A DNA stretch of 64,000 bases, taken from NCBI GenBank assembly GCA_963849325.1, contig CAWKHF010000007.1, positions 544,001-608,000 on the forward strand, given 5' to 3'. Both the position numbers and the translations under genes were made by a program. The notes under the pieces are model-generated. The model was not told the DNA's origin. It saw only the letters and a list, made by a program, of their open reading frames with translations, and did no database searches. Positions 1-64,000 of this stretch are shown here, piece after piece; positions within the stretch are counted from its first letter, which is position 1; every line of letters begins with the position of its first letter. The DNA comes from an uncultured Planctomycetota bacterium (lineage in GTDB: Bacteria; Planctomycetota; Planctomycetia; Gemmatales; Gemmataceae).

Positions 1-2478
1 ACCGGCAAGACGCTCGCCGCTTTCCTCCCGATCCTGACGCAGCTACTCCTATGCGGAAGGGAAGACAGACCCCATTCGGCATTGTCTTGCTTGTACGTCT
101 CGCCGCTCAAGGCACTGAGCAACGACACCTACCGGACGCTGGCGGGGCACGTCGAGGAACTGACGGCGTTATGGCCCGGCGCTCGCGTACCGCGTCTGGG
201 GGTGCGCAGCGGCGATTCGACGGCGACGGAGCGGCGGCGATTGCGCACGCATCCGCCGGACATCCTGCTGACCACTCCCGAGAGCATCGCGGTGCTGCTC
301 AGCCAGCCGATGGCCCGGCAACTGTTCGCCGGCCTGCGCTGGGTCGTGGTCGATGAGGTACACGCCCTGGCCGCGAGCAAACGGGGCGCGGACCTGGCCC
401 TGAGCCTGGAACGGCTGGCGCAGTTGTGCGGCGGACGACTCCAGCGCATCGGCCTATCGGCTACTGCCACGCCGCTCGTTGAGGCCGCGCGTTGGTTGAC
501 CGGCGAGAGCTGCGCCATTGCGCAAGCGAGAGACGGGACACCGTTGCAACTGACGATCCGCCCGCTGGAGGAGAGCGGACATTTCCTGGCCACGCTCGTC
601 GATCAGATCGCCCCGGAAGTGCGCGGCAACCGAGCGACGCTGATCTTCACGAACACGCGGCGGCTGACGGAGCAACTGGCCTGGGCACTGCGGCGCAACC
701 TGCCGGAGTTGCAAGAGCACATCGCCGTACACCATTCGTCGCTGGCGGCGGAGCGCCGCCGCGAAGTCGAGGAGAAGTTCAAGCAGGGGCACTTGCGGGC
801 GGTGGTCAGCAGCACGAGCCTGGAGCTGGGCATCGACATCGGCAGCATCGACCTGGCCGTGCTGGTGCATCCGCCCGGCGACGTGATCCGTCTGCTGCAG
901 CGCGTCGGCCGGGCCGGTCACGGGCCGGGTCGCGTCAAACGCGGCCTGGTGCTGACGGCGACCGAGGCCGAATTGCTGGAGGCCGCCGTCACCGCCGTCT
1001 CCGGCGAGGCGGGCCAGTGTGAACCGCTGCGCATCCCTGTCCACCCGCTCGACGTCCTGTGCCAGCACATTCTCGGCATGGCGGCGGTGCGGGCCTGGTC
1101 GGCGGACGAGATGTTCGATCTCGTCCGCCGCGCTGCCCCCTACCGCGATCTGTCGCGCCGCGATTTCGACGATTGTCTGGCCTATCTCGGTTGCCGGCCG
1201 ACGGCGGACGAGGCGGGTTGGTTGCCGCCGCGTTTGCAGGGTAGACCGGAGAGCTTCACCATCCTCGATCCGCGAACGGCCCGCTTGCTCCGCCGCAACC
1301 TCGGCACCATCCTCGCCGATCCCACCTACGTCGTAAATCGTGGAGGGTGGAGGGTGGAGGGTGGAGGGAAAAATGCCGCTTCTACCCTCCACCCTCCACC
1401 CTCCACCCTCCACCCGACCGACACCCTCCACCCGACCGACACCCTCCGCGTTGGCGAGGTCCAGCAGGCGTTCGCCGAGCGCTTGCGACCGGGTGATCGC
1501 TTTCTGCTCGATGGCCGCTGTCTGCAAGTCTGCTCGGTGCGTCCCGAAGAAAGTGTGCTGTACGTCGAGGAGGTGACCGGCCGGCCAGTGGTGCCCCGTT
1601 GGGGGGGCAATGGCTGGCCGCTGTCCTCGGAACTGGCTGGCCGTCTGTACCTGCTGCGCGTGCAGGCCGCGGAAGCTCTGCGCGATGGTCCGCACGCGCT
1701 GACCGAACTGCTGCGGCGCGATTTCCGACTGGATGACAAGGCCGTCGCCGTTTTGTCCGCGTTCTTCCAGCGGCAGGAATGCGTCAGTGAAATACCGGAC
1801 TCGGCCGGTTGCCTGGTCGAGATCGTCGCCCACGACGAGGGTGCCGACTACTATGTGCATACCCCCCTCAACCGTCTCGGCAATGACGCCCTGGCACGGG
1901 TGGCCGTGCATCGGCTGGCACGCGACCGGGGGCGCTCCGCCGACTCCATCGTGGCGGACCTCGGTTTCGCGCTGCTGGTTCGCGGCGAACCGCGGCCGGG
2001 CGAAGCGAGCGCGGAAATGCTGCGGGACCTGCTGGCCGCCTCGGGCTTCGAGGAAGACCTGGATGCGGCCCTGGAGGGAAGCGCCGCCGTGCGCGAACGC
2101 TTTCAATGCGTGGCGCAGACCGGACTGATGCTGCTGCGGCAGCCCCTGGGACGGAGGCGGCGCGTCGGCGGACGAGACTGGGGCGCACGCCGCCTCTTCG
2201 ACAAGGTCCAGGCGCGGGACGCGGATTTCGTGCTGCTGCGGCAGGCGCGACGCGAGGTCCGACGCGAACGGTGCGATGCCGCGGCGGCAAACTCCTACGT
2301 GCGAGACCTGGAACGACGGCCCTTGCGCTGCCGCCGGCTGGCCCAGCCGTCGCCGTTCGTCGAAGGTTGGACGCAAATCGGATCGGGGGCGGCCGCTAAC
2401 GTCGAGACACCGGCGGAGGCCCTTCTGCGTCTGCATGAGTCGCTGACGGAGGCAAGCAACGATGCGCGTCCTGAATGA
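1..2478 (+). CDS. lhr: Lhr-family ATP-dependent DEAH-box helicase (5' truncated by window)
   Basis: Frame 1 is open from base 1 (TGKT Walker A end). Motifs: YVSPLKALSND, LLTTPES, VVVDEVH, GLSAT, HHSSL, SSLELGIDIG, QRVGRAGH, HPLDVLCQH. Confidence 0.9.
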   Translation, partial: TGKTLAAFLPILTQLLLCGREDRPHSALSCLYVSPLKALSNDTYRTLAGHVEELTALWPGARVPRLGVRSGDSTATERRRLRTHPPDILLTTPESIAVLLSQPMARQLFAGLRWVVVDEVHALAASKRGADLALSLERLAQLCGGRLQRIGLSATATPLVEAARWLTGESCAIAQARDGTPLQLTIRPLEESGHFLATLVDQIAPEVRGNRATLIFTNTRRLTEQLAWALRRNLPELQEHIAVHHSSLAAERRREVEEKFKQGHLRAVVSSTSLELGIDIGSIDLAVLVHPPGDVIRLLQRVGRAGHGPGRVKRGLVLTATEAELLEAAVTAVSGEAGQCEPLRIPVHPLDVLCQHILGMAAVRAWSADEMFDLVRRAAPYRDLSRRDFDDCLAYLGCRPTADEAGWLPPRLQGRPESFTILDPRTARLLRRNLGTILADPTYVVNRGGWRVEGGGKNAASTLHPPPSTLHPTDTLHPTDTLRVGEVQQAFAERLRPGDRFLLDGRCLQVCSVRPEESVLYVEEVTGRPVVPRWGGNGWPLSSELAGRLYLLRVQAAEALRDGPHALTELLRRDFRLDDKAVAVLSAFFQRQECVSEIPDSAGCLVEIVAHDEGADYYVHTPLNRLGNDALARVAVHRLARDRGRSADSIVADLGFALLVRGEPRPGEASAEMLRDLLAASGFEEDLDAALEGSAAVRERFQCVAQTGLMLLRQPLGRRRRVGGRDWGARRLFDKVQARDADFVLLRQARREVRRERCDAAAANSYVRDLERRPLRCRRLAQPSPFVEGWTQIGSGAAANVETPAEALLRLHESLTEASNDARPE
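1340..1447. repeat. In-frame palindromic heptamer element (GTGGAGG)4 ... (ACCCTCC)4 plus short tandem duplication, inside lhr
   Basis: Directly visible inverted tandem arrays; translates as GGWRVEGGG...STLHPPPSTLHPTDTLHPTDTL. Confidence 0.9.
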
Positions 2479-3202
2479 CTGGTTGCTGACGCCGGAACGG
2501 GTGGCCGTGTATCTGCCCAGTGCGACGGCCGTCCTCGCCGACCCACATCTTGGCTACGCCGAGGCCCGGCGGCGCAGCGGCGAGGCAGTGCCGGACGATT
2601 CTCTCGACGAGCAACTCGCCGGCCTGTGCCGCGTGATGCGGCGTCACGCCGCGAAGCGCCTGGTCATCGCCGGCGACCTGCTCGAAGACGGCCGCTGTCA
2701 TGAGACGCTGACGGCCTTTCGTCACTGGTTGAGGCAGGCCGGTATCGAGTTGGCGGGCGTCGTGCCGGGTAATCACGATGCCGGTCTGGAAACGTCCTTG
2801 GCAACCTCGAAACTCCCTCTCTATCCCGACGGTTTTTCCCTCGGCGAGTGGAAGGTGATCCACGGAGATGGCGCCATCCCGGACGGTCGCGTGGTGCAGG
2901 GCCACGAACACCCCTGCCTGCGCTGGGTGCCAACGGCGCGAGCGGTTCGGCCGCGTTTTTTCCGCGACCGAACCGCTCCGGGCGTCCTTGACGGGGCTTG
3001 CTATCTGGCGGGTCCGCAGCGTCTGGTCCTACCGGCCTTCTCAGCGGAAGCGGCCGGTGTCAACGTCCTGTCCGTTCGGCGCTGGCGGTCGTACCGCTGT
3101 TACGTCCTCGCCGGGGAACGTGTGCTGGACCTGGGAGAATTGGCGACCCTCCGCTCCCGGCTCGCGGTCGCCGGCCGAGCGCCGCGCGTCGATTACCAGT
3201 AA
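2462..3202 (+). CDS. Lhr-associated metallophosphoesterase (calcineurin-like, MPE/PdeM-like)
   Basis: ADPHLG, IAGDL, PGNHD, IHGD and GHEHP motifs; overlaps the lhr stop. Confidence 0.85.
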   Translation: MRVLNDWLLTPERVAVYLPSATAVLADPHLGYAEARRRSGEAVPDDSLDEQLAGLCRVMRRHAAKRLVIAGDLLEDGRCHETLTAFRHWLRQAGIELAGVVPGNHDAGLETSLATSKLPLYPDGFSLGEWKVIHGDGAIPDGRVVQGHEHPCLRWVPTARAVRPRFFRDRTAPGVLDGACYLAGPQRLVLPAFSAEAAGVNVLSVRRWRSYRCYVLAGERVLDLGELATLRSRLAVAGRAPRVDYQ

Positions 3203-3919
3203 CGCAGCTTCCACCAGTCCTGCTTGGTCGCGGTCTTGCTGAACCACCAGAAACAGTCATCCCACTCCAGCTTCACCGAACGCCAGCCGAGGGGGATCTT
3301 GGGGAACGGGTAGCAAGGCCCGATGAATGGAAAGGCGTTGTACGGATACGCCAGCGGATACCCCACGCGCGAGTAATTGTTGTACGGCGCGTACGTCGGC
3401 CAGGCATAGGGCGGCATACGGGGCGGATTGAGGCTATGCGGCGCGGGTGGGCGCCTGGAAGATGGGCATCGCTTCCGGCGGCGCCTGACCCGGTGCGGCC
3501 TGCGGCGCGGGGTTCGCCGGGACCGGGTTGGCGGGCGGCAGACCTTGGAGCGTGCCCGGAACGCCGCCGGCCTGCACCGGCACGACCGTTTCGGCCACGG
3601 TCAAATGATCGACCACCCGCTCGACGCCGGCAACGCCCTGTACGAGTCGCACCACCTGTTCGCGCTGCCCGGCATCGGCCACGGCGCCGCTTAACTCGGC
3701 CAGGCCGTCCGTAAAGGAGATATCCACGTCGTAATGTCGCAAAAGGCCGCTCTGGTGGAGCTGGGCGGCGATGCGGTCGGCTGTCTGTTGGTTGGTGGCG
3801 GGAGCGACGTTCAGAGGCGAGGGTTCACACGCGGGCGGCTCCGCCGCTGGGGCCAGCCAGGGTTGCAACACCGACAACCCCAGGGCGAAGGCCAGGGAAA
3901 AACGGGCAGGAACGGTCAC
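3193..3919 (-). CDS. Secreted BON-domain protein with aromatic/Pro-rich C-terminus (indel near 3430)
   Basis: GTG start after an AGGAGG SD; signal peptide; BON-like DGLAELSGAV...VQGVAGVERVVDHL; continues into the 3193..3417 ORF. Confidence 0.7.
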
Positions 3920-4265
3920 GGCAACATCCTCCTGATGTAAGCGCATCGCAGACGATGGGTAACTATTCCCGATGAATGCCGTCCGGTCAAATCCGCGAAA
4001 TGATCGCCGTGCGATTCGTCGCCGCCCCGCGCCGGTCTCGGAGGAAAAAAGCTCCCGTCGAGCATCCTCGGCAAAAAGCCATCCGCAGCGCGAAATCCGC
4101 GCTCCTTGTCGAAGAATGGCTTCAAGAGGCTACTTACCTCATTGGTGGAAACGACTTGCAATCAGCCCTCGGCAAGGGAGTTGCCAGCGCACGCAAGTCG
4201 CCTCGAAGGATACGGAATAGAATACGCCGTAATCGTGCGTTCTTCTTCCGAAAGGAGCCATCCTC

Positions 4266-5972
4266 ATGCGATCCTTCCCGACTGCCATGACCCTGTTGGC
4301 GTTCTGCATTCCGGCGCTCGGCCAGGAGAACACCAAGACCTTTACGTACACGAAGACAAAGCAGGCCGACCTCGAAATGGTCGTCCACTTTCCTCCCGGC
4401 TGGAAGGAAACCGACAAACGGCCCGGTATCGTCTTCTTCTTCGGCGGCGGCTGGGAGAATGGGACGATCCAGGCGTTCGAGCCGCAGGCACAATACTTCG
4501 CCAGCCGAGGCCTGGTGACGGCACGGGCCGACTATCGGGTGAAATCTCGTCACGGCGTCACGCCCAAGGAATGCGTGGAGGATGCTCGGAGCGCGATTCG
4601 TTGGTTCCGTCAGAATGCGGCCCCATTGGGCGTCGATCCGGACAAGATCGTGGCGTCGGGCGGCTCGGCGGGAGGTCACATCGCTGCCTGTACCACCTTG
4701 ATGTCCGCGTCGGAAGGCAAAGACGAGAAGGTTTCGTGCCAAGCGAACGCACTACTCCTCTTCAATCCGGTACTTCGTTTCGGGCCGCGGTTGCTCAAGA
4801 GGGTGGACAACGACGAAGCGGTGGGCAAGGCGATCTCGCCGATCCTGTATCTGACCAAAGACAGCCCGCCCACCTTGCTGTTCTTCGGCACCGACGACTT
4901 CCTCATCAAGCAGGGCGAGGAATTCATCCAGCGCTCGAAGGAACTTGGGCACCGCTGCGAGATGTTCACCGCCGAGAAGCAACCGCACGCCTTCTTCCAC
5001 AAGTCGCCGTGGAAGGAAAAAACGCTGCAACGGGCCGACGAGTTCCTGGCCTCGCTGGGCTACCTTCAAGGGAAACCGACGATCGCGGTCCCCGATGCGA
5101 AGAAGGAGAAGCCGAAGGTGCAACCCGGGCCGAAGGTGCCGCCAACCTTCGAGAACGTGAAATACGGCCCGCATGAGCGCAATGTGCTGGACTTCTGGCA
5201 GGCCAAGTCGCAACAACCGACGCCGGTGCTGGTGTCGATCCACGGCGGCGGGTTCGTGGCGGGCAACAAGAGCGTCAGGCCGTTTATTCGGAAGGAATGC
5301 CTCGACAATGGCATCTCGGTCGCCGCCATCAACTATCGTTATTCGACGCAGGCCATCGCACCGGCACCGTTTCAGGACGGGGCCCGGGCCGTCCAGTTCC
5401 TTCGCTCCAAGGCGAAGGAATGGAACCTCGACGCGAAACGCTTCGCTGCCACGGGCGGCTCCGCCGGTGCGGGCATCTCGTTGTGGCTCAGCTTCCACAA
5501 GGACATGGCCGACCCGAAGAATGACGATCCGGTCCTGCGCCAGTCCACACGGCTGACGTGCCTGTTTGTCTTCGAGGGGCAAACGTCCTACGATCCGAGG
5601 TTCATTCGCAAGCTGTTCCCGGACAAGGACATTTACAAGATCGGCGCCCTGCAAAAACTCTTCGACTTCGACCCGAATCAACTCGACCATCTGCCGGCCG
5701 AGAAGTACAAGCTGTTCGAGGAATGCTCGCCGATCACGCACGTCACGAAGGACGCTCCACCCGTGCTGCTGATTTACAACAACCCGATTGACGCCAAGAT
5801 CACCAACCCGGGGATCGGCATTCACCATCCCCTGTTCGGCAAGGCGCTCAAGGAAAAGATGGACGCCCTCAAGGTTCCATGCGAAGTCGTTGCGGCGGGC
5901 AAACGGCTTGACGGCGGCATGCCGACAAGGACCATCGACTTCCTGCGAGAGCATTTGGGGATCAAGAAGTGA
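4266..5972 (+). CDS. Secreted tandem alpha/beta hydrolase (two esterase-like domains)
   Basis: Signal peptide; domain 1 FFGGGW/GGSAGG; domain 2 IHGGGF/GGSAGA; AAGGAG SD. Confidence 0.85.
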   Translation: MRSFPTAMTLLAFCIPALGQENTKTFTYTKTKQADLEMVVHFPPGWKETDKRPGIVFFFGGGWENGTIQAFEPQAQYFASRGLVTARADYRVKSRHGVTPKECVEDARSAIRWFRQNAAPLGVDPDKIVASGGSAGGHIAACTTLMSASEGKDEKVSCQANALLLFNPVLRFGPRLLKRVDNDEAVGKAISPILYLTKDSPPTLLFFGTDDFLIKQGEEFIQRSKELGHRCEMFTAEKQPHAFFHKSPWKEKTLQRADEFLASLGYLQGKPTIAVPDAKKEKPKVQPGPKVPPTFENVKYGPHERNVLDFWQAKSQQPTPVLVSIHGGGFVAGNKSVRPFIRKECLDNGISVAAINYRYSTQAIAPAPFQDGARAVQFLRSKAKEWNLDAKRFAATGGSAGAGISLWLSFHKDMADPKNDDPVLRQSTRLTCLFVFEGQTSYDPRFIRKLFPDKDIYKIGALQKLFDFDPNQLDHLPAEKYKLFEECSPITHVTKDAPPVLLIYNNPIDAKITNPGIGIHHPLFGKALKEKMDALKVPCEVVAAGKRLDGGMPTRTIDFLREHLGIKK

Positions 5973-6004
5973 CTGCGCCGCTGCGTGGAGGTCGAGGCAT
6001 GACT

Positions 6005-6530
6005 CGCCTCGTCCCCGCGCGGCTCGATCCGGTGCGGGACTGGATCGCGCACTACGATCGGTTCTGGGATGGCCACTTCCAACGGCTTCAGAATCATCTA
6101 ACCAAAGGGAACGAAAAATAACGGAAAGTATTCGAAGTGCCAAGCGCACCACCAAGCGGGCCGCGAAGAAGGCGGCCGCGCCGCCGGACTGCGCGGACAA
6201 GGCGGACGGGGAAAGTCGCCGTGCTCGCGAAGTCAGCGACGTGGATCAGAGGTCCGCCCCGCCGACCTACTTGATCGAGTGGGACCGGCACACGCTGGAC
6301 CACATGCACCCCGTCTACCGCTTCCTCGCTGTCGGCAAACGGCACCACGTCGTCGGCCCGTGAGTGCAGGATCGTCGTGTTCTGCTTCACGGTCCTGGCG
6401 GTCCCGTGCTTCCTCCAGGCAGGGCAAAGTAGCACCAGCGGGGTGTCGCCTCTGTCGGGGTTCCTGGCCACGGCCCCGCCCCGTGAAGAGCCGACGACAC
6501 GGCGGGCTGCGACCAGCGCCCGCTCGGTCG
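6005..6530. pseudogene. Mosaic of gene fragments (ArsR-like C-terminus, unknown protein fragment, opposite-strand alpha/beta hydrolase fragment)
   Basis: + 6005-6121 RLVPARLDPVRDWIAHYDRFWDGHFQRLQNHL; + about 6240-6321 VDQRSAPPTYLIEWDRHTLDHMHPVYR; - about 6322-6500 VVGSSRGGAVA...LVLLCPAW...ILHSRADDVVPFADSEE. Confidence 0.55.
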
Positions 6531-6680
6531 TCGCCTCGCAGGGGGCTACTCCCTGAGTAAAATAGGGCCTTAACTTACGGCGGAAGGCGGGTGCGCCCTC
6601 AGCCCTTCCCCCGGCCCCGTCAACGACGACGTTGGTGCAGCAATACATGCGCCGTCCCGGGCGTTTTGAGGCACGAACCG

Positions 6681-6743
6681 AATGTGGCGGCACGTTTGTA
6701 ACGTGCCGTACAATCCAACACGTTGAAAACGTGTTGCCACATT
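6681..6743. repeat. REP-like double palindrome (GTGGCGGCACGTT..AACGTG type)
   Basis: AATGTGGC...GCCACATT outer inverted repeat enclosing two CACGTT-N2-AACGTG palindromes. Confidence 0.7.
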
Positions 6744-7044
6744 TTGTTAGAGCCTCTTACGGTCGCGGCTCGGTTCCTTTCGTCAGGTGACACTTCGGAA
6801 ATTGACAAAGCTGTTAGATCGCAGGGAGAAGTTTCTTCTTTTTCTCCGCGCTTCGCGGTAGGTTGCAATCCGAATGGAGTTGCGGCGGCACTGGGCCGAC
6901 AAGAGGGGACGAAGGAGGACGGAAAGATCGCTATCTTCTTCATAATCATTCTCACCCCAATTATCCGATTAAATGCTACGTTCTCCCAGGCCCGATCGAC
7001 CGCCCGCCTGTTCGGATCGAAGGATGGGAAAAGGAGCCATACGG

Positions 7045-8773
7045 ATGGAACGATTCGGCAGGTTCATCCTTGTCCTCCCGCCTCTGCTGTTGCCGTGGTT
7101 TGTGTCGTTGCCCTGCCGCGCCCAGCCCCCGACCCCTGCGCCGACGATAACCGTCCCGACCCCTCCGCCAGCGGGCGGCGTTGCCGAGCGGACTCCGTTC
7201 CCTCAACAGCTTGAGACGACCGCGCAGCCAAGCCTGAAGTCTCCCCTGGAGGTGCCACCGCCGGCCAGCGGCGAAGTCGTGGAGATGAAACTTCCACCCC
7301 TGGAGCCGGGCGATCGGCGTTTTCCGATCAACCTGGCCACGGCCTTGCGACTGGCCGACGCTCGGCCGTTAATGGTGGCCGCCGCCCAGGCCAGCGCCTG
7401 GGTGGCCGAAGCGAAACTCCAGAAGGCCAAGGTCCTCTGGGTTCCCTCTTTTATGATGAACGCCGTTTACATGCGGCACGATGGCTACGGCCCAGACTTC
7501 AACGGCGGCATTAACATTCCTCAGGGCGAAAATGCTTTCGGGCAACCTGCGCCCGGCAGTTTTGGCAAACCCCTGAACCAGAACCTCAACTGGTTCTTCT
7601 CCGGTGTCTCGCTGTATCAGGCCGTCGCCATGACCGACGCGATTTTTCAGCCGTTGGCCGCGCGGCAAGATCTCAATGCCAAACGCTGGGACATTCAGAG
7701 TGCCAAAAATAATGTCCTGCTGGAAACCGCCTCCGCCTATTTCAACGTCCATCGCTTCCGGGGGCGTTACACGGGTGCCCTGTACTGCGTTGAAGAAGGC
7801 CGTAAGCTCCTGGCCAAGATTAACTCGTTGAGCAAGGATCTGGTGCCGAGCGTCGAGGTGGACCGTGCCCGGAACCTACTTGCCTTCCTGGAGGTGCAGG
7901 CCGTCTCCGACCGCGAAAACTGGCGCGTTGCCAGCGCCGATCTTACGCAAGTGCTCCGTCTCGATCCTCGGGCCGTGGTCGAACCCGTGGAAAACGATCA
8001 CATGCAGTTCACCTTGATCGACCCCGACCGTTCCCTCGATGACCTGATCCCCCTCGGCCTGACCAACCGCCCGGAATTGGCCTCGCAGCAAGCGCTCATC
8101 CAGGCGACCCTGGTACGCATCCGTCAGGAGAAGATGCGGCCTCTCTTGCCCTCCATTATCCTTTCGGGTTGGCAAACGCCGGGCGGCATGACGACCCAGG
8201 CCGGCATTTTCGCGACCGGCAACGGCGGGAAGCTTAATTTGTGGAGTTTCCGCGACGACATCAGCACGCAGATAGTCTGGCAAATGCAAAACTTGGGCTT
8301 TGGCAACGCCGCCTTAATCAAGAAGCGGCGCGGAGAGCAATCGCAGGCCACCGCGGAGTTGTTCCGCTTGCAAGACGCCGTCGCCTCGGATATTACCCAG
8401 GCCCAAGCAAAATTGCAATCGGCGGCCGCCCGCGTCGTCCAGGCCGAACGTTCGTTGCAAACGAGCCTTGTCACCTTCCAAAAGAACCTGGAGGGTCTGG
8501 GCCAAACGCGGCGATTTGGGAACCTCCTCGAATTGGTCTACCGGCCGCAGGAAGTGGTCTATGCCCTCAAGCTGTTGAAGCTGGCATTTGACGAGTATTT
8601 CGGCACGGTAGCGGAGTACAACACGGCGCAATTCGAGTTGTTCCACGCGCCTCGGTTATCCGGCGCGGGAAATCTCGTTCCTCCAGACGCCCGGCGAAAT
8701 CGCCCCCGTAGACACGTCGCGGCCCAATTATCTGCCCTCGGTCGGCACAGGACCGCCGCCAGCGACACGCTAA
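7045..8773 (+). CDS. TolC/outer-membrane efflux family protein, paralogue 1 (extra base near 8650)
   Basis: AAGGAG SD, signal peptide, FPINLATALRLA, two OEP-like repeats (AYFNVHR; NRPELA...). Removing one base restores the LGYPAREIS...GTGPPPATR tail of paralogue 3. Confidence 0.8.
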
Positions 8774-8777
8774 AAAA

Positions 8778-9012
8778 GTTCCGAGTTCGGAGTTCTGAGT
8801 TCGGAGTGAAAAACAACCGCTTGTTTCTTTCACTTAGCGTCTGTCCGGTAAGCCCCTCTCCCCCGGTACTCCGGGGGAGAGGGGTTGGGGTGAGGGGGTG
8901 TGCTTTCCGCGAGTTTCTCGCCCCCTCACCCCCAACCCCTCTCCCCCGAGTACGGGGGAGAGGGGGGCTTGTGGGACAGACTCTCAGAACTCAGAACTCC
9001 GAACTCCGAACT
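8778..9012. repeat. (GAGTTCT)n/(AGAACTC)n heptamer hairpin element, interrupted by an insertion
   Basis: Arms and central loop match the intact copy at 36706-36795. Confidence 0.85.
8837..8983. mobile_element. 147-bp MITE-like insertion with terminal inverted repeats, carrying a CCCTCTCCC/GGGAGAGGG palindrome pair
   Basis: Ends GCGTCTGTCC...GGACAGACTC (9/10 IR, 16/20 extended); flanked by TTA and TCA; absent from the sister element at 36706. Confidence 0.65.
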
Positions 9013-9032
9013 AGGAGATGGGAGGCTTTCGG

Positions 9033-10758
9033 ATGCGGCGATTTAGTAAGTTGTTGATCGTCCTTACGATCCTGCCGCTCTCGTGGATGGAGTCGTTGCA
9101 CGCGCAGAACCCGCCGTCGAGTGACGTCGAGCCGACTCTGCCCTCGCCGCGTTCCACGGAGGAGCGCCGACCGGGCGGCGTCACCGAGAAAACTCCCTTT
9201 CCTCAGCGGCTCGAACTGCCCGCTCAACCAGAAAAGAAATCGTCTTTGGAGCTGCCGCCGCCTCCGGGCGGCGAGGCGGTGAAGGTGGATTTGCCACCAC
9301 TGGAGCCAGGCGACCAGCGTTTTCCGATCAACCTGGCCACCGCCTTGCGACTGGCCGATGGCCGGCCGTTGATCGTGGCCGCGGCCCAGGCCAGCGCCTG
9401 GGTCGCGGAGGCACGTCTTCAGAAGGCCAAGGTTCTCTGGCTGCCGGACCTCAACCTCGGTTTCGATTATATCCGGCACGACGGTTACGGACCCGATACC
9501 ATTCGCGGCGTGAACATTTCGGCGGACCAACTCCAGGGAGGGCCTGGCGGCTTCGGTCGATCGCAGAACCAGAACATCAACTTTTTCTACGCCGGCGGCG
9601 CCACGTTCATCCTGCGAAACGCCACGGATATGATCTTCGAGCCGCTGGCCGCCCGGCAGAGGTTGAATGCCGCGCGATGGAATATCCAGACCGCCAAGAA
9701 CGATGCGTTGTTGATGACGTTGCGGGCCTACTTCAATGTCCACCGCTATCGCGGTCAATACACCGGGGCCATCGATGTCGTCCGCAAGGGCCGCAAGCTC
9801 ATTGAGGAGATAGCGGACCTGAGTAAGGAACTGGTTCCGGCCGTCGAGATCGATCGTGCCGCAACTTCGTCGCCGACCTGGAGCAGCAAGCCGTCCTGGC
9901 TCGCCAGTTCTGGCGTCGTTCCAGCGCCGATCTCACGCAAGTGCTGCGGCTCGATCCGCGCGCCGTGGTCGAACCGCTCGAACCGGATCACATGCAGCTG
10001 ACCCTGATTGACGCCGACCGTTCGCTCGACGACCTGATCCCTGTCGGCCTGACCAATCGCCCCGAATTGGCCGGACAGCAGGCGCAGGTCCAGGCGGCGA
10101 TCGGCGCATCCGTCAGGAGAAGCTGCGTCCGTTCCTGCCCGTCCTCAATATCAATGGCTTTCAAACGCCCTACGAACAGATCCAGGTGGGCGGGTTCGGC
10201 ATCGGCAACGGCGGCAAGCTGAACAACTGGAGCGGCCGCGAAGACGTCGCTCCGCAGGCGCTGTGGCAATTCGATGGGCTGGGAATGGGCAACCTGGCGA
10301 TGGTTAAGTGGCGCCGCGGCGAGCAGTCTCAGGCCACCGTCGAATTGTTCCGAGTCCAGGACGCGGTGGCCGCGGACGTAACACGGGCCCAGGCGCGGCT
10401 TCAGTCGGCGGCGGCGCGAACCGTCCAGTCCGAGCGCGAGCTGGCCGCAGCCCTCGAGAACTACAACGGCGTCGTCGCGGGGTTAAAGCAAACCAAGCGC
10501 TTTGGCAACCTTCTGAAGCTGGCCTTCCGGCCGCAGGAAGCGGTCTTCTCGCTCAAGCTGCTCCAGTTGGCCTACGACAATTACTACCTCACGGTCGCCG
10601 ACTACAACACCGCGCAATTCGAGCTATTTCACGCTCTGGGCTACCCGGCGCGGGAAATCTCGTTCTTCCGAACGCCAGGCGAGATTGCTCCCGTGGACAC
10701 GACGCGGCCCACTTTTTTGCCTGCGGTGGGCACAGGACCGCCGCCGTCACCGCGGTAG
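9033..10758 (+). CDS. TolC/outer-membrane efflux family protein, paralogue 2 (indels near 9860 and 10100)
   Basis: Three consecutive ORF pieces align collinearly with paralogue 3. Confidence 0.8.
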
Positions 10759-10762
10759 GAGA

Positions 10763-10828
10763 AGTTCTGAGTTCTGAGTTCTGAGTGAAAACAGAACTCA
10801 GAACTCAGAACTCAGAACTCAGAACTTT
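10763..10828. repeat. (GAGTTCT)n/(AGAACTC)n heptamer hairpin element
   Basis: Visible inverted tandem heptamers between TolC paralogues 2 and 3. Confidence 0.9.
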
Positions 10829-10843
10829 GGAAGGAGCCATGCC

Positions 10844-12649
10844 ATGATGGAACGGGTCAGCCGGACAGGGATCGCCCTGGCGGTCTTGCTGCTTCCGGGA
10901 CTGGGCAGAGCACGAGGCCAGGCTCCGCCGCCGGCGTCATCGCCCTCGGCGCCGGCTCCGGCCGCACCGGCGCGCGACGAGGCCGAGCGCCCGCTTCCTC
11001 CGCCGCGTCCGGTACCGTCCTCGGAGAAGGACAGCAGTCCGCCGTGGCAGAAGTCGCCCCTCGAACGTCTACCGCCTCCCGGCGGCGAGACCTTGAAGGT
11101 GGAGCCTCCGCCCCTGGCGCCCGGCGACCGGCGCTTCCCCATCAATCTGGCCGCCGCCTTGCGACTGGCCGACGGCCGGCCGATTCTCATCTCCGCCACC
11201 GCCGCCACTGTCTGGGTGGCCGAGGCGCAGCTTCAGAAGGCCAAGGTTCTGTGGCTTCCTACCATCAACTTCGCCGCCGATTACATCCGGCACGATGGCT
11301 ACGGCCCCGATTTGAATCGCGGCGTCAACGTGCCGCAGGGCGAAAACGCCCTCGGACAGAACGCGCCCGGCAGCCTGGGCAAGCCGCTCAACCAAAACGT
11401 CAACTTTTTCTACACCGGCGGCGGCCTCACGTACACGCCGTCGGAACCCAACTATTTCTATCAGCCCGAACCGGATCGACCGCAGTTGCCGGCGCCGCAG
11501 ATGGAATTGGTCACCAATATGATCTTCGAGCCGTTGCAAAAGCGGCAGATTCTCAATGCCAGTCGCTGGACCGTGCAGGCGGCCAAGAACGACTCCCTGT
11601 TCCTGACCGCGCGAAGCTACTTCGAGGTCCACAAGTATCGCGGTCAATACGCCGGCGCCATTGATGTCGTGCTGAAAGGTCGCCGACTGGTCCGGGAGAT
11701 CGCCGATCTGAGAGCGGACCTCGTTTCGGCCGTCGAGGTCGATCGTGCGCGCAGCCTGCTGGCCGACCTGGAGCAGCAAGCCGTCTCTGCCCGCGAGCAT
11801 TGGCGCGTATCCAGCGCCCGACTGTCGCAGATACTGCGACTGGACCCGCGTGCGGTGGTCGAGCCCATCGAACACGATCACTTGCAGATTACCTTGATCG
11901 ACCCCAGCCGTTCGCTCAACGACCTGATTCCCATCGCTCTAACCAACCGCCCCGAGTTGGCGGGCCATCAGGCGGAGATCCAGGCGGCGCTGATACGCAT
12001 CCGCCAGCAGAAGCTGCAGCCTTTCCTTCCCGCCGTTCTTATGAATGGCTTTCAAACGCCTTTCGAGTTAATCGAGGTCGGTGGGTACGGAGTCGGCGAT
12101 GGCGGCAAACTGAACAACTGGAGCGGTCGAGATGACCTCAGCCCGCAGATGCTGTGGATCTTTGAACAAATGGGCTTCGGCTACGTGGCAGACGTGAAGG
12201 AGAAACGCGGCATGGCGTCGGGCGCCATCGTCGAGTTGTTCAAGGTTCAAGACGCCGTTGCCGCGGACGTGACGCGATCCCAGGCGGACGTGCAGTCGAC
12301 GGCGGCTCGTGTCGTCCAGGCCGAACGCGAGGTGGAATCGGCCCTCATTAATTACAACGGCAACTACGAAGGCCTGAAGCAAACCAAGCGATTTGGCAAC
12401 GTGCTGGAGCAAGCCTTCCGGCCGCAGGAAGTGGTCTTCGCGCTTCAGCTGTTGAAGACGGCCTATGACAATTATTTCGCCACGGTGGCCGAGTACAATA
12501 CGGCGCAATTCGAGTTGTTCCACGCCCTGGGTTATCCGGCGCGGGAAATCTCGTACTTCCGGCGTCCCGGCGAAATCGCCCCGGTAGACACGGCGCGGCC
12601 TGGCTATCTGCCGCCGGTGGGCACGGGACCGCCGCCGGCAACCCGCTAA
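10844..12649 (+). CDS. TolC/outer-membrane efflux family protein, paralogue 3 (intact)
   Basis: 601-aa ORF with signal peptide, Pro-rich N-terminal linker and OEP-like repeats. Confidence 0.85.
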   Translation: MMERVSRTGIALAVLLLPGLGRARGQAPPPASSPSAPAPAAPARDEAERPLPPPRPVPSSEKDSSPPWQKSPLERLPPPGGETLKVEPPPLAPGDRRFPINLAAALRLADGRPILISATAATVWVAEAQLQKAKVLWLPTINFAADYIRHDGYGPDLNRGVNVPQGENALGQNAPGSLGKPLNQNVNFFYTGGGLTYTPSEPNYFYQPEPDRPQLPAPQMELVTNMIFEPLQKRQILNASRWTVQAAKNDSLFLTARSYFEVHKYRGQYAGAIDVVLKGRRLVREIADLRADLVSAVEVDRARSLLADLEQQAVSAREHWRVSSARLSQILRLDPRAVVEPIEHDHLQITLIDPSRSLNDLIPIALTNRPELAGHQAEIQAALIRIRQQKLQPFLPAVLMNGFQTPFELIEVGGYGVGDGGKLNNWSGRDDLSPQMLWIFEQMGFGYVADVKEKRGMASGAIVELFKVQDAVAADVTRSQADVQSTAARVVQAEREVESALINYNGNYEGLKQTKRFGNVLEQAFRPQEVVFALQLLKTAYDNYFATVAEYNTAQFELFHALGYPAREISYFRRPGEIAPVDTARPGYLPPVGTGPPPATR

Positions 12650-12715
12650 CCCGGCTATCCGTGTGGGACAGGATCTCGTCTTCTCATGACCCAGTTACCC
12701 CGGGAGGGGAAATCG

Positions 12716-13476
12716 ATGCTACGGCAACTCTCACTCCATATTGGCTCGACGGCCCTGGCCGCGACGCTGTCCCTGACGGCGGCGGCCCAGGAGTACTCCA
12801 ACGGCGGCGCTCTGCGCGCGGACGCAAGGAGGCGACCCTTACTCCGGTCGAAGCCTTTGGCGTCCACCCTCCTGGGCCCGACCCCGCGGACGCGAACCGC
12901 TGCTTCTTTCGCCGCTGGCGATATGTTTTCATCCCCTATTACGCTCCGTTATCGCCGACGGCGACTTCGGTTCGCTGGAAGCCATGGTGTTACTTCCCGC
13001 TCATGCCCTATTACACCCCGTATTACATTGGTTATTGTCCCCATCGCCTCCACCAGCAGAAACCGCCGCCCTACGGCTCCGACGGCTGGGGACAAGGCCC
13101 CATGCCCAATCCCAACGGTCCGAGCAAGCTTCCACTCAACTTTGGTGTCTACACGTCCGTCTTGCAGGACGATACCATCTTCTGGAACATGGGCGGCAAT
13201 GGTCTCGTTCCCTATGGCGTGCCCCGTCCTCCTCATGCCGGCTCCCCGGACCTCGTGGACCGAATCCAGGACACGCGCGGCGGTGGCGGCCTCTGTGCCC
13301 CTTCCCCCGGCGGCTTTCCCGTGACGGCCTGGAGCGGCGCGGCCGCTCCCACCATGACGCCCCCCGCGCAGATGCCGGTCGAGGAAGGCGGTCCCGAAAG
13401 CGACAAGGAGGAAAGCAAGAAGTCGGCCCCCGCGGAGACGCCTCCCATGGAGGAGAAACCGGCGCCGCCCGAATAA
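12716..13476 (+). CDS. Secreted Tyr/Pro/Gly-rich hypothetical protein (probable indel near 12820-12860)
   Basis: GGAGG SD then signal peptide MLRQLSLHIGSTALAATLSLTAAAQ; protein-like sequence continues in the frame of ORF 12661..13476. Confidence 0.55.
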
Positions 13477-13495
13477 CGCCTCGCCAGCGCTGGTA

Positions 13496-13538
13496 CGGCC
13501 AAACCCCGTGAATCGAATCGATCTACGGGGTTTGGCCG
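13496..13538. terminator. 14-bp stem hairpin between convergent genes
   Basis: CGGCCAAACCCCGT / ACGGGGTTTGGCCG perfect inverted repeat; no clear U-tract. Confidence 0.5.
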
Positions 13539-13619
13539 CCATCGTCAGGGGCAAGAAGGAACCGTTCTTGGGCGTTGCGATCGTGCCGAGAAGATCGAGA
13601 GATGACGCTGGCCGTTCGC

Positions 13620-14444
13620 CTATTTGAGGGTGAAGGGCACGTTGTTCAGATATTTGAGAGCGGCGGTCATCTGGGCGGTGCCCGAATTGACGTAGTTGAT
13701 GAGCCGAATGCTGCCGTCGCACATGACGAACGGCGAGCCGCCATCGTAGGGCGAGCCCCAGCCGTTGTTGCTGGTAGAGGTAGTCGGCAAGTCCTTGCTG
13801 ATGTTATTCGCGCCGCGGCTAGTGCCGCCGTAGCCACCTGTGAAGACGCCTTCATCCCAGCTGTTGGCGGTGACGTGGCTGTAGTATTTGGTGGGCATGG
13901 ACTTCTCGCCGATCAGGATAGTGTTGCTCGTACCGTTGGCCGACGTAATCACCGACAGCGTGACGTGGGTGGTGTATCGGTTGGTGAAACTGACTTCGTT
14001 GATGGCGTAATCGACGAGCGGTTGCCGCCCTCCCGTCCCGCCGGTGGAGGCGCCAATGCGTCCGCGAGCCGGATCCAGGTAGGTCTTGATGGGAGTAGCC
14101 GGGTTGGGCTGGGCGCCTTTTGCGATCAGGTTGTAGAGGTTCTGCTGCTCGACGTAGGGCAGGATCTGAAAGGCCCAGCAGAACATGTAGTAGTTCCCCA
14201 ACCCCGACGTTCCGCCGCCGTTGCCGCCGGCGTTGGCCAGCCAGCCATAGGTGTCATGGTAGTTCTGGCAGCCCAGGCCGATCTGCTTGAGGTTGTTGAA
14301 GCACTGCGAGCGAGCGGCGGCGATGCGGACCTTCTGCACGGCCGGCAAGAGTAGACCGATGAGGATGGCGATGATGGCGATGACCACCAGCAACTCGATC
14401 AAAGTGAACGCGCGGACGTGCTTGCGGAACACAAACCTCGACAT
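13620..14444 (-). CDS. DUF1559 prepilin-type N-terminal cleavage/methylation protein
   Basis: [54 protein letters not shown]-terminal MCDGSIR. Confidence 0.92.
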
Positions 14445-14578
14445 GGAGACCTCGCTTCGGGGCGGAACAGAGGATGACGCGGAAAAGCAGCAGAAAACGG
14501 AGTGCTCGCGTCCGTGAAACAACTCTCATTCTGTTTTCACGTTTTTCTCACTCTCTGTCAAGAATAAAGTGAGTAATT

Positions 14579-14602
14579 CATCATTAATTCTTCTTAATGA
14601 TG
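14579..14602. promoter_or_regulatory. Candidate operator: CATCATTAA-N6-TTAATGATG
   Basis: Perfect 9-bp inverted repeat in an AT-rich patch of the DUF1559/thrS divergent region. Confidence 0.45.
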
Positions 14603-14706
14603 CGGGGAGGTTCCCGGCGGACGCCGTTTCTCGTCGCCGTCCAGGTTGGGACGTAGGATAGCGGCACCCGGGGCGCTCGAACCCGGGTCGTCGAACTCGT
14701 GTCCCG

Positions 14707-14742
14707 TCGAGGGCAGGCCCGTTGTAGGGGCGTGCGTCTCGA
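14707..14742 (+). promoter_or_regulatory. thrS leader hairpin with Thr-anticodon-like loop (GUUGUAG)
   Basis: Stem TCGAGGGCAGGCCC/GGGCGTGCGTCTCGA closes a 7-nt loop with UGU at loop positions 3-5, 10 nt before the GGAGG SD. Confidence 0.55.
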
Positions 14743-14763
14743 TCCGACTTATGGAGGGAAGCC

Positions 14764-16971
14764 ATGCTAACTCTGAAACTCCCCGACGGCTCCGTGCGTC
14801 AGGTTCCCGAAGGCACTCGGCCGCGCGAGGTGGCCGCGGCCATCGGCAAACGTCTGGCCCAGGCCGCCGTCGCCGCCAAGGTCAACGACGTGGTCGTGGA
14901 CCTCGACCGCGAGCTGCCCGCTGATAACGGCGAGCAAGCGTTTCAGGTGCTGACCGACCGAGACCCGGAAGCGCTGGCCGTGCTGCGCCACAGCTGCGCC
15001 CACATCATGGCCCGCGCCGTGCTGCGCCTGTTCCCCGGCACGCAGCTGGCCTTCGGGCCGGCCCTGGAGAATGGCTTTTACTACGACATCGATTCGCCGA
15101 CGCCGCTCCGCGAAGAGGATTTTCCACGCATTGAGGAGGAGATGCGCAAGATCGTCGCCGGCGCCGAGCCATTCGAGCGTTTCGAGCGGTCCACCGGCGA
15201 AGCCCGCGAGTTGGTGCGCGATCTGGGCCAGGGTTACAAGGTCGAGCACATCGACGACGATTTGAAGCAGTACCCGACCCTCAGTTTCTATCGGCAGGGC
15301 GAATTCATCGACCTGTGCCGCGGCCCGCACATTCCCAACGCCGGCAAGGTCGGCGCCTTCAAGTTGCTCAGCATCGCCGGTGCCTACTGGAAGAACGACG
15401 CCTCCCGCAAGCAGTTGCAGCGCCTCTACGGCACCGCTTTCTTCAACCAGAAGGATCTCGACGCCTATTTGCATCAGCTCGAAGAGGCGAAGAAGCGCGA
15501 TCATCGCGTGCTGGGCAAGCAGCTCAAGCTGTTCACCATCAGTCCCGCCGTCGGCAGCGGTCTCATCCTGTGGATGCCGAAGGGGGCGACCGTGCGCGGC
15601 ATCCTGGAGAACTTCATCAAGGACGAACTGCTGAAACGAGGCTATCAGCCGGTGTACACGCCGCACATCGGCCGGCTGGAACTATACCGCACCAGCGGCC
15701 ATTTTCCCTACTATCGCGATGCCCAGTATCCTCCTTTGTTTCTGCACCAACTCGGCCAGACCGTGGACACCTGGCTGTCCCTGCTGGAGGCAGAACAGCT
15801 CCAGCCCGAGGCCGAGAAGGCTTTTCTCGGAGTGTTGGAGGCAGCGGGGACGGAGATGACGGACGCTCCGGGCGAGCCGAGGGCGACCGTGCAGCTTTAT
15901 CGGGATGCGGGCGAGGACCGGGCGAGGAAAATGGAGGCTCTGAAGGGCTGGCTCAACCGGCAGGAGGGCTACCTCGTCAAGCCGATGAACTGCCCGCACC
16001 ACATCCAGATTTACAAGGCCGAGCCGCGCAGTTACCGCGATCTGCCGGTGCGCCTCGCCGAGTTTGGCACGGTCTATCGTTTCGAGCAGACCGGCGAGCT
16101 ATCCGGCATGACGCGCGTGCGCGGCTTCACTCAGGACGACGCTCATCTGTTCATCACCCCCGAACAGACCGAGGTGGAGGTCGGCGCCAATATCGATCTC
16201 GTCCTGTTCGTGCTGTCGAGCCTCGGCTTGAACGATTACCGCGTCCGCGTCGGTCTGCGCGATCCCAAAAGTGATAAGTACGTCGGCCGTCCCGAGAACT
16301 GGGAGAAGGCCGAAAAGACCCTGCTCGAATTGGTCCAGTCGCGCGGCATGAACTACAGCGCCGAGGAGGGCGAGGCGGCCTTCTACGGTCCCAAGATCGA
16401 CTTCGTGGTGCGCGACTGCATCGGCCGCGAATGGCAGCTCGGCACGGTGCAGCTCGACTACAACCTGCCGGAGCGTTTCGGCCTGGAGTACGTCGGCAAG
16501 GATAATCATCCGCATCGGCCGGTGATGATCCATCGGGCGCCGTTCGGCTCGATGGAGCGCTTCATGGGCATCCTCATCGAGCACTTCGCTGGCGCCTTTC
16601 CGCTGTGGCTGGCCCCGGAGCAGGCCCGCGTCATGCCCGTCAGTGACCGTTTCCGCGAGTACGGCGAGCGCGTCGAGAACGAGCTGCGCTCGCAGGGCTT
16701 CCGCGTCAGTGGCGATTATCGCCCCGAGAAAATTGGTTACAAAATCCGCGAGGCGCAGCTGGAAAAGCTGCCGTACATGCTGGTCGTCGGCGAGAAGGAG
16801 CAGAGCGCCGGCACGGTGTCGGTGCGCGACCGCGTGGAAGGCGACCGCGGCGCGATGCCCGTCGCGGAACTCGTCCATCGTCTCGCCGAAGAAGTGAGAG
16901 AGCGAAGCATCCGTCAGGTGAGCACCGCCAGCGCCGGCCTGGCGGACCGCGGCGCCCAGTTCGCGGATTGA
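14764..16971 (+). CDS. thrS: Threonine--tRNA ligase
   Basis: TGS domain, RHSCAHIMA, DLCRGPH, RDHR, KPMNCPHH, FTQDDAH, AFYGPKID, IHRAPFGSMERF. Confidence 0.98.
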   Translation: MLTLKLPDGSVRQVPEGTRPREVAAAIGKRLAQAAVAAKVNDVVVDLDRELPADNGEQAFQVLTDRDPEALAVLRHSCAHIMARAVLRLFPGTQLAFGPALENGFYYDIDSPTPLREEDFPRIEEEMRKIVAGAEPFERFERSTGEARELVRDLGQGYKVEHIDDDLKQYPTLSFYRQGEFIDLCRGPHIPNAGKVGAFKLLSIAGAYWKNDASRKQLQRLYGTAFFNQKDLDAYLHQLEEAKKRDHRVLGKQLKLFTISPAVGSGLILWMPKGATVRGILENFIKDELLKRGYQPVYTPHIGRLELYRTSGHFPYYRDAQYPPLFLHQLGQTVDTWLSLLEAEQLQPEAEKAFLGVLEAAGTEMTDAPGEPRATVQLYRDAGEDRARKMEALKGWLNRQEGYLVKPMNCPHHIQIYKAEPRSYRDLPVRLAEFGTVYRFEQTGELSGMTRVRGFTQDDAHLFITPEQTEVEVGANIDLVLFVLSSLGLNDYRVRVGLRDPKSDKYVGRPENWEKAEKTLLELVQSRGMNYSAEEGEAAFYGPKIDFVVRDCIGREWQLGTVQLDYNLPERFGLEYVGKDNHPHRPVMIHRAPFGSMERFMGILIEHFAGAFPLWLAPEQARVMPVSDRFREYGERVENELRSQGFRVSGDYRPEKIGYKIREAQLEKLPYMLVVGEKEQSAGTVSVRDRVEGDRGAMPVAELVHRLAEEVRERSIRQVSTASAGLADRGAQFAD

Positions 16972-16984
16972 AGCAGAAGAAGAC

Positions 16985-17123
16985 TTTCACCACGGAAAAC
17001 ACGGAAAAAAGACAAAGACAACACAAAGAAAAGGCAATAAAGGAGATAAAGAGAACATTAAATATCTCTTTTAATGTTTTCTTTTGTCTTTTTTCCGTAC
17101 TTTCCGTGTTTTCCGTGGTGAAA
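16985..17123. repeat. Nonamer (CACGGAAAA)n long hairpin with AT-rich core
   Basis: Inverted arms; sits between convergent thrS and ligA; sister copy at 19485-19632. Confidence 0.85.
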
Positions 17124-17128
17124 TGTCT

Positions 17129-19463
<2,335 letters not shown>

Positions 19464-19484
19464 GGATGTCTCCAATTCATTCAC

Positions 19485-19632
19485 CACCACGGAAAACACG
19501 GAAAACACGGAAAAAAGACAAATTCAGGAGTTAATCAAAGGAGAGGACGGCAGTGAATTCGATCTACCTCTCTTTTGCCTCTCCGATCTTGTCTTTTGTC
19601 TTTTTTCCGTGTTTTCCGTGTTTTCCGTGGTG
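19485..19632. repeat. Nonamer (CACGGAAAA)n long hairpin
   Basis: Three nonamer units per arm, inverted; same family as 16985-17123. Confidence 0.85.
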
Positions 19633-19640
19633 ATTCTTTT

Positions 19641-20094
19641 TCATCCTCCCACGATCCAGGCGGAATCGACGGGTTGATAACCGACCAGTTCATCCGGCTT
19701 GAACCACAGGGCGACCTCGGCGGCGGCGTTGTCGGGGCTGTCGCTGCCGTGGATAAGGTTGTTCTGCACGCTCAGGGCGAAATCGCCGCGGATGGTGCCG
19801 GGTGCAGCCTTGGTGCCGTCGGTGGCGCCGATCAGCTGGCGAGCGACGGCCACCGCCTCGCGCCCCTCCAGCACCAGCGCCACCGTTGGCCCGGAGGCGA
19901 GGAACTTCAACAGCGATTCGTAAAACGGCTTGCCCTTGTGGACCGCGTAATGCTGCTCGGCCAGCCCGCGGCCGACTTGCACCAGCTTCAGCCCCGCCAG
20001 GCGCAGCCCCTTTTGCTCGAAACGCTGCACGATGCTGCCCGACCAGACGGCGATGCACGCAGTCCGGCTTGAGGAGGATCAAGGTCCTTTCCAT
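19641..20094 (-). CDS. ndk: Nucleoside diphosphate kinase (indel near 20035)
   Basis: [38 protein letters not shown]. Confidence 0.95.
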
Positions 20095-20217
20095 GATGTT
20101 TCCACTTACCCTCTCGACAATGGAGACAGAATCAACAGGGCGAAGCAGCGGCCGGCCGGCCCGGATTCGCCGAAGAAATCATTGTAGGGAGTCGGGAAGT
20201 CGCGGAGGAGTGGGCGC

Positions 20218-21357
20218 TCAACGGGCCGGCACGGCGATACGGTCGAGGAAGGCGGCGTTGGAGGGGTACTCGCCGAGCTTGCTTGACCAGCATCTCCATC
20301 GCCTCGACCGGCTTCATCTCCACCAGGGTGCGCCGCAGCAGCGTGACGCGCTGCAAGCACCTCGGGCGGCAGCAGACGCTCTTCCTTGCGCGTGCCGGAC
20401 TGGCTGATGTCCATGGCGGGGAAGACGCGGCGGTCGGCGAGACGGCGATCGAGCACCAGCTCCATGTTGCCGGTGCCCTTGAACTCCTGAAAGATGACCT
20501 CGTCCATGCGGCTGCCGGTGTCGATCAGGGCGGTGCCCATGACGGTCAGCGAGCCGCCCTCCTCGAAGACGCGGGCCGAGCCGAACAGGCGTTTGGGCAC
20601 TTCCATGGCGCGGATGTCCACGCCGCCGGACATGGTTCGGCCGCTGTTGCTGACGTTCTTGTTGTAGGCCCGCGCCAGCCGCGTCAGGCTGTCGAGCAAG
20701 CACGAACGCCTGCTTGCCCTGCTCGGCGAGGCGCTTGGCGCGCTCGACGACCAGCTCGGCGCAGGCGGACGTGGCTCTGCGAGTCGCGGTCGGAGCTGCT
20801 GGCGATGACCTCGCCGCGGATGGTGCGGCGCATCTCCGTGACCTCCTCGGGCCGCTCATCGATGAGCAGCATGATGAGGTGCATCTCCGGGTGGTTCTGG
20901 GCCACGGCCTGGGCGATGTGCTGCAACAGGATGGTCTTGCCGGTGCGCGGCGGGGCGACGATCAGGCCGCGCTGCCCCTTGCCGATGGGCGTCAGCAGGT
21001 CCATGACGCGCGTGGTCAGCGGCTCGCGGCCGGTTTCGAGCCTGATGTGCTGGTGCGGGTCGATGGGGGTGAGGTCGTCGAAGTTGCGCCGCCGGAACTG
21101 CTCGGGCGGCTTGCCCTCGATTTGCTCGATGCGGGCCAGCCGCGGTCCGCCGGGCTTGCGCGTCCGTTGCCCGGACCAACTCCAGCGGGCCGGTCAAGCA
21201 GCAGCCCTTCGCGCAGGCCGAGCTGCTGGATCAGCGGGGCGGGGACGTAGGGGTCGGCCTGCTGGGCCACGTAGTTGCGGGCGGCGTTGCGCAGGAAACC
21301 GAAGCCCTTGGGATGCAGCTCCAGGACGCCTTGAGTCGATTGCTCGTCGCGGACCAT
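20218..21357 (-). CDS. rho: Transcription termination factor Rho, short form (several indels)
   Basis: [76 protein letters not shown]. Confidence 0.92.
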
Positions 21358-21377
21358 GAGGTTCTCGTGATAGGGTT

Positions 21378-21451
21378 GGCGAACGGCCGGCGTTAGCCGG
21401 CTGGTTAGTAGTAGTAGCACCTTACCAGCCGGCTAACGCCGGCCGTTCGCC
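21378..21451. repeat. REP-like palindrome pair (CCGGC-GTTA-GCCGG)
   Basis: 28-bp perfect inverted repeat between thyX and rho. Confidence 0.85.
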
Positions 21452-21457
21452 CGACCG

Positions 21458-22283
21458 TTAAACCTTGCGATGAGGCGTGGTGGCCTCGAAGGTGCCGTCG
21501 GGCAGGGGCACGAGCTGGTAATCGCCGAACAAATGCGGTGCTTCCGTCTGCATGAGCTGGAGCACCTTGACGGCCAGCTTGCGGATCTCGACCTCGGCGT
21601 GGCGGCTGCGCTCGCATCTCGATGAAGTGCCGCAAGGCCCGGGCATTGGCGGTGACGAAAATCTTCGTCTCCGTGGCATTGGGCAGCACGCTGCGAGCCG
21701 CCTGCCGGGCCAGCTTGCGCCGCAGCGTCTTGTCCGGCTCGTCCTTGTAATGCTCGGTCAGCTTCTCGACCAGCTTGACATACGCCTGGTGAGCGTGGGC
21801 GATGGCATCGAGCCAGAGGGCGTGCAGCTCCGGGTTGGCGGCGATCACGTCCGGCTCGACGTACTCGGCGACGGACTCATCGACGTAGCGTTGACTCAAC
21901 TGCGAGTAGCCCATGCCTGCGCGATGCCGAACCAGTTCGTGGGTGAGCGAGCGGCTGATCCCGGTGAACACGAAGTTCCAGACCGCATGTTCGAGGACGG
22001 AGCCGTGTCCCACTTCCAGAATGTGGTCCAGGTACGCCTTGTTGCCGCCGGGGCGAGGCTTGGCGAACGACATGTAACAGACGCGGCCCGCTACCTCGGC
22101 CAGGTGTTCGCCGGCGACTTCGGTGTCCGTCTGCCAGCTCACGCCATGATCGGCGAGAAAGCGATCGACCATCTCGGTATCGACCGTCTGCCGGCCGACG
22201 AGATAGACGGTCGGTTCGCGGAGGATGCGGACATCGCTCTTCGGATCGAGGCCCGTCACCGAGTTCTTCCCTAATTGTATCAT
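21458..22283 (-). CDS. thyX: FAD-dependent thymidylate synthase (indel near 21615)
   Basis: GHGSVLEH; ISRSLTHELVRHR; SQLSQRY; ARSVLPNATET; HAEVEIR. Confidence 0.95.
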
Positions 22284-22346
22284 CTGGGCCTCCTTTCCCA
22301 ACCGAAATGTCACGCGACCCGGAATCCTTCCGGGGAGTGTTCGCTC

Positions 22347-22374
22347 ATCTTAGTCGGCGGCCCGATTGTGTCAA
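22347..22374 (-). promoter_or_regulatory. Sigma70-like promoter for thyX (TTGACA-N16-TAAGAT)
   Basis: Near-consensus hexamers upstream of thyX on the minus strand. Confidence 0.5.
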
Positions 22375-22410
22375 TCACGCCTTCGTTCCACCTCCGCCGC
22401 AAACGCCTCG

Positions 22411-23990
22411 TTAGCCCAGCTTGCCGCAAACGTCCTCCACTGCCTTCAACAGACTGCCCGAACGGATCAGTCGCTCGACGGCTTCGAGGTCGCGGTGCAG
22501 GGTGCGATCGCGTCCCAGCGGCCGGACGTGTTCGCGGAGGTGGCGATACGCCGCCTCGACGCCGCGACCGGGACGCAGCCCGTGGTGGAACTCCAGTCCC
22601 TGGGCGCCGCAGAGCAACTCGCAGGCCAGGACGCGCGTGGTGTTCGTCACGGCTTGCCGGCACTTGCGGGCGGCCCCGGTGCTCATGGATACGTGGTCCT
22701 CGCGGTTGGCCGAGGTCGGGATCGAATCGACGCTGGCCGGGAACGACAGCGTCTTGTTCTCCGAGACGAGCGCCGCCGCCAGCACCTGCACCAGCATCAT
22801 ACCGGAATTCAGTCCCGGATGCGGCGTCAGAAAGCCGGGCAGGCCGCTGAGGTCGGGGTTGACCAGGTTCTCGACGCGGCGCTCGCTGATGCTGCCGAGG
22901 TCGGCGACGGCCGCGCACAGCAGGTCGGCGGCCAGGGCGATCGGCTGGGCGTGGAAGTTGCCGCCGGAGATCACCTCGCCGGTGTCGGCGAACACCAGCG
23001 GATTGTCGGTGGCCGAGTTCATCTCGCGCTCGACGACGGCGGTGACGTGCGCCAGGGCGTCGCGGAAGCTGCCGTGGACCTGCGGCATGCAGCGCATGCT
23101 GTAGGCGTCCTGCACCTTGGCGCAGTGGGCGTGCGAGGCCATGACGGCGCTGTCGGCCAGCAGGCGGCGAAGGTTGGCGGCGCAGGCGGCCTGGCCGGGA
23201 TGCGGGCGGATGGCCTGGATGCGCGGGTCGAACGGCCGCTGCGAGCTTTTCGTCGCCTCCACGGTCATCGCCCCGGCGACGTCGGCGATGCGGGCCAGCT
23301 GTCGTGCCCGCACCAGGGCGTCGGCCAGAAGGGCCGTGCTGATCTGCGTGCCGTTGATGAGCGACAGTCCTTCCTTGGCCTGCGGGCGATACGGTTTCAG
23401 GTGGACGCGGCGGAGGGCGGCGCGGCCGCTCATCGGCTTGCGGCCATCCTCGCCGGCGGCAGGACCGGACGACGAAGGCGTGGCCCTCGCCCATGACCAC
23501 GAGGGCCAGATGGGCCAGCGGAGCCAGGTCGCCGGAGGCGCCGACGCTGCCCTGCTCCGGGATGGCGGGCACGACGCCGCGGTTGTACATCTCGAGCAGT
23601 CGATCGATAAGCTCTGTAGTCACTCCCGAATGTCCCTTGGCCAGCGCCTGGATGCGCAGGGCCAGCGCGAGACGGCTGACGCCCAGACTCAAGCAGCGGT
23701 CCCATGCCGACGGCGTGGCTGCGCAGCAGGTTCTCCTGCAGGGCGAGGACTTCGTGCGGTTCGATGCGCTGGCTGGCCAGCTTGCCGAAGCCGGTGTTGA
23801 CGCCGTAGAGCGTCGCTCCTTGCGTCAGCAGATCGTGCAGACAGCGACGGGCCTGCTCGACGCGCCGCCGGGCCGCCGGCGCCAGGCGAAGTTGTTCGAC
23901 CTGTCCGTGCAAAATGCGGGCGGCGTCGGCGAGGGTCAGGTTATCGCCGGTTAGTTCCAGGGAGGTGTCGGTGCGGAGAGTGCGGTTCAT
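22411..23990 (-). CDS. hutH: Histidine ammonia-lyase (indels near 23690 and 23460)
   Basis: [22 protein letters not shown] (MIO-forming ASG); [30 protein letters not shown]. Confidence 0.93.
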
Positions 23991-24147
23991 GCACCTTATC
24001 ATAGACACGAGGAGCGACCTCGGGGTTCGCGCGCTTTCGATTTCGTGAGATGGGTTGAAAGAGGCGGGGGCCGTCCTCTCTTGTGCGAGAAGGATGGCGA
24101 GAGTATGGTGAGGAGAAGTCAATGAAACTCCAGCGCGGCAGAATCGC

Positions 24148-24540
24148 ATGACCGAGCAAATCACTGTTACGCTTCCCCTAGAGATCCTGCAACGGGCCGA
24201 GCGACTCGCCCGCTGTACGGGGCGTTCTGTCGATCAATTCCTCGCGGAAACGATTGAACTCTCTTTGCGGCCATTAGGGAACTCTTCTTTGACGGAAGAG
24301 AGTATGACGGAATGGTCCGATGAACAAGTGCTGGCCGCCGCGGACGATCCGGGCATGTCCCCCGCAGAGGATCGCCGTCTCAGTGAATTGCTCACCCGCC
24401 AACAGGCCGGCGCCTTAACGGCTGCGGAGCGTCCCGAGTTGACAGCGTTGATGGAAGTCTATCAGACACGGTTCTTGTCGAAGGCTCGGGCGCTGAGCGA
24501 ATCGGTGCGCCGGGGGCTGCGGCCGCCTTTACAGCCCTGA
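24148..24540 (+). CDS. Hypothetical protein, antitoxin-like (RHH-like N-terminus)
   Basis: ITVTLPLEILQRAERLA..GRSVDQFL pattern; helical C-terminus; 11 bp upstream of the HNH gene. Confidence 0.6.
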   Translation: MTEQITVTLPLEILQRAERLARCTGRSVDQFLAETIELSLRPLGNSSLTEESMTEWSDEQVLAAADDPGMSPAEDRRLSELLTRQQAGALTAAERPELTALMEVYQTRFLSKARALSESVRRGLRPPLQP

Positions 24541-24551
24541 GCGAGGGACGC

Positions 24552-24974
24552 ATGGACGAAGAGGTCCGCAGGCGCGTCCGCAATCAGGCCGGGGATCGTT
24601 GTGGATACTGCCTGGCTCCGCAGCGTCTCGTGTTGGGGTGGTTGGAGATCGAGCACATTATCCCTCAAGCGCGAGGCGGCTCGGACGACGAGGAAAACTT
24701 GTGGCTAGCCTGCCGCCTGTGCAATAACTACAAGAGCGACCAGATCGAGGGACTCGATCCCCAGACGGGGCGACGGGTCCGTCTTTTCAATCTGCGCCGC
24801 CAGCGTTGGTCCGCTCATTTTTCCTGGAGCGCGGACGGCACGCGGCTCCTTGGCAAAACTCCATGCGGTCGTGCCACGATCCTCTGCCTGCAGCTCAATA
24901 ACGTCATCGCCGTGATGGTGCGCCGCGAGTGGGTGGCCGCTGGCTGGCATCCGCCCTTGATGCCGGCAACCTGA
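24552..24974 (+). CDS. HNH endonuclease
   Basis: RCGYC...EIEHIIP..RGG..ENLWLACRLCNNYK; RLFN.R.QRW..HF.W. Confidence 0.92.
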   Translation: MDEEVRRRVRNQAGDRCGYCLAPQRLVLGWLEIEHIIPQARGGSDDEENLWLACRLCNNYKSDQIEGLDPQTGRRVRLFNLRRQRWSAHFSWSADGTRLLGKTPCGRATILCLQLNNVIAVMVRREWVAAGWHPPLMPAT

Positions 24975-25034
24975 CGAGTCGATCCGTCTCCTCGGCGGTC
25001 GTGAAGCCGAACCATTTCTGCTTGTCCCTACGAG

Positions 25035-26357
25035 TCAATCGCCGTCGGCCGCGAGATCCTTGCGCGACGTCTCGGCAAGGAAATGCACGCAAATCAACGA
25101 GACGACCCCGAGGCCCATGAGGTATGCCGCCAGCGGCCAGGACCGTCCCGAGAAGTGGTGCGCCAACGTGGCGGCGACGAGCGGCGCCGTACCGCCGGCG
25201 ACCGGCGCCGCCAGTTGATAGCCGAGCGAGGCGCCCGTGTAGCGCAGCCGCGTGCCGAACAGCTCGGGAATCAGCGACGCCTGCACGCTGTACAGCATGG
25301 CATGGCCAACCGCCAGCGAGACGATCACCGCCGTCAGGATCGCCGCCGGCTGGCGCGTGTTGAGCAAGTAGTAATAGGGTCCGGCGAAGCCGATGAGGAC
25401 GAGGCTGCCGACCAGGAACATCCCTTTGCGCGACCAGTAATCCGACAGGATGCCCCACAGCGGTATCGTGAAGAACTCGATGGCCGCCGCCACATTGATC
25501 GCCAGCAGGATCTGCCTTTCCTCGACGTGCAGGATGTCCTTGCCGTAAGCGAGGACGTAGGTGCTGAACAGATAAAAGCACGAGTTCTCGCTCAGACGCG
25601 AGCCGGCCGCCAGCAACACTTCCCGCCAGTGTCGCCTCAGCGTCTCGGCCACGGGGGCACGAGAGACTTGCTGGGTCTGTTGTAGCTGTTGAAATAGCGG
25701 CGTTTCCAGGATACGCATGCGGATGAGCAGACCGACGACAATGAGCAGACCGCTGAGAAAGAACGGCACGCGCCAGCCCCAGGCGAGAAAGTGCTCGGGA
25801 GCGAGCCGGTCCTGGAACAGGGCCACCACGCCGGCGGAGGTTAACAGTCCCAGCGGTACGCCGGCCTGCGGCCAGCTGGCGTAGAAGCCGCGCTTGCCGC
25901 GATGGCCGTACTCCAGGGCCAGCAGCACGGCGCCGCCCCATTCGCCGCCAACGCCGATGCCCTGCACGAAACGCAAGAACGTCAACAGGAACGGCGCGGC
26001 CACGCCGAGGCGATCCGCCGTCGGCAAGAAGCCGATGCTCATGGTGCTGACGCCCATCAGCAACAGCGTGGCCACCAACGTCGATTTCCTCCCAACACGA
26101 TCGCCCAGGTAGCCGAAGAGGGCGCCTCCCAGCGGACGGGCCACGAAACCCGTCGTGTAGGTGGCGAAGGACAGGATTTGTCCGACGAAGGGATCGACCG
26201 AGGGGAAGAACAAGCGTGGGAAAACCAGGGCGGCCATCACGCCGTAGAGAAAGAAATCGTACCACTCGATGGTGGTGCCGACCGTGCTGGCGATCACCGC
26301 CTCGATCACGGCCCGCCGTCCGCCGGGTACGTCCGCCGCGGAGATTGGTTCCTTCAT
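25035..26357 (-). CDS. MFS metabolite:H+ symporter (ShiA-like)
   Basis: GTTIEWYDFFLYG; ARPLGG; GDRVGRK; GGEWGGA; GWRVPF; start overlaps the upstream stop (ATGA). Confidence 0.9.
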   Translation of the reverse strand: MKEPISAADVPGGRRAVIEAVIASTVGTTIEWYDFFLYGVMAALVFPRLFFPSVDPFVGQILSFATYTTGFVARPLGGALFGYLGDRVGRKSTLVATLLLMGVSTMSIGFLPTADRLGVAAPFLLTFLRFVQGIGVGGEWGGAVLLALEYGHRGKRGFYASWPQAGVPLGLLTSAGVVALFQDRLAPEHFLAWGWRVPFFLSGLLIVVGLLIRMRILETPLFQQLQQTQQVSRAPVAETLRRHWREVLLAAGSRLSENSCFYLFSTYVLAYGKDILHVEERQILLAINVAAAIEFFTIPLWGILSDYWSRKGMFLVGSLVLIGFAGPYYYLLNTRQPAAILTAVIVSLAVGHAMLYSVQASLIPELFGTRLRYTGASLGYQLAAPVAGGTAPLVAATLAHHFSGRSWPLAAYLMGLGVVSLICVHFLAETSRKDLAADGD

Positions 26358-27500
26358 GGACTTCCCTCGCCGTCCAATTCGCGGCGAATGCGTGCGCCGT
26401 CGGCGTTCAGTTCGGGGGCCGGCCGGCGCGTCGGCGGGTCCGCGAAGCCGCTGAGCTTGATGGGGTTGCCGGCCATGCGCAGCTCGCCGGCGCGGACGAC
26501 CATGTTGCGGGCCTGCGTTTGCGGATGAGCGACTGCCTCCGCGACGTTCTGGATCAAAGCTGCACGGCACGCCCGCCGCTTCGAGCACGTCGATCCAGTG
26601 CGCCGCCGGCGCCGTACACAGCACTTGCTCCAGGGCGATTTTCAGCTCCTCGGCGTGGTGCGTTCGTTGACGGTTATCGACAAAACGGGGATCGACGGCC
26701 AACTCGGGCCGGCCCAGCGCCTGGCACAGCCGGCCGAACAGGACGTCATTGCCGGCCGCGAGGACGAGGAGGCGATCGGCGGCGGCAAACGGCTCGAAGG
26801 GTGTGATGGAGGGGTGGCGATTGCCCATCGGTCCCGGCACTTGCCCCGTGGCGGCGTAGCGCATGATGGCGCTTTCGAGGATGGCGAGTTGGCCGTCGAA
26901 CAGGGCCACGTCCACCTGCCGGCCCAGGCCGGTCTTCTCGCGGTCGTACAGCGCGGCGGCGATGCCGGCCAGTAAAAACAATCCACCCGTGAGGTCGCCG
27001 ATGGAGGTGCCGGCCTTGGTGGGCGGATCGCCCGGCCGTCCCGTCACGCTCATCATGCCGCCCAGCGCCTGCGCGATGAGGTCGTAGGCCGGCTTGCGGC
27101 CCCACGGACCCGTTTGCCCGAAGCCCGACACGGCCGCGTAGATCAAGCGCGGATTGATGGCACGCAACGGCTCGTAACTGAAACCGAGGCGCTCCATTGT
27201 GCCGGGGCGGAAGTTCTCGACCAGCACGTCGGCGCGGCGCACCAGCTGGAGGAAGACGGCGCGATCGCCGTCGTTCTTGAGGTCCAGGGCGATGCTCTCC
27301 TTGCCGCGATTGAGGGAGGCGAAGTAGGCGGACTGGCCCTCGAAGAACGGCTCGAAGCGCCGCGAGTCGTCGCCGCCGTCCGGGGTCTCGACCTTGATGA
27401 CGCGGGCGCCCAGCTCCGCCAGCATCATCGTGCAAAAAGGGCCGGCCAGGACGCGCGACAGATCGAGGACCAGTACACCGGAGAAGGGACCGTCAGCCAT
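26354..27500 (-). CDS. Family III CoA-transferase (CaiB/BaiF) (indel near 26560)
   Basis: VLDLSRVLAGP; LGARVIKVE; NRGKES; ENFRPG; true C-terminus in ORF 26354..26557 (HPQTQARNM...PAPEL). Confidence 0.9.
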
Positions 27501-27634
27501 GCGCAGTGCTCGGCGAAAAACCGGGGGATGAATCGTCGGCCAGCATATCCGCGCAGCGCGGATTCGGCCAGCGGAGATCCATCCCGCGTCGCGGCTCGCT
27601 GGTGGCGCGAGCGAATGGTGCGTAGAATCTGGAC

Positions 27635-28993
27635 ATGAAAGCCATCGTTGTCGTCGCTCGGGGTTTGCAGCTTGGTGCGTTGGGCTGCTACGGCAATTCC
27701 TGGATCGACACGCCCGCCCTCGACGCCCTGGCCGCCGAGGGAGTCGTTTTCGATCAGCACTTCGCCGACCGCGCCGACCCGGCCGGCGCGCGTCGCGCCT
27801 GGCGCTCGGGGCGCTCTCTCTTGCCCTCCCCTACCCCCACTCGAGAGGAGAACGCCGGCCCGGATTTGCTCACCGCCCTCCGGGCGCAGGGTATTCACAC
27901 CTGTCTGATTGTCGATGACAGCCGGTCGTCACCGCCGGAGTTCGCGGCGGGATGGGATGAGGTCGAGCGCGCCGCGGCGGCCGAGGAGACGACGCCGCTG
28001 GAGGCGACCCTGGAGGCGGCGGGCGCGGCGTTGATGCGGCTGGAGCAACGCGACAACTGGCTGCTATGGATCGACCTGACGACGCCGCTGCCGCCCTGGG
28101 ACGTGCCCGAGGAGTTCCAGGCGCCCTACTTCGACGAGGCGCCCATCGAGGACGACGAGGCAGAGGGAGAAGAGGCGGAGGAGGACGAGCCGTTGACGCC
28201 ACTGGTCGAGCCGCCCAATGGGCCGATCGATCCCGAAGACGATGCCCTGTTTCTGAGTCTGCAAACCAGTTACGCGGCGGCCGTGACGTACCTCGACGCG
28301 GGGGTCGGCCAATTGCTCGAAGCGCTCGCCAACCTGGAGGGCGGCGACGACGTGCTCGTCGTACTGACGACGGACGTGGGGCAGAACCTCGGCGAGCACG
28401 GGGTGGTCGGGCCGGTTCGCGCGTGGCTGCACGATGAGGTCATCCACCTGCCGCTGCTGCTGCGCTGGCCCGGTGGTGCCGAGGCCGGCCGCCGCGTGAG
28501 CGCCCTGACGCAGGTCGTGGACCTGGCCCCGACGCTGGCTGAGTGGTTCGGGACGTCGCTACCCGGAGTGCATGGCCACAGTCTTCTGTCGCTGGCCCGA
28601 GGGCAGATCGAGACGATACGGTCCTACGCCTGTGCCGGCCTGCAGGTCGGCGCGGCAATCGAGTACGCCCTGCGTACATCCGACTGGGCCTTTCTCCTGC
28701 CGGTGCAAACCGGGGCCGAGGAGGCGAGCCGTTCGCTCCAGCTGTACGTCAAACCGGACGATCGCTGGGAGGTAAACAACGTCGTGCAGCATCACCTGGA
28801 TCTGACCGAGCAGCTCGAACGAACCTTGCGCGATTTTGTGACAGCGACGTGTCAGCCGGGGCCGCTGCAAGCGCCGCCGTTGCCGGAGGGGGCGACGGCC
28901 AAGGCATCAGCGCCGAAACATCGGCCGCTCCATCGGACAAGCCCGTATCCGAACCGTGAGGCGCGGAGGAGTGCAAAAGGGCGAGCAGGTTGA
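27635..28993 (+). CDS. Sulfatase-like hydrolase lacking the catalytic CxPxR motif
   Basis: LGCYGN.WIDTPALD.LAAEG..FD; YAAAVTYLD..VG; LGEHG; HLPL; DLAPT. The 3' end is uncertain. Confidence 0.8.
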   Translation: MKAIVVVARGLQLGALGCYGNSWIDTPALDALAAEGVVFDQHFADRADPAGARRAWRSGRSLLPSPTPTREENAGPDLLTALRAQGIHTCLIVDDSRSSPPEFAAGWDEVERAAAAEETTPLEATLEAAGAALMRLEQRDNWLLWIDLTTPLPPWDVPEEFQAPYFDEAPIEDDEAEGEEAEEDEPLTPLVEPPNGPIDPEDDALFLSLQTSYAAAVTYLDAGVGQLLEALANLEGGDDVLVVLTTDVGQNLGEHGVVGPVRAWLHDEVIHLPLLLRWPGGAEAGRRVSALTQVVDLAPTLAEWFGTSLPGVHGHSLLSLARGQIETIRSYACAGLQVGAAIEYALRTSDWAFLLPVQTGAEEASRSLQLYVKPDDRWEVNNVVQHHLDLTEQLERTLRDFVTATCQPGPLQAPPLPEGATAKASAPKHRPLHRTSPYPNREARRSAKGRAG

Positions 28994-29846
28994 TCTCGAT
29001 GGTCTTGCAGATCGCGTCCAGAGGCAGGTGATTGAGACGATTCGTGGCGAACGGCTGCTGCAATTCGATGCCGATTTGATCCAGCGACAGCACGGTGTAG
29101 GCGAGCAGGACCGTTACCAGCGGGGCCAGCCATTCTTCCTCGAACTTGTGCAGCAGGGCGAACGGCAGCGTCCCCAGGTAGAGCAGAATGAAGCGGCGTA
29201 TGGTAATCGAGTACGTGCTCGCCAGCGGCGTGTTGCGGATGCGTTCGCAAGCACCGAGATAGTCGATCAGCGCCGACCGTTCGCGTTCCGCTTGCAGGAA
29301 CGCGAAGCGGTCCATCCCGTGTCGCTCGCAGCCCTCGCGCAGCAATTCGTCAATCCGCAAAGCCACGAACGACGGTATGTGCTCGGCGGCCTGCACGCGC
29401 GCGGCTTCGTCCTCGCTCAGCAAAGCCGTCAGCTCCGGCACCCGGTTTTCGCCGCGCAGCCGAGCCTTGGCGGCGTAGGAGAACGCCGCCGTCCAGCGGA
29501 CCATTTGTTCGCGCCAGCGTCCATCCGCCGGCCCGTGGGCCAGGGCCGTCAGCGCCAGGTTCCGCGACTGATTGACGATGCCGCCCCACAACTTCCGCGC
29601 TTCCCACCAGCGGTCGTAACCCGCGTTGGTACGCATCACGAGCAGCAGACTCAGCAGCACTCCGCCGACCTCGTGCGGTCCGACTTCGATCGCCAGGTTG
29701 GCGTGCTCCAAGGTGTAGAGCAGGGAAACGAGCGTGGCGAAGGCGCCGAAGGCGACGGTCGTCGGCAGCACACGTCCGCTGGCGGCCCCGCGCCAGGAGA
29801 ACGCCTCCATCCAGAAACTTCGCGATTCCGGCAGCGATTCAGGCAT
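28749..29846 (-). CDS. Bestrophin/UPF0187 family channel
   Basis: RTNAGYDRWWEARKLWG..VN.SR; CERIRNTP; IGIELQQPF; LPLD.IC. The 3' end is uncertain. Confidence 0.88.
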   Translation of the reverse strand: MPESLPESRSFWMEAFSWRGAASGRVLPTTVAFGAFATLVSLLYTLEHANLAIEVGPHEVGGVLLSLLLVMRTNAGYDRWWEARKLWGGIVNQSRNLALTALAHGPADGRWREQMVRWTAAFSYAAKARLRGENRVPELTALLSEDEAARVQAAEHIPSFVALRIDELLREGCERHGMDRFAFLQAERERSALIDYLGACERIRNTPLASTYSITIRRFILLYLGTLPFALLHKFEEEWLAPLVTVLLAYTVLSLDQIGIELQQPFATNRLNHLPLDAICKTIEINLLALLHSSAPHGSDTGLSDGAADVSALMPWPSPPPATAALAAAPADTSLSQNRARFVRAARSDPGDAARRCLPPSDRPV

Positions 29847-29900
29847 CAGCGGACCTCGTGACACATCGGCTTGGCGACATGCCTAATCATAGGCCACGAG

Positions 29901-29967
29901 GCGGCGAGCGGGAGCGTCAGCCCCCTGTTGACGGCGAAACAGGGGGCTGACGCCCCCCGCTCGCCGC
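29901..29967. repeat. REP-like palindrome pair (GGGGGC-GTCA-GCCCCC type)
   Basis: Inverted repeat; near-identical copy at 52066-52129. Confidence 0.85.
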
Positions 29968-29981
29968 TTTCTGACAAGCTG

Positions 29982-30530
29982 TCACTTGATCGGCACTTCG
30001 TACACCAGGGCGCCGAGGAGGTCGCCTTCCTTGTAGCCGGGGTGGCAGTTGAGGCACTGGCTCATCACCACGGGGACGCGAGTGGCCGCGCGAAGGACCG
30101 GCTGGTCGTCCTTGTGGCCGACTTCCGAGTAGTAGTTGTCGCCGGCGTTCAACTTCTCGACCGCTCGTTTTTCAAAGGCGCTCTTGGCCACGTTGGCCTT
30201 GTTGATCGGCGTGCCGGTGGTATCGATCAAACGCACCGTGCCCCAACCGCTCTTCTGCATGTGCTCGAAGACCTTCTTGGCGACGTGGGCGGCCGGCGTC
30301 CGCTCGCGGGCCTTGACGTAGGTGGAGGTGATCGTCACCACGTAACCCTTGTGTACGTCGTCGAGCATCTTGACCGTGTCATGGGCGCGCTGGACGGCCT
30401 CCTTGTCCGGCACGGACGTGCCCGCGGCCCGACCGGCGTTCGGACGACCCACACCCTCCATCGCACCGACAGCGATCAGAGCAACCAGCAGAACACCGAG
30501 CAGGGAACGGAACAAACGAAAACTTCGCAT
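29982..30530 (-). CDS. Exported c-type haem protein, DUF3365/Tll0287-like
   Basis: Signal peptide; VRLID.TG.P; FEK.A; C-terminal CLNCH followed by GDLLGALVY. Confidence 0.8.
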   Translation of the reverse strand: MRSFRLFRSLLGVLLVALIAVGAMEGVGRPNAGRAAGTSVPDKEAVQRAHDTVKMLDDVHKGYVVTITSTYVKARERTPAAHVAKKVFEHMQKSGWGTVRLIDTTGTPINKANVAKSAFEKRAVEKLNAGDNYYSEVGHKDDQPVLRAATRVPVVMSQCLNCHPGYKEGDLLGALVYEVPIK

Positions 30531-30606
30531 CACAACTCCTGCGGAAGGAAAAGAGAACCGATTCGGAGGGAGGGAGCAACCAAGCTCCCTTGCGTTGGCA
30601 GGCAAA

Positions 30607-30678
30607 TTCTGGATAATCATATCCAGAAGCATTAAGATAAAACATCCCGACGGGATGTCAAGATCCAGATATCCATTT
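30607..30678. promoter_or_regulatory. Divergent control region: operator TTCTGGATA-N4-TATCCAGAA, second similar site, and TTGACA-N16-TATCTT promoter (minus strand)
   Basis: Perfect 9-bp IR at 30607-30628; GAT-N5-TATCCA repeated near 30662; TGTCAA at 30656-30661. Confidence 0.6.
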
Positions 30679-30689
30679 TTGGGGCCTTC

Positions 30690-31142
30690 ATGTTTTCGCA
30701 AACGACGGAGTACGCTCTGCGAGCGGTTATTTACCTGGCCTCGCAGTCCGGCACGGCGCGGACGACGCAACAAATCGCCGAAAGCACCCGAGTGCCGACC
30801 GGCTATCTGTCCAAGGTGATGCAGGGTCTGGGTCGCGCGCGGCTGGTGCAGTCGCAGCGCGGCCTGCACGGTGGTTTCACCCTGGCCCGGCCGGCCGAGG
30901 AGCTAACCGTTCTCGACGTCATCCAGGCCGTCGATCCGATCCAGCGCATCCGCAGTTGTCCGCTGGGATTGAAAGGACACATCAATCTCTGCCCTCTCCA
31001 CCGCCGACTCGATCACGCCATGAAACTCGTGGAGGAGGCGCTGCGCAAATCCAGCATCGCCGAATTGCTCGCCGAGCCGGAGCGGACCCGCGGCATTCCG
31101 ATCCCTCTCTGTTCCTGGCCGGAGGACGAGTGCGTCGGCTGA
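30690..31142 (+). CDS. Rrf2-family transcriptional regulator
   Basis: EYALRA; YLSKV; SQRG.HGGF.LARP; ..DVIQAVD; Cys pair CPLG...LCPLH. Confidence 0.92.
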   Translation: MFSQTTEYALRAVIYLASQSGTARTTQQIAESTRVPTGYLSKVMQGLGRARLVQSQRGLHGGFTLARPAEELTVLDVIQAVDPIQRIRSCPLGLKGHINLCPLHRRLDHAMKLVEEALRKSSIAELLAEPERTRGIPIPLCSWPEDECVG

Positions 31143-31261
31143 GATCGTCTCCCCCGTTGTCCAGGCTACCCTCTTGATCCACTCAGTCGGGCGTGCGATA
31201 GTTGGTTCGTCGGTCGATTCGTCCCTGGGAAAAATCCTTCACGACACGCCGAGGTCGGACG

Positions 31262-32013
31262 ATGCTTCCACTACCACATTATAGATGGTTTTTATCTTCT
31301 ATTTTCGTACTCATCGCCGCATCCATGCCGTCGGTCGCGGCCGGCGAGAAAGACTGGAAGGAAATGACCGACCTGCAATCGTGGCGCAAGCCCGACAAGC
31401 TGTGGATGCTGGCCGATCACGCCGGCATCGATCCGGACAACCCCCGGCTTCTGACGGCCACGCCCGGCAAGGACATCCTGGTCAACGGCCGCAAGGGGCG
31501 TGCGCACGACCTTCTCAGCAAGCAGGAGTTCGGCGACCTCGAGGTCCACGTCGAGTTCCTCATCTCGAAAGGATCCAACTCCGGCGTCAAGCTCCAGGGT
31601 TTGTACGAAATCCAGATCTACGATAGCTGGGGAGTGAAGGAACCCAAGGGCAGCGATTGCGGCGGCATCTATCCGGCGCGGACCTGAAGCCGAAATATCA
31701 CTATCTTGACAAGGGCGTCCCGCCGCGTCGCAATGCCTGCAAAAAGCCGGGCGAATGGCAGACACTGGACATCGTTTTCCAGGCGCCGCGCTTCGGCGCC
31801 GACGGCAAGAAGACCGCCAGCGCTCGCTTCGTCAAGGTGGTCCTCAACGGCCAGCTCATCCACGATGACGTCGAGGCGGCGACGCCGACCGGCCATGCCT
31901 GGAAGAACAAGGAAGTCGCCGCCGGCCCCCTGTTACTCCAGGGCGACCACGGACCCGTCGCCTTCCGCAACGTCCGCGTTCGCACGTACACTCCCCCTGT
32001 CCGGAAAGATTGA
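31262..32013 (+). CDS. DUF1080 (3-keto-disaccharide hydrolase-like) secreted protein (indel near 31680)
   Basis: FGD.E.HVEF; NSGV; YEIQI.DS; CGGIY; GEWQT.DI; LQGDHG.V.FRN. Confidence 0.85.
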
Positions 32014-32090
32014 CGCCACGACCCGCGCGGCACAGAAGCTGCATTCTCCTCCCCAGGTTCTATTGAGGGCCGAACCAGGGAGGCGCAACC

Positions 32091-33568
32091 GTGACCAACG
32101 CCGTACTAACGCCGGAAAAAACCCGGCGCGAAGCCATCGAGACGGACATCCCCGCTCGGCTGGACCGTCTGCCCTGGAGTCGCTTTCACTGGCTGCTGGT
32201 GATCGCCCTGGGCGTCACCTGGATCCTCGACGGCCTGGAAGTCACGGTCGTCGGCTCCATCGGCCCGAGCTTGAAAGAAGCTCAGACGTTGAACCTGAGC
32301 GACCGAGAGGTCGGCCTGGCGGGCACGCTCTACCTCGCCGGGGCCATCGGCGGCGCCCTAGTGTTTGGCCATCTGACCGATCGGCTGGGACGGAAGCGCC
32401 TGTTCACGATCACGCTGGGCGTCTATCTGGCCGGGGCCGTGCTCACCGCCCTGTCCTGGGAATTCTGGAGCTTCGCTCTCTTTCGCGCCCTGACGGGCAT
32501 GGCCATCGGCGGCGAATATTCCGCCATCAATTCCGCCATCGACGAGCTGATCCCTGCACGGGTCCGTGGACGGGTCGATCTGATCGTCAACGGCACCTTC
32601 TGGCTCGGCGCGGCGGCGGGGCGCTGGCCAGCCTGGTCCTGGTCAATCCTCATGTCGTCCCTGTGTGGCTGGGTTGGCGTTTGGCCTTCGGCATCGGCGG
32701 GCTGGTTGGCCTGGTGATGATCTTCGCCCGTCAATACGTCCCGGAAAGTCCGCGCTGGCTGCTGACGCACGGACAGGCCGAAGAAGCCGAGCGGATCATG
32801 GACCAGATCGAGATCATGGCGGTCGGTTCGGACGGCCGCGCCGCCCTGCCGCCGACCCAGCAGCGCTTCACCTTCCGCCCGGTATCCGTCGGCTTCGGCA
32901 CCATTCTGCACACCCTGCTCGTCCGCTACCGCAGCCGGGCGATCCTCGGCCTCGTCCTCATCTCCTCCCAGGCGTTTCTCTACAACGGCATCGTCTTCAC
33001 CTATCCGCTGGTGCTCGAAAAGTTCTTCCACGTGCCGGCCCACCAGGCTCCCGGTTATGCCCTGCTGTTCGCCGCCGGCAATTTCTTCGGGCCGCTCCTG
33101 TTGGGTTCCCTCTTCGATTCGGTCGGGCGCCGGATCATGATTAGTGCCACCTACGCGCTGTCGGGAATCCTTATTATCGGCATTCAAATCATGTTCCTGG
33201 CTGGCTGGCTGACGGCCGACACGCAAACGCTCTTGTGGGCGTGTGCCTGTTTCTTCGCCTCGGCGGCGGCCAGTGCGGGGTATCTCACGGTCAGCGAGGT
33301 CTTCCCGCTGGAGATGCGAGCCTTGGCCATCGCCCTGTTCTACGTCCTGGGCACGGCGGTGGGCGGCTTGCTGGCCCCAACGCTGTTCGGCAACTTGATC
33401 GAGACGGGGCGGCCGGGCGCCATCGCCATCGGCTACCTGATCGGCGCCGGTCTGATGATCGCGGCGGCCCTGACCGAGTGGGTGCTGGGAGTGGCGACCG
33501 AGCGGAAATCGCTCGAAGACATCGCCGTTCCGCTCACCTTCGAGGAACCGTCCGGGCAATCGGCGTGA
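32091..33568 (+). CDS. MFS transporter, sugar porter-like (indel near 32620)
   Basis: [40 protein letters not shown]. Confidence 0.88.
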
Positions 33569-35223
33569 GGGGCGGCGACGCCCGGCCCTTCGTTCTTCTC
33601 GAAGCGGCGAGCGAGGACGTGCAAATCGCAGCAAAAGAGATAGACCCGCTCCTGGTCCGGTCCCGGCACGCGCGTCCGGAAGCAGGTACGCCGAATGGCG
33701 TAGGATGCCTTTGGCTCGCCCAGCACGCAGGTCATTTCTCCGGTGTTAGGAGGCGGAGGTTCCGGGCCGAGCGGCACCAGTTCCAACGTCTGGCCCACCA
33801 ACCACAGCCGACCCTCCGCTCGCTCCAGACAGGTCCAATCGATCTGGGCGGGAGAGCACATTTGCTCCGCGAAGGGAAGGAGATGCCAGCGCAGACAATC
33901 GAGGGTGCAGCGCGGAGATTGCCGCAAAACGACCTGGTCCTCCGCACGGAGTTCCCGGCGCAGATGCCGGGCGATGTCCCGCGCCCAAGTCGCTTCCTTG
34001 TCGTGATACGGCCGAAGGCTGTCGCCCACGAGCCCGGCGAGTGCGAGGAAAACGAGCGTGCCGGCCACGAGGGCCGCCCCGCACCGGCGCGCGGTCGGAA
34101 TGGCCGTCAGCCTCTCGATCAAGTCCGTGAGGCCCGACCCCAGAAGCAGACACAGACCGGGCACGAGATGCTGCTCTAACCGTTGGTCTCCCGCGTAGGG
34201 GTAGCGGCGCAGGGCCGCGGCCACGAAGTTCAACGCGAACGGAATCAGGCACAGCCCCAGCAGATCGCGTCGCCCTTGCCGATACAGGGCGCGAGCACCG
34301 AGGACGGCCAGTATCAGTCCCAGCAGGCCGCCGCCGTTGCACTCCACCGGGTAAGAGAGCAGGTGGCCGACGTGGCAGCGGACCACCCAGCCCAGGGCGG
34401 ACAGCGGCTCGCGGGGAAGGAACGCCCCTTTCCAGAACAGGGCCATGTACGGCTTGACAGCGGGCGTCTCGGGGTCGTGGACTTGCCGCCCCACCAACAG
34501 CAAGTGCGCCACGAAGGCCGCGCCGCACAAGACGTTGAAGGCGACGAACCAACGGCGACCGGCTGCTCCGCCCTGCCTCCACACCGTCGGCAACAGCACC
34601 AGACTGACCGCCCCGGCGACGAATACCACCGGATAGGACGCGGCCACGGCGAACGGGATGACCAGGGCCAGCGCGACCAGACACGCCTGGCGATCCGGCG
34701 CACGCAGATAGCGGATGGCCAGAGTCAGGAGCAGCGCGGCGCAGAGCAGGTCGAGGCTATACGGCTTGACGGTCGCCGCCAGGTGGATCGGCGACTGGGC
34801 CACGGCCAGGCACCCCACGGCCAGCGCTGCCGGAAGGGGAGACAGACACCGCCGCGATAGATGCCAAAACAGCATCAACCCCGTCACGCCGGCCAGCAAC
34901 GGCACCAGTCGCAGCAGCGCCGCCGAGCTGCCCAGGTACTGGCAGACCGCTTTCTCCATCCAGAGAAAAAGCAACGGAGCAACCTGGTAGTTATCCAACT
35001 CGCCGAGCAGGCCACGGAAATCGCGGGCGACGAGGTTGAGCGCCAGCGACGCCTCATCGCGCCAGATCGGAAACGACAGCAAGTAAACGTACAGTCGGCA
35101 GGCGATGCCCAGCGCGAATAATCCCAGCCCCAGCCGAAACGCCCAGACGCCCTCCTCCGCGCTACCGGAGAGGGTCTCTCCCTGGACTCCGCCTCGTTTC
35201 CGGCTGGCGAACCATGCCTCCAT
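33433..35223 (-). CDS. Polytopic membrane glycosyltransferase (GT-C/ArnT-PMT-like)
   Basis: IWRDEASLALN; QVAPLLFL; LRLVPLLAG; VKPYSLD; many TM segments. Confidence 0.75.
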   Translation of the reverse strand: MEAWFASRKRGGVQGETLSGSAEEGVWAFRLGLGLFALGIACRLYVYLLSFPIWRDEASLALNLVARDFRGLLGELDNYQVAPLLFLWMEKAVCQYLGSSAALLRLVPLLAGVTGLMLFWHLSRRCLSPLPAALAVGCLAVAQSPIHLAATVKPYSLDLLCAALLLTLAIRYLRAPDRQACLVALALVIPFAVAASYPVVFVAGAVSLVLLPTVWRQGGAAGRRWFVAFNVLCGAAFVAHLLLVGRQVHDPETPAVKPYMALFWKGAFLPREPLSALGWVVRCHVGHLLSYPVECNGGGLLGLILAVLGARALYRQGRRDLLGLCLIPFALNFVAAALRRYPYAGDQRLEQHLVPGLCLLLGSGLTDLIERLTAIPTARRCGAALVAGTLVFLALAGLVGDSLRPYHDKEATWARDIARHLRRELRAEDQVVLRQSPRCTLDCLRWHLLPFAEQMCSPAQIDWTCLERAEGRLWLVGQTLELVPLGPEPPPPNTGEMTCVLGEPKASYAIRRTCFRTRVPGPDQERVYLFCCDLHVLARRFEKNEGPGVAAPHADCPDGSSKVSGTAMSSSDFRSVATPSTHSVRAAAIIRPAPIR

Positions 35224-35252
35224 GCGGTTTTCCTTCGAGGAAGTGGATCCAA

Positions 35253-35380
35253 CCGAGCCGCGACCGTCAGGGAGCAGGAAATGCCCCCGCTCCCTGACGG
35301 TCGCGGCTCGGACAGCGGACCCAACCGAGCCGCGACCGTCAGGGAGCGGTGCTTTCTCCGCTCCCTGACGGTCGCGGCTC
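35253..35380. repeat. Two tandem REP doublets (GAGCCGCGACCGTCAGGGAGC type)
   Basis: Two inverted pairs; same unit at 56707-56756; degenerate half copies near 6755 and 58825. Confidence 0.9.
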
Positions 35381-35511
35381 TGGAAGGATGGCCAGGACCG
35401 TATTTTTCTTCGGCTGCCCATTTCCCGATGCTCCACCCTTTTTCGACGCGGACGATGGAACGCGCGGCGACGGCGCAAGATAGGGAAGCGACGGGATGTC
35501 GTTGGTTGAGG

Positions 35512-36174
35512 CTAGGGGATCTTTTCGGCTTTCTGGTAGCGCAGACGATAGATGGGTTTGCCCTGTTGGCGGAATTTTCGCTCGAAGTTCGTGAGATAAT
35601 CGAGATCGTGTGCCGGCTCGTGCGCCTGCGGCGGCGGCAGTTCGCGCAGTGCCGGCTGCGCGGCCAGCAGTTCGGCCATCACTCGTGCGTATTCCTCCAC
35701 GTCGGTGACGGCGTGTAGATGTCCGCCCGTCCGGAGGATGCGTGTACACTCGGCCACGAACTCGGCGGTGAAGACGCGGCGTTTGTGATGACGTTTCTTC
35801 CACCACGGGTCGGGGAAATAGACGTGGACCGTTTGCAGGGATGCCGGCGCCACAAATTGCGGCAAAAACAAACGCACATCGGCACAGGCGACGCGGACGT
35901 TTCGCAGACCGCGCTTGGCCAGCCGCGTCGCCGTGAACAGTTGGTATTTGCGGACGATTTCGATGCCGGCGAAGTTGACGTCCGGCCGCGCCTGCGCGGC
36001 GGTGAGGAGAAACAACCCCTTGCCGAAGCCGACTTCCAACTCGACGGGATGGTCGTTGCCGAACACCTCGCTCCAGTCCAGCGGCGCCGGCGCCGGGCCG
36101 GACGAGGCGAGCGAAGGCACGTTCAGGAGATAGGGGGCGAGTTCCTCCAGGGGCAGACGGGGACCGCGGCGCAC
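35512..36174 (-). CDS. trmB: tRNA (guanine-N7)-methyltransferase
   Basis: VELEVGFGKG; FAGIE; YFPDPWWKKRHHKRR; TD..EY; TNFERKF. Confidence 0.92.
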   Translation of the reverse strand: MRRGPRLPLEELAPYLLNVPSLASSGPAPAPLDWSEVFGNDHPVELEVGFGKGLFLLTAAQARPDVNFAGIEIVRKYQLFTATRLAKRGLRNVRVACADVRLFLPQFVAPASLQTVHVYFPDPWWKKRHHKRRVFTAEFVAECTRILRTGGHLHAVTDVEEYARVMAELLAAQPALRELPPPQAHEPAHDLDYLTNFERKFRQQGKPIYRLRYQKAEKIP

Positions 36175-36176
36175 GC

Positions 36177-36692
36177 TCAGGCCTCCTCGGCGCCGGCGGC
36201 GGCCTCGGTTGGGCGGACGAGCGGCACGCCGATGATGTCGGCGTGGAACACCATGGTCGAGCCGACGAACCCTTGCACGTTGAAAATGGTCTTCCGCGAG
36301 TGCATCTTGGTCCCCTTACACACGAGGATGAGACGATCGCCCGGCCGAACCGGTCCGCGGAAGCGCACGTTCTCCAGGCCGCCGAAGCCGAGAAAATCGC
36401 CCTGCATCAGGCCATTCGTCTTGATGTAGTACGAACAAAGCTGCGCCGCCGCCTCGCACATCAGGACGCCCGGCATGAGCGGATAACCCGGCATGTGGCC
36501 GCGAACCCAGAACTCATTCGCCGTCACGTCCTTGTAGCCGACGATCAAATTCCGGCTCGTATCGACGTACACGATGGCGGTCAACTGCTCCATCTCAAAG
36601 CGCTGCGGATTGACCCGTTCAATCTCTTCGCGCCCCGCCAGCACCCGACTGAGATCCAGCTGGGATGGATCGAAGTGTAATTCCGGAGGCAT
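36177..36692 (-). CDS. Beta-hydroxyacyl-ACP dehydratase (FabZ/FabA hotdog family)
   Basis: NPQRFEM; EFW.RGHMPGYPLMPGVLMCEAAAQ; VRFRGPVRPGD. Confidence 0.85.
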   Translation of the reverse strand: MPPELHFDPSQLDLSRVLAGREEIERVNPQRFEMEQLTAIVYVDTSRNLIVGYKDVTANEFWVRGHMPGYPLMPGVLMCEAAAQLCSYYIKTNGLMQGDFLGFGGLENVRFRGPVRPGDRLILVCKGTKMHSRKTIFNVQGFVGSTMVFHADIIGVPLVRPTEAAAGAEEA

Positions 36693-36705
36693 CGCCCACT
36701 CCTCA

Positions 36706-36795
36706 AAGTTCTGAGTTCTGAGTTCTGAGTTCTGAGTGAAAAACAATACCGCTTGTTTCTTTCACTCAGAACTCAGAACTCAGAACTCAGAACTG
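36706..36795. repeat. (GAGTTCT)4/(AGAACTC)4 heptamer hairpin element, intact
   Basis: Four heptamers per arm around the loop GAAAAACAATACCGCTTGTTTCTTTC. Confidence 0.92.
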
Positions 36796-36800
36796 CATTT

Positions 36801-37754
36801 TCAGCCGATCACGTCGGCGATCTGGCTCAATTCGGTCAATAACACATCGGGGCGGCTGGCAGGCTCTTTCAACTGGTCGGCCGTGGCTTGCAAGGAGGTT
36901 CGGTCTCCCGCGAACAGTGCCGTGCGCATGCCCAGTCGCCGAGCCGGCACCAGGTCGTGCGCGATGCTGGTGCCAACGTGCAGGACTTCGCTTGGCGAGA
37001 TCTCTTGCTGGTTGAGGGCGGTCATGGCATTGCGGAACAGCCGTTCCGACGGCTTGCGGCCCCGGATTTCATGGGAGAGGAAGACCAGATCCTTGTCCAG
37101 CACCTTGTCGAGGACGATGTCGCTATCCTGCGCGGCCAGGCCGCGCTGGATCTGCATGCGCGTGAAGCATTGGCCGTCCGCCAGCAATCCCTGCTTGAGG
37201 CGCTTCTTGACCACCAGACGCAGGGCGTCGGCGGCGCCGTCGTAGCAGGCGGTGCCCTGCAAGCTGGCGTGGAAGAAGTAAGCCACCTTGCGGCTGAACT
37301 CGTTGAGCGAGCCGAAGAAGTTGGCGTCGAATTTGTAATCCTTGTGGAAGAGCTTCTTGATGAGCGCTTCCCAGACGCGATCGGAGCCGACCTCGGGATA
37401 TTTCTCGGTGCCGCCGGGGACGGCGCGATGCTCGGTCAGCACCTGCGTGTACAGTTGCTTCATGTAGTCGGCGGGCTGGCCGGGCTTGCGCGACATCGAC
37501 GACCACATTTTGTATTCCTGGATCGTCTTGTCCAGGGCCACACCCATGACGAACGCTTGCGGATGCTCGAACCACAATTCGCCGCCGGCGAGGCGCACCA
37601 AGGTGCCGTAGACGTTCCACAAGACGGCGCGCACTTGCGGCAGGCGCACCAGATGCGGCCGGGCCTTGGGCGGGTCCGCCTCGGGAGGGACCGGCCAGAC
37701 CAGATCGTTGCGTGTGTCGAGGTAAGCCGCGTACTGTTCCAGCGTCAGGGCCAT
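36801..37754 (-). CDS. HAD-superfamily hydrolase-like protein
   Basis: AVLWNVYGTL (DxxGTL variant with Asn); RKPS..LF; VLHVG....DLVPARRLGMRT. Confidence 0.8.
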   Translation of the reverse strand: MALTLEQYAAYLDTRNDLVWPVPPEADPPKARPHLVRLPQVRAVLWNVYGTLVRLAGGELWFEHPQAFVMGVALDKTIQEYKMWSSMSRKPGQPADYMKQLYTQVLTEHRAVPGGTEKYPEVGSDRVWEALIKKLFHKDYKFDANFFGSLNEFSRKVAYFFHASLQGTACYDGAADALRLVVKKRLKQGLLADGQCFTRMQIQRGLAAQDSDIVLDKVLDKDLVFLSHEIRGRKPSERLFRNAMTALNQQEISPSEVLHVGTSIAHDLVPARRLGMRTALFAGDRTSLQATADQLKEPASRPDVLLTELSQIADVIG

Positions 37755-38042
37755 GCGATCCCCGTCTGCGCGTCCACAAATGAACTAGCAACAAGCTAAC
37801 AGGTGAGGTAGGCGCGTGCAAGGGACGCACGAGGAACGGTTCGGCGACAACGGTGCGCGGATTCTTCATCCCTTCGAGCTGTCGAGGACGGAGATGCACC
37901 TCGGCGGCATCGCTCCGGTACATGCGATCTCGGACAAGGAGGCCGGCGAGTCGGCTATGCTCCCTGAAGCCGGCGAATGCTCTTCCGGATCGGAGCGCCG
38001 CGTGCCATGATGACGGCGACTCGGACAGAGAAAGGAGAGATC

Positions 38043-38545
38043 ATGAGTGATGCGGCGTGGATGCGGCAGGCCATCGACAAGGCGCTGGAGGGCATAGCGG
38101 CCGGACAGTCGCCGTTCGGGGCCGCGATCGTTCGCTGCGGCCGATTGGTCTGCGCCGCCCACAACACCGTCTGGCGCGACACCGATCCGACGGCCCACGC
38201 CGAGATCAACGCCATCCGTCAGGCGGCGGAACAGCTCGGCACGATCGCATTACGGGGTTGTGAGATGTTCACCACCTGCGAACCGTGTCCGATGTGTCTG
38301 TCGGCCCTCCACTGGGCCAAGATGGATCGTGTGGTCTTCGGCGCCGTTATCGCCGACGCGGACGCCGCCGGTTTTTCCGAACTGAAGATGCCGGCGTCGG
38401 TCCTCGCCGCCACGGCCGGCAGTCCGCTCCGCGTCGAGGGCGGTCTGCTGGCGGTTGAGTGTCGAGAGGTGTTCCAGGCGCTGGCGGATGACGCCCGGAG
38501 CGCGAGCGTACTCAGCGCCGCCTGCCGGCGAGGGAGGACGCGATG
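38043..38545 (+). CDS. Nucleoside/guanine deaminase (CDA fold); 3' end uncertain (indel near 38480)
   Basis: PFGAAIV; DPTAHAEINAIR; CEPCPMC. Confidence 0.85.
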
Positions 38546-39097
38546 GTCCGCGACGTCACCGCACCACACCGAATCCGCCGCCTCCTCTCCGAGCAACAAC
38601 TGGCCGAGCGCGTCGAGGAACTCGCTCGGCAAATCTCGGCGGACTATGCCGGCAAACATCCGCTCCTCGTCGGCGTCCTCAAGGGCGCTTGGGTGTTCCT
38701 GGCCGACCTGGTGCGCCGCCTGACCATCCCGGTTCACTGTGACTTCGTCAAGCTGTCCAGTTACGGCGCCGGCACCACATCAACCGGCGAGGTACGGCTC
38801 CACCTCGACCTGCGCCTGCCTGTCGAGGACCAGGACGTTCTCATTGTCGAAGACATCATCGACACGGGAACCTGCGTCCTGTGGCTGCTCGATCATCTGC
38901 AGCAGAAGAAGCCGGCCAGCATCCGCGTCTGCGCTCTGCTCGACAAACCAGCCCGGCGAATAAATTCTATCCCGATTGATTATGTCGGCTTTACCATCGA
39001 CGATCATTTTGTGGTTGGCTACGGCATCGACTGGAACGAGCGGTATCGAGAATTGCCCTACGTTGGCTACGTCCTCAACGGAGGAGGAGCGCCATGA
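38543..39097 (+). CDS. hpt: Hypoxanthine phosphoribosyltransferase
   Basis: VGVLKGA..F.ADL; SSYG; VLIVEDIIDTG; LLDKP; FVVGYGID..ERYRELPY. Confidence 0.93.
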   Translation: MVRDVTAPHRIRRLLSEQQLAERVEELARQISADYAGKHPLLVGVLKGAWVFLADLVRRLTIPVHCDFVKLSSYGAGTTSTGEVRLHLDLRLPVEDQDVLIVEDIIDTGTCVLWLLDHLQQKKPASIRVCALLDKPARRINSIPIDYVGFTIDDHFVVGYGIDWNERYRELPYVGYVLNGGGAP

Positions 39098-40860
39098 CGA
39101 CCCGAACGAAGACGACAAAAGCCGGTGGCAACGCGGTGAGCCTGGAAAGGATGCAGCGGCGCATCCGGGTGGCGCAGGGCGAGGAATCCGGCGACCTCCT
39201 GCTCCTTGGCGGCCAGGTGGTCAACGTCTTCACCGGCCGAATCGATCCGGCGAACGTGGTGCTCGCCGATGGCTGGATCGCCGGCGTTGGCCCCTATGAG
39301 TGGACGGCGCGCGAGACGATCGACCTGCGCGGCCGAGCCGTGCTGCCGGGGTTGATCGATTCGCACATGCACCTGGAGAGCACGCTGCTGACGCCGGCGG
39401 AACTGGCTCGGCTGATCGTGCCGCACGGGACGACAGCTACCATCTCCGACTCTCACGAGGTCGGCAACGTCCTCGGCGTACAGGGCATTGAGCGGTTGAT
39501 TGCCGCCAGTGAGGGCTTGCCGTTCGATCTGTTTTTCGTCGCGTCGTCGTGCGTGCCGGCGGCGGCCTGGGAAGACGCGGGTGCCGTTATCGGTCCCGCG
39601 GAGGTGGCGCAGCTGCTCGACCATCCGCGCGTCCTCGGACTGGCCGAGATGATGGACGTGCCCGCGATCCTGCGCGGCGACAGTGGGGCGCTGGAGAAAG
39701 TCCGTGCGGCGCAGCTCGGCGGCCGTGTCGTCGATGGCCACGCCCCCGCGATGAGCGGACGCGATCTGATGGCCTACGTCTCCGCCGGCATCCGCTCCGA
39801 CCACGAATCCGGCACGGTTGAGGAGGCCCGCGCCAAGGCTGGCTGGGGTATGCTCGTCCAGGTCCGCGAAGGTTCGATCGCCCGCAATCTTGACGCCCTG
39901 CTGCCGCTCCTCGTCTCCGGCGAGTTGGGTGACGACTGGACGCTGGTGACCGACGATGTCCTGCCCGTGGACCTCCGCGCGCACGGTCATCTCGACGGTC
40001 TGCTACGCCGCGTGGTGGCGGTCGGCGTCCCGCCGGCCGTCGCTGTGCGCCATGCTTCGCTGACACCCGCACGTCACTACGGCCTGGCCGATCGCGGCGC
40101 CGTCGCGCCCGGCTACCGGGCCGACCTCGCCGTTGTCGAAGACCTGCGCGATTTCCGCACGCACGTCGTCATCAAGAATGGCGCGGTGGTGGCCCGTGAC
40201 GGCGCCTTCATCGGCGCTTTGCCGTCGCGTCCCATTCCCTGCGAGAACACGATCCATCTGCCGCCGCTGGACGAATCGACCTTCCAGCTGCGTCTGTCCT
40301 CCTCATCCGTCCCCGTGATTCGCATCCAGCCGGGCTTGCTGGTAACGCGCGCGGAGACGCAGCAGGTGAAGCCGATCGAGGGACGTTGGCGCTGGGAGCC
40401 GGGCCGCGACGTGCTTCTGATCGCCAGCATCGAGCGGCACAAGGCGATGGGGCGAGTCGGACTTGGCCTAGTCGCCGGCTTCGGTCTGCGCCGGCCGGGC
40501 GCCCTTGGATCGTCGGTGGCCCACGATTCCCACAATCTCCTCTGCGCCGGCACCAACCCGCGCGACCTGCTCACCTGTGCCCGCGCTCTCGCCGAGAGCG
40601 GCGGCGGTTTCGTGGTGGCGTCGGGCGGCGAGGTCCGGGCGCGGTTGCCGCTGCCCCTGGCCGGACTGCTGTCTCTGGAGAGTGCGGATACAGTGTGCCG
40701 TCAGCTCGAAGAGGTCGAACGCGCCGCCGGAGCGCTCGGCTGCGAAGTGCCCTGTCCCTTCGGCGTCCTGTCGTTCCTCGCCCTGTCGGTCATCCCGGAG
40801 CTGCGCATCACGGATCAAGGATTATGGGACGTAGTTAGGCAGCACTTTGTCAAACTGTGA
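39094..40860 (+). CDS. ade: Adenine deaminase
   Basis: PGLIDSHMHLES; SHEVGNV; GLAEMM; DGHAP; SDHE; VTDD; SVAHDSHN; LSVIPELRITD. Confidence 0.92.
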   Translation: MTTRTKTTKAGGNAVSLERMQRRIRVAQGEESGDLLLLGGQVVNVFTGRIDPANVVLADGWIAGVGPYEWTARETIDLRGRAVLPGLIDSHMHLESTLLTPAELARLIVPHGTTATISDSHEVGNVLGVQGIERLIAASEGLPFDLFFVASSCVPAAAWEDAGAVIGPAEVAQLLDHPRVLGLAEMMDVPAILRGDSGALEKVRAAQLGGRVVDGHAPAMSGRDLMAYVSAGIRSDHESGTVEEARAKAGWGMLVQVREGSIARNLDALLPLLVSGELGDDWTLVTDDVLPVDLRAHGHLDGLLRRVVAVGVPPAVAVRHASLTPARHYGLADRGAVAPGYRADLAVVEDLRDFRTHVVIKNGAVVARDGAFIGALPSRPIPCENTIHLPPLDESTFQLRLSSSSVPVIRIQPGLLVTRAETQQVKPIEGRWRWEPGRDVLLIASIERHKAMGRVGLGLVAGFGLRRPGALGSSVAHDSHNLLCAGTNPRDLLTCARALAESGGGFVVASGGEVRARLPLPLAGLLSLESADTVCRQLEEVERAAGALGCEVPCPFGVLSFLALSVIPELRITDQGLWDVVRQHFVKL

Positions 40861-40977
40861 TCGGCGGGCGCGGGGAACGACCGCTTCAAGCCGATCGCGT
40901 AACCGACCACGGATTCGACGATCCGTATGAAAGACACGAGTTCCGCGCTGCCCATCGAGCCGGCTGGCGAATCGAAC

Positions 40978-41543
40978 CTATGGTGGAGAGAATATGTCGT
41001 CAATAGCGATACGCCATCCGGGCGCGGCTGGCTCCGCTTCGGCGATATCGCCACGCCGATAGATCGCCGCTTGCGTCGGAGACGTGGGCCGATAAACCGC
41101 GATCGTTTCCGCTTGCGGATCAACGTCCCAGACGACCGACGTGCCAGCCGCGAAGTAATCGGCGCGTTTCGCCGCCATCTCCGTTTCCGCCGCGGGACCG
41201 TAATCGTTTTCGCTGCGCACCTCGACGGCGAACGTCGGCGCTCCCTCAATAAAGCGCATCCGGTTGGGCGGCCGCGCCCGACGTAATAGGAAGCATCCGG
41301 GGAGAACGATTCACGTCCCGAAGGAAGTTCGGGGATGGTGAAGCCGATGCCATCCGGGTAAGCAACCCCCTGACCCGATGCCCGAGCATAGGCTCGCAGA
41401 CTCACGGCGATTTCAAACGCCACGATGCTCGGTAGATCTCCAGAGGCCATGAAACGAACGATCCTCCCACCGATGAGTTCGGCCTTACTCTCTTCTCGAT
41501 AGAGATCGTCCAGAGTGGCCCGCGATGCGGAAATCGATGGCAT
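40978..41543 (-). CDS. Uma2/DUF820 PD-(D/E)XK endonuclease (indel near 41270)
   Basis: KAELIGG.IV; SPDASY; P.FAVEVRS; KRADYFAAGT.VVWDVDP; PGW. Confidence 0.88.
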
Positions 41544-41631
41544 GGAAGCGCACTCCTGATTGCTTCGTTCTCCTTCTTGTCCTGATGTTATCCTATCGCG
41601 CGGGGGTGCCTCCAGGTCATCGCACCATTTG

Positions 41632-43581
41632 TCACCTCGCCAGGGGCGGACTGCCCTTGAGGAACACGATACCCAGCGGCGGCACGGCCAGGGTCAATGA
41701 GTAGGGCTGACCGTGCCACGACACCGGCGCCGCCTCCACGCCGCCTCCGTTGCCGACGTCGCTACCGCCGTAGATCGCCGAATCGCTGTTGAGCAACTCC
41801 TGCCAGAATCCACCAAAGGGGACGCCTACCTGATATTCCAACCGTGGGACAGGCGTGAAGTTGCCCACCACGAGGATGCGCTCGTCGCTATGGATACCCT
41901 TGCGGACGAAGCTGATGACGCTGGCGGCGGAGTCGTTGCAGTCGATCCAGTCGAAGCCCTGCTGCCGGCAGTCTTGCTCGTGCAGGGCCGGCTCCGTGCG
42001 GTAGAGCCGATTGAGGTCGGCGACCCACTGCTGCACGCCGGCATGAAGAGGGTGCTCTACCTGGTGCCAGTCGAGACTCGTATCGTGGTTCCATTCGCGT
42101 CCTTGGCCCCATTCGTCGCCCATGAAGAGGAGCTTCTTGCCCGGCTGACCGAACAGGTAGCCGAACAGCAGCCGCAGGTTGGCGAACTGCTGCCAGCCAT
42201 CGCCGGGCATCTTGGCTAACAGCGATCCCTTGCCGTGGACTACCTCGTCATGCGATAGCGGTAGGACGTAGTTCTCCGTGAAGGCGTAGAGCATGCGGAA
42301 GAGCAACTCGTTGTGGTGGTACTGCCGGTGGATGGGGTCGTGGGCCAGGTAATGCAGCGTGTCGTGCATCCAGCCCATGTCCCACTTCAGTCCGAAGCCC
42401 AATCCGCCCAGGTGCGTCGGCCGCGATACCATCGGCCAGGCCGTCGATTCCTCGGCGATGGTCTGTACATCCGGATAATTCCGATACACTTCCTCGTTGA
42501 AACGGCGCAGGAAGGAGATGGCCGCCAGGTTCTCGTTGCCGCCGAAGACGTTGGGCACCCACTCGCCGGCCTTGCGCGAATAGTCGAGGTACAGCATCGA
42601 CGCCACGGCATCGACGCGCAGCCCATCGACATGGTAGTGATCGAGCCAGAACAGGGCGCTCGACAGCAGGAAGCTCCGAACCTCGTGCCGATCGTAGTTG
42701 AAGATCAGGCTATTCCAGTCGGGGTGATAGCCGAGCTGCGGGTTGGCGTGCTCGAAGAGGTGCGTGCCGTCGAAATAGCCCAGGCCGTGTTCGTCGGCGG
42801 GGAAGTGCGACGGCACCCAATCGAAAAGGACGCCGATGCCGCGCTGATGCAGGTAGTCGATCAGGGCCATCAGATCCTGCGGCGTGCCGTAACGGCTGGT
42901 CGGGCCGAAATAGCCGGTCGTCTGGTAGCCCCAGGAGCCGTAGAACGGATGCTCGGTCAGCGGCAGGAACTCGACGTGCGTGAAACCCATCTTCTGCACG
43001 TAATCGGCCAGGCGCGGGCCGATTTCGCGGTACGTCAACGGCCGATCGTGCTCCTCCGGCACGCGCATCCACGAGCCGAGGTGGACCTCGTAAATCGACA
43101 TCGGCGCCAGCAAACTGTTGTGATGGAGGCGCTGGGCCATCCAGGCCTGGTCCCGCCAGATGTAATCGAGGTCCCAAACGATCGAAGCGGTGCGCGGCGG
43201 CACTTCCTGGTTGAAGGCGAACGGATCGCTCTTCTCGACCTGGTAGCCGTTGTAGCGCGAGACGATGTGGTACTTGTAGGCGGTGCCGACGTGGACACCG
43301 GGAAGGAAGCCGCTCCAGATGCCGGACTGGCCACGTGGATGGAGACGGTGTTTGCCCTTGGCCCAGCCATTGAAGTCGCCCATGACGGAGACCTGCTCCG
43401 CCGCCGGAGCCCAGACGGCGAAGTGCGTCCCCGGCACCCCGCGCCGCGTGCAGGGATGGGCGCCCATCTTCCGATACAGCCGATAATGACTGCCTTCGTT
43501 GAACAGGTACAGATCCTGTTCGCTCAGGAGCGTGTCACCCTGGAGGACCAGCGACGCGGGGACGTGCAGTTTCTCGATCAT
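41632..43581 (-). CDS. glgB: 1,4-alpha-glucan branching enzyme
   Basis: [51 protein letters not shown]. Confidence 0.97.
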
Positions 43582-43669
43582 GGAGCGCTCTCGTGAGGCA
43601 CGACGGGAAAATCGCGCGGATCATGGTCATCAACCCTCCTCCTTTGTCGTCGCGGGATGCTCGCGCGGT

Positions 43670-45112
43670 TTAGCGGCCACGAATCCTCGGCAGCGGATCG
43701 AGGCGCTGCCGGACGGCAAGACCGGCAGAAAAGGGACGACGATCCGCCGACGGAGGCACCGCGTTCGTCAAGGCGCGTTCCTCGACCGGCCGCAGATAGT
43801 GACGAGCGATGTACTCGGCCATCTCACGGCCGCAGCGCAAGCCCTCTTGATTGTCGAACTCGTAATGAATGCCGCCGTAGATGCGGCTGCGTCCGGCCTC
43901 TTGCGCGGCGGCCCAGAAACCGGGGAAGGAGCGGACGGCGCCGGCAGTCCCTTCCGAACCGATGCGGAAGGCGACGGCATCGGTGCCGAAGAAGTGGGCC
44001 AGCGCTGTGGCGGCGGCGCCGCTAAAGGTGCTGTGACCAGAGGGGTAGGATGGGAAGGGCGGCGTCGTCAGCAGCGAATCCCAATTACGATCCGGCGCGG
44101 TGTCGGGGTTGTCGTCGCGGTCGGCTTCGCGGATGGCCGTGATGGGCCGCCAGTAGCTGTAAGCGAATTTACCCTCCCAGCACAGGATGCCGGCGTCGGC
44201 CAGGCTGAGGTTGAGAAGGGCGAACAGGCGGGCGTTCTCGGTCAGGCTCAGGCCGCGCTGGCGGGAAGCGGTCTGGGCGATCTGGTTCCAGTGGCCCGGC
44301 GGCGTCACGCTGCCGTCGCCGTCGTTCCAGAACTGGGCGATCAAGGTCTGCTCCTCGGTGCGCCGGCTATTGTCGCGAGCACCCAACTCCTTGACTTCGT
44401 TGAACGCCGCGGCATAGGCGGCGCTGTTCAGGACCGGAGGCGCGGGAGGCATGAAGCGGGCGGTCCCTGGGATGGCGAAGGGCGTCATGTACCGCCACTG
44501 CGGCAGGAGGGCGTCTCGATAACCGGGCGGCGTCGGACGCCACAGTCCCGTTGTCAGCCGCGGCGTGTAGGAGACTCGATGGCGCGAACCGTCCTCCGCG
44601 CGCCAGGCCAGGATCTTTTCGGCGACGTGCTGCCCCAGGGCGACACCGCCCTGTTTCGCTCGTCCATCCGGGACGTTTTCCAGCGACGCATCCAGGGCGG
44701 CGTCGAGCTGCGCCACCAGGGCCGGGTACAACTCCACCAGGGTGCGATGTGCGGCGACGGCCGCCGCCGCCTCCGCCGAAGCCTCTCCATCCACGCGGGC
44801 ATCGACCCGATAGGCGCGGTATGTTCGTCCTCGGGCGTTCACGGCATCGTAGATGGCGGCGTGGACGATCGCCAGGTTGCGCGCCGCTCGCGGCGGCGGA
44901 GTACGATCCGCCTTGATCGCCCCCAGGGCGACCTCATTCCATTGCAAGACGACGTCCGACTGGACAGCGTCTGCTGACATGGGCTTGTCAGCAACGTGCG
45001 TCGGCGCCCCCTGGGGGATCGGCACCAGCCGCTCTTGCCCCGGCGGCGGTTCGGTCTGGGCGGCGCTGTCGGCGGCGGCGAGGAGGGCTGTCACGAGCAC
45101 GAAAGTGGACAT
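43670..45112 (-). CDS. Secreted vanadium-dependent haloperoxidase/PAP2-superfamily protein
   Basis: K....YWRP; PPFPSYPSGHS; SRIYGGIHY; signal peptide. Confidence 0.85.
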   Translation of the reverse strand: MSTFVLVTALLAAADSAAQTEPPPGQERLVPIPQGAPTHVADKPMSADAVQSDVVLQWNEVALGAIKADRTPPPRAARNLAIVHAAIYDAVNARGRTYRAYRVDARVDGEASAEAAAAVAAHRTLVELYPALVAQLDAALDASLENVPDGRAKQGGVALGQHVAEKILAWRAEDGSRHRVSYTPRLTTGLWRPTPPGYRDALLPQWRYMTPFAIPGTARFMPPAPPVLNSAAYAAAFNEVKELGARDNSRRTEEQTLIAQFWNDGDGSVTPPGHWNQIAQTASRQRGLSLTENARLFALLNLSLADAGILCWEGKFAYSYWRPITAIREADRDDNPDTAPDRNWDSLLTTPPFPSYPSGHSTFSGAAATALAHFFGTDAVAFRIGSEGTAGAVRSFPGFWAAAQEAGRSRIYGGIHYEFDNQEGLRCGREMAEYIARHYLRPVEERALTNAVPPSADRRPFSAGLAVRQRLDPLPRIRGR

Positions 45113-45483
45113 GGTTTGCCTCCGGACTCGAACGAACGGATGAGGGGAGGAGACACCCGCACTTCGGCGAACGATTTCGCCGAACTTACGTCCTGTTCCG
45201 CTTGTCGCTCCTGTTTCTTTTGTAAGTCAAAGCACGGCCCGTCACCACCCGCAAAGGCCGCGCGGCGGCGCGAAATGCCCTTGGCCGTCGCCTTATGCCG
45301 TTTGCACAAGCTTTGCGGAATACCCGGCCTGCGTCGTCGGCGGCAACGCGAACGATCATCCGGGGGAGGTTTGTAAGGACTGTGCGGCCTGGAGGGGAGC
45401 TTCCGATTTTCGCGGTCCTCTTTTCCCCCTGACGGAGTGGCAGGAGTATAATAATGGACGATAATTGAAGGCGAGCCGCCCAG

Positions 45484-45591
45484 AAGTTCTGAGTTCTGAG
45501 TTCTGAGTTCTGAGTGAAGAAAGACAAGAGATAGGAGACGGAGGACTGTTGTGTTGGGCACTCAGAACTCAGAACTCAGAACTCAGAACTT
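45484..45591. repeat. (GAGTTCT)4/(AGAACTC)4 heptamer hairpin element
   Basis: Fourth copy of the family, with a different loop sequence. Confidence 0.92.
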
Positions 45592-45610
45592 TACGAAGGG
45601 GGCAGGGAAG

Positions 45611-45841
45611 ATGCGCCGATTTCTGCTCGTGGGTCTGTTGTTCTCGGCCGGTTGCGCCGGCCTGATGGGGCCACGGAAACGCGACCTGGCTCCAGAAAAG
45701 ATTGATCCGCCGACCTTGCCCATCCCGGAACAGAAATACCGGGCGCGGGACCGGCTGGCATACCCCATGGAGGACCACTGGACGGCCCCCCGGACGTGGG
45801 CGGACATCCCCGCCGAGCAGTACGGCCGACTGAGCCATTGA
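45611..45841 (+). CDS. Small predicted lipoprotein
   Basis: MRRFLLVGLLFSAGC lipobox. Confidence 0.65.
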   Translation: MRRFLLVGLLFSAGCAGLMGPRKRDLAPEKIDPPTLPIPEQKYRARDRLAYPMEDHWTAPRTWADIPAEQYGRLSH

Positions 45842-45895
45842 GCGAAACGCGGCGATCGAGACCGAACCGCGACATCGACTCTTTCGAGGTGCATC

Positions 45896-46305
45896 ATGAG
45901 ACACGTTCGACTCACGGGAATGGTCTGTGTGCTTGCGGTCGGCTGCGCCGTGCCGCCGGAGCGCGTACCCATGCAGCCGCTGCCGGAGAATGGACCTCCG
46001 CTTCCCTACGCGGAGTTGCTGACCCGCGCACGGCCCAGGCCAGCGCGGCCACGGAGGCCTTTTACGTCAACCGCTGGGGCGACCTGGAGGATGCGGCCAA
46101 GGGACTCGAACAGACGGCGCGCTTTCTCGCCAAGGCCCAGGAAGTGCCGGCCAAAAACAAGGACATCCTCAATGAAGTGAGCGGCGACCTGGCCAAGACC
46201 GCCATCAAGCTCAAGGACGCGGCCGTCGCTCAGAACGTCAAAGATGCCAACGACGCCCTGCAACAGATCAACCTCAAGGTTCGCCAGCTGCGCCTGGCGG
46301 ATTGA
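45896..46305 (+). CDS. Predicted helical lipoprotein (indel near 46030)
   Basis: LAVGC lipobox; continues as QASAATEAFYVNRWGDLEDAAKGLEQTARFL... Confidence 0.65.
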
Positions 46306-46342
46306 GGCGACAGCGGCTCACAGGCTGGATGGGAGACTCCGT

Positions 46343-46606
46343 ATGCCACCGATTCCTCCTTTTTGGTTCAAGCAGCGACAGTGCAAGATGGAACCGGCCG
46401 GCGACGATCACACGTTGAAAGTGACCGGACCCAATCTCGGCGAGGCGTTCCTGCACATCCGACTCGGCGAGAACAATCGCTGGCGCGCCGCCATGCGTCG
46501 CAGCGCCGAGGGACCGGAGGAGGCGGCCACCGAACCCCAATTCGACAACCCGACGGATGCCTGGGAAGCCGCCTTCGAGTTGTACCGAACGCGCGTGATT
46601 GTGTGA
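46343..46606 (+). CDS. Hypothetical protein
   Basis: GGGAG SD; MPPIPPFWFKQRQ...AWEAAFELYR; protein-like composition. Confidence 0.65.
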   Translation: MPPIPPFWFKQRQCKMEPAGDDHTLKVTGPNLGEAFLHIRLGENNRWRAAMRRSAEGPEEAATEPQFDNPTDAWEAAFELYRTRVIV

Positions 46607-46626
46607 ACGAGAATACGCATGGACGA

Positions 46627-46699
46627 TCCGAGCCTGAAGCGTAAGCGAAGAGACGGCAACCTTCGGTTGCCGTCTCTTCGCTTACGCTTCAGGCTCGGA
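46627..46699. repeat. Long perfect hairpin (GC-GTAA-GC REP type, CTTCGG apex) between convergent genes
   Basis: About 34-bp perfect inverted repeat. Confidence 0.85.
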
Positions 46700-46722
46700 A
46701 ATACAAACAGCCCCCGGGATGC

Positions 46723-47058
46723 CTACTTGGCCTTGCCGGCACGCAGTTCCTTCAAGCGGGCTTTCTGAGCATCGCTCAGGATGTTGTCCAGGTCCGTCTT
46801 TTCCTGCTCCTTCAGCGCCGCGATCTGACGCTGCAGCTCCTCGATCTTCTCCTGATACTTGCCGCGGATTTTGTAAATGTCTTTCCGCTGGGCGTCACTC
46901 AAGCCCAACTGTTTGAAGTAACGGGGTAGCTGGGACTTGACGACGACCGGCTCCTTCTCCGTCTTTTTGTCCTCCGCCTTCTTGTCCTCGCCCATGAGGA
47001 AACCACTGGTCAGCAACGCCACGACGAACATCGACGCCAACAACTTCAGGCGATACAT
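46723..47058 (-). CDS. Secreted Spy/CpxP-like helical protein
   Basis: Signal peptide; LGLSDAQ and ILSDAQK (LTxxQ-like) motifs. Confidence 0.7.
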   Translation of the reverse strand: MYRLKLLASMFVVALLTSGFLMGEDKKAEDKKTEKEPVVVKSQLPRYFKQLGLSDAQRKDIYKIRGKYQEKIEELQRQIAALKEQEKTDLDNILSDAQKARLKELRAGKAK

Positions 47059-47240
47059 CGCAGTCCTCCGAAGGTTAGGGAATAGAAGAGACCCCGTTCC
47101 ATCCCAGAGTATCTTCCCCGGCGCTGGGGGAAGCAACGGAAAAAAGTGGGATTCTCGCTTTTTTGCGGAGTCGGGCAGACTTTGCCGGCGGGATCGGCTG
47201 ACCGTGTCCGGAAAAACTTGACCGAAAGTCAAAAAGTTCC

Positions 47241-47268
47241 TTGCCTTGGCTCTCGTGGTCGATATACT
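47241..47268 (+). promoter_or_regulatory. Sigma70-like promoter TTGCCT-N16-TATACT
   Basis: Hexamers in an AT-rich patch upstream of the 60-aa ORF. Confidence 0.5.
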
Positions 47269-47334
47269 TTTCACACATCCTTTTTCCCCTGGCTGCGTGG
47301 CCGGGGACGGATTGAAACATGAGGAAAAGCGGTC

Positions 47335-47517
47335 ATGTTAAGCAGTGTCGCGGCGGAGGTGGACTTTATCGAGGAATTGCGTCTGCGCCGCTGGGCGCGC
47401 GAACATTACGTTCCACGCCATCAGCGGGAGATGTCCTGGCATCCGGTCATTCTCGATGAAATGACCCGCAAAGACGGCGAGATGTCCGAGGTCGAACCCG
47501 TCTGCACCTGCGCCTGA
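47335..47517 (+). CDS. Small hypothetical protein (60 aa)
   Basis: GAGGA SD; DFIEELRLRRWARE.YVP...SWHPVILDEM; own promoter and downstream hairpin. Confidence 0.7.
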   Translation: MLSSVAAEVDFIEELRLRRWAREHYVPRHQREMSWHPVILDEMTRKDGEMSEVEPVCTCA

Positions 47518-47541
47518 TCGGTCTGTCCCGATCGGCAATCC

Positions 47542-47586
47542 CGAACCCCGAAGGCGCCATCACACCGTTGACCCCTTCGGGGTTCG
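47542..47586 (+). terminator. Terminator-like hairpin
   Basis: CGAACCCCGAAGG / CCTTCGGGGTTCG followed by TGTTT. Confidence 0.5.
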
Positions 47587-47718
47587 TGTTTCCTCCCGAC
47601 CCCGCAAATCGCTCCTCTTCCCTTCTCTTCCGAAATAACGCCACCTGATGGTGGCATCGTCTTGCCGCGTCCGTTACACTCGGGAAAATCGCCTTCCCTC
47701 CTGAGACGCGCAACCATC

Positions 47719-49099
47719 ATGCCTGTCGTCATCTCCGATGTGTCCCTGCCCGTGCGAAGTCATTCCTGGAAGTGGTGGGTCTGCGGCTTGCTGCTGCTGG
47801 CCACCATGGTCAACTACATGGATCGTCTGACGCTGAATCAGATGTCCCTACCGATCATGGCCGAGTTCGATTTGCAGCCGCGAGAGTACGGCCAACTCGA
47901 ATCGGCGTTCGGCGTCGCTTTCGCGCTGGGGGCGGTGTTCATGGGATGGCTGGCGGATCGCTGGAACGTGCGTTGGATCTATCCCGCCGCTGTGCTGTTG
48001 GGCTTCCTCACCGGTCTGGCGGCTGGCTTCCTCACTCTGTTGATTTGCCGCTTTCTGCTTGGCCTGGCCGAGTCGGGCAACTGGCCCTGCGCCCTCCGCA
48101 CCACGCAGCGCATCCTGCCGCCCTCCGAACGCGCCATGGGTAACAGCATCTTGCAGAGCGGCGCCGCCATCGGCGCCGTCCTGACGCCGCTCATCGTCTT
48201 CGTCCTTTTTCGGGAGGAACGTCCCAGTACCTGGCGTTTGCCGTTTTTGGCCGTCGGCGTGCTGGGACTGCTGTGGGTCGCTGCCTGGATGGGGAGCGTT
48301 CGTGGCCAGGACCTTGCCCTGGAACATCGGAGCCGATCGCCGTCGCCGCTGCCGATCCTCGGCTGGCTGATCGTCCTGTACGGCATCGATCTCGGCGTTC
48401 ACGTCCTTTTCGCGGATCGTCCCTCGATCCCCGTGGCCGTCAAGTTCGGAGTGACGGCCCTCGGCGTGGGCGGCGTGGTCTACTGGCTGGCGCGGGTGAT
48501 GAGCGAGGAAAGCGGACCCGAGCGCAAGCGGTTCTTCCGGCGCTTCCGCGTGCTGGCGGTCCTGGTGGTGACGATCAACATGACGTGGCATTTCTTCCGC
48601 GCCTGGCTGCCGTTGTTTCTGCAACAGCAGCACGGCTACAGTCTGCAAGCCTTCGGCTGGTTCAGCATGGCCTACTATCTCGCCACCGATGCCGGTTGCC
48701 TGGCGGCGGGTTTCGTGACGCTGCGACTGGCGCGCGGCGGAATGCCGGTACACGCCAGTCGTGTGCTCGTCTTCTCGGGTCTGCGCCGTGGTGACGACGT
48801 TGAGCCTGGCCGCCGCCGTCTTGCCAGCGGGCTGGCCGCTGCTGGCCGTGCTGCTCGTCATCGGCTTCGCCTGTCTGGGCTTGTTCCCGAGCTATTATTC
48901 CTTCGCCCAGGAGCTGACCATCCGCCATCAAGGGAAGTTGTCGGGAGCACTGGGCTGCATCTCCTGGATGTTCATGTCGCTGTTGCACGAGGTTGTGGGC
49001 GACTGGGTGCAGCGAACCGGCTCGTACTCGCAAGGCGTGGCCTGCGCCGGCTTGCTGCCGTTGATCGGCGTCGCGGTCCTGGTCCTCTTCTGGGGCTGA
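47719..49099 (+). CDS. MFS transporter, ExuT/ACS-like (indel near 48780)
   Basis: ATMVNYMDR; GWLADR; RFLLGLAESGNWP; GAAIGA. Confidence 0.85.
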
Positions 49100-49221
49100 A
49101 CGCCATCGGGGTCGTGCCGGGCTTGTCTGCCCCTCGGGGGTTGGATAACTTGAGTCCAGTCCTGCAGGCGGTCCCCGATGTCCACCGTGGGGCTAAGGGT
49201 CACGAGCCAAATGCACTTTGA

Positions 49222-49331
49222 ACCACGGATAGCACGGATAACACGGATAAAATAAAACATAAGAAGCGTTCCAGAAGCGTTTCTGGTTTTTCTTTATCCG
49301 TGTCATCCGTGTCATCCGTGTTATCCGTGGT
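49222..49331. repeat. Nonamer (CACGGATAA)n long hairpin
   Basis: Inverted nonamer arrays with an AT-rich core, upstream of sdhA. Confidence 0.85.
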
Positions 49332-49391
49332 CAAAATTGCATTTGGTTCGAGTCTCGAAACGAGAAGACCGTGTTCGCGAGAGAGGCAGCC

Positions 49392-51307
<1,916 letters not shown>

Positions 51308-51309
51308 CG

Positions 51310-52063
51310 ATGAATTTCACCTTGCACGTGTGGCGGCAGAAGGACACTCATGACGCCGGCCGCATGGTCAGCTACGACGCCCGCGGCATCGCTCCGGACA
51401 TGTCGTTTCTAGAAATGCTCGACGTGGTCAACCAGGAGCTGATCGAGAAGGGCGAGGAACCGATCGCCTTCGACAGCGATTGCCGCGAGGGCATCTGCGG
51501 CAGCTGCGGCCTGATGATCGACGGTTACGCCCACAGCCGCGAACGGGGCGTGGCCAGCCTGTCAGGTGTACATGCGGAATTTCGTGGACGGTCAGGAAAT
51601 CTACGTCGAGCCGTGGCGGGCGCGGGCGTTTCCGGTAGTCAAGGATCTGGTCGTCGATCGCGGCGCTCTGGACCGCATCATCCAGGTGGGCGGCTTCGTA
51701 TCGGTCAACACCGGCGGAGCGCCGGACGGTAACGCGCTGCCGGTACCCAAGCCGAACGCCGAGCTGGCCATGGACGCGGCGGCGTGCATCGGCTGCGGAG
51801 CGTGCGTGGCGGCGTGCAAAAACGCCTCGGCCATGCTGTTCACCGCCGCCAAGGTGTCGCACCTGGCGCTGTTGCCGCAGGGACGACCCGAACGACATGC
51901 CCGCGTCCGCCGGATGGTCGAGCAGATGGACCACGAGGGTTTCGGTAACTGCACCAACTATTACGAGTGCGAGGCTGCCTGCCCCAAGGAGATCAGCGTC
52001 CAGTTCATCGCTCGGATGAACCGCGAGTACCTCGCCGCTTGCCTGACCAGTGACAATTCGTAA
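51310..52063 (+). CDS. sdhB: Succinate dehydrogenase/fumarate reductase Fe-S subunit (indel near 51560)
   Basis: [25 protein letters not shown]...ECEAACPK. Confidence 0.93.
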
Positions 52064-52065
52064 CC

Positions 52066-52129
52066 GGCGAGCGGGGGGCGTTAGCCCCCTGTTGAATTGG
52101 TAACAGGGGGCTGACGCCCCCCGCTCGCC
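52066..52129. repeat. REP-like palindrome pair (GGGGGC-GTTA-GCCCCC)
   Basis: Sister of 29901-29967. Confidence 0.85.
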
Positions 52130-52144
52130 TTTCGGGAACCCGCC

Positions 52145-53344
52145 TTGCGCTCGCGCCTGTGTCTGCTGATGTTCTTGCAGTACGCGCCGTCCGGCGCCAT
52201 GCTGCCGCAGTACAGTCTGTATTTGCAGAACCAGCTCGGCTTCAATGCTCTGGAGGTAGCGGCGTGCTGCGCCACGCAGGCGGTGGCGACCGTCTGCGCC
52301 TCGCTCCTGGCCGGCCATGTCGCCGACCGTTGGGTATCGGCCGAACGCCTCCTCGGCGTCTGCGCCCTGCTGGGCGGCCTCGATCTGTGGTTGCTGGCCG
52401 GACAGACGCAGGCGACGCCCGTCTTCGTCGCCACACTCGTCTTCTGGCTGTTGACCGGCCCCATCTGGATGCTGGGCGCGACCATCGGTTTCGCGCATCT
52501 GAAGCACCCGGAACGCCAGTTCGGCCCGGTGCGCCTGTGGGGCACGGTTGGCTGGATGTCGGCCGCCTGGCTGGTGGGTTACTGGTTCGACAATCCCGCC
52601 TGGTTGTGCGATCTCGTCGGCTGGCTGCGTCCCGACCAGCCGCACAGCGAGATGGCCGACATTTTCCGCATTGGCGGCGTGCTGTCGTTCGTGCTGACGG
52701 CCTACAGTCTGTTGTTGCCGCATACACCGCCGCGGCCGGCACCGGGTGGAACGCCGGCACCGTTGGCCGCCCTGCGCCTGCTGCGTGGCCGCGACTTCTT
52801 CGTCTACGCTCTCGGCCTGTTCGGCGTGTGCGTGACCTACCCGTTCGGCACGCAAGGCACTCCGCTGCTCCTGGATCAACTCGGCGTCTCACGCGCCTGG
52901 ATGCCGCGCATCCTGACCTTGGCCCAGCTGACAGAGGTGCTGGCGCTGGCCCTGCTGCCGATGTTTCTGCTGCGCCTGGGGGTGCGCGGCACGATGCTGG
53001 TCGGGCTATCAGCGTGGACGGTGGCGTTGTGTTCGCAGGCCATCGGCCGGCCGGTCGAACTGGTGGCCGGTTCGTTGTGCCTCAACGGCTTGTGCATCGC
53101 CGGCTATTTCGTGGCCGGACAGGTCTTCGTCAACGGCCGTGTCGGCGACGGCTTACGGGCCAGCGTGCAATCGCTGCTAACATTCGTCAACGGCCTGGGG
53201 ATGCTGCTGGGCAACCTGCTGTTCGGCTGGCTGCGTCTCCGCGCCAGCGGCGAGCTGCCGCAGGCGTTCGCCGTCGGGGCCGCTCTTATGGCCGGCCTGG
53301 TGCTGGTGTTCCTGCTCGGCTTCGGCACTGCCGACAAACGATGA
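52145..53344 (+). CDS. MFS nucleoside:H+ symporter-like transporter
   Basis: MFLQYA; VADRW.SAER; FGPVRLWGTVGW; LAQLTEV; RASVQSL. Confidence 0.8.
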   Translation: MRSRLCLLMFLQYAPSGAMLPQYSLYLQNQLGFNALEVAACCATQAVATVCASLLAGHVADRWVSAERLLGVCALLGGLDLWLLAGQTQATPVFVATLVFWLLTGPIWMLGATIGFAHLKHPERQFGPVRLWGTVGWMSAAWLVGYWFDNPAWLCDLVGWLRPDQPHSEMADIFRIGGVLSFVLTAYSLLLPHTPPRPAPGGTPAPLAALRLLRGRDFFVYALGLFGVCVTYPFGTQGTPLLLDQLGVSRAWMPRILTLAQLTEVLALALLPMFLLRLGVRGTMLVGLSAWTVALCSQAIGRPVELVAGSLCLNGLCIAGYFVAGQVFVNGRVGDGLRASVQSLLTFVNGLGMLLGNLLFGWLRLRASGELPQAFAVGAALMAGLVLVFLLGFGTADKR

Positions 53345-53395
53345 ACAGGAGAGCAGCGTCTTGCGACGGCTGCTTCACGGCGATATGATGGCGCG

Positions 53396-53698
53396 ATGGA
53401 TGACGTGCAGCGAGAGGCGTTGGCCGTGCTGGCCGAGGTCTGGGCATTGTCGCCCGACATCCGGCTCGGTCAGTTGTTCGCCCATCTGGGTTTCCTGGGC
53501 GAAGCCCACCTTGGGCGTGGGTTGGGGTACATCGAAGATGATGAACTCCTCGCGGTCTTGTACCGTCACCGGGCGGAGTTGGCGGCCCGGTTACAAGGCA
53601 CGCTCGATCAGGCGGCGCCGCCAGTCGGCTCCGCCACCTCCGTTTCGGGGAGCCCGACATTGCCGGCGGAGGCGCCACCAATACCCGAGCGGCGTTAA
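53396..53698 (+). CDS. Hypothetical protein (weakly YihD/DUF1040-like)
   Basis: W...PDIRLGQL...IEDDELL pattern. Confidence 0.5.
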   Translation: MDDVQREALAVLAEVWALSPDIRLGQLFAHLGFLGEAHLGRGLGYIEDDELLAVLYRHRAELAARLQGTLDQAAPPVGSATSVSGSPTLPAEAPPIPERR

Positions 53699-53747
53699 GC
53701 AGTGCGGTTTGTTGCTATGCGGCGAGTTGTGACTCGCCTGCCTCCCA

Positions 53748-54233
53748 TCACTCCACCGTCACCAATTCCACTTCTCGACTGCCCAGGTCCAGTAAGAGAA
53801 ACGTCTTCGGCCGCGCTCGGTGCAGTGCTCCCGGATTGATGACGCGCGTCGGGCCGGTGCGGTGCTCCTCCGCCTGGTGCGTGTGGCCGTAGAACAGAAA
53901 ATCGTAATAGCCGGAATGCTCCACGTCGCGCATCAGCGCCTTGTCGTCTCCGTGAAGAAACGCCAGCTTCACGCCCTCCAGTTCGACGCTGCCGAAGGGC
54001 TCGTGCAGCGTCGCGCCGATTTCGGCCATCGCTTCTCGTAGTGGCCCCTTGTCGATGTCGCAGTTGCCGAAGACGAAATGGGCCGTGAAATCGCGGAATC
54101 GCAGGACCGTTTCGGGATCGTCAATGTCGCCGCAGTGCAGGACGGTCGTGATGCCGCGCTGGCGCAGCTCGGCCAAGGCAAGGTGTACCGTGAGACGATT
54201 GCCGTGCGTGTCGCTGACGACGCCGATGCGCAT
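53748..54233 (-). CDS. YfcE/MJ0936-family metallophosphoesterase
   Basis: SDTHG; HCGD; GNCD; HGD; GHTH; INPG. Confidence 0.9.
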   Translation of the reverse strand: MRIGVVSDTHGNRLTVHLALAELRQRGITTVLHCGDIDDPETVLRFRDFTAHFVFGNCDIDKGPLREAMAEIGATLHEPFGSVELEGVKLAFLHGDDKALMRDVEHSGYYDFLFYGHTHQAEEHRTGPTRVINPGALHRARPKTFLLLDLGSREVELVTVE

Positions 54234-54358
54234 GTCGCTCTCCTGGTGGGTCTGGCGGCTTTTGTTGTATCGATCGGGACGCGAACCCGTCAATCCGCGT
54301 TGGCCGTCGCCGCCTCATTCGCTACCCTGAGAAGGAAAGGAGTCTGTTGAACCGACCC

Positions 54359-54772
54359 ATGACCCGACGCTCTCGTGCCCGTGAAGTGGCCTTGCAACTG
54401 CTCTTCCAACGCGACCTCAACGCACGGATCGACCGCGCCGTCCTGGAACGCTTTGTCCGCGACCGCCTGCGCGACGACGGCCTGGTATCGTTCTGTCTCG
54501 TCTTGTACGACGGCGTCATCGCCCAGCAGACTGACATCGATCGCCGCTTGAGCGAGGCGGCCGAAAACTGGCGCCTGGTCCGCATGGCCGCCGTCGATCG
54601 CAACGTCCTCCGCCTGGGCGCGTACGAACTGCTGCACACACCCGACACGCCGCCCAACGTCGCCCTCGATGAGGCGATCGAGCTGGCGCGGCGCTACGGT
54701 TCGGCCGACTCGCCCGCCTTCGTCAATGGCGTCCTGGACCATCTGCGTCCGCCCTCCCCTTCCCCCGCGTGA
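54359..54772 (+). CDS. nusB: Transcription antitermination factor NusB
   Basis: RSRAREVALQ; NW...RMA.VDRNVLRLGAYE; DEAIELARRYG; FVNGVLD. Confidence 0.95.
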   Translation: MTRRSRAREVALQLLFQRDLNARIDRAVLERFVRDRLRDDGLVSFCLVLYDGVIAQQTDIDRRLSEAAENWRLVRMAAVDRNVLRLGAYELLHTPDTPPNVALDEAIELARRYGSADSPAFVNGVLDHLRPPSPSPA

Positions 54773-54774
54773 CG

Positions 54775-55637
54775 ATGCCGGCCGGACAACCCTTTACCTC
54801 TCTGTGTCAGCTCGCCGCTCGCGGCCGTCACGCCGGCCGCGTCGATCTGCACGTCCACACCACGCACAGCGACGGCACCTACACGCCGGCGCAGGTCGTC
54901 GATCTCGCCCGCCGTGCCGGCCTGGCCGCCCTCGCTATCACCGATCACGACGCCCTCGGCGGCGTGTCCGTGGCCGTCAATGCCGCAGCCGGTTCCCCCG
55001 TGGAGATCGTGCCCGGCGTCGAGATCACGACCGAATATCGACAGCGCGAGCTGCACTTACTGGCGTACTTCGTCGTCCTGGATCACGCGGGGTTATCGGC
55101 CGCTCTCGAAGACATCCGCCGTCATCGCGTCGAGCGCTTCCGCGAGATGGTCGAGCGCTTGCGCGGCTGCGGCGTGTCCCTTGAGGGAGAGGAGCAGCGT
55201 TTCCACGGCTCGACCGAGGCGCTGGGCCGGCGGCATCTCGCCGAGATGCTGGTCCGCGCGCGCCGGGTGACGACGGTGCGCGAAGCGTTCCAGCGTTACC
55301 TCGGCGACAGGGGCAGCGTGGCCGTGCCGAAGAAACGGCTGCCGGTGGATGAGGCGCTGGCCCTGGTCGGCGATGCCGGCGGCGTTGCGGCGTGGGCGCA
55401 CCCGCCTTATGATTGCACTCAGGAGAACCTCGCCGAACTTCACGGACTCGGGCTGGGGGCGGTCGAGGTCGAATATCCCGACGTGCGCCGCGCGCGCTGC
55501 TGGAACTGCGGGGCTGGGCGGGGCGGCTGGGCCTGGCCGTGACCGGCGGCAGTGATTGCCACGGGCCGGGACGGCGCGGCGTCGGGACGTGTACGGTGTC
55601 CGCCGACGAGTTCGGCCGACTCCGCCAACGGATTTGA
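54775..55637 (+). CDS. PHP-domain phosphoesterase (TrpH/YciV-like; indel near 55500)
   Basis: DLHVHTTHSDG; ITDHD; GVEI; HLLAY; AHP; TGGSDCHG. Confidence 0.9.
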
Positions 55638-55640
55638 GGG

Positions 55641-55780
55641 GAACAAGAAGAGCCTCACGCAAAGGCGCAAAGAACGCAAAGAAAGACGAGATAAAGAACG
55701 ACAAGATAGATGAGGGCCGACTCTTTTTTCCTGCGTTTTCTTTGCGTTCTTTGCGCCTTTGCGTGAGGCTCTTCTTGTTC
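55641..55780. repeat. Nonamer (CGCAAAGNN)n hairpin with 44-bp perfect arms
   Basis: GAACAAGAAGAGCCTCACGCAAAGGCGCAAAGAACGCAAAGAAA and its exact reverse complement. Confidence 0.9.
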
Positions 55781-55798
55781 GATTCATCGAGGTAGGAC

Positions 55799-56707
55799 AT
55801 GGTTTTCCGCGCCTTTTTCGAGAAGCTCAAAGCCGGATTGACCAAGACGCGCGGCGTCTTCTCCGGCATCGCTTCGCTGTTCCGCCTGCGCGGCAAGGTG
55901 GACCGCGATTTCCTCAGCGAGCTGGAGAAACGCCTGTACCTGGCCGACGTCGGCACCGCCGCCACCAGCGAAATCATCGACAAGGTCCGCCAGTCCTTCC
56001 TCGACAAGGACATCACCGGCGACGTCGAGGCGTTCGTCAAGCAGCAGCTGAAGGACATGCTCACGACCGGCGAGGGGCTGCGCTACAGTGCGAACGGGCC
56101 GACGGTGGTGATGGTGGCCGGCGTCAACGGCTCGGGCAAAACGACGTCGATCGCCAAGCTGGCGCGACGGCTCCAGCAGGACGGTAAGAAAGTCCTCGTC
56201 GCTGCCTGCGATACCTTCCGCGCCGCGGCGGTCGAGCAGCTGACCATCTGGAGCGAGCGCATCGGCTGCGAGATCGTCAAGAATCAGCAGGGCAGCGACC
56301 CCGCCAGTGTGGCCCACGATGCCTGCGAGCGGGCCAAGGCGCGCGGCTTCGACGTGCTCATCGTGGACACCGCCGGCCGACTGCACACGCAGACCCACCT
56401 GATGCGCGAGCTGGAGAAGATCCATCGCGTCGTGACCCGACAGATCGAGGGGGCGCCGCACGAGGTGCTGCTGGTGCTCGACGCCACCACCGGCCAGAAC
56501 GCCATCGCCCAGGCGGAGAACTTCAAGAAGACGGTGCAGTGCAGCGGCATCATCCTGGCCAAGCTCGACGGCACCGCCAAGGGCGGCGCCATCTTCGCCA
56601 TCAAGCAGAAGCTCGGTCTGCCGGTCAAGTTCGTCGGCGTCGGCGAGAAGCTCGACGACCTCGAACCGTTCGACCCCGATTCCTACGTCGAAGCCCTGTT
56701 TAGCTGA
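55799..56707 (+). CDS. ftsY: SRP receptor FtsY (NG domain only)
   Basis: GVNGSGKTT; DTFRAAA; DTAGR; DATTGQN; KLDGTAKGG. Confidence 0.97.
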   Translation: MVFRAFFEKLKAGLTKTRGVFSGIASLFRLRGKVDRDFLSELEKRLYLADVGTAATSEIIDKVRQSFLDKDITGDVEAFVKQQLKDMLTTGEGLRYSANGPTVVMVAGVNGSGKTTSIAKLARRLQQDGKKVLVAACDTFRAAAVEQLTIWSERIGCEIVKNQQGSDPASVAHDACERAKARGFDVLIVDTAGRLHTQTHLMRELEKIHRVVTRQIEGAPHEVLLVLDATTGQNAIAQAENFKKTVQCSGIILAKLDGTAKGGAIFAIKQKLGLPVKFVGVGEKLDDLEPFDPDSYVEALFS

Positions 56708-56756
56708 GCCGCGACCGTCAGGGAGCGCTGCTCCCCGCTCCCTGACGGTCGCGGCT
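56707..56756. repeat. REP doublet (GCCGCGACCGTCAGGGAGC type)
   Basis: Inverted pair directly after the ftsY stop. Confidence 0.9.
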
Positions 56757-56915
56757 GGGTTCGGGTTCTGTATTGACAACCAGCGCACCGGATCGCTACA
56801 ACTCCTCCCCTTCGTTGGATGTCTGTTGCCTTGCCGCGCTCTCTTTCGGGTCCGGGGTGTGCAACCCGCGGGACCGCGAAGGGAGGGTTCGCGTCGAGGA
56901 CAAGGGGGCGCGAGG

Positions 56916-57776
56916 ATGGGGCAACCGTGTCAAGGCGCGGAATGGGCGAAGCGCGGCTGGCAGGCAACCTTCTTGCTGCTGGGCCTGGCCGCCGGCTGCG
57001 GTACCGCGCGCGTCAGCGACACGACGCGCACGGCCACCGAACAACTGTTGATCTCCCACTCCATCGACAACACGGTCTCCAAGCTCGATTTCCGCATCCT
57101 GAACGGGAAAAAAGTCTATCTCGATCCGCAATATCTGGATGGCGTGACGGACAAGGGCTACCTCATCAGTTCGCTGCGGCAGCACTTGCTGGCGTGTGGC
57201 TGCCTGTTGCAGGAAGAGCGGAAGAATGCTGGCTACGTGGTGGAAGCGCGGGCCGGCAGCGTCGGCACGGATCGCAACGACATGCTCGTCGGCGTGCCCC
57301 AGATGATGATCCCCTCGTTCATGCCGGGCATCCCCGGCGGCATGATCCCGGAAATCGCGGTGGCCAAGAAGACCAACCGCCGCGCCGTCGCCAAGATCGC
57401 CGTGTTCGCTTACAACCGGGTCAACGGCGAACCCGTCTGGCAATCCGGCGTCCTCGAAGCGGTCGCCAGCGAACGCAACAGTTGGCTGTGCGGCACCGGC
57501 CCCTTCCAGCGCGGCACCCTGATCCAGGGCACCGCGTTTGACGACCAGCGCATCGTCGTGCCGGTGCTCGATAAGCAAAGCCACGAGCCGACCTACGCGG
57601 TGGTTTCCGTGACGCAGCCCGCCTGCTGGCGATCCGGCCCGCTGCCCGACGCGGACCCCAATCCGCCGAAAACGAAACCGGCGCGCGAACCGAACGCCCC
57701 CGCCGGCGACAGCAAGGTGGTTCAGGCGTCCGACGCCCCGCCCAGTTCCGATCCGGCGGCGGAGAAGTCCGAGTAG
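56916..57776 (+). CDS. Predicted lipoprotein (DUF6655-like)
   Basis: LAAGC lipobox; RTATEQLLIS; YLISSLRQHL; EARAGSVGTD; AKIAVFAYN. Confidence 0.65.
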   Translation: MGQPCQGAEWAKRGWQATFLLLGLAAGCGTARVSDTTRTATEQLLISHSIDNTVSKLDFRILNGKKVYLDPQYLDGVTDKGYLISSLRQHLLACGCLLQEERKNAGYVVEARAGSVGTDRNDMLVGVPQMMIPSFMPGIPGGMIPEIAVAKKTNRRAVAKIAVFAYNRVNGEPVWQSGVLEAVASERNSWLCGTGPFQRGTLIQGTAFDDQRIVVPVLDKQSHEPTYAVVSVTQPACWRSGPLPDADPNPPKTKPAREPNAPAGDSKVVQASDAPPSSDPAAEKSE

Positions 57777-57857
57777 GCGCTGCGTTCGCTTTTTTCGTCG
57801 TTATGCCCTATCTTTTCCTTGTTCGGCGGAACGAGGTACAGGGGAGGATCGCCGCGC

Positions 57858-58808
57858 ATGAGCGACATCTGCCTGGTGACGGGAGGAGCGGGGTTTATCG
57901 GCTCGCACCTGGTTGAATCGCTGGTTCGGCAGGGCCGGCGCGTGCGCGTGCTCGACGACTTCAGCACGGGCCTGCGCGCCAACCTGGTACACGTCCATCC
58001 GGGGCCGGAGATCGTCGAGGGCGACGTCGCCGACGCCGCCGCGGTGCAGCGAGCGACGAACGGCGTCGGCATGGTCTTCCACTTAGCCGCGTTGGCCTCG
58101 GTGCAGCGCAGCGTCGAGGCGCCCGGCGACACGCATCGCGTCTGCGCCACCGGCACCCTTCACGTCCTCGACGCCGCCCGCCGCGCCGGCGTGCGCCGCG
58201 TCGTCTACGCCGCCAGCAGCAGCGCCTACGGCATTCCCGCCGGCGAGGTGCAGAGCGAAGACGATCCCGTCCAGCCACTGTCGCCCTACGCTGCCGCCAA
58301 GCTGGCCGGCGAGCTGTACGCCCAGTCCTTCACCGCCGCCTATGGCCTGGAGACGGTACGGCTGCGGTTCTTCAACATCTTCGGCCCGCGTCAGCGGGCG
58401 GACAGTCCCTATTCGGGCGTGATCGCCCTGTTTACCGCGGCGCTGACGGCGGGGCGGACGCCAAGCATCTACGGCGATGGCCTGCAATCGCGCGATTTCA
58501 CGTTCGTCACCGATGTGGTGCAAGCCCTGACGCGGGCCGCCGACGCCCCCAACGCATCGGGGCAGGTTTACAACATCGGCACGGGCCGCGGCACCAACCT
58601 GCTCGACCTGGTTGCGGCCCTCAATCGACAACTCGGCACGAACATTGCGCCGCGACACGCTCCCGCTCGCCTCGGCGACGTGCGCCATTCCCGCGCCGAT
58701 ATCTCCCGTGCCCGCCGGGATCTGGGCTTCGAGCCGGTCGTCCCCTTCGAGGACGGTCTCGCCCAAACGTTGCGCTGGTATCGCCAACAGTCAGGGCCGC
58801 GATCATGA
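57858..58808 (+). CDS. NAD-dependent nucleotide-sugar epimerase/dehydratase
   Basis: TGGAGFIGSH; SSSAYG; YAAAK; RFFNIFGPRQ; RDFT. Confidence 0.93.
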   Translation: MSDICLVTGGAGFIGSHLVESLVRQGRRVRVLDDFSTGLRANLVHVHPGPEIVEGDVADAAAVQRATNGVGMVFHLAALASVQRSVEAPGDTHRVCATGTLHVLDAARRAGVRRVVYAASSSAYGIPAGEVQSEDDPVQPLSPYAAAKLAGELYAQSFTAAYGLETVRLRFFNIFGPRQRADSPYSGVIALFTAALTAGRTPSIYGDGLQSRDFTFVTDVVQALTRAADAPNASGQVYNIGTGRGTNLLDLVAALNRQLGTNIAPRHAPARLGDVRHSRADISRARRDLGFEPVVPFEDGLAQTLRWYRQQSGPRS

Positions 58809-58972
58809 GGAGTGGTTTGGCACCGCTTCCTCACGGTCGCGGCTCCGAACCAGGCCTGATGCTCACCCGCAGGACTTCCTGCCTGCTCTTGTGCTTTCCG
58901 GCCGAAAACGGTATAGCCGCATCGTCTCGGTTTGCGCGCGTGGCGACGTTAGACAGGTCAGGAGGACCGCGA

Positions 58973-60061
58973 ATGCCCATCCTGGAAGCGCGAGGACTGG
59001 TGAAGTATTACGGCCGGCGGAAGGTCGTGGACGGCGTCAATTTCGAGGTCGATGTTGGCGAGGTCGTCGGTTTGCTCGGACCGAACGGCGCCGGCAAGAC
59101 GACCAGCTTTCGCATGACCACCGGACAGGTGACCCCCAACGAGGGCAAGGTCTTTTTCGCCGGCCACGAAGTTACGCGCCTGCCCATGTACCGGCGTGCT
59201 CGCCTCGGTATGGGCTACCTGGCCCAGGAAACCAGCGTCTTCCGCAAGCTGACCGTCGAGCAGAACATCCTCGCTATCCTCGAAGCGATCCCGGCCTATC
59301 GCAGCCTCGGCCGCAAGCTCAGCAAGGCCGAACGCTTTCAGAAGACCGACGAGGTGCTGGAGAAATTCGGACTCAGCCATCTGCGCAAGAACAACGCCGC
59401 CCGCCTGTCCGGCGGCGAGAAGCGCCGGCTCGAAATCGCCCGCTGCCTCGTCTGCGATCCACTGCTCATCCTGCTCGACGAGCCGTTCACCGGCATCGAT
59501 CCGCAGACCATTGAGGACATCCAGCACATCGTCCGCGGCCTACGCGACGAGGGCATCGGCATCCTGGTGACCGACCATCGGGTGCGCGAAATTCTCACGA
59601 TTACGGATCGCAGTTATCTCATCAAGGGCGGCCGCGTCGTCACGCACGGCACGCCGCAACAGATCGTCCGCGACCCCATCGCCATCAGCGAGTACCTGGG
59701 CAACAGCTTCACCGACGACGCCCTGGCCCGCTCGGCGGCCGTTCCCGGCGAACCACCGCCTCCGCCGGCCGTCCAGGCCATTCACCAGGTCGTGGAACGC
59801 GAGAAGGTACACCGTCTCATCGATCGCCTGCAGGCCAACGATGCGACCGCTGTCGCCGAGTTGCTCCAGCACGGCGCCGGCGCCATTCCCACTCTGCTCG
59901 AAGCGCTGGAACGCCGAGATGTCGAGCTGCGCCGTCAGGCCTTCGAGGTGTTGCAGCGCCTGCTCGGCGGTCACGCCGAATTCGACCCCTACGCGCCGGA
60001 AGCACAACGGAGACAGCAGATCGCCCATTTGCGCGAACGTACCGAGCGCAAGGCGGGTTGA
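58973..60061 (+). CDS. lptB: LPS export ABC ATPase with about 110-aa C-terminal helical extension
   Basis: GPNGAGKTT; LPMYRRARLG.GYLAQE.SVFRKLTV; LSGGEKRRLEIAR; DEPF.GIDP; TDH.VRE; YLG. Confidence 0.9.
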   Translation: MPILEARGLVKYYGRRKVVDGVNFEVDVGEVVGLLGPNGAGKTTSFRMTTGQVTPNEGKVFFAGHEVTRLPMYRRARLGMGYLAQETSVFRKLTVEQNILAILEAIPAYRSLGRKLSKAERFQKTDEVLEKFGLSHLRKNNAARLSGGEKRRLEIARCLVCDPLLILLDEPFTGIDPQTIEDIQHIVRGLRDEGIGILVTDHRVREILTITDRSYLIKGGRVVTHGTPQQIVRDPIAISEYLGNSFTDDALARSAAVPGEPPPPPAVQAIHQVVEREKVHRLIDRLQANDATAVAELLQHGAGAIPTLLEALERRDVELRRQAFEVLQRLLGGHAEFDPYAPEAQRRQQIAHLRERTERKAG

Positions 60062-60107
60062 CAACGGCCGTGCCATCTGTCATTTCCACAGAGGAATTCT
60101 TTTTTCA

Positions 60108-60164
60108 CCAGCCCGGAGCGTCAGCGACGGGTTACGCCAACCCGTCGCTTGCGCTCCGGGCTGG
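60108..60164. repeat. REP-like palindrome pair (GC-GTCA-GC)
   Basis: Imperfect 26-bp inverted repeat. Confidence 0.8.
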
Positions 60165-60181
60165 CGGCCGCGAGGTACACC

Positions 60182-60661
60182 ATGAGTACGAACCTGACGT
60201 CCTTGCTCGACAACTATCTCGACGGGCCGCGACTGGTCCGCGAGGCTGTCCGCGGCCTGGACCGGACCCAGCTGCTGGCCCGACCCGTCGCCGGCAAGTG
60301 GAGCACGCTGGAAGTCGTCTGCCATCTCGCCGACTTCGAGCCGATCCTGGCTGACCGCATGAAGCGCATCCTCGCGGAGGAGCGACCGCAACTCCTCGGC
60401 GCCGACGAAGCCCGTTTCGCGGCCGCACTGGCCTATCACGAGCGCGAACTGGAAGAAGAGCTGGCGATCATTGAGCATACGCGGTCGCAGATGGCGCGTA
60501 TCCTGCGCACGATGCCGGTCGAGGCGCTGCGACGTGTCGGGGTGCATAGCGAGCGCGGCCCGCTTACCCTGGAACAACTCTTGACCGGCGCCGTCAGCCA
60601 CATCCCGCATCACGTCCGGTTCATCTACGAGAAGCGCCAGGCGCTGGGTTTGCCGGCGTGA
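60182..60661 (+). CDS. DinB/YfiT-family protein
   Basis: GKWS..EVVCHLADFE; H..HH near the C-terminus. Confidence 0.88.
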   Translation: MSTNLTSLLDNYLDGPRLVREAVRGLDRTQLLARPVAGKWSTLEVVCHLADFEPILADRMKRILAEERPQLLGADEARFAAALAYHERELEEELAIIEHTRSQMARILRTMPVEALRRVGVHSERGPLTLEQLLTGAVSHIPHHVRFIYEKRQALGLPA

Positions 60662-60694
60662 ACAGGGCCGCGAAGAAGTTGTTTCCCCACCAAC

Positions 60695-60741
60695 CCGGAG
60701 CGTCCGCGACGAGTTCGCCTACCTCGTCGCGGACGCTCCGG
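60695..60741. repeat. REP-like hairpin
   Basis: CCGGAGCGTCCGCGACGAG / CTCGTCGCGGACGCTCCGG perfect inverted repeat. Confidence 0.8.
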
Positions 60742-60944
60742 ACGGGTAGGAAAATCGCCGCGAAAAGGGGGACCGGGCGGCTCGTTTTCGCCGCCCCGAC
60801 ATGCCCATAAAAATCTATCCTGTAAAGGTTTTCGGATAGCTTGACGAGTCGTCTCAATTTTTCTACGAAGAGAATACCTTGGGGCGTCCCGGGGCGGCGG
60901 ACGCTGCCTTGGCCGCACCGTTGGGGTCTGGGCCGCAGAAAGAC

Positions 60945-61046
60945 GGTTCACGCCGATAATACGGCTGACCGACGCGAAAATCCTCCACGGCCCGCTGGCC
61001 GTGGTCGTATGAAAACACAGGTCCACGCCGATAAGACGGGGGACCG
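60945..61046 (+). repeat. Two 27-nt direct repeats, each a hairpin, 75 nt apart
   Basis: GGTTCACGCCGATAATACGGCTGACCG and GGTCCACGCCGATAAGACGGGGGACCG (23/27 identical). Confidence 0.75.
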
Positions 61047-61096
61047 GCAGGATGCGTCCCTCCGCTTGTGGCATTCTCTTGATCGAGGACATTCCG

Positions 61097-61450
61097 ATGT
61101 TCGCTGGCAAACTGTTGATCCCATCCTGGTTGGAGGCGGAAACGGAGGCGCCCGAAGGGCTGCCGCCCGGCCTCGATCCCGCCCCGGTCTACGCGATCCG
61201 CTCCCGCGATGAGGAGGAGGACGAGGACGAAGAGGACGACGACGACCTGGACGACGACGACGACGACCTCGACGATGACGAGGACTTCGACGACGACCTC
61301 GATGACGACGAGGACTTCGACGACGACGAGGACTTCGACGACGACGAGGACTTCGACGACGAGGACTTCGACGACGAGGACGTCGATGACGATGACCTCG
61401 ACGACGACGAGGATGAGGACGAAGAGGATATCGACGACGAGGGCGTCTGA
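61097..61450 (+). CDS. Small, extremely acidic low-complexity protein
   Basis: GAGGA SD; about 37-aa head, then about 80 residues of D/E with periodic F/L (DDDEDF repeats). Confidence 0.65.
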   Translation: MFAGKLLIPSWLEAETEAPEGLPPGLDPAPVYAIRSRDEEEDEDEEDDDDLDDDDDDLDDDEDFDDDLDDDEDFDDDEDFDDDEDFDDEDFDDEDVDDDDLDDDEDEDEEDIDDEGV

Positions 61451-61462
61451 GAATCGATTCCC

Positions 61463-61514
61463 CAAGCCGCTTGCGGCTTAGCGTGTGCCGCCGCCCGCTA
61501 AGCCGCAAGCGGCC
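61463..61514. repeat. REP-like palindrome pair (GCCGCTTGCGGCTTAGC)
   Basis: Inverted pair after the acidic-protein gene. Confidence 0.8.
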
Positions 61515-61672
61515 GCGAAGGACTTTCTTCCGATTCGGCCCTGTCGAGACGGCGCGACATCCTTTGCACTTCCTTCGACTCCGGTTATAATCAGAAACGA
61601 ACTGGGAACGGGGGCGTCCACCCGTGCGAGGGTTCATCTCCTCGCCCGACCGGACCATGCAGGGGGAAGCCA

Positions 61673-62110
61673 ATGGCGCAATCAGGCAAGCACTTCAATG
61701 ACGGGCCCGAGTCTTCTTCCACCACCGGCCAGCCGTCGGCTCGCGTGCCCGATCAGCACCAGCTGGATTTCGAGCTGGAATTCTTCGAGGCTGTCCTCGG
61801 CCGTTGCCCCGACTATGTCGATGTCTTGCGCATCATGGGCAACCTGCTGACGCTCAAGGGGCGTTTCGCCGACGGTCTGCAGATCGACAAGCGCCTGGTG
61901 CAGCTGCGGCCCAACGACGCGCTGGCGCACTACAACCTCGCTTGCAGTTACGCCCTGCTGAAGCGGCCCGAGCAATCGCTCAAGACCCTGCGCCGCGCCG
62001 TCGAGCTGGGCTACCGCGACTTCCGTTACATGAAGGAAGATCACGACCTCGACTCGATTCGCCACGACCCGCGTTTCCGGCAATTGCTCCGGGAATACGA
62101 GAAGCGCTAG
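61673..62110 (+). CDS. TPR-repeat protein
   Basis: AHYNLACSYAL; L.RAVELGY; D.DLDSIR.DPRF. Confidence 0.85.
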   Translation: MAQSGKHFNDGPESSSTTGQPSARVPDQHQLDFELEFFEAVLGRCPDYVDVLRIMGNLLTLKGRFADGLQIDKRLVQLRPNDALAHYNLACSYALLKRPEQSLKTLRRAVELGYRDFRYMKEDHDLDSIRHDPRFRQLLREYEKR

Positions 62111-62164
62111 AGAACGATCGGCAATCCGCAAGGACGAAGGATTCCGGATCGCTGAGAGCTGTTC

Positions 62165-63173
62165 ATGGACATCCTCTCCCGGGGTGACGGTGCCCTGTTT
62201 GGCGATCCGTCCGCGGACCACGCTCGCCAATTCTTCGCCGCCAAGCCGCGAGCTTTGCTCGACAAGGTCATGACCGTGGCCGACGCCGTGCGGCGGTTCG
62301 TCCACGACGGCGATTACTTCGCCAGCGGCGGCTTCGGCTGCGCCCGCATTCCGACGGCCGTGCTGCACGAGCTGCTGCGCCAGGGCCGGCAGCGTCTGCG
62401 CTTCGCCGGCCACACGGCGACGCACGACTTTCAGATTTTGCTGCGCCGGCAACGGCCTGGGACGCGGGCAGACGTTGGCGGCGGTGGACATCGCCTACGT
62501 CGTCGGCCTGGAAGCGCGCGGCCTGTCGCCGCAGGCGCGGCGCGTCATGGAGTCGGGTGAGGTCGCCTGCACGGAGTGGACGAATTACACTCTGGCCGTG
62601 CGCTTCAAGGCGGCGGCGATGGGCGTGCCCTTTTTGCCGGTGCGCTCCCTGCTCGGCACGGACACCTTTCGCCACAGCGCCGCCTGCGCCGTCGCCTGCC
62701 CGTTCAGCGGCGCGACGGTGGCGCTGGTGCCGGCCCTGTACCCCGACGTGGCGGCCATCCACGTCCATGAAGCGGATCGCTACGGCAACTGCCGTATCCG
62801 CGGCACCACCGTCGCCGATCTCGACCTGGCGCGGGCGGCCAAGCGGCTGATCGTCACCTGCGAACGCCTCATCCCCAGCGACGACATCCGCCAAGACCCC
62901 AGCCGCACCGTCATCCCGTTCTTCTGTGTCGATGCCGTCTGCGAGGTGCCCTTCGGCAGCTATCCCGGCAACATGCCGTATGAGTATTTCTCCGACGAGG
63001 AGCACCTTCGCCGCTGGCTGGACGTCGAGAAGGACGTGGACACGTTCCGGGACTTTCTGGAGACGCACATCTACGGCGTGCGCGATTTCACGGAGTACGT
63101 GCAGCGCTGCGGCGGCCTGGCGCGCCTACAAGAACTGCGACGTCACGAGTTCTTGTTGCATCGAGGTCTGTAG
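62165..63173 (+). CDS. Family I CoA-transferase subunit A (GctA/CatI-like; indel near 62440)
   Basis: DK.MTVADAV...V.DGD; RFKAAAMGVPFLP; PDVAAIHV..AD.YGN; VDAVCE.PFG.YP. Confidence 0.85.
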
Positions 63174-63178
63174 TTGAT

Positions 63179-63235
63179 CCGAGCCGCGAGCGTCAGCGAG
63201 GGGGGCAGGTCCGCTCGCTGACGCTCGCGGCTCGG
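63179..63235. repeat. REP-like palindrome pair (GC-GTCA-GC) between the CoA-transferase subunits
   Basis: CCGAGCCGCGAGCGTCAGCGAG / CTCGCTGACGCTCGCGGCTCGG. Confidence 0.85.
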
Positions 63236-63249
63236 CAGGGAACGTTGTC

Positions 63250-64000
63250 ATGTCCGCCGCCTACAACGCGATGGAATTGATGATCTGCTGTGCCGCGCGT
63301 CTGCTGGAGGATGGGCGGACGGCGGCGGTCGGCACCGGCGTGCCGTGCGCCGCCGCCATGCTGGCCCAGCGTACCCATGCTCCGCACCTGGTCATCCTCT
63401 TCGAGGCCGGTGGCGTCGCGCCGCAGTTGCCGACCATGCCCATTAGCGTCGGTGATTCGCGCTCCTTCCACCGTGCCGTGATGGCCACCAGCATGGCCGA
63501 CATTATGGAGACCTGCCAACGCGGTCTGATCGATTACACCTTCCTCGGCGGCGCCCAGATCGACGCCTACGGCAACCTCAATTCCACCTTGATCGGTGGC
63601 GATTACGTCCGGCCGAAGGTGCGTCTGCCGGGCAGCGGCGGAGCTAATGACCTCGCCTCGTTCTGCTGGCGCATCTTCGTCGTCACCAACCACGACCGTC
63701 GCCGTTTCGTTGAGAAGCTCGATTTCCTGACGACGCCGGGCTACTTGACCGGCCCCGGCGCCCGCGAGGCCGCCGGTTTGTCGCCGGGCGCCGGACCTTA
63801 CCGCGTCATCACGGACCTGGCCGTGATGGGCTACGACGACCAGACCAAGCGCATGCAGGTACACAGCCTGCACCCCGGCGTCACGCTCGAACAGGTCCGC
63901 GCCGCCACCGGCTTCGAGTTGGGCGTCTGCGAGACGCTGGCCGTCACCGAGCCGCCTACGCCGGAGGAACTCCTCATTCTGCGCGAAGAAGTCGATCCCC
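63250..64000 (+). CDS. Family I CoA-transferase subunit B (GctB/CatJ-like; runs off the window)
   Basis: Own translation: ELMICCAAR; VGTGVP; FEAG; FLGGAQID.YGNLNST; RLPGSGGAND; FVEKLDFLTTPG; VITDLAV. Confidence 0.88.
   Translation, partial: MSAAYNAMELMICCAARLLEDGRTAAVGTGVPCAAAMLAQRTHAPHLVILFEAGGVAPQLPTMPISVGDSRSFHRAVMATSMADIMETCQRGLIDYTFLGGAQIDAYGNLNSTLIGGDYVRPKVRLPGSGGANDLASFCWRIFVVTNHDRRRFVEKLDFLTTPGYLTGPGAREAAGLSPGAGPYRVITDLAVMGYDDQTKRMQVHSLHPGVTLEQVRAATGFELGVCETLAVTEPPTPEELLILREEVDP

Follow-up and report, generated by a model that had tools for sequence, protein, structure and literature searches.

Three tandem TolC-type outer membrane factor genes as probable components of an RND-type tripartite efflux system

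Gene content of the array

Three co-oriented genes for TolC-like outer membrane factors (OMFs), designated T1, T2 and T3, lie in tandem within the window (the whole 64-kb stretch of DNA that was analysed) and are followed by a fourth gene on the same strand. The genes and the repeats between them are as follows.

7045..8773, + strand: T1, position-1 orthologue among the TolC-like OMFs, with a read-through product of 575 aa
8778..9012, no strand: composite palindrome of REP-like type between T1 and T2, its outer GAGTTC(T/G) heptamer arms enclosing a second G/C-rich inverted repeat
9018..10758, + strand: T2, position-2 orthologue among the TolC-like OMFs, with a read-through product of 580 aa
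10763..10827, no strand: REP-like hairpin between T2 and T3, built of GAGTTCT heptamers, recognized from the sequence and belonging to a genome-wide family
10844..12649, + strand: T3, position-3 orthologue among the TolC-like OMFs, with an intact ORF of 601 aa
12716..13476, + strand: gene 4, encoding a secreted Pro/Tyr/Trp-rich protein whose signal peptide and conserved core are read in different frames

The ATG at 9033 may be the true start of T2. All three proteins have signal-peptide-like N-termini. They also have a Pro-rich linker, of about 70–90 aa, and share a near-invariant C-terminal tail, both of which an earlier, sequence-only reading of this DNA had described, and T3 is 59% identical to T1. 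That reading had taken the array as three full-length genes, which is true of the intact ORF of T3, while T1 and T2 reach full length only by reading through frame changes (see later). The insert of about 25 aa that it had noted in copy 3 is real but nearer to 20 aa in length: the S2-H3 junction has 24 residues (T3 residues ~199–222) versus 4, and this was so in 12/12 aligned copy-3 orthologues. By sequence inspection, the array proteins do not have the lipobox with an invariant N-terminal cysteine of NodT-type lipoprotein OMFs; many array copies carry a Cys before the R-A-Q site, and it is missing from T2 and T3 of the window and from two further copies.

The palindrome in the T1-T2 spacer is one of 57 such hairpin-like pairs genome-wide, and was found in none of the 12 relatives' loci checked. 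The heptamer hairpins were considered as array-specific regulators and rejected as such, being a genome-wide repeat family that is missing from the arrays of relatives. A promoter and terminator scan of positions 5900–14800 returned 1 and 6 sites, respectively, with no excess over shuffled sequences.

Predicted fold and family membership

Searching the PDB by sequence with T3 gave no matches at E ≤ 1. Against a gathering score of 22 bits for Pfam OEP (PF02321), T1 scored 45.1 bits over two stretches, with T3 (20.6 bits) and the first piece of T2 (20.2 bits) falling under the cut-off; a genome-wide search with the OEP profile detected both T1 repeats (28.7 and 24.3 bits). Scores against the NCBIfam model TIGR01844 (type_I_sec_TolC) were 30.1 bits for T3 and 27.8 bits for T1 versus a cut-off of 225.15, placing them outside that subfamily. 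The AF2 model of T3 had a pLDDT of 68, with helices mostly at 80–93, and showed two repeats in which paired strands lead into 67-residue helices, the topology of the TolC fold. When this model was submitted to Foldseek, 43 PDB matches were returned at E ≤ 0.001, and all among the matches listed were TolC-type channels (TolC, OprM, OprN, CusC, CmeC, MtrE and VceC), including TolC itself (1ek9_A; E 9.2e-14, TM 0.75 by target). The predicted fold of the array proteins is that of TolC and other OMFs.

Orthology, selection and copy number

Whether positions 1, 2 and 3 are orthologous clades had been put forward as a check, and they are: each position formed one clade with support of 100/99 (7, 8 and 8 rows for positions 1, 2 and 3), and a 123-row tree likewise grouped them as clades (20, 16 and 20 rows). 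T1 shares 74–83% identity with the position-1 copies of relatives. Median dN/dS values were 0.143, 0.174 and 0.168 for positions 1, 2 and 3 (55 pairs each), indicating purifying selection. The order and content of T1-T2-T3 are constant in all 16 public loci with a run of three, as well as in the window and in the first array of G002. In several MAGs, two or more arrays are found on different contigs; of these arrays two or three are complete, and each of them retains all three copies.

Across the family there are one, two or three copies; the Isosphaeraceae-labelled relatives have two, so three copies are not universal. In several lineages of the 123-row tree, the closest kin of a copy is another copy from the same genome, a pattern suggestive of repeated duplication or of gene conversion. 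The emphasis of the sequence-only reading on exactly three diverged copies is thus borne out in part, order and number being fixed inside the T1/T2/T3 clade but not in the Isosphaeraceae-labelled loci, nor where sister copies share a genome. Cultured relatives with two copies include Singulisphaera sp. PoT and Tundrisphaera sp. TA3. Paralogue-specific conserved residues were also considered as the signature of a fixed interface and dropped as uninformative.

Pump genes in relatives and in this genome

The sequence-only reading had started from the premise that the array lacks a pump. As far as immediate neighbors are concerned its observation holds, since no RND match was found in the 64-kb window (544–608 kb of contig C7, on which matches occur only at 195–199, 216–219 and 379–382 kb) and no adaptor or ABC gene among 12 ORFs scanned with Pfam at window positions 1–18589. 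The loci of relatives are different. An RND permease gene lies within 6 kb in 9/16 triple loci, accompanied by an adaptor gene in 8 of those 9, and this placement of orthologues beside ordinary RND/MFP genes is what the earlier reading itself had named as telling against it. Among all loci, RND genes occur inside the available flanks in 38/59. They are absent nearby in three of the 16 triple loci (L052, L054 and L063), each with at least 6 kb of flank on each side. In the genomes G009 (array G009a), G002, G003 and G001, the arrays are adjoined by ACR_tran permeases of 1140–1213 aa together with HlyD_D23 or RND_mfp adaptors.

The premise also fails for the present genome, where an orthologous regulator-RND-adaptor set is found 330 kb from the array on the same contig.

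C7 213041–214506: HK of the orthologous pump set
C7 214493–215159: RR of the orthologous pump set
C7 216297–219552: RND of the orthologous pump set
C7 219863–221065: MFP adaptor of the orthologous pump set

The two sites can be related through the divergent RND-T1 intergenic region of locus L045. Its RND-proximal end matches C7 of this genome beside the RND gene and not beside the array, and its T1-proximal end matches a short stretch just upstream of T1.

6924..6995, + strand: remnant, from the side nearest T1, of the divergent spacer that ancestrally lay between RND and T1; identity to the corresponding end of the L045 spacer is 76.7% over 73 nt

The ancestral spacer is split between the two sites, which shows that array and pump became separated secondarily.

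The class of RND pump is less clear. The permease adjoining the G009 array scored 351.6 bits against the CusA/CzcA model TIGR00914 (cut-off 701), which does not qualify it as a heavy-metal efflux (HME) RND, and higher (448.2 bits) against a generic multidrug model, also under that model's own cut-off; the RND adjoining the array is below every curated NCBIfam cut-off. The TM4 motif of the RND is VDEATV..EN, in which we take the two acidic residues to match multidrug pumps and not the CusA/CzcA pattern.

Gene 4

Gene 4 comes after T3 in 11/16 triple loci, and this co-location is what speaks for the earlier suggestion that the next gene is an accessory. The protein belongs to no Pfam or NCBIfam family, its AF2 model (14 sequences) has a pLDDT of 50.6 and nearly no secondary structure, and an atlas search returned only unnamed clusters at 0.85–0.86, with structure rows at TM ≤ 0.26. 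The predicted cleavage site has no lipobox cysteine, and a predicted complex of the T3 core (residues 85–601) with gene 4 (residues 1–160) gave scores of 0.00 and 0.00 and no verdict either way.

Interpretation of the locus

It is likely that the locus encodes the OMFs of an RND-type tripartite efflux system, organized as a four-gene cassette of T1, T2, T3 and gene 4. Three anciently triplicated TolC-type OMFs and a small secreted protein would supply the outer-membrane exit duct of an RND pump, and in relatives the cassette is flanked by the genes for the remaining components, namely the permease, an adaptor of the periplasm and a two-component regulator of CusRS-like type. A rearrangement that broke the divergent RND-T1 spacer would have carried the cassette 330 kb away in the present genome, so that the system would now work in trans. 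The tolC gene of E. coli works in trans with acrAB. We infer the coupling of array and pump in this genome from the arrangement in relatives. The three array proteins are presumably produced together. Co-assembly would be permitted by the conservation, among the paralogues, of the helical barrel and of the equatorial parts, and what sets the paralogues apart would lie in the strand-2 region, the insert of copy 3 and the surface loops.

There is close to an even chance that each of the three proteins forms a homotrimeric channel of its own, whether or not subunits also mix by chance, giving alternative exit ducts that differ in their surface loops and the copy-3 insert; these channels may act with several of the many RND pumps of the genome or add variety to exposed surfaces. 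To our knowledge, all characterised OMFs are homotrimeric. In the alignment, the regions where the paralogues diverge most are the N-linker, S2 strand, insert and S4-S5 loop region, and the genome has ACR_tran matches at about 20 places and about 10 other OEP loci. The variable copy number across the family also fits separate channels, as do two loci (L051 and L059) that each have two RND-adaptor pairs beside one triple. A review, in the part available, describes TolC and OMFs as homotrimers. Separate homotrimers do not, however, account for the fixed gene order, nor for why no copy has been lost in any whole-array locus. If they are formed, the efflux system would be an ordinary one that has channels to spare.

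A more tentative reading, which we hold to be rather unlikely, is an obligate 1:1:1 heterotrimer in which T1, T2 and T3 stand in fixed cyclic order to make one asymmetric exit duct, with gene 4 as a fourth, accessory subunit. Gene number would then equal protomer number. Also in its favor are the fixed order and content in 16/16 triple loci, the window and the first G002 array, a clade under purifying selection at each position, and MAGs in which every complete array keeps all three copies. Mostly a single RND and adaptor lie beside the three OMF genes, and the segments that differ between paralogues yet are kept among orthologues include S1, S2, S4-S5 and H7, a set that by TolC topology presumably includes protomer-protomer edges. 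On the other hand, only 10/601 columns are conserved within each paralogue yet different between them, none with an obvious complementary change; some relatives have two copies, same-genome copies are closest kin in several lineages, T2 of G005 has a stop codon, and the homotrimeric description of OMFs in the same part of the review also stands against it. Should it be correct, and we would not rate this as probable, it would be the first asymmetric OMF, the insert and gene 4 would mark a single distinguished face, and two-copy relatives would have 2:1 versions, some with two adaptors.

Frame changes in the cassette

T1 has a 1-nt insertion near 8650 that leaves its final 40 codons in another frame, T2 has 1-nt deletions near 9859 and 10103, and a frame change at 12809–12820 in gene 4 is the fourth 1-nt indel of the cassette. 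By inspection, the three array indels sit at short C or G runs. Their density, 3 frame changes in 4.8 kb (0.62 per kb), equals that of 27 control genes of the same assembly (22 in 35.7 kb), and thus assembly error is the most likely source of the four indels; the genes would then be functional. Frame changes were found in 8 of the 27 controls, one of which has 6 and yet is 78% identical to its own orthologue. The RND gene of the pump set on C7 (216–220 kb) has seven indels. In short-read assemblies of relatives every array copy is a single ORF apart from copy 2 (T2) of G005, which carries an in-frame TAG.

The alternative, a decaying locus in which the indels are genuine and have left T1, T2 and gene 4 as pseudogenes, is improbable. 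It would be in keeping with four frame changes within 6.4 kb, a cassette apart from its own pump genes, and the second array of G002, which has at least nine frame changes and lies beside an intact one. Against it, the same indel density is seen in unrelated conserved genes, every change is of a single base within a short base run, neither stops nor other damage are seen, and the proteins obtained by reading through keep 75–80% identity to their closest orthologues over 558–568 columns. The coding sequence of this assembly has frame-breaking indels at about 0.6 per kb, which affects every ORF-based reading of this genome.

Least probable is what the sequence-only reading had proposed, a surface pore that works without a pump or a novel export system, for which the next gene would be the cargo: a pump-free 64-kb window and a secreted, conserved gene 4 with no predicted fold are in its favor, but it is not supported, because RND and adaptor genes adjoin the array in most relatives and this genome has its own orthologous set, and the split spacer makes the separation secondary.

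Comparison with known systems

The array proteins have the same predicted fold as the OMFs TolC, OprM and CusC (470–490 aligned columns, TM 0.72–0.78 by target for TolC entries) and, like these, two OEP repeats, as detected in T1, and, in relatives, genes that adjoin an RND and adaptor. They are only 12–16% identical to solved OMFs, however, and have in addition the Pro-rich linker of 70–90 aa, a loop of 36 aa between S1 and S2, and a conserved tail of 38 aa to which AF2 gives no structure. Furthermore, the array has three paralogues in fixed order, whereas the OMF systems we know of have one OMF gene each.

Some resemblance to CusCFBA and CzcCBA is seen in the regulator pair, found beside the G006 array and beside the RND in this genome, which matched heavy-metal RR and HK models best (220.6 and 266.6 bits), and in the adaptor, which matches the CusB/HlyD barrel-sandwich domain. 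The heavy-metal scores are all under curated cut-offs, those of the regulators included, and no CusF-like gene was seen. Gene 4 could play a role such as that of YbjP, a lipoprotein partner of E. coli TolC (PDB titles 9v52 and 9tg4), as a small OMF-associated envelope protein, but unlike YbjP it has no lipobox cysteine, similarity to anything named, or predicted fold.

Precedents for paralogous subunits within one tripartite pump are provided by TriABC, in which two different adaptors (TriAB) are used, and by MdtBC, cited as a heterotrimeric RND permease in the part of the review available. In these the heteromer is the adaptor or the inner-membrane component and not the OMF, and literature searches revealed no mixed-subunit form of the outer-membrane channel. 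The T1-T2-T3 cassette, anciently fixed beside a single pump, is a concrete and testable candidate for an asymmetric exit duct.

Array genes and their reading frames

ORF listing and three-frame translation of the window revealed three TolC-like genes in the same orientation, T1, T2 and T3, followed by one more gene (gene 4):

7045 to 8773 (stop codon 8771–8773), T1, 575 aa when read through
8778–9012, REP-like repeat
9018 (or 9033), start of T2, 580 aa when read through
10763–10827, REP-like repeat
10844–12649, T3, 601 aa
12716, start of gene 4
about 36713–36788, REP-like repeat
about 45491–45584, REP-like repeat

The sequence-only reading had taken the genes as whole and missed that two of the three are broken as sequenced, T3 being the sole single open frame. 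In T1 the frame is lost near 8650, following FELFHA, and the conserved tail of 40 residues lies in another frame; T2 changes frame near 9859 and near 10103. Alignment of the three copies at the DNA level showed every break to be a single-base insertion or deletion, and by our reading each coincides with a short C or G run. The signal peptide of gene 4 and its conserved core (from about 12820) are likewise in different frames. With X placed at the breaks, the read-through copies contain all that had been described in them: paralogy, linker, tail and copy-3 insert.

In the dispersed REP-like repeat, the hairpin arms consist of successive GAGTTC(T/G) heptamers. The 8.16-Mb genome has 57 hairpin-like pairs, and the repeat is absent from the 12 relatives' loci examined.

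Protein family and fold

T1 matches Pfam OEP above the cut-off (45.1 bits) and T3 scores slightly below it (20.6; cut-off 22), while scores for the NCBIfam TolC subfamily were far below cut-off and a PDB search gave no match at the sequence level. The AF2 model of T3 (27-sequence alignment; pLDDT 68, helices mostly 80–93) has TolC topology, and Foldseek matched it to TolC, OprM, OprN, CusC, CmeC, MtrE and VceC (against 1ek9_A: E 9.2e-14, TM 0.75 by target, 14% identity). T1–T3 are predicted to be remote relatives within the outer membrane factor (OMF) fold, to which they add a Pro-rich linker, a 36-residue S1–S2 loop and a C-terminal tail that is conserved yet left unmodelled by AF2.

Relatives and orthology

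The array is present in six of ten other genomes of the genus, and searches with the array as query did not find it at orthologue level in G004, G007, G008 or G010. In an IQ-TREE phylogeny of 33 sequences, positions 1, 2 and 3 (7, 8 and 8 rows) each form one clade (100/99), with T2 and T3 as sisters (96/94). FastTree analysis of 123 sequences, drawn from 59 further public loci (seven being contigs already in the genome set), recovered the same clades (20, 16 and 20 rows). A run of three occurs in 16 of the 59 loci, always ordered T1-T2-T3 by clade, and shorter runs in this clade all stop at contig edges, L077 excepted. In several MAGs, separate contigs bear at least two arrays, and each of the two or three complete ones retains all three copies. 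Median dN/dS at positions 1, 2 and 3 was 0.143, 0.174 and 0.168 (55 pairs each), with one outlier pair at 1.75 for position 2.

In loci L045 and L047, synonymous divergence between within-genome paralogues (all copies, 0.42–0.78) is below the orthologue median of 1.1, although triplication comes first in the tree; gene conversion or codon bias are possible causes. In L088 (1260–5240), T1 and T2 come directly after a gene 4, an arrangement resembling two cassettes in series. Isosphaeraceae-type loci have a small ORF between two OMF genes (L066:13390–14112, L067:11606–12412, L095:12053–12751), with the N-terminus P-x-L-E-x-L-E-x-K-x-L-L. Near the G009 array, a 227-aa ORF (L030:15829–16509) matches Pfam Tox-URI2 (27.9 bits; cut-off 20).

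The gene 4 product is secreted and about 240 aa long; an alignment of 14 sequences has 63 invariant columns. Of the 16 triple loci, 11 have gene 4 after T3, three lack it and two are themselves cut by contig ends; it was not seen in any two-copy locus. No family match was found in Pfam or NCBIfam, AF2 predicted no fold, and there was no named look-alike. Its position alone suggests an accessory role.

One channel or three

A fixed T1-T2-T3 heterotrimer is possible but rather doubtful. The genes equal the channel's protomers in number, their order is fixed with no copy lost in any complete array, and usually a single inner-membrane permease (RND) gene and a single gene for the periplasmic adaptor lie beside three OMF genes. 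The segments S1, S2, S4–S5, H7 and the copy-3 insert differ from one paralogue to another but are conserved among orthologues, with identities of 0.38 versus 0.80 in S2 and 0.04 versus 0.67 in the insert; these presumably include protomer edges, going by TolC topology. However, fixed differences among the three paralogues are confined to 10 of 601 columns, T1 being the odd one in seven, and relatives labelled Isosphaeraceae, among others, carry two copies, which in several lineages are sisters within one genome. T2 of one relative, G005, carries an in-frame TAG. In the passages found in a review, MdtBC, an RND, is the sole heterotrimer mentioned and TolC is given as homotrimeric; judged by listings and abstracts, the literature searched contained no report of a heteromeric OMF or of planctomycete arrays of this kind.

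Assembly error or decay

Background indel rates were obtained by tblastn of ORFs from relatives' short-read assemblies against the source genome (G000), using 27 non-array genes with orthologue identity of at least 65%. Frame changes affected eight of these (22 per 35.7 kb, 0.62 per kb); the array has three per 4.8 kb, likewise 0.62 per kb. Since the rates are equal, and all copies in short-read relatives are single ORFs except copy 2 of G005, the array indels are most likely assembly errors, and a decaying locus with real indels is improbable. ACR_tran genes of G000 are also split into many frame-separated pieces.

Across the G000 assembly, single-base indels break the frame of coding sequence at a rate of about 0.6 per kb (e.g., C12:325224–328140, C7:216297–219550), with six in one conserved gene and seven in the RND orthologue. 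The TAG of G005 copy 2 (L034, G005:C207) lies just before the LEPGD motif, in place of the Leu codon of the near-identical G001 copy, and the G005 gene is otherwise undamaged. A second triple array in G002 (L036, G002:C3:303848–309284) is in 12 frame-separated pieces; the first, on the same contig (L035), is intact.

Pump genes and the split of the locus

Genes for an ACR_tran permease (1140–1213 aa) and a HlyD_D23/RND_mfp adaptor (Pfam, NCBIfam) directly adjoin the arrays of G009a, G002, G003 and G001. The two-copy arrays of G003 and G005, which are more distant, have such genes alongside too. In G006, a response regulator (RR) and histidine kinase (HK) follow gene 4. Of the 16 triple loci, nine have an RND gene (identity at least 50%) no more than 6 kb away, eight of these with an adaptor gene; in three (L052, L054, L063) each flank extends for 6 kb or more with no RND, and four are cut by contig ends. 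Available flanks of 38 of the 59 loci include an RND gene. In several Isosphaeraceae-type loci, a single RND gene is accompanied by two adaptor genes, and in L077 (9326–12024) an RND ORF abuts a copy 3 that is missing roughly 185 residues at its N-terminus.

In G000, the orthologous pump genes are grouped on the contig that holds the window (C7), 330 kb from the array:

C7 213041–214506, HK
C7 214493–215159, RR
C7 216297–219552, RND
C7 219863–221065, adaptor

This layout is as expected if a T1-T2-T3-gene 4 cassette had been removed from between RR and RND. In accord with such removal, the ancestral RND-T1 spacer is divided between two G000 sites, its RND-proximal part matching DNA beside the G000 RND (L045, 73.6% over 129 nt; L047, 74.5% over 267 nt) and its T1-proximal part matching window positions 6924–6995 (76.7% over 73 nt). 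The premise of an array lacking a pump therefore does not hold, and the pump-independent pore proposed from it fails on the very condition that the sequence-only reading had named as refuting it, orthologues beside RND and adaptor genes, as well as on the G000 orthologues and the split spacer. The T1–T3 system is of a known kind, the RND tripartite pump; what makes it an unusual variant is that the channel gene is triplicated, in a conserved order, and joined by a fourth protein with no family match.

Follow-up and report, generated by a model that had tools for sequence, protein, structure and literature searches.

A conserved hairpin with a threonine-anticodon-like loop in the thrS leaders of Planctomycetia, a candidate autoregulatory operator

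Results

A hairpin with an anticodon-like loop precedes the thrS ribosome-binding site

Within the window, the 64,000-nt stretch of DNA analysed here, lies a 735-aa open reading frame in which Pfam identifies a TGS domain (residues 6-53), a tRNA_SAD domain (174-222), a class II core (tRNA-synt_2b, 400-608) and an anticodon-binding domain (HGTP_anticodon, 620-709). The gene, which starts with an ATG at 14764, is therefore thrS; its product matches the E. coli threonyl-tRNA synthetase (ThrRS) chain 1qf6_A with an E-value of 1.6e-171, and close named relatives are Gemmataceae (Planctomycetota), with L031 at 89% ThrRS identity. The thrS promoter must sit within the 319-nt intergenic region upstream (14445-14763), which is bounded by a divergent gene. 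Scans of the leader for sigma-70 consensus promoters and for terminators each returned 0 sites. ARAGORN found a single tRNA in the window, a tRNA-Ala at 63872-63966, and no tRNA gene near the thrS leader. Among 24 matched public sequencing runs, none contains more than 0.06 of the words sampled from the stretch.

Table 1. Features of the thrS locus, in window coordinates
Feature	Position	Strand	Basis
Divergent gene, DUF1559 / N-terminal methylation motif (prepilin-type)	13620..14444	-	5' neighbour of thrS
Genus-conserved boxes CTCGTC (14630-14635) and TAGGATA (14654-14660), 18-nt spacer	14630..14660	+	Genus alignment
P1, upstream hairpin, loop GCGCUCGAA (14673-14681)	14662..14693	+	MFE fold of 14590-14790
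P2 with outer pairs GUC (14701-14703) / GAC (14745-14747) across a CC/CC internal loop	14701..14747	+	MFE and centroid folds
P2, anticodon-arm-mimic hairpin, proposed ThrRS operator	14706..14743	+	MFE fold, genus folds, RNAalifold consensus
P2 loop GUUGUAG, 7 nt	14721..14727	+	Fold
Weak 5-bp hairpin UAUGG / CCAUG, pairing the AUG and the first two Shine-Dalgarno bases	14750..14766	+	Fold
Shine-Dalgarno sequence (SD) GGAGGG	14753..14758	+	Conserved in genus alignment
thrS, threonyl-tRNA synthetase	14764..16971	+	ORF and Pfam domains

Folding of the segment 14700-14770 (MFE -30.4 kcal/mol) yields the hairpin P2, whose stem comprises 14 pairs (14706-14715/14733-14743 and 14717-14720/14728-14731) and contains one mismatch, G14716.G14732, and one bulged base, G14736. 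Numbered as an anticodon loop, the loop reads G32, U33 (14722), U34 (14723), G35 (14724), U36 (14725), A37 (14726) and G38, where UGU is a threonine anticodon. The stem ends 10 nt before the SD (14743 vs 14753), that is at -21 from the AUG when the terminal G.U pair of the full stem is included, or at -22 with the stem as first drawn. A preliminary description of this locus had paired 14707-14720 with 14728-14742 around the same loop, which is right to within one wobble pair; the anticodon-loop geometry U33-U34G35U36-A37 and the threonine identity of UGU that it proposed were confirmed by fold and sequence, and its spacing of 10 nt to the SD and its assignment of the downstream gene to thrS also held, the latter through the full-length domain set and the 1qf6_A match.

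The genome's own tRNA-Thr anticodon loops (UUUGUAA, UUGGUAA, UUGGUGG and UUCGUAA, the last in two genes) have U33-N-G-U in common with the P2 loop; positions 32 and 38 of P2 (G, G) and its stem sequence are unlike the tRNA-Thr arms. A tRNA gene or remnant was rejected as the identity of the hairpin, ARAGORN giving no cloverleaf there. Taken alone, P2 is only modestly unusual (z -2.11; 6 of 200 dinucleotide shuffles fold equally well), the wider fold of 14590-14790 (201 nt) has a z of -0.53, and the P2 fold by itself is unremarkable for GC-rich DNA. What places P2 above chance is that it is conserved in relatives and rare in the genome. Within the genus, the MFE structure was P2 with an exposed GUUGUAG loop in 7/7 members having intact leaders. 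In one further member, G009 (L005), the mimic is abolished by ~83 nt inserted within its loop; provided that this assembly is correct, the mimic hairpin is dispensable in that genome.

Other conserved elements surround the hairpin

A P1-like hairpin occupies the equivalent place in all seven intact genus leaders (L001-L004, L006, L007 and L016) with differing stem sequences, and in the window the 12-nt linker between P1 and P2 (14694-14705) is not U-rich. The preliminary description had suggested that stems upstream of P2 (about 14625-14705) could supply a second domain, but they do not form a second mimic, since the P1 loops of the 7 genus members have no NGU. P1 was also rejected as a T-arm or second mimic because its UCGAA-like loop is lost in L003 and L004; it may possibly be a 5'-terminal stabiliser rather than an anticodon mimic. 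Farther upstream, RNAalifold pairs GGAUA (14656-14660) of the second conserved box with UGUCC (14700-14704), with one-sided changes only, and the CTCGTC-N18-TAGGATA block could be promoter-like or could, through GGAUA, provide the 5' side of this helix. On the other side of P2, the putative weak AUG-covering hairpin has a sequence that is kept in the genus and shows no covariation. Kissing between the P2 loop and the coding region was discarded, as sequence inspection gave no GUUGUAG complement near the start.

The motif is rare and tied to thrS

In the 8.16-Mb genome, the 13-mer CCCGTTGTAGGGG has a single occurrence, at the thrS leader. Counting both strands of the 8.16 Mb, there are 426 instances of the strict loop type N-U-N-G-U-A-N closed by at least 4 pairs, which gives an expectation of ~0.004 per 150-nt strand window. 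CCCGTNGTAGGGG is not a common word either: in 41 relatives it was found at 25 sites and its reversed control pattern at 92; 9 of the 25 sit 34-46 nt 5' of thrS. Seven sites of CCCGTTGTAGGGG or CCCGTNGTAGGGG that were examined away from thrS in the relatives had no thrS downstream. One of them, L275, was set aside as an extra regulon member: its 5-bp hairpin precedes an ORF whose translation looks glyoxalase-like by eye, and it probably reflects chance. A crude scan of 20 other aminoacyl-tRNA synthetase (aaRS) family loci of the genome, with loci taken from Pfam searches, approximate gene starts and many genes frameshifted in the assembly, returned no convincing cognate mimic; the matches were weak 4-5-bp stems within coding sequence or far upstream. 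A general aaRS mimic strategy in this genome is thus not supported by the 20-locus scan.

Threonine-anticodon-like loops are enriched in Planctomycetia thrS leaders

To count such hairpins across the class, we used a descriptor that formalises the prediction of the preliminary description and was written after the first relatives had been seen, so that it is not blind; those relatives carried the P2 loop on altered stems in other genera and in a second family, and some loops had CGU where the window has UGU. It calls for 4 or more consecutive stem pairs, no fewer than 3 of them Watson-Crick, closing a loop of 7-9 nt of the form x{1,2}-U-N-G-U-x{2,3}, and was searched in the 150 nt 5' of the thrS start. 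Leaders came from 40 relatives (L001-L030), a collection of named genomes (L031-L110), 120 genomes sampled evenly over the class and 110 genomes of the phylum; the thrS-bearing genomes G006, G018, G022, G032 and G038 of the 40 relatives and G063, G128 and G144 of the class sample were left out. Some records are the same (L031=L002, L036=L136, L048=L121, L045=L155 and L043=L190), so that the named and G-handle sets are not independent. As the hairpin is too short for a covariance model to give useful genome-wide E-values, we relied on counts from the descriptor and on matched controls.

The descriptor matched 67 of 125 G-handle leaders and, with one locus per genus, 44 of 77 genera, leaving 58 leaders and 33 genera with no match. 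In 200 dinucleotide shuffles it matched 7.4 +/- 2.7 of the 77 genera (maximum 15), an enrichment of about six-fold whose significance the shuffle statistics overstate, related genomes not being independent. When the GU at positions 35-36 was replaced in the descriptor by each of the other 15 dinucleotides, only 0-14 of the 77 genera matched, so that GU lies at least three-fold above any other dinucleotide. A relaxed-stem version gave 42/77 vs 7.95 +/- 2.84 in shuffles. The matches were also local and stranded: among 74 genera, 43 had one at -150..-1, 6 at -300..-151 and 2 in antisense. As a positive control, the E. coli K-12 leader gave two matches, and these are exactly the operator hairpins already known there, one at -42..-22 (loop UUCGUGU) and the other at -106..-85 (loop AUUUGUUG).

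Position 34 of the matches was U in 38, C in 25, G in 4 and A in 0, exactly the three threonine anticodons, with GGU loops for example in L117, L118 and L197. Position 37 was not conserved (A 31, U 15, G 15, C 6). This bears on whether a binder other than ThrRS, such as an enzyme that modifies or processes tRNA-Thr, or an RNA-binding protein, might read the U-N-G-U loops, given that the U36-A37 context is common to tRNAs that read ANN codons. The variable position 37 argues against such a binder, as does the tie of the element to thrS (9 of 25 motif sites; one site in the genome). The conserved bases are, moreover, those that define threonine identity in the anticodon, as described in excerpts of PMC9976931, and we consider another binder improbable.

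By family, matches were found in 15/28 leaders of f1, 6/12 of f2, 0/1 of f3, 12/16 of f4, 13/27 of f5, 16/27 of f6, 0/2 of f8, 0/5 of f9, 0/1 of f10, 1/1 of f11, 2/2 of f12, 0/1 of f13, 1/1 of f14 and 1/1 of f15. Identical loci identify f1 as Gemmataceae, f4 as Pirellulaceae and f5 as Isosphaeraceae; f6 may be Planctomycetaceae, judging from the similarity of its loops to that of a named Planctomicrobium locus. Outside the class, 5 of 42 Planctomycetota leaders matched, which is background, and only family f66 looked plausible (loops UUCGUAU, ACCGUAU and ACUGUAG). Among the named loci, matches were found in 15/25 Planctomycetia-type leaders, 1/18 of Phycisphaerae and other Planctomycetota, and 1/17 of other phyla.

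The position of the hairpin relative to the start varied strongly, G35 lying at family medians of -31 to -66 over a full range of -9 to -143, and in f5 and f6 a further hairpin often lies between the mimic and the SD. Leaders with two mimics were found in some relatives only, in the f2 genus g18 (L020, L021, L022 and L025), where the end of the proximal hairpin is at -22/-23 and that of the distal hairpin at -52..-79.

Stems covary while the loop core stays

A MAFFT alignment of 21 leaders (-75..+3) was built from sequence alone and not fitted to structure; these leaders were chosen from f1, f2 and close named relatives because the hairpin had been seen in them. U33, G35 and U36 are invariant in these 21 leaders and position 34 is only U, C or G. 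RNAalifold returned the hairpin as the sole consensus structure, with 7 pairs, 6 of which show compensatory changes, and the hairpin is its consensus on both sequence-based alignments, A1 and A2. Paired cells reached 86.4% vs 74.1 +/- 2.2 in shuffles (equalled in 0/500), and the covariation score was 0.417 vs 0.208 in shuffles (0/500 reach it), with values of 0.04-0.13 when the partners were slid by 1-3 columns. G.U pairs are present in the stems (CUC/GGG in L003 and L007; CCGGC/GUCGG throughout f5), which fits a sense-strand thrS RNA and not a DNA palindrome. Both the conserved loop GU and the covarying stem that the preliminary description anticipated in Planctomycetota leaders were thus recovered, and its reading of the hairpin as a possible tRNA-mimic operator is supported, also by a class-wide enrichment that is specific to GU at 35-36.

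Across families the stems differ freely and U33, G35 and U36 stay. This pattern argues against a purely structural element, namely a stability hairpin, an RNase site or a transcriptional pause whose Thr-like loop persisted by phylogenetic inertia or arose by chance. Such an element would agree with a single-sequence fold z of only -2.1 and with the abundance of hairpins in GC-rich genomes, the loose descriptor being met in 459 of 5000 random 150-nt windows (9%) of the window's genome; but neither the preference for GU at 35-36 nor the restriction of N34 to U, C and G is expected of it, the leader has 0 terminator-like sites, and we judge it very improbable. Altogether, a hairpin that is conserved, covarying, strand-specific and thrS-specific, with Thr-anticodon-like loops, is found across the class Planctomycetia, and it is almost certainly a real RNA element belonging to thrS.

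The loops come in several formats. The 7-nt loop G-U-N-G-U-A-G, GUUGUAG in the window, is found in the window's genus, in several other Gemmataceae and in f2; f5 (Isosphaeraceae) shows CCGGC-R-U-Y-G-U-N-N-GUCGG; and f4 and f6 have a 9-nt loop C-U-U-Y-G-U-A-N-C, which corresponds to UUNGUAA, the loop of tRNA-Thr, with a C.C pair on its flanks. In some lineages position 33 is C, or the loop has 8-9 nt. A fourth format accompanies a divergent ThrRS (~46% identity) that has no TGS domain and is carried by 14 Gemmataceae genomes (g23, g24, g30 and g31). On the leaders of this enzyme the U33 descriptor gave 0 proximal matches in 5 genomes and 2 distal matches in 14. Ten of the 14 leaders instead form a long hairpin that closes on 8 nt reading C-U-G-U-R-N-G-W, in which CUGU is invariant, and RNAalifold assigns this hairpin 15 pairs, 10 of them compensated; the corresponding CUGU-loop descriptor is post hoc and is met by 164 of 20000 random windows. 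The idea that the TGS-less Gemmataceae are devoid of a hairpin is ruled out by these observations, and thrS thus keeps a UGU-bearing hairpin also in this separate lineage of the enzyme.

Discussion

Comparison with known leaders

ThrRS autoregulation by tRNA mimicry is a textbook case, experimentally known from E. coli, where the thrS operator and its repression by ThrRS were reportedly worked out by Springer, Romby, Ehresmann, Moras and colleagues. Excerpts of the literature (PMC11088916, PMC9976931, PMC7373986, PMC3858243) describe an operator of four domains whose hairpins are recognised as mimics of the anticodon loop; ThrRS prevents binding of the 30S subunit, tRNA-Thr competes, and when the anticodon-like bases are swapped control passes to MetRS. 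Deletion of the N-terminal part of ThrRS abolishes control, according to an excerpt of PMC7373986, and threonine identity in the bacterial anticodon includes G34, G35 and U36 in an excerpt of PMC9976931.

The window leader resembles this operator in several respects. In both, a hairpin in the thrS leader lies beside the SD and its loop mimics the tRNA-Thr anticodon with G35-U36, the 3' end of the stem is at about -22 from the AUG, the ThrRS has the same domain set, and one descriptor detects the two leaders. In the Planctomycetia, as would be expected if the anticodon-like bases carry the specificity, the comparison shows these bases conserved while the stems drift. In contrast, the window and its genus have one mimic where E. 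coli has two (domains II and IV) for the ThrRS dimer, the window stem has 14 interrupted pairs instead of 7, and the linker between P1 and P2 does not have the U-rich character of the single-stranded domain III, which together with the SD makes up a bipartite ribosome site in E. coli. Past the loop core no sequence relationship to the E. coli operator is detectable and the host belongs to a distant phylum. The other Planctomycetota classes being at background suggests an independent origin, and the Planctomycetia element is likely to have arisen independently of the enterobacterial operator.

Rfam returned nothing relevant for the window leader, at E up to 10 or at the gathering score, and Rfam 15 gave no relevant match on five other leaders, including that of E. 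coli K-12. As Rfam 15 has no family matching the K-12 operator, absence from Rfam says nothing about membership. The T-box family (RF00230) was found in the Firmicute thrS leaders L088 and L093 (122.8 and 101.5 bits) and not in the window leader, in agreement with the contrast to Firmicute T-boxes drawn in the preliminary description. Like a T-box, the window leader would be a cis-regulatory aaRS leader that exploits tRNA identity; however, a T-box recognises its tRNA by means of a specifier codon and acts by switching a terminator, whereas the window leader carries an anticodon and has no terminator. A T-box-like or other tRNA-sensing riboswitch, or a leader-peptide attenuator, has its precedent in the T-box control of Firmicute thrS, which here served as the Rfam positive control. 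It is effectively refuted for the window by the Rfam result, by the lack of terminator-like sites in the leader and by the loop itself, which is the anticodon rather than the ACN codon of a specifier loop and cannot pair with the tRNA-Thr anticodon.

Anticodon mimicry in aaRS mRNAs is also known in eukaryotes, yeast AspRS being one case. HisRS (PMC6542539) and ThrRS-RPC10 (PMC9956033) are reported as further ones. The likeness is that an aaRS binds an anticodon-like mRNA element and tunes translation, which in the window would apply to a predicted ThrRS contact; the eukaryotic mimics differ in that they lie in other mRNA contexts and are not homologous to the window element.

Full-text searches of the literature returned no thrS operator described for Planctomycetota, and the main text of PMC5737381 (224 candidate structured RNAs) has 0 occurrences of thrS, anticodon or Planctomycet. 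The mimic hairpin of Planctomycetia thrS leaders thus appears to be undescribed, and the proposed mechanism is of the type known from E. coli.

A candidate operator for ThrRS

We consider it likely, from comparative sequence evidence, that the hairpin is an autoregulatory operator by which ThrRS represses thrS translation through mimicry of the tRNA-Thr anticodon arm. The proposed partner, ThrRS itself, is the component of this proposal that we hold with somewhat greater confidence, as quite probable. The loop displays U33, N34, G35, U36 and A37, and G35 and U36 correspond to the anticodon identity nucleotides read by ThrRS. When ThrRS is in excess of uncharged tRNA-Thr, free enzyme would bind the loop via its C-terminal anticodon-binding domain. 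With the base of the stem 10 nt from the SD, the bound ThrRS dimer and its N-terminal domains would then hinder 30S binding, and thrS translation would be repressed; tRNA-Thr would compete with the operator and so relieve repression. In this scheme we infer ThrRS binding, ribosome competition and relief by tRNA alike.

For the effect on translation, we lean towards steric exclusion of the 30S subunit, and hold it less firmly because the distance between hairpin and start varies among families. Simple steric competition may not apply in every family, given this variable distance. ThrRS could instead bind the hairpin with another outcome, such as mRNA decay, entrapment of the ribosome or joint action with the AUG-covering hairpin (14750-14766). 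The variable position of the mimic, the hairpin that often separates it from the SD in f5 and f6, and the conserved 5-bp helix that pairs the AUG in the genus would all be compatible with such an outcome. Against it, in the window and in f1/f2 some 10 nt separate the stem base from the SD, the 3' end of the stem is near -22 as in E. coli domain 2, and the AUG helix shows no covariation; a non-steric outcome is in our view unlikely.

Beyond the window, we lean slightly towards the view that anticodon mimicry in the thrS leader is an old, class-wide device of the Planctomycetia, arisen independently of E. coli and existing in at least four loop formats (7-nt GUUGUAG; CCGGC-RUYGUNN-GUCGG; 9-nt C-UUYGUAN-C; and 8-nt CUGURNGW on the divergent ThrRS). 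If true, the same regulatory logic in a phylum far from that of E. coli, built on unrelated sequence and another architecture, would point to convergent evolution of RNA mimicry, and the Planctomycetia would gain one of their first predicted cis-regulatory RNAs for which a partner can be assigned. The leaders provide a simple annotation signature for thrS beyond the coverage of Rfam, and dozens of natural loop and stem variants with which to probe what ThrRS recognition needs; with all three threonine anticodons sampled at position 34, they would, if this reading is true, amount to a natural mutagenesis series for anticodon recognition by ThrRS.

Variants of the thrS leader in the Gemmataceae

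The proposed ThrRS-binding hairpin, or operator, is disrupted in one genome of the window's own genus (locus L005, genome G009), where the GUUGU core of the loop is replaced by an insertion of ~83 nt (see table). In its fold (MFE -74.5, z -5.1) this insertion prolongs the operator stem, and it resembles a small, hairpin-forming mobile element, one that would inactivate the mimic in this single species. A further genus-conserved feature of the leader, the CTCGTC-N18-TAGGATA block, may act as a promoter that departs from the consensus, or else contribute GGAUA to a helix with UGUCC (14700-14704) around P1, the upstream leader hairpin that is not an anticodon mimic. In another Gemmataceae genus (g29, L161-L163), no leader hairpin was present before thrS and the gene starts ~30-40 nt past the stop codon of the upstream gene, so that thrS seems to be operon-internal there.

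Fourteen Gemmataceae genomes (genera g23, g24, g30 and g31; L208-L212 and L262-L270) carry a different ThrRS lineage, with ~46% identity, no TGS domain and the N-terminus MA(S/T)EAELKA. Ten of their 14 leaders contain a covarying 15-pair hairpin with the loop CUGURNGW, and a conserved YGUAACAUG box, which might be a second mimic, lies ~40 nt upstream.

Features located in the window and in a same-genus leader
Feature	Location	Strand	Remarks
CTCGTC-N18-TAGGATA block	window 14630-14660		~100 nt 5' of ATG; genus-conserved
Putative ThrRS insert	window 15745-15960		residues ~328-399; split matches to other ThrRS
MITE-like repeat, ~95 nt	window 6687	+	plus 21 other sites in G000
Insertion in L005 (G009, window's genus), ~83 nt	leader, ~-140 to -45 before thrS		exactly within operator loop

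The window ThrRS and gene models of its genome

The window ThrRS matched the ThrRS of Pirellulaceae (f4), of families f8 and f9 and of most of the phylum in two blocks (residues 1-327 and 400-733), and because of this split its editing and catalytic domains seem to be separated by an insert of ~70 residues. Elsewhere in the window's genome (G000), several aminoacyl-tRNA synthetase genes on contigs C5, C10 and C12 (PF00133, PF09334, PF00749, PF00750, PF00152 and PF00579 hits) are split across frames or interrupted by stops, suggesting that the assembly contains many frameshift errors; gene starts elsewhere in G000 are thus to be taken with caution.

Similar hairpins away from thrS and outside the class

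Away from thrS, only one copy of the 13-mer (L275, on G023:C7) makes up the hairpin in front of a gene: here a 5-bp hairpin, CGCCC-GUUGUAG-GGGCG, stands ~57 nt 5' of a 118-aa ORF which, judged by eye, looks like a glyoxalase/VOC protein; this occurrence is probably due to chance. The MITE-like repeat has the core hairpin GCGGCACG-UUUGUAA-CGUGCCGU, present in 22 exact copies over 10 contigs of G000; its loop is identical to the tRNA-Thr(UGU) anticodon loop, and the repeat is probably unrelated to thrS. Outside Planctomycetia, two thrS leaders of another Planctomycetota family (f66; L258 and L254) show hairpin loops UUCGUAU, ACCGUAU and ACUGUAG (C at position 33), and these sequences may represent a separate occurrence of the mimic.

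Leaders with two mimics

Four leaders of genus g18 (family f2; L020, L021, L022 and L025) each contain two Thr-anticodon-like hairpins, one being CCCUCC-CUUUGUUCC-GGAGGG and the proximal one a GUUGUAG or CUUCGUACC hairpin with its 3' end at -22/-23. It is these two-hairpin leaders that most closely match the layout of domains IV and II in the E. coli thrS operator.
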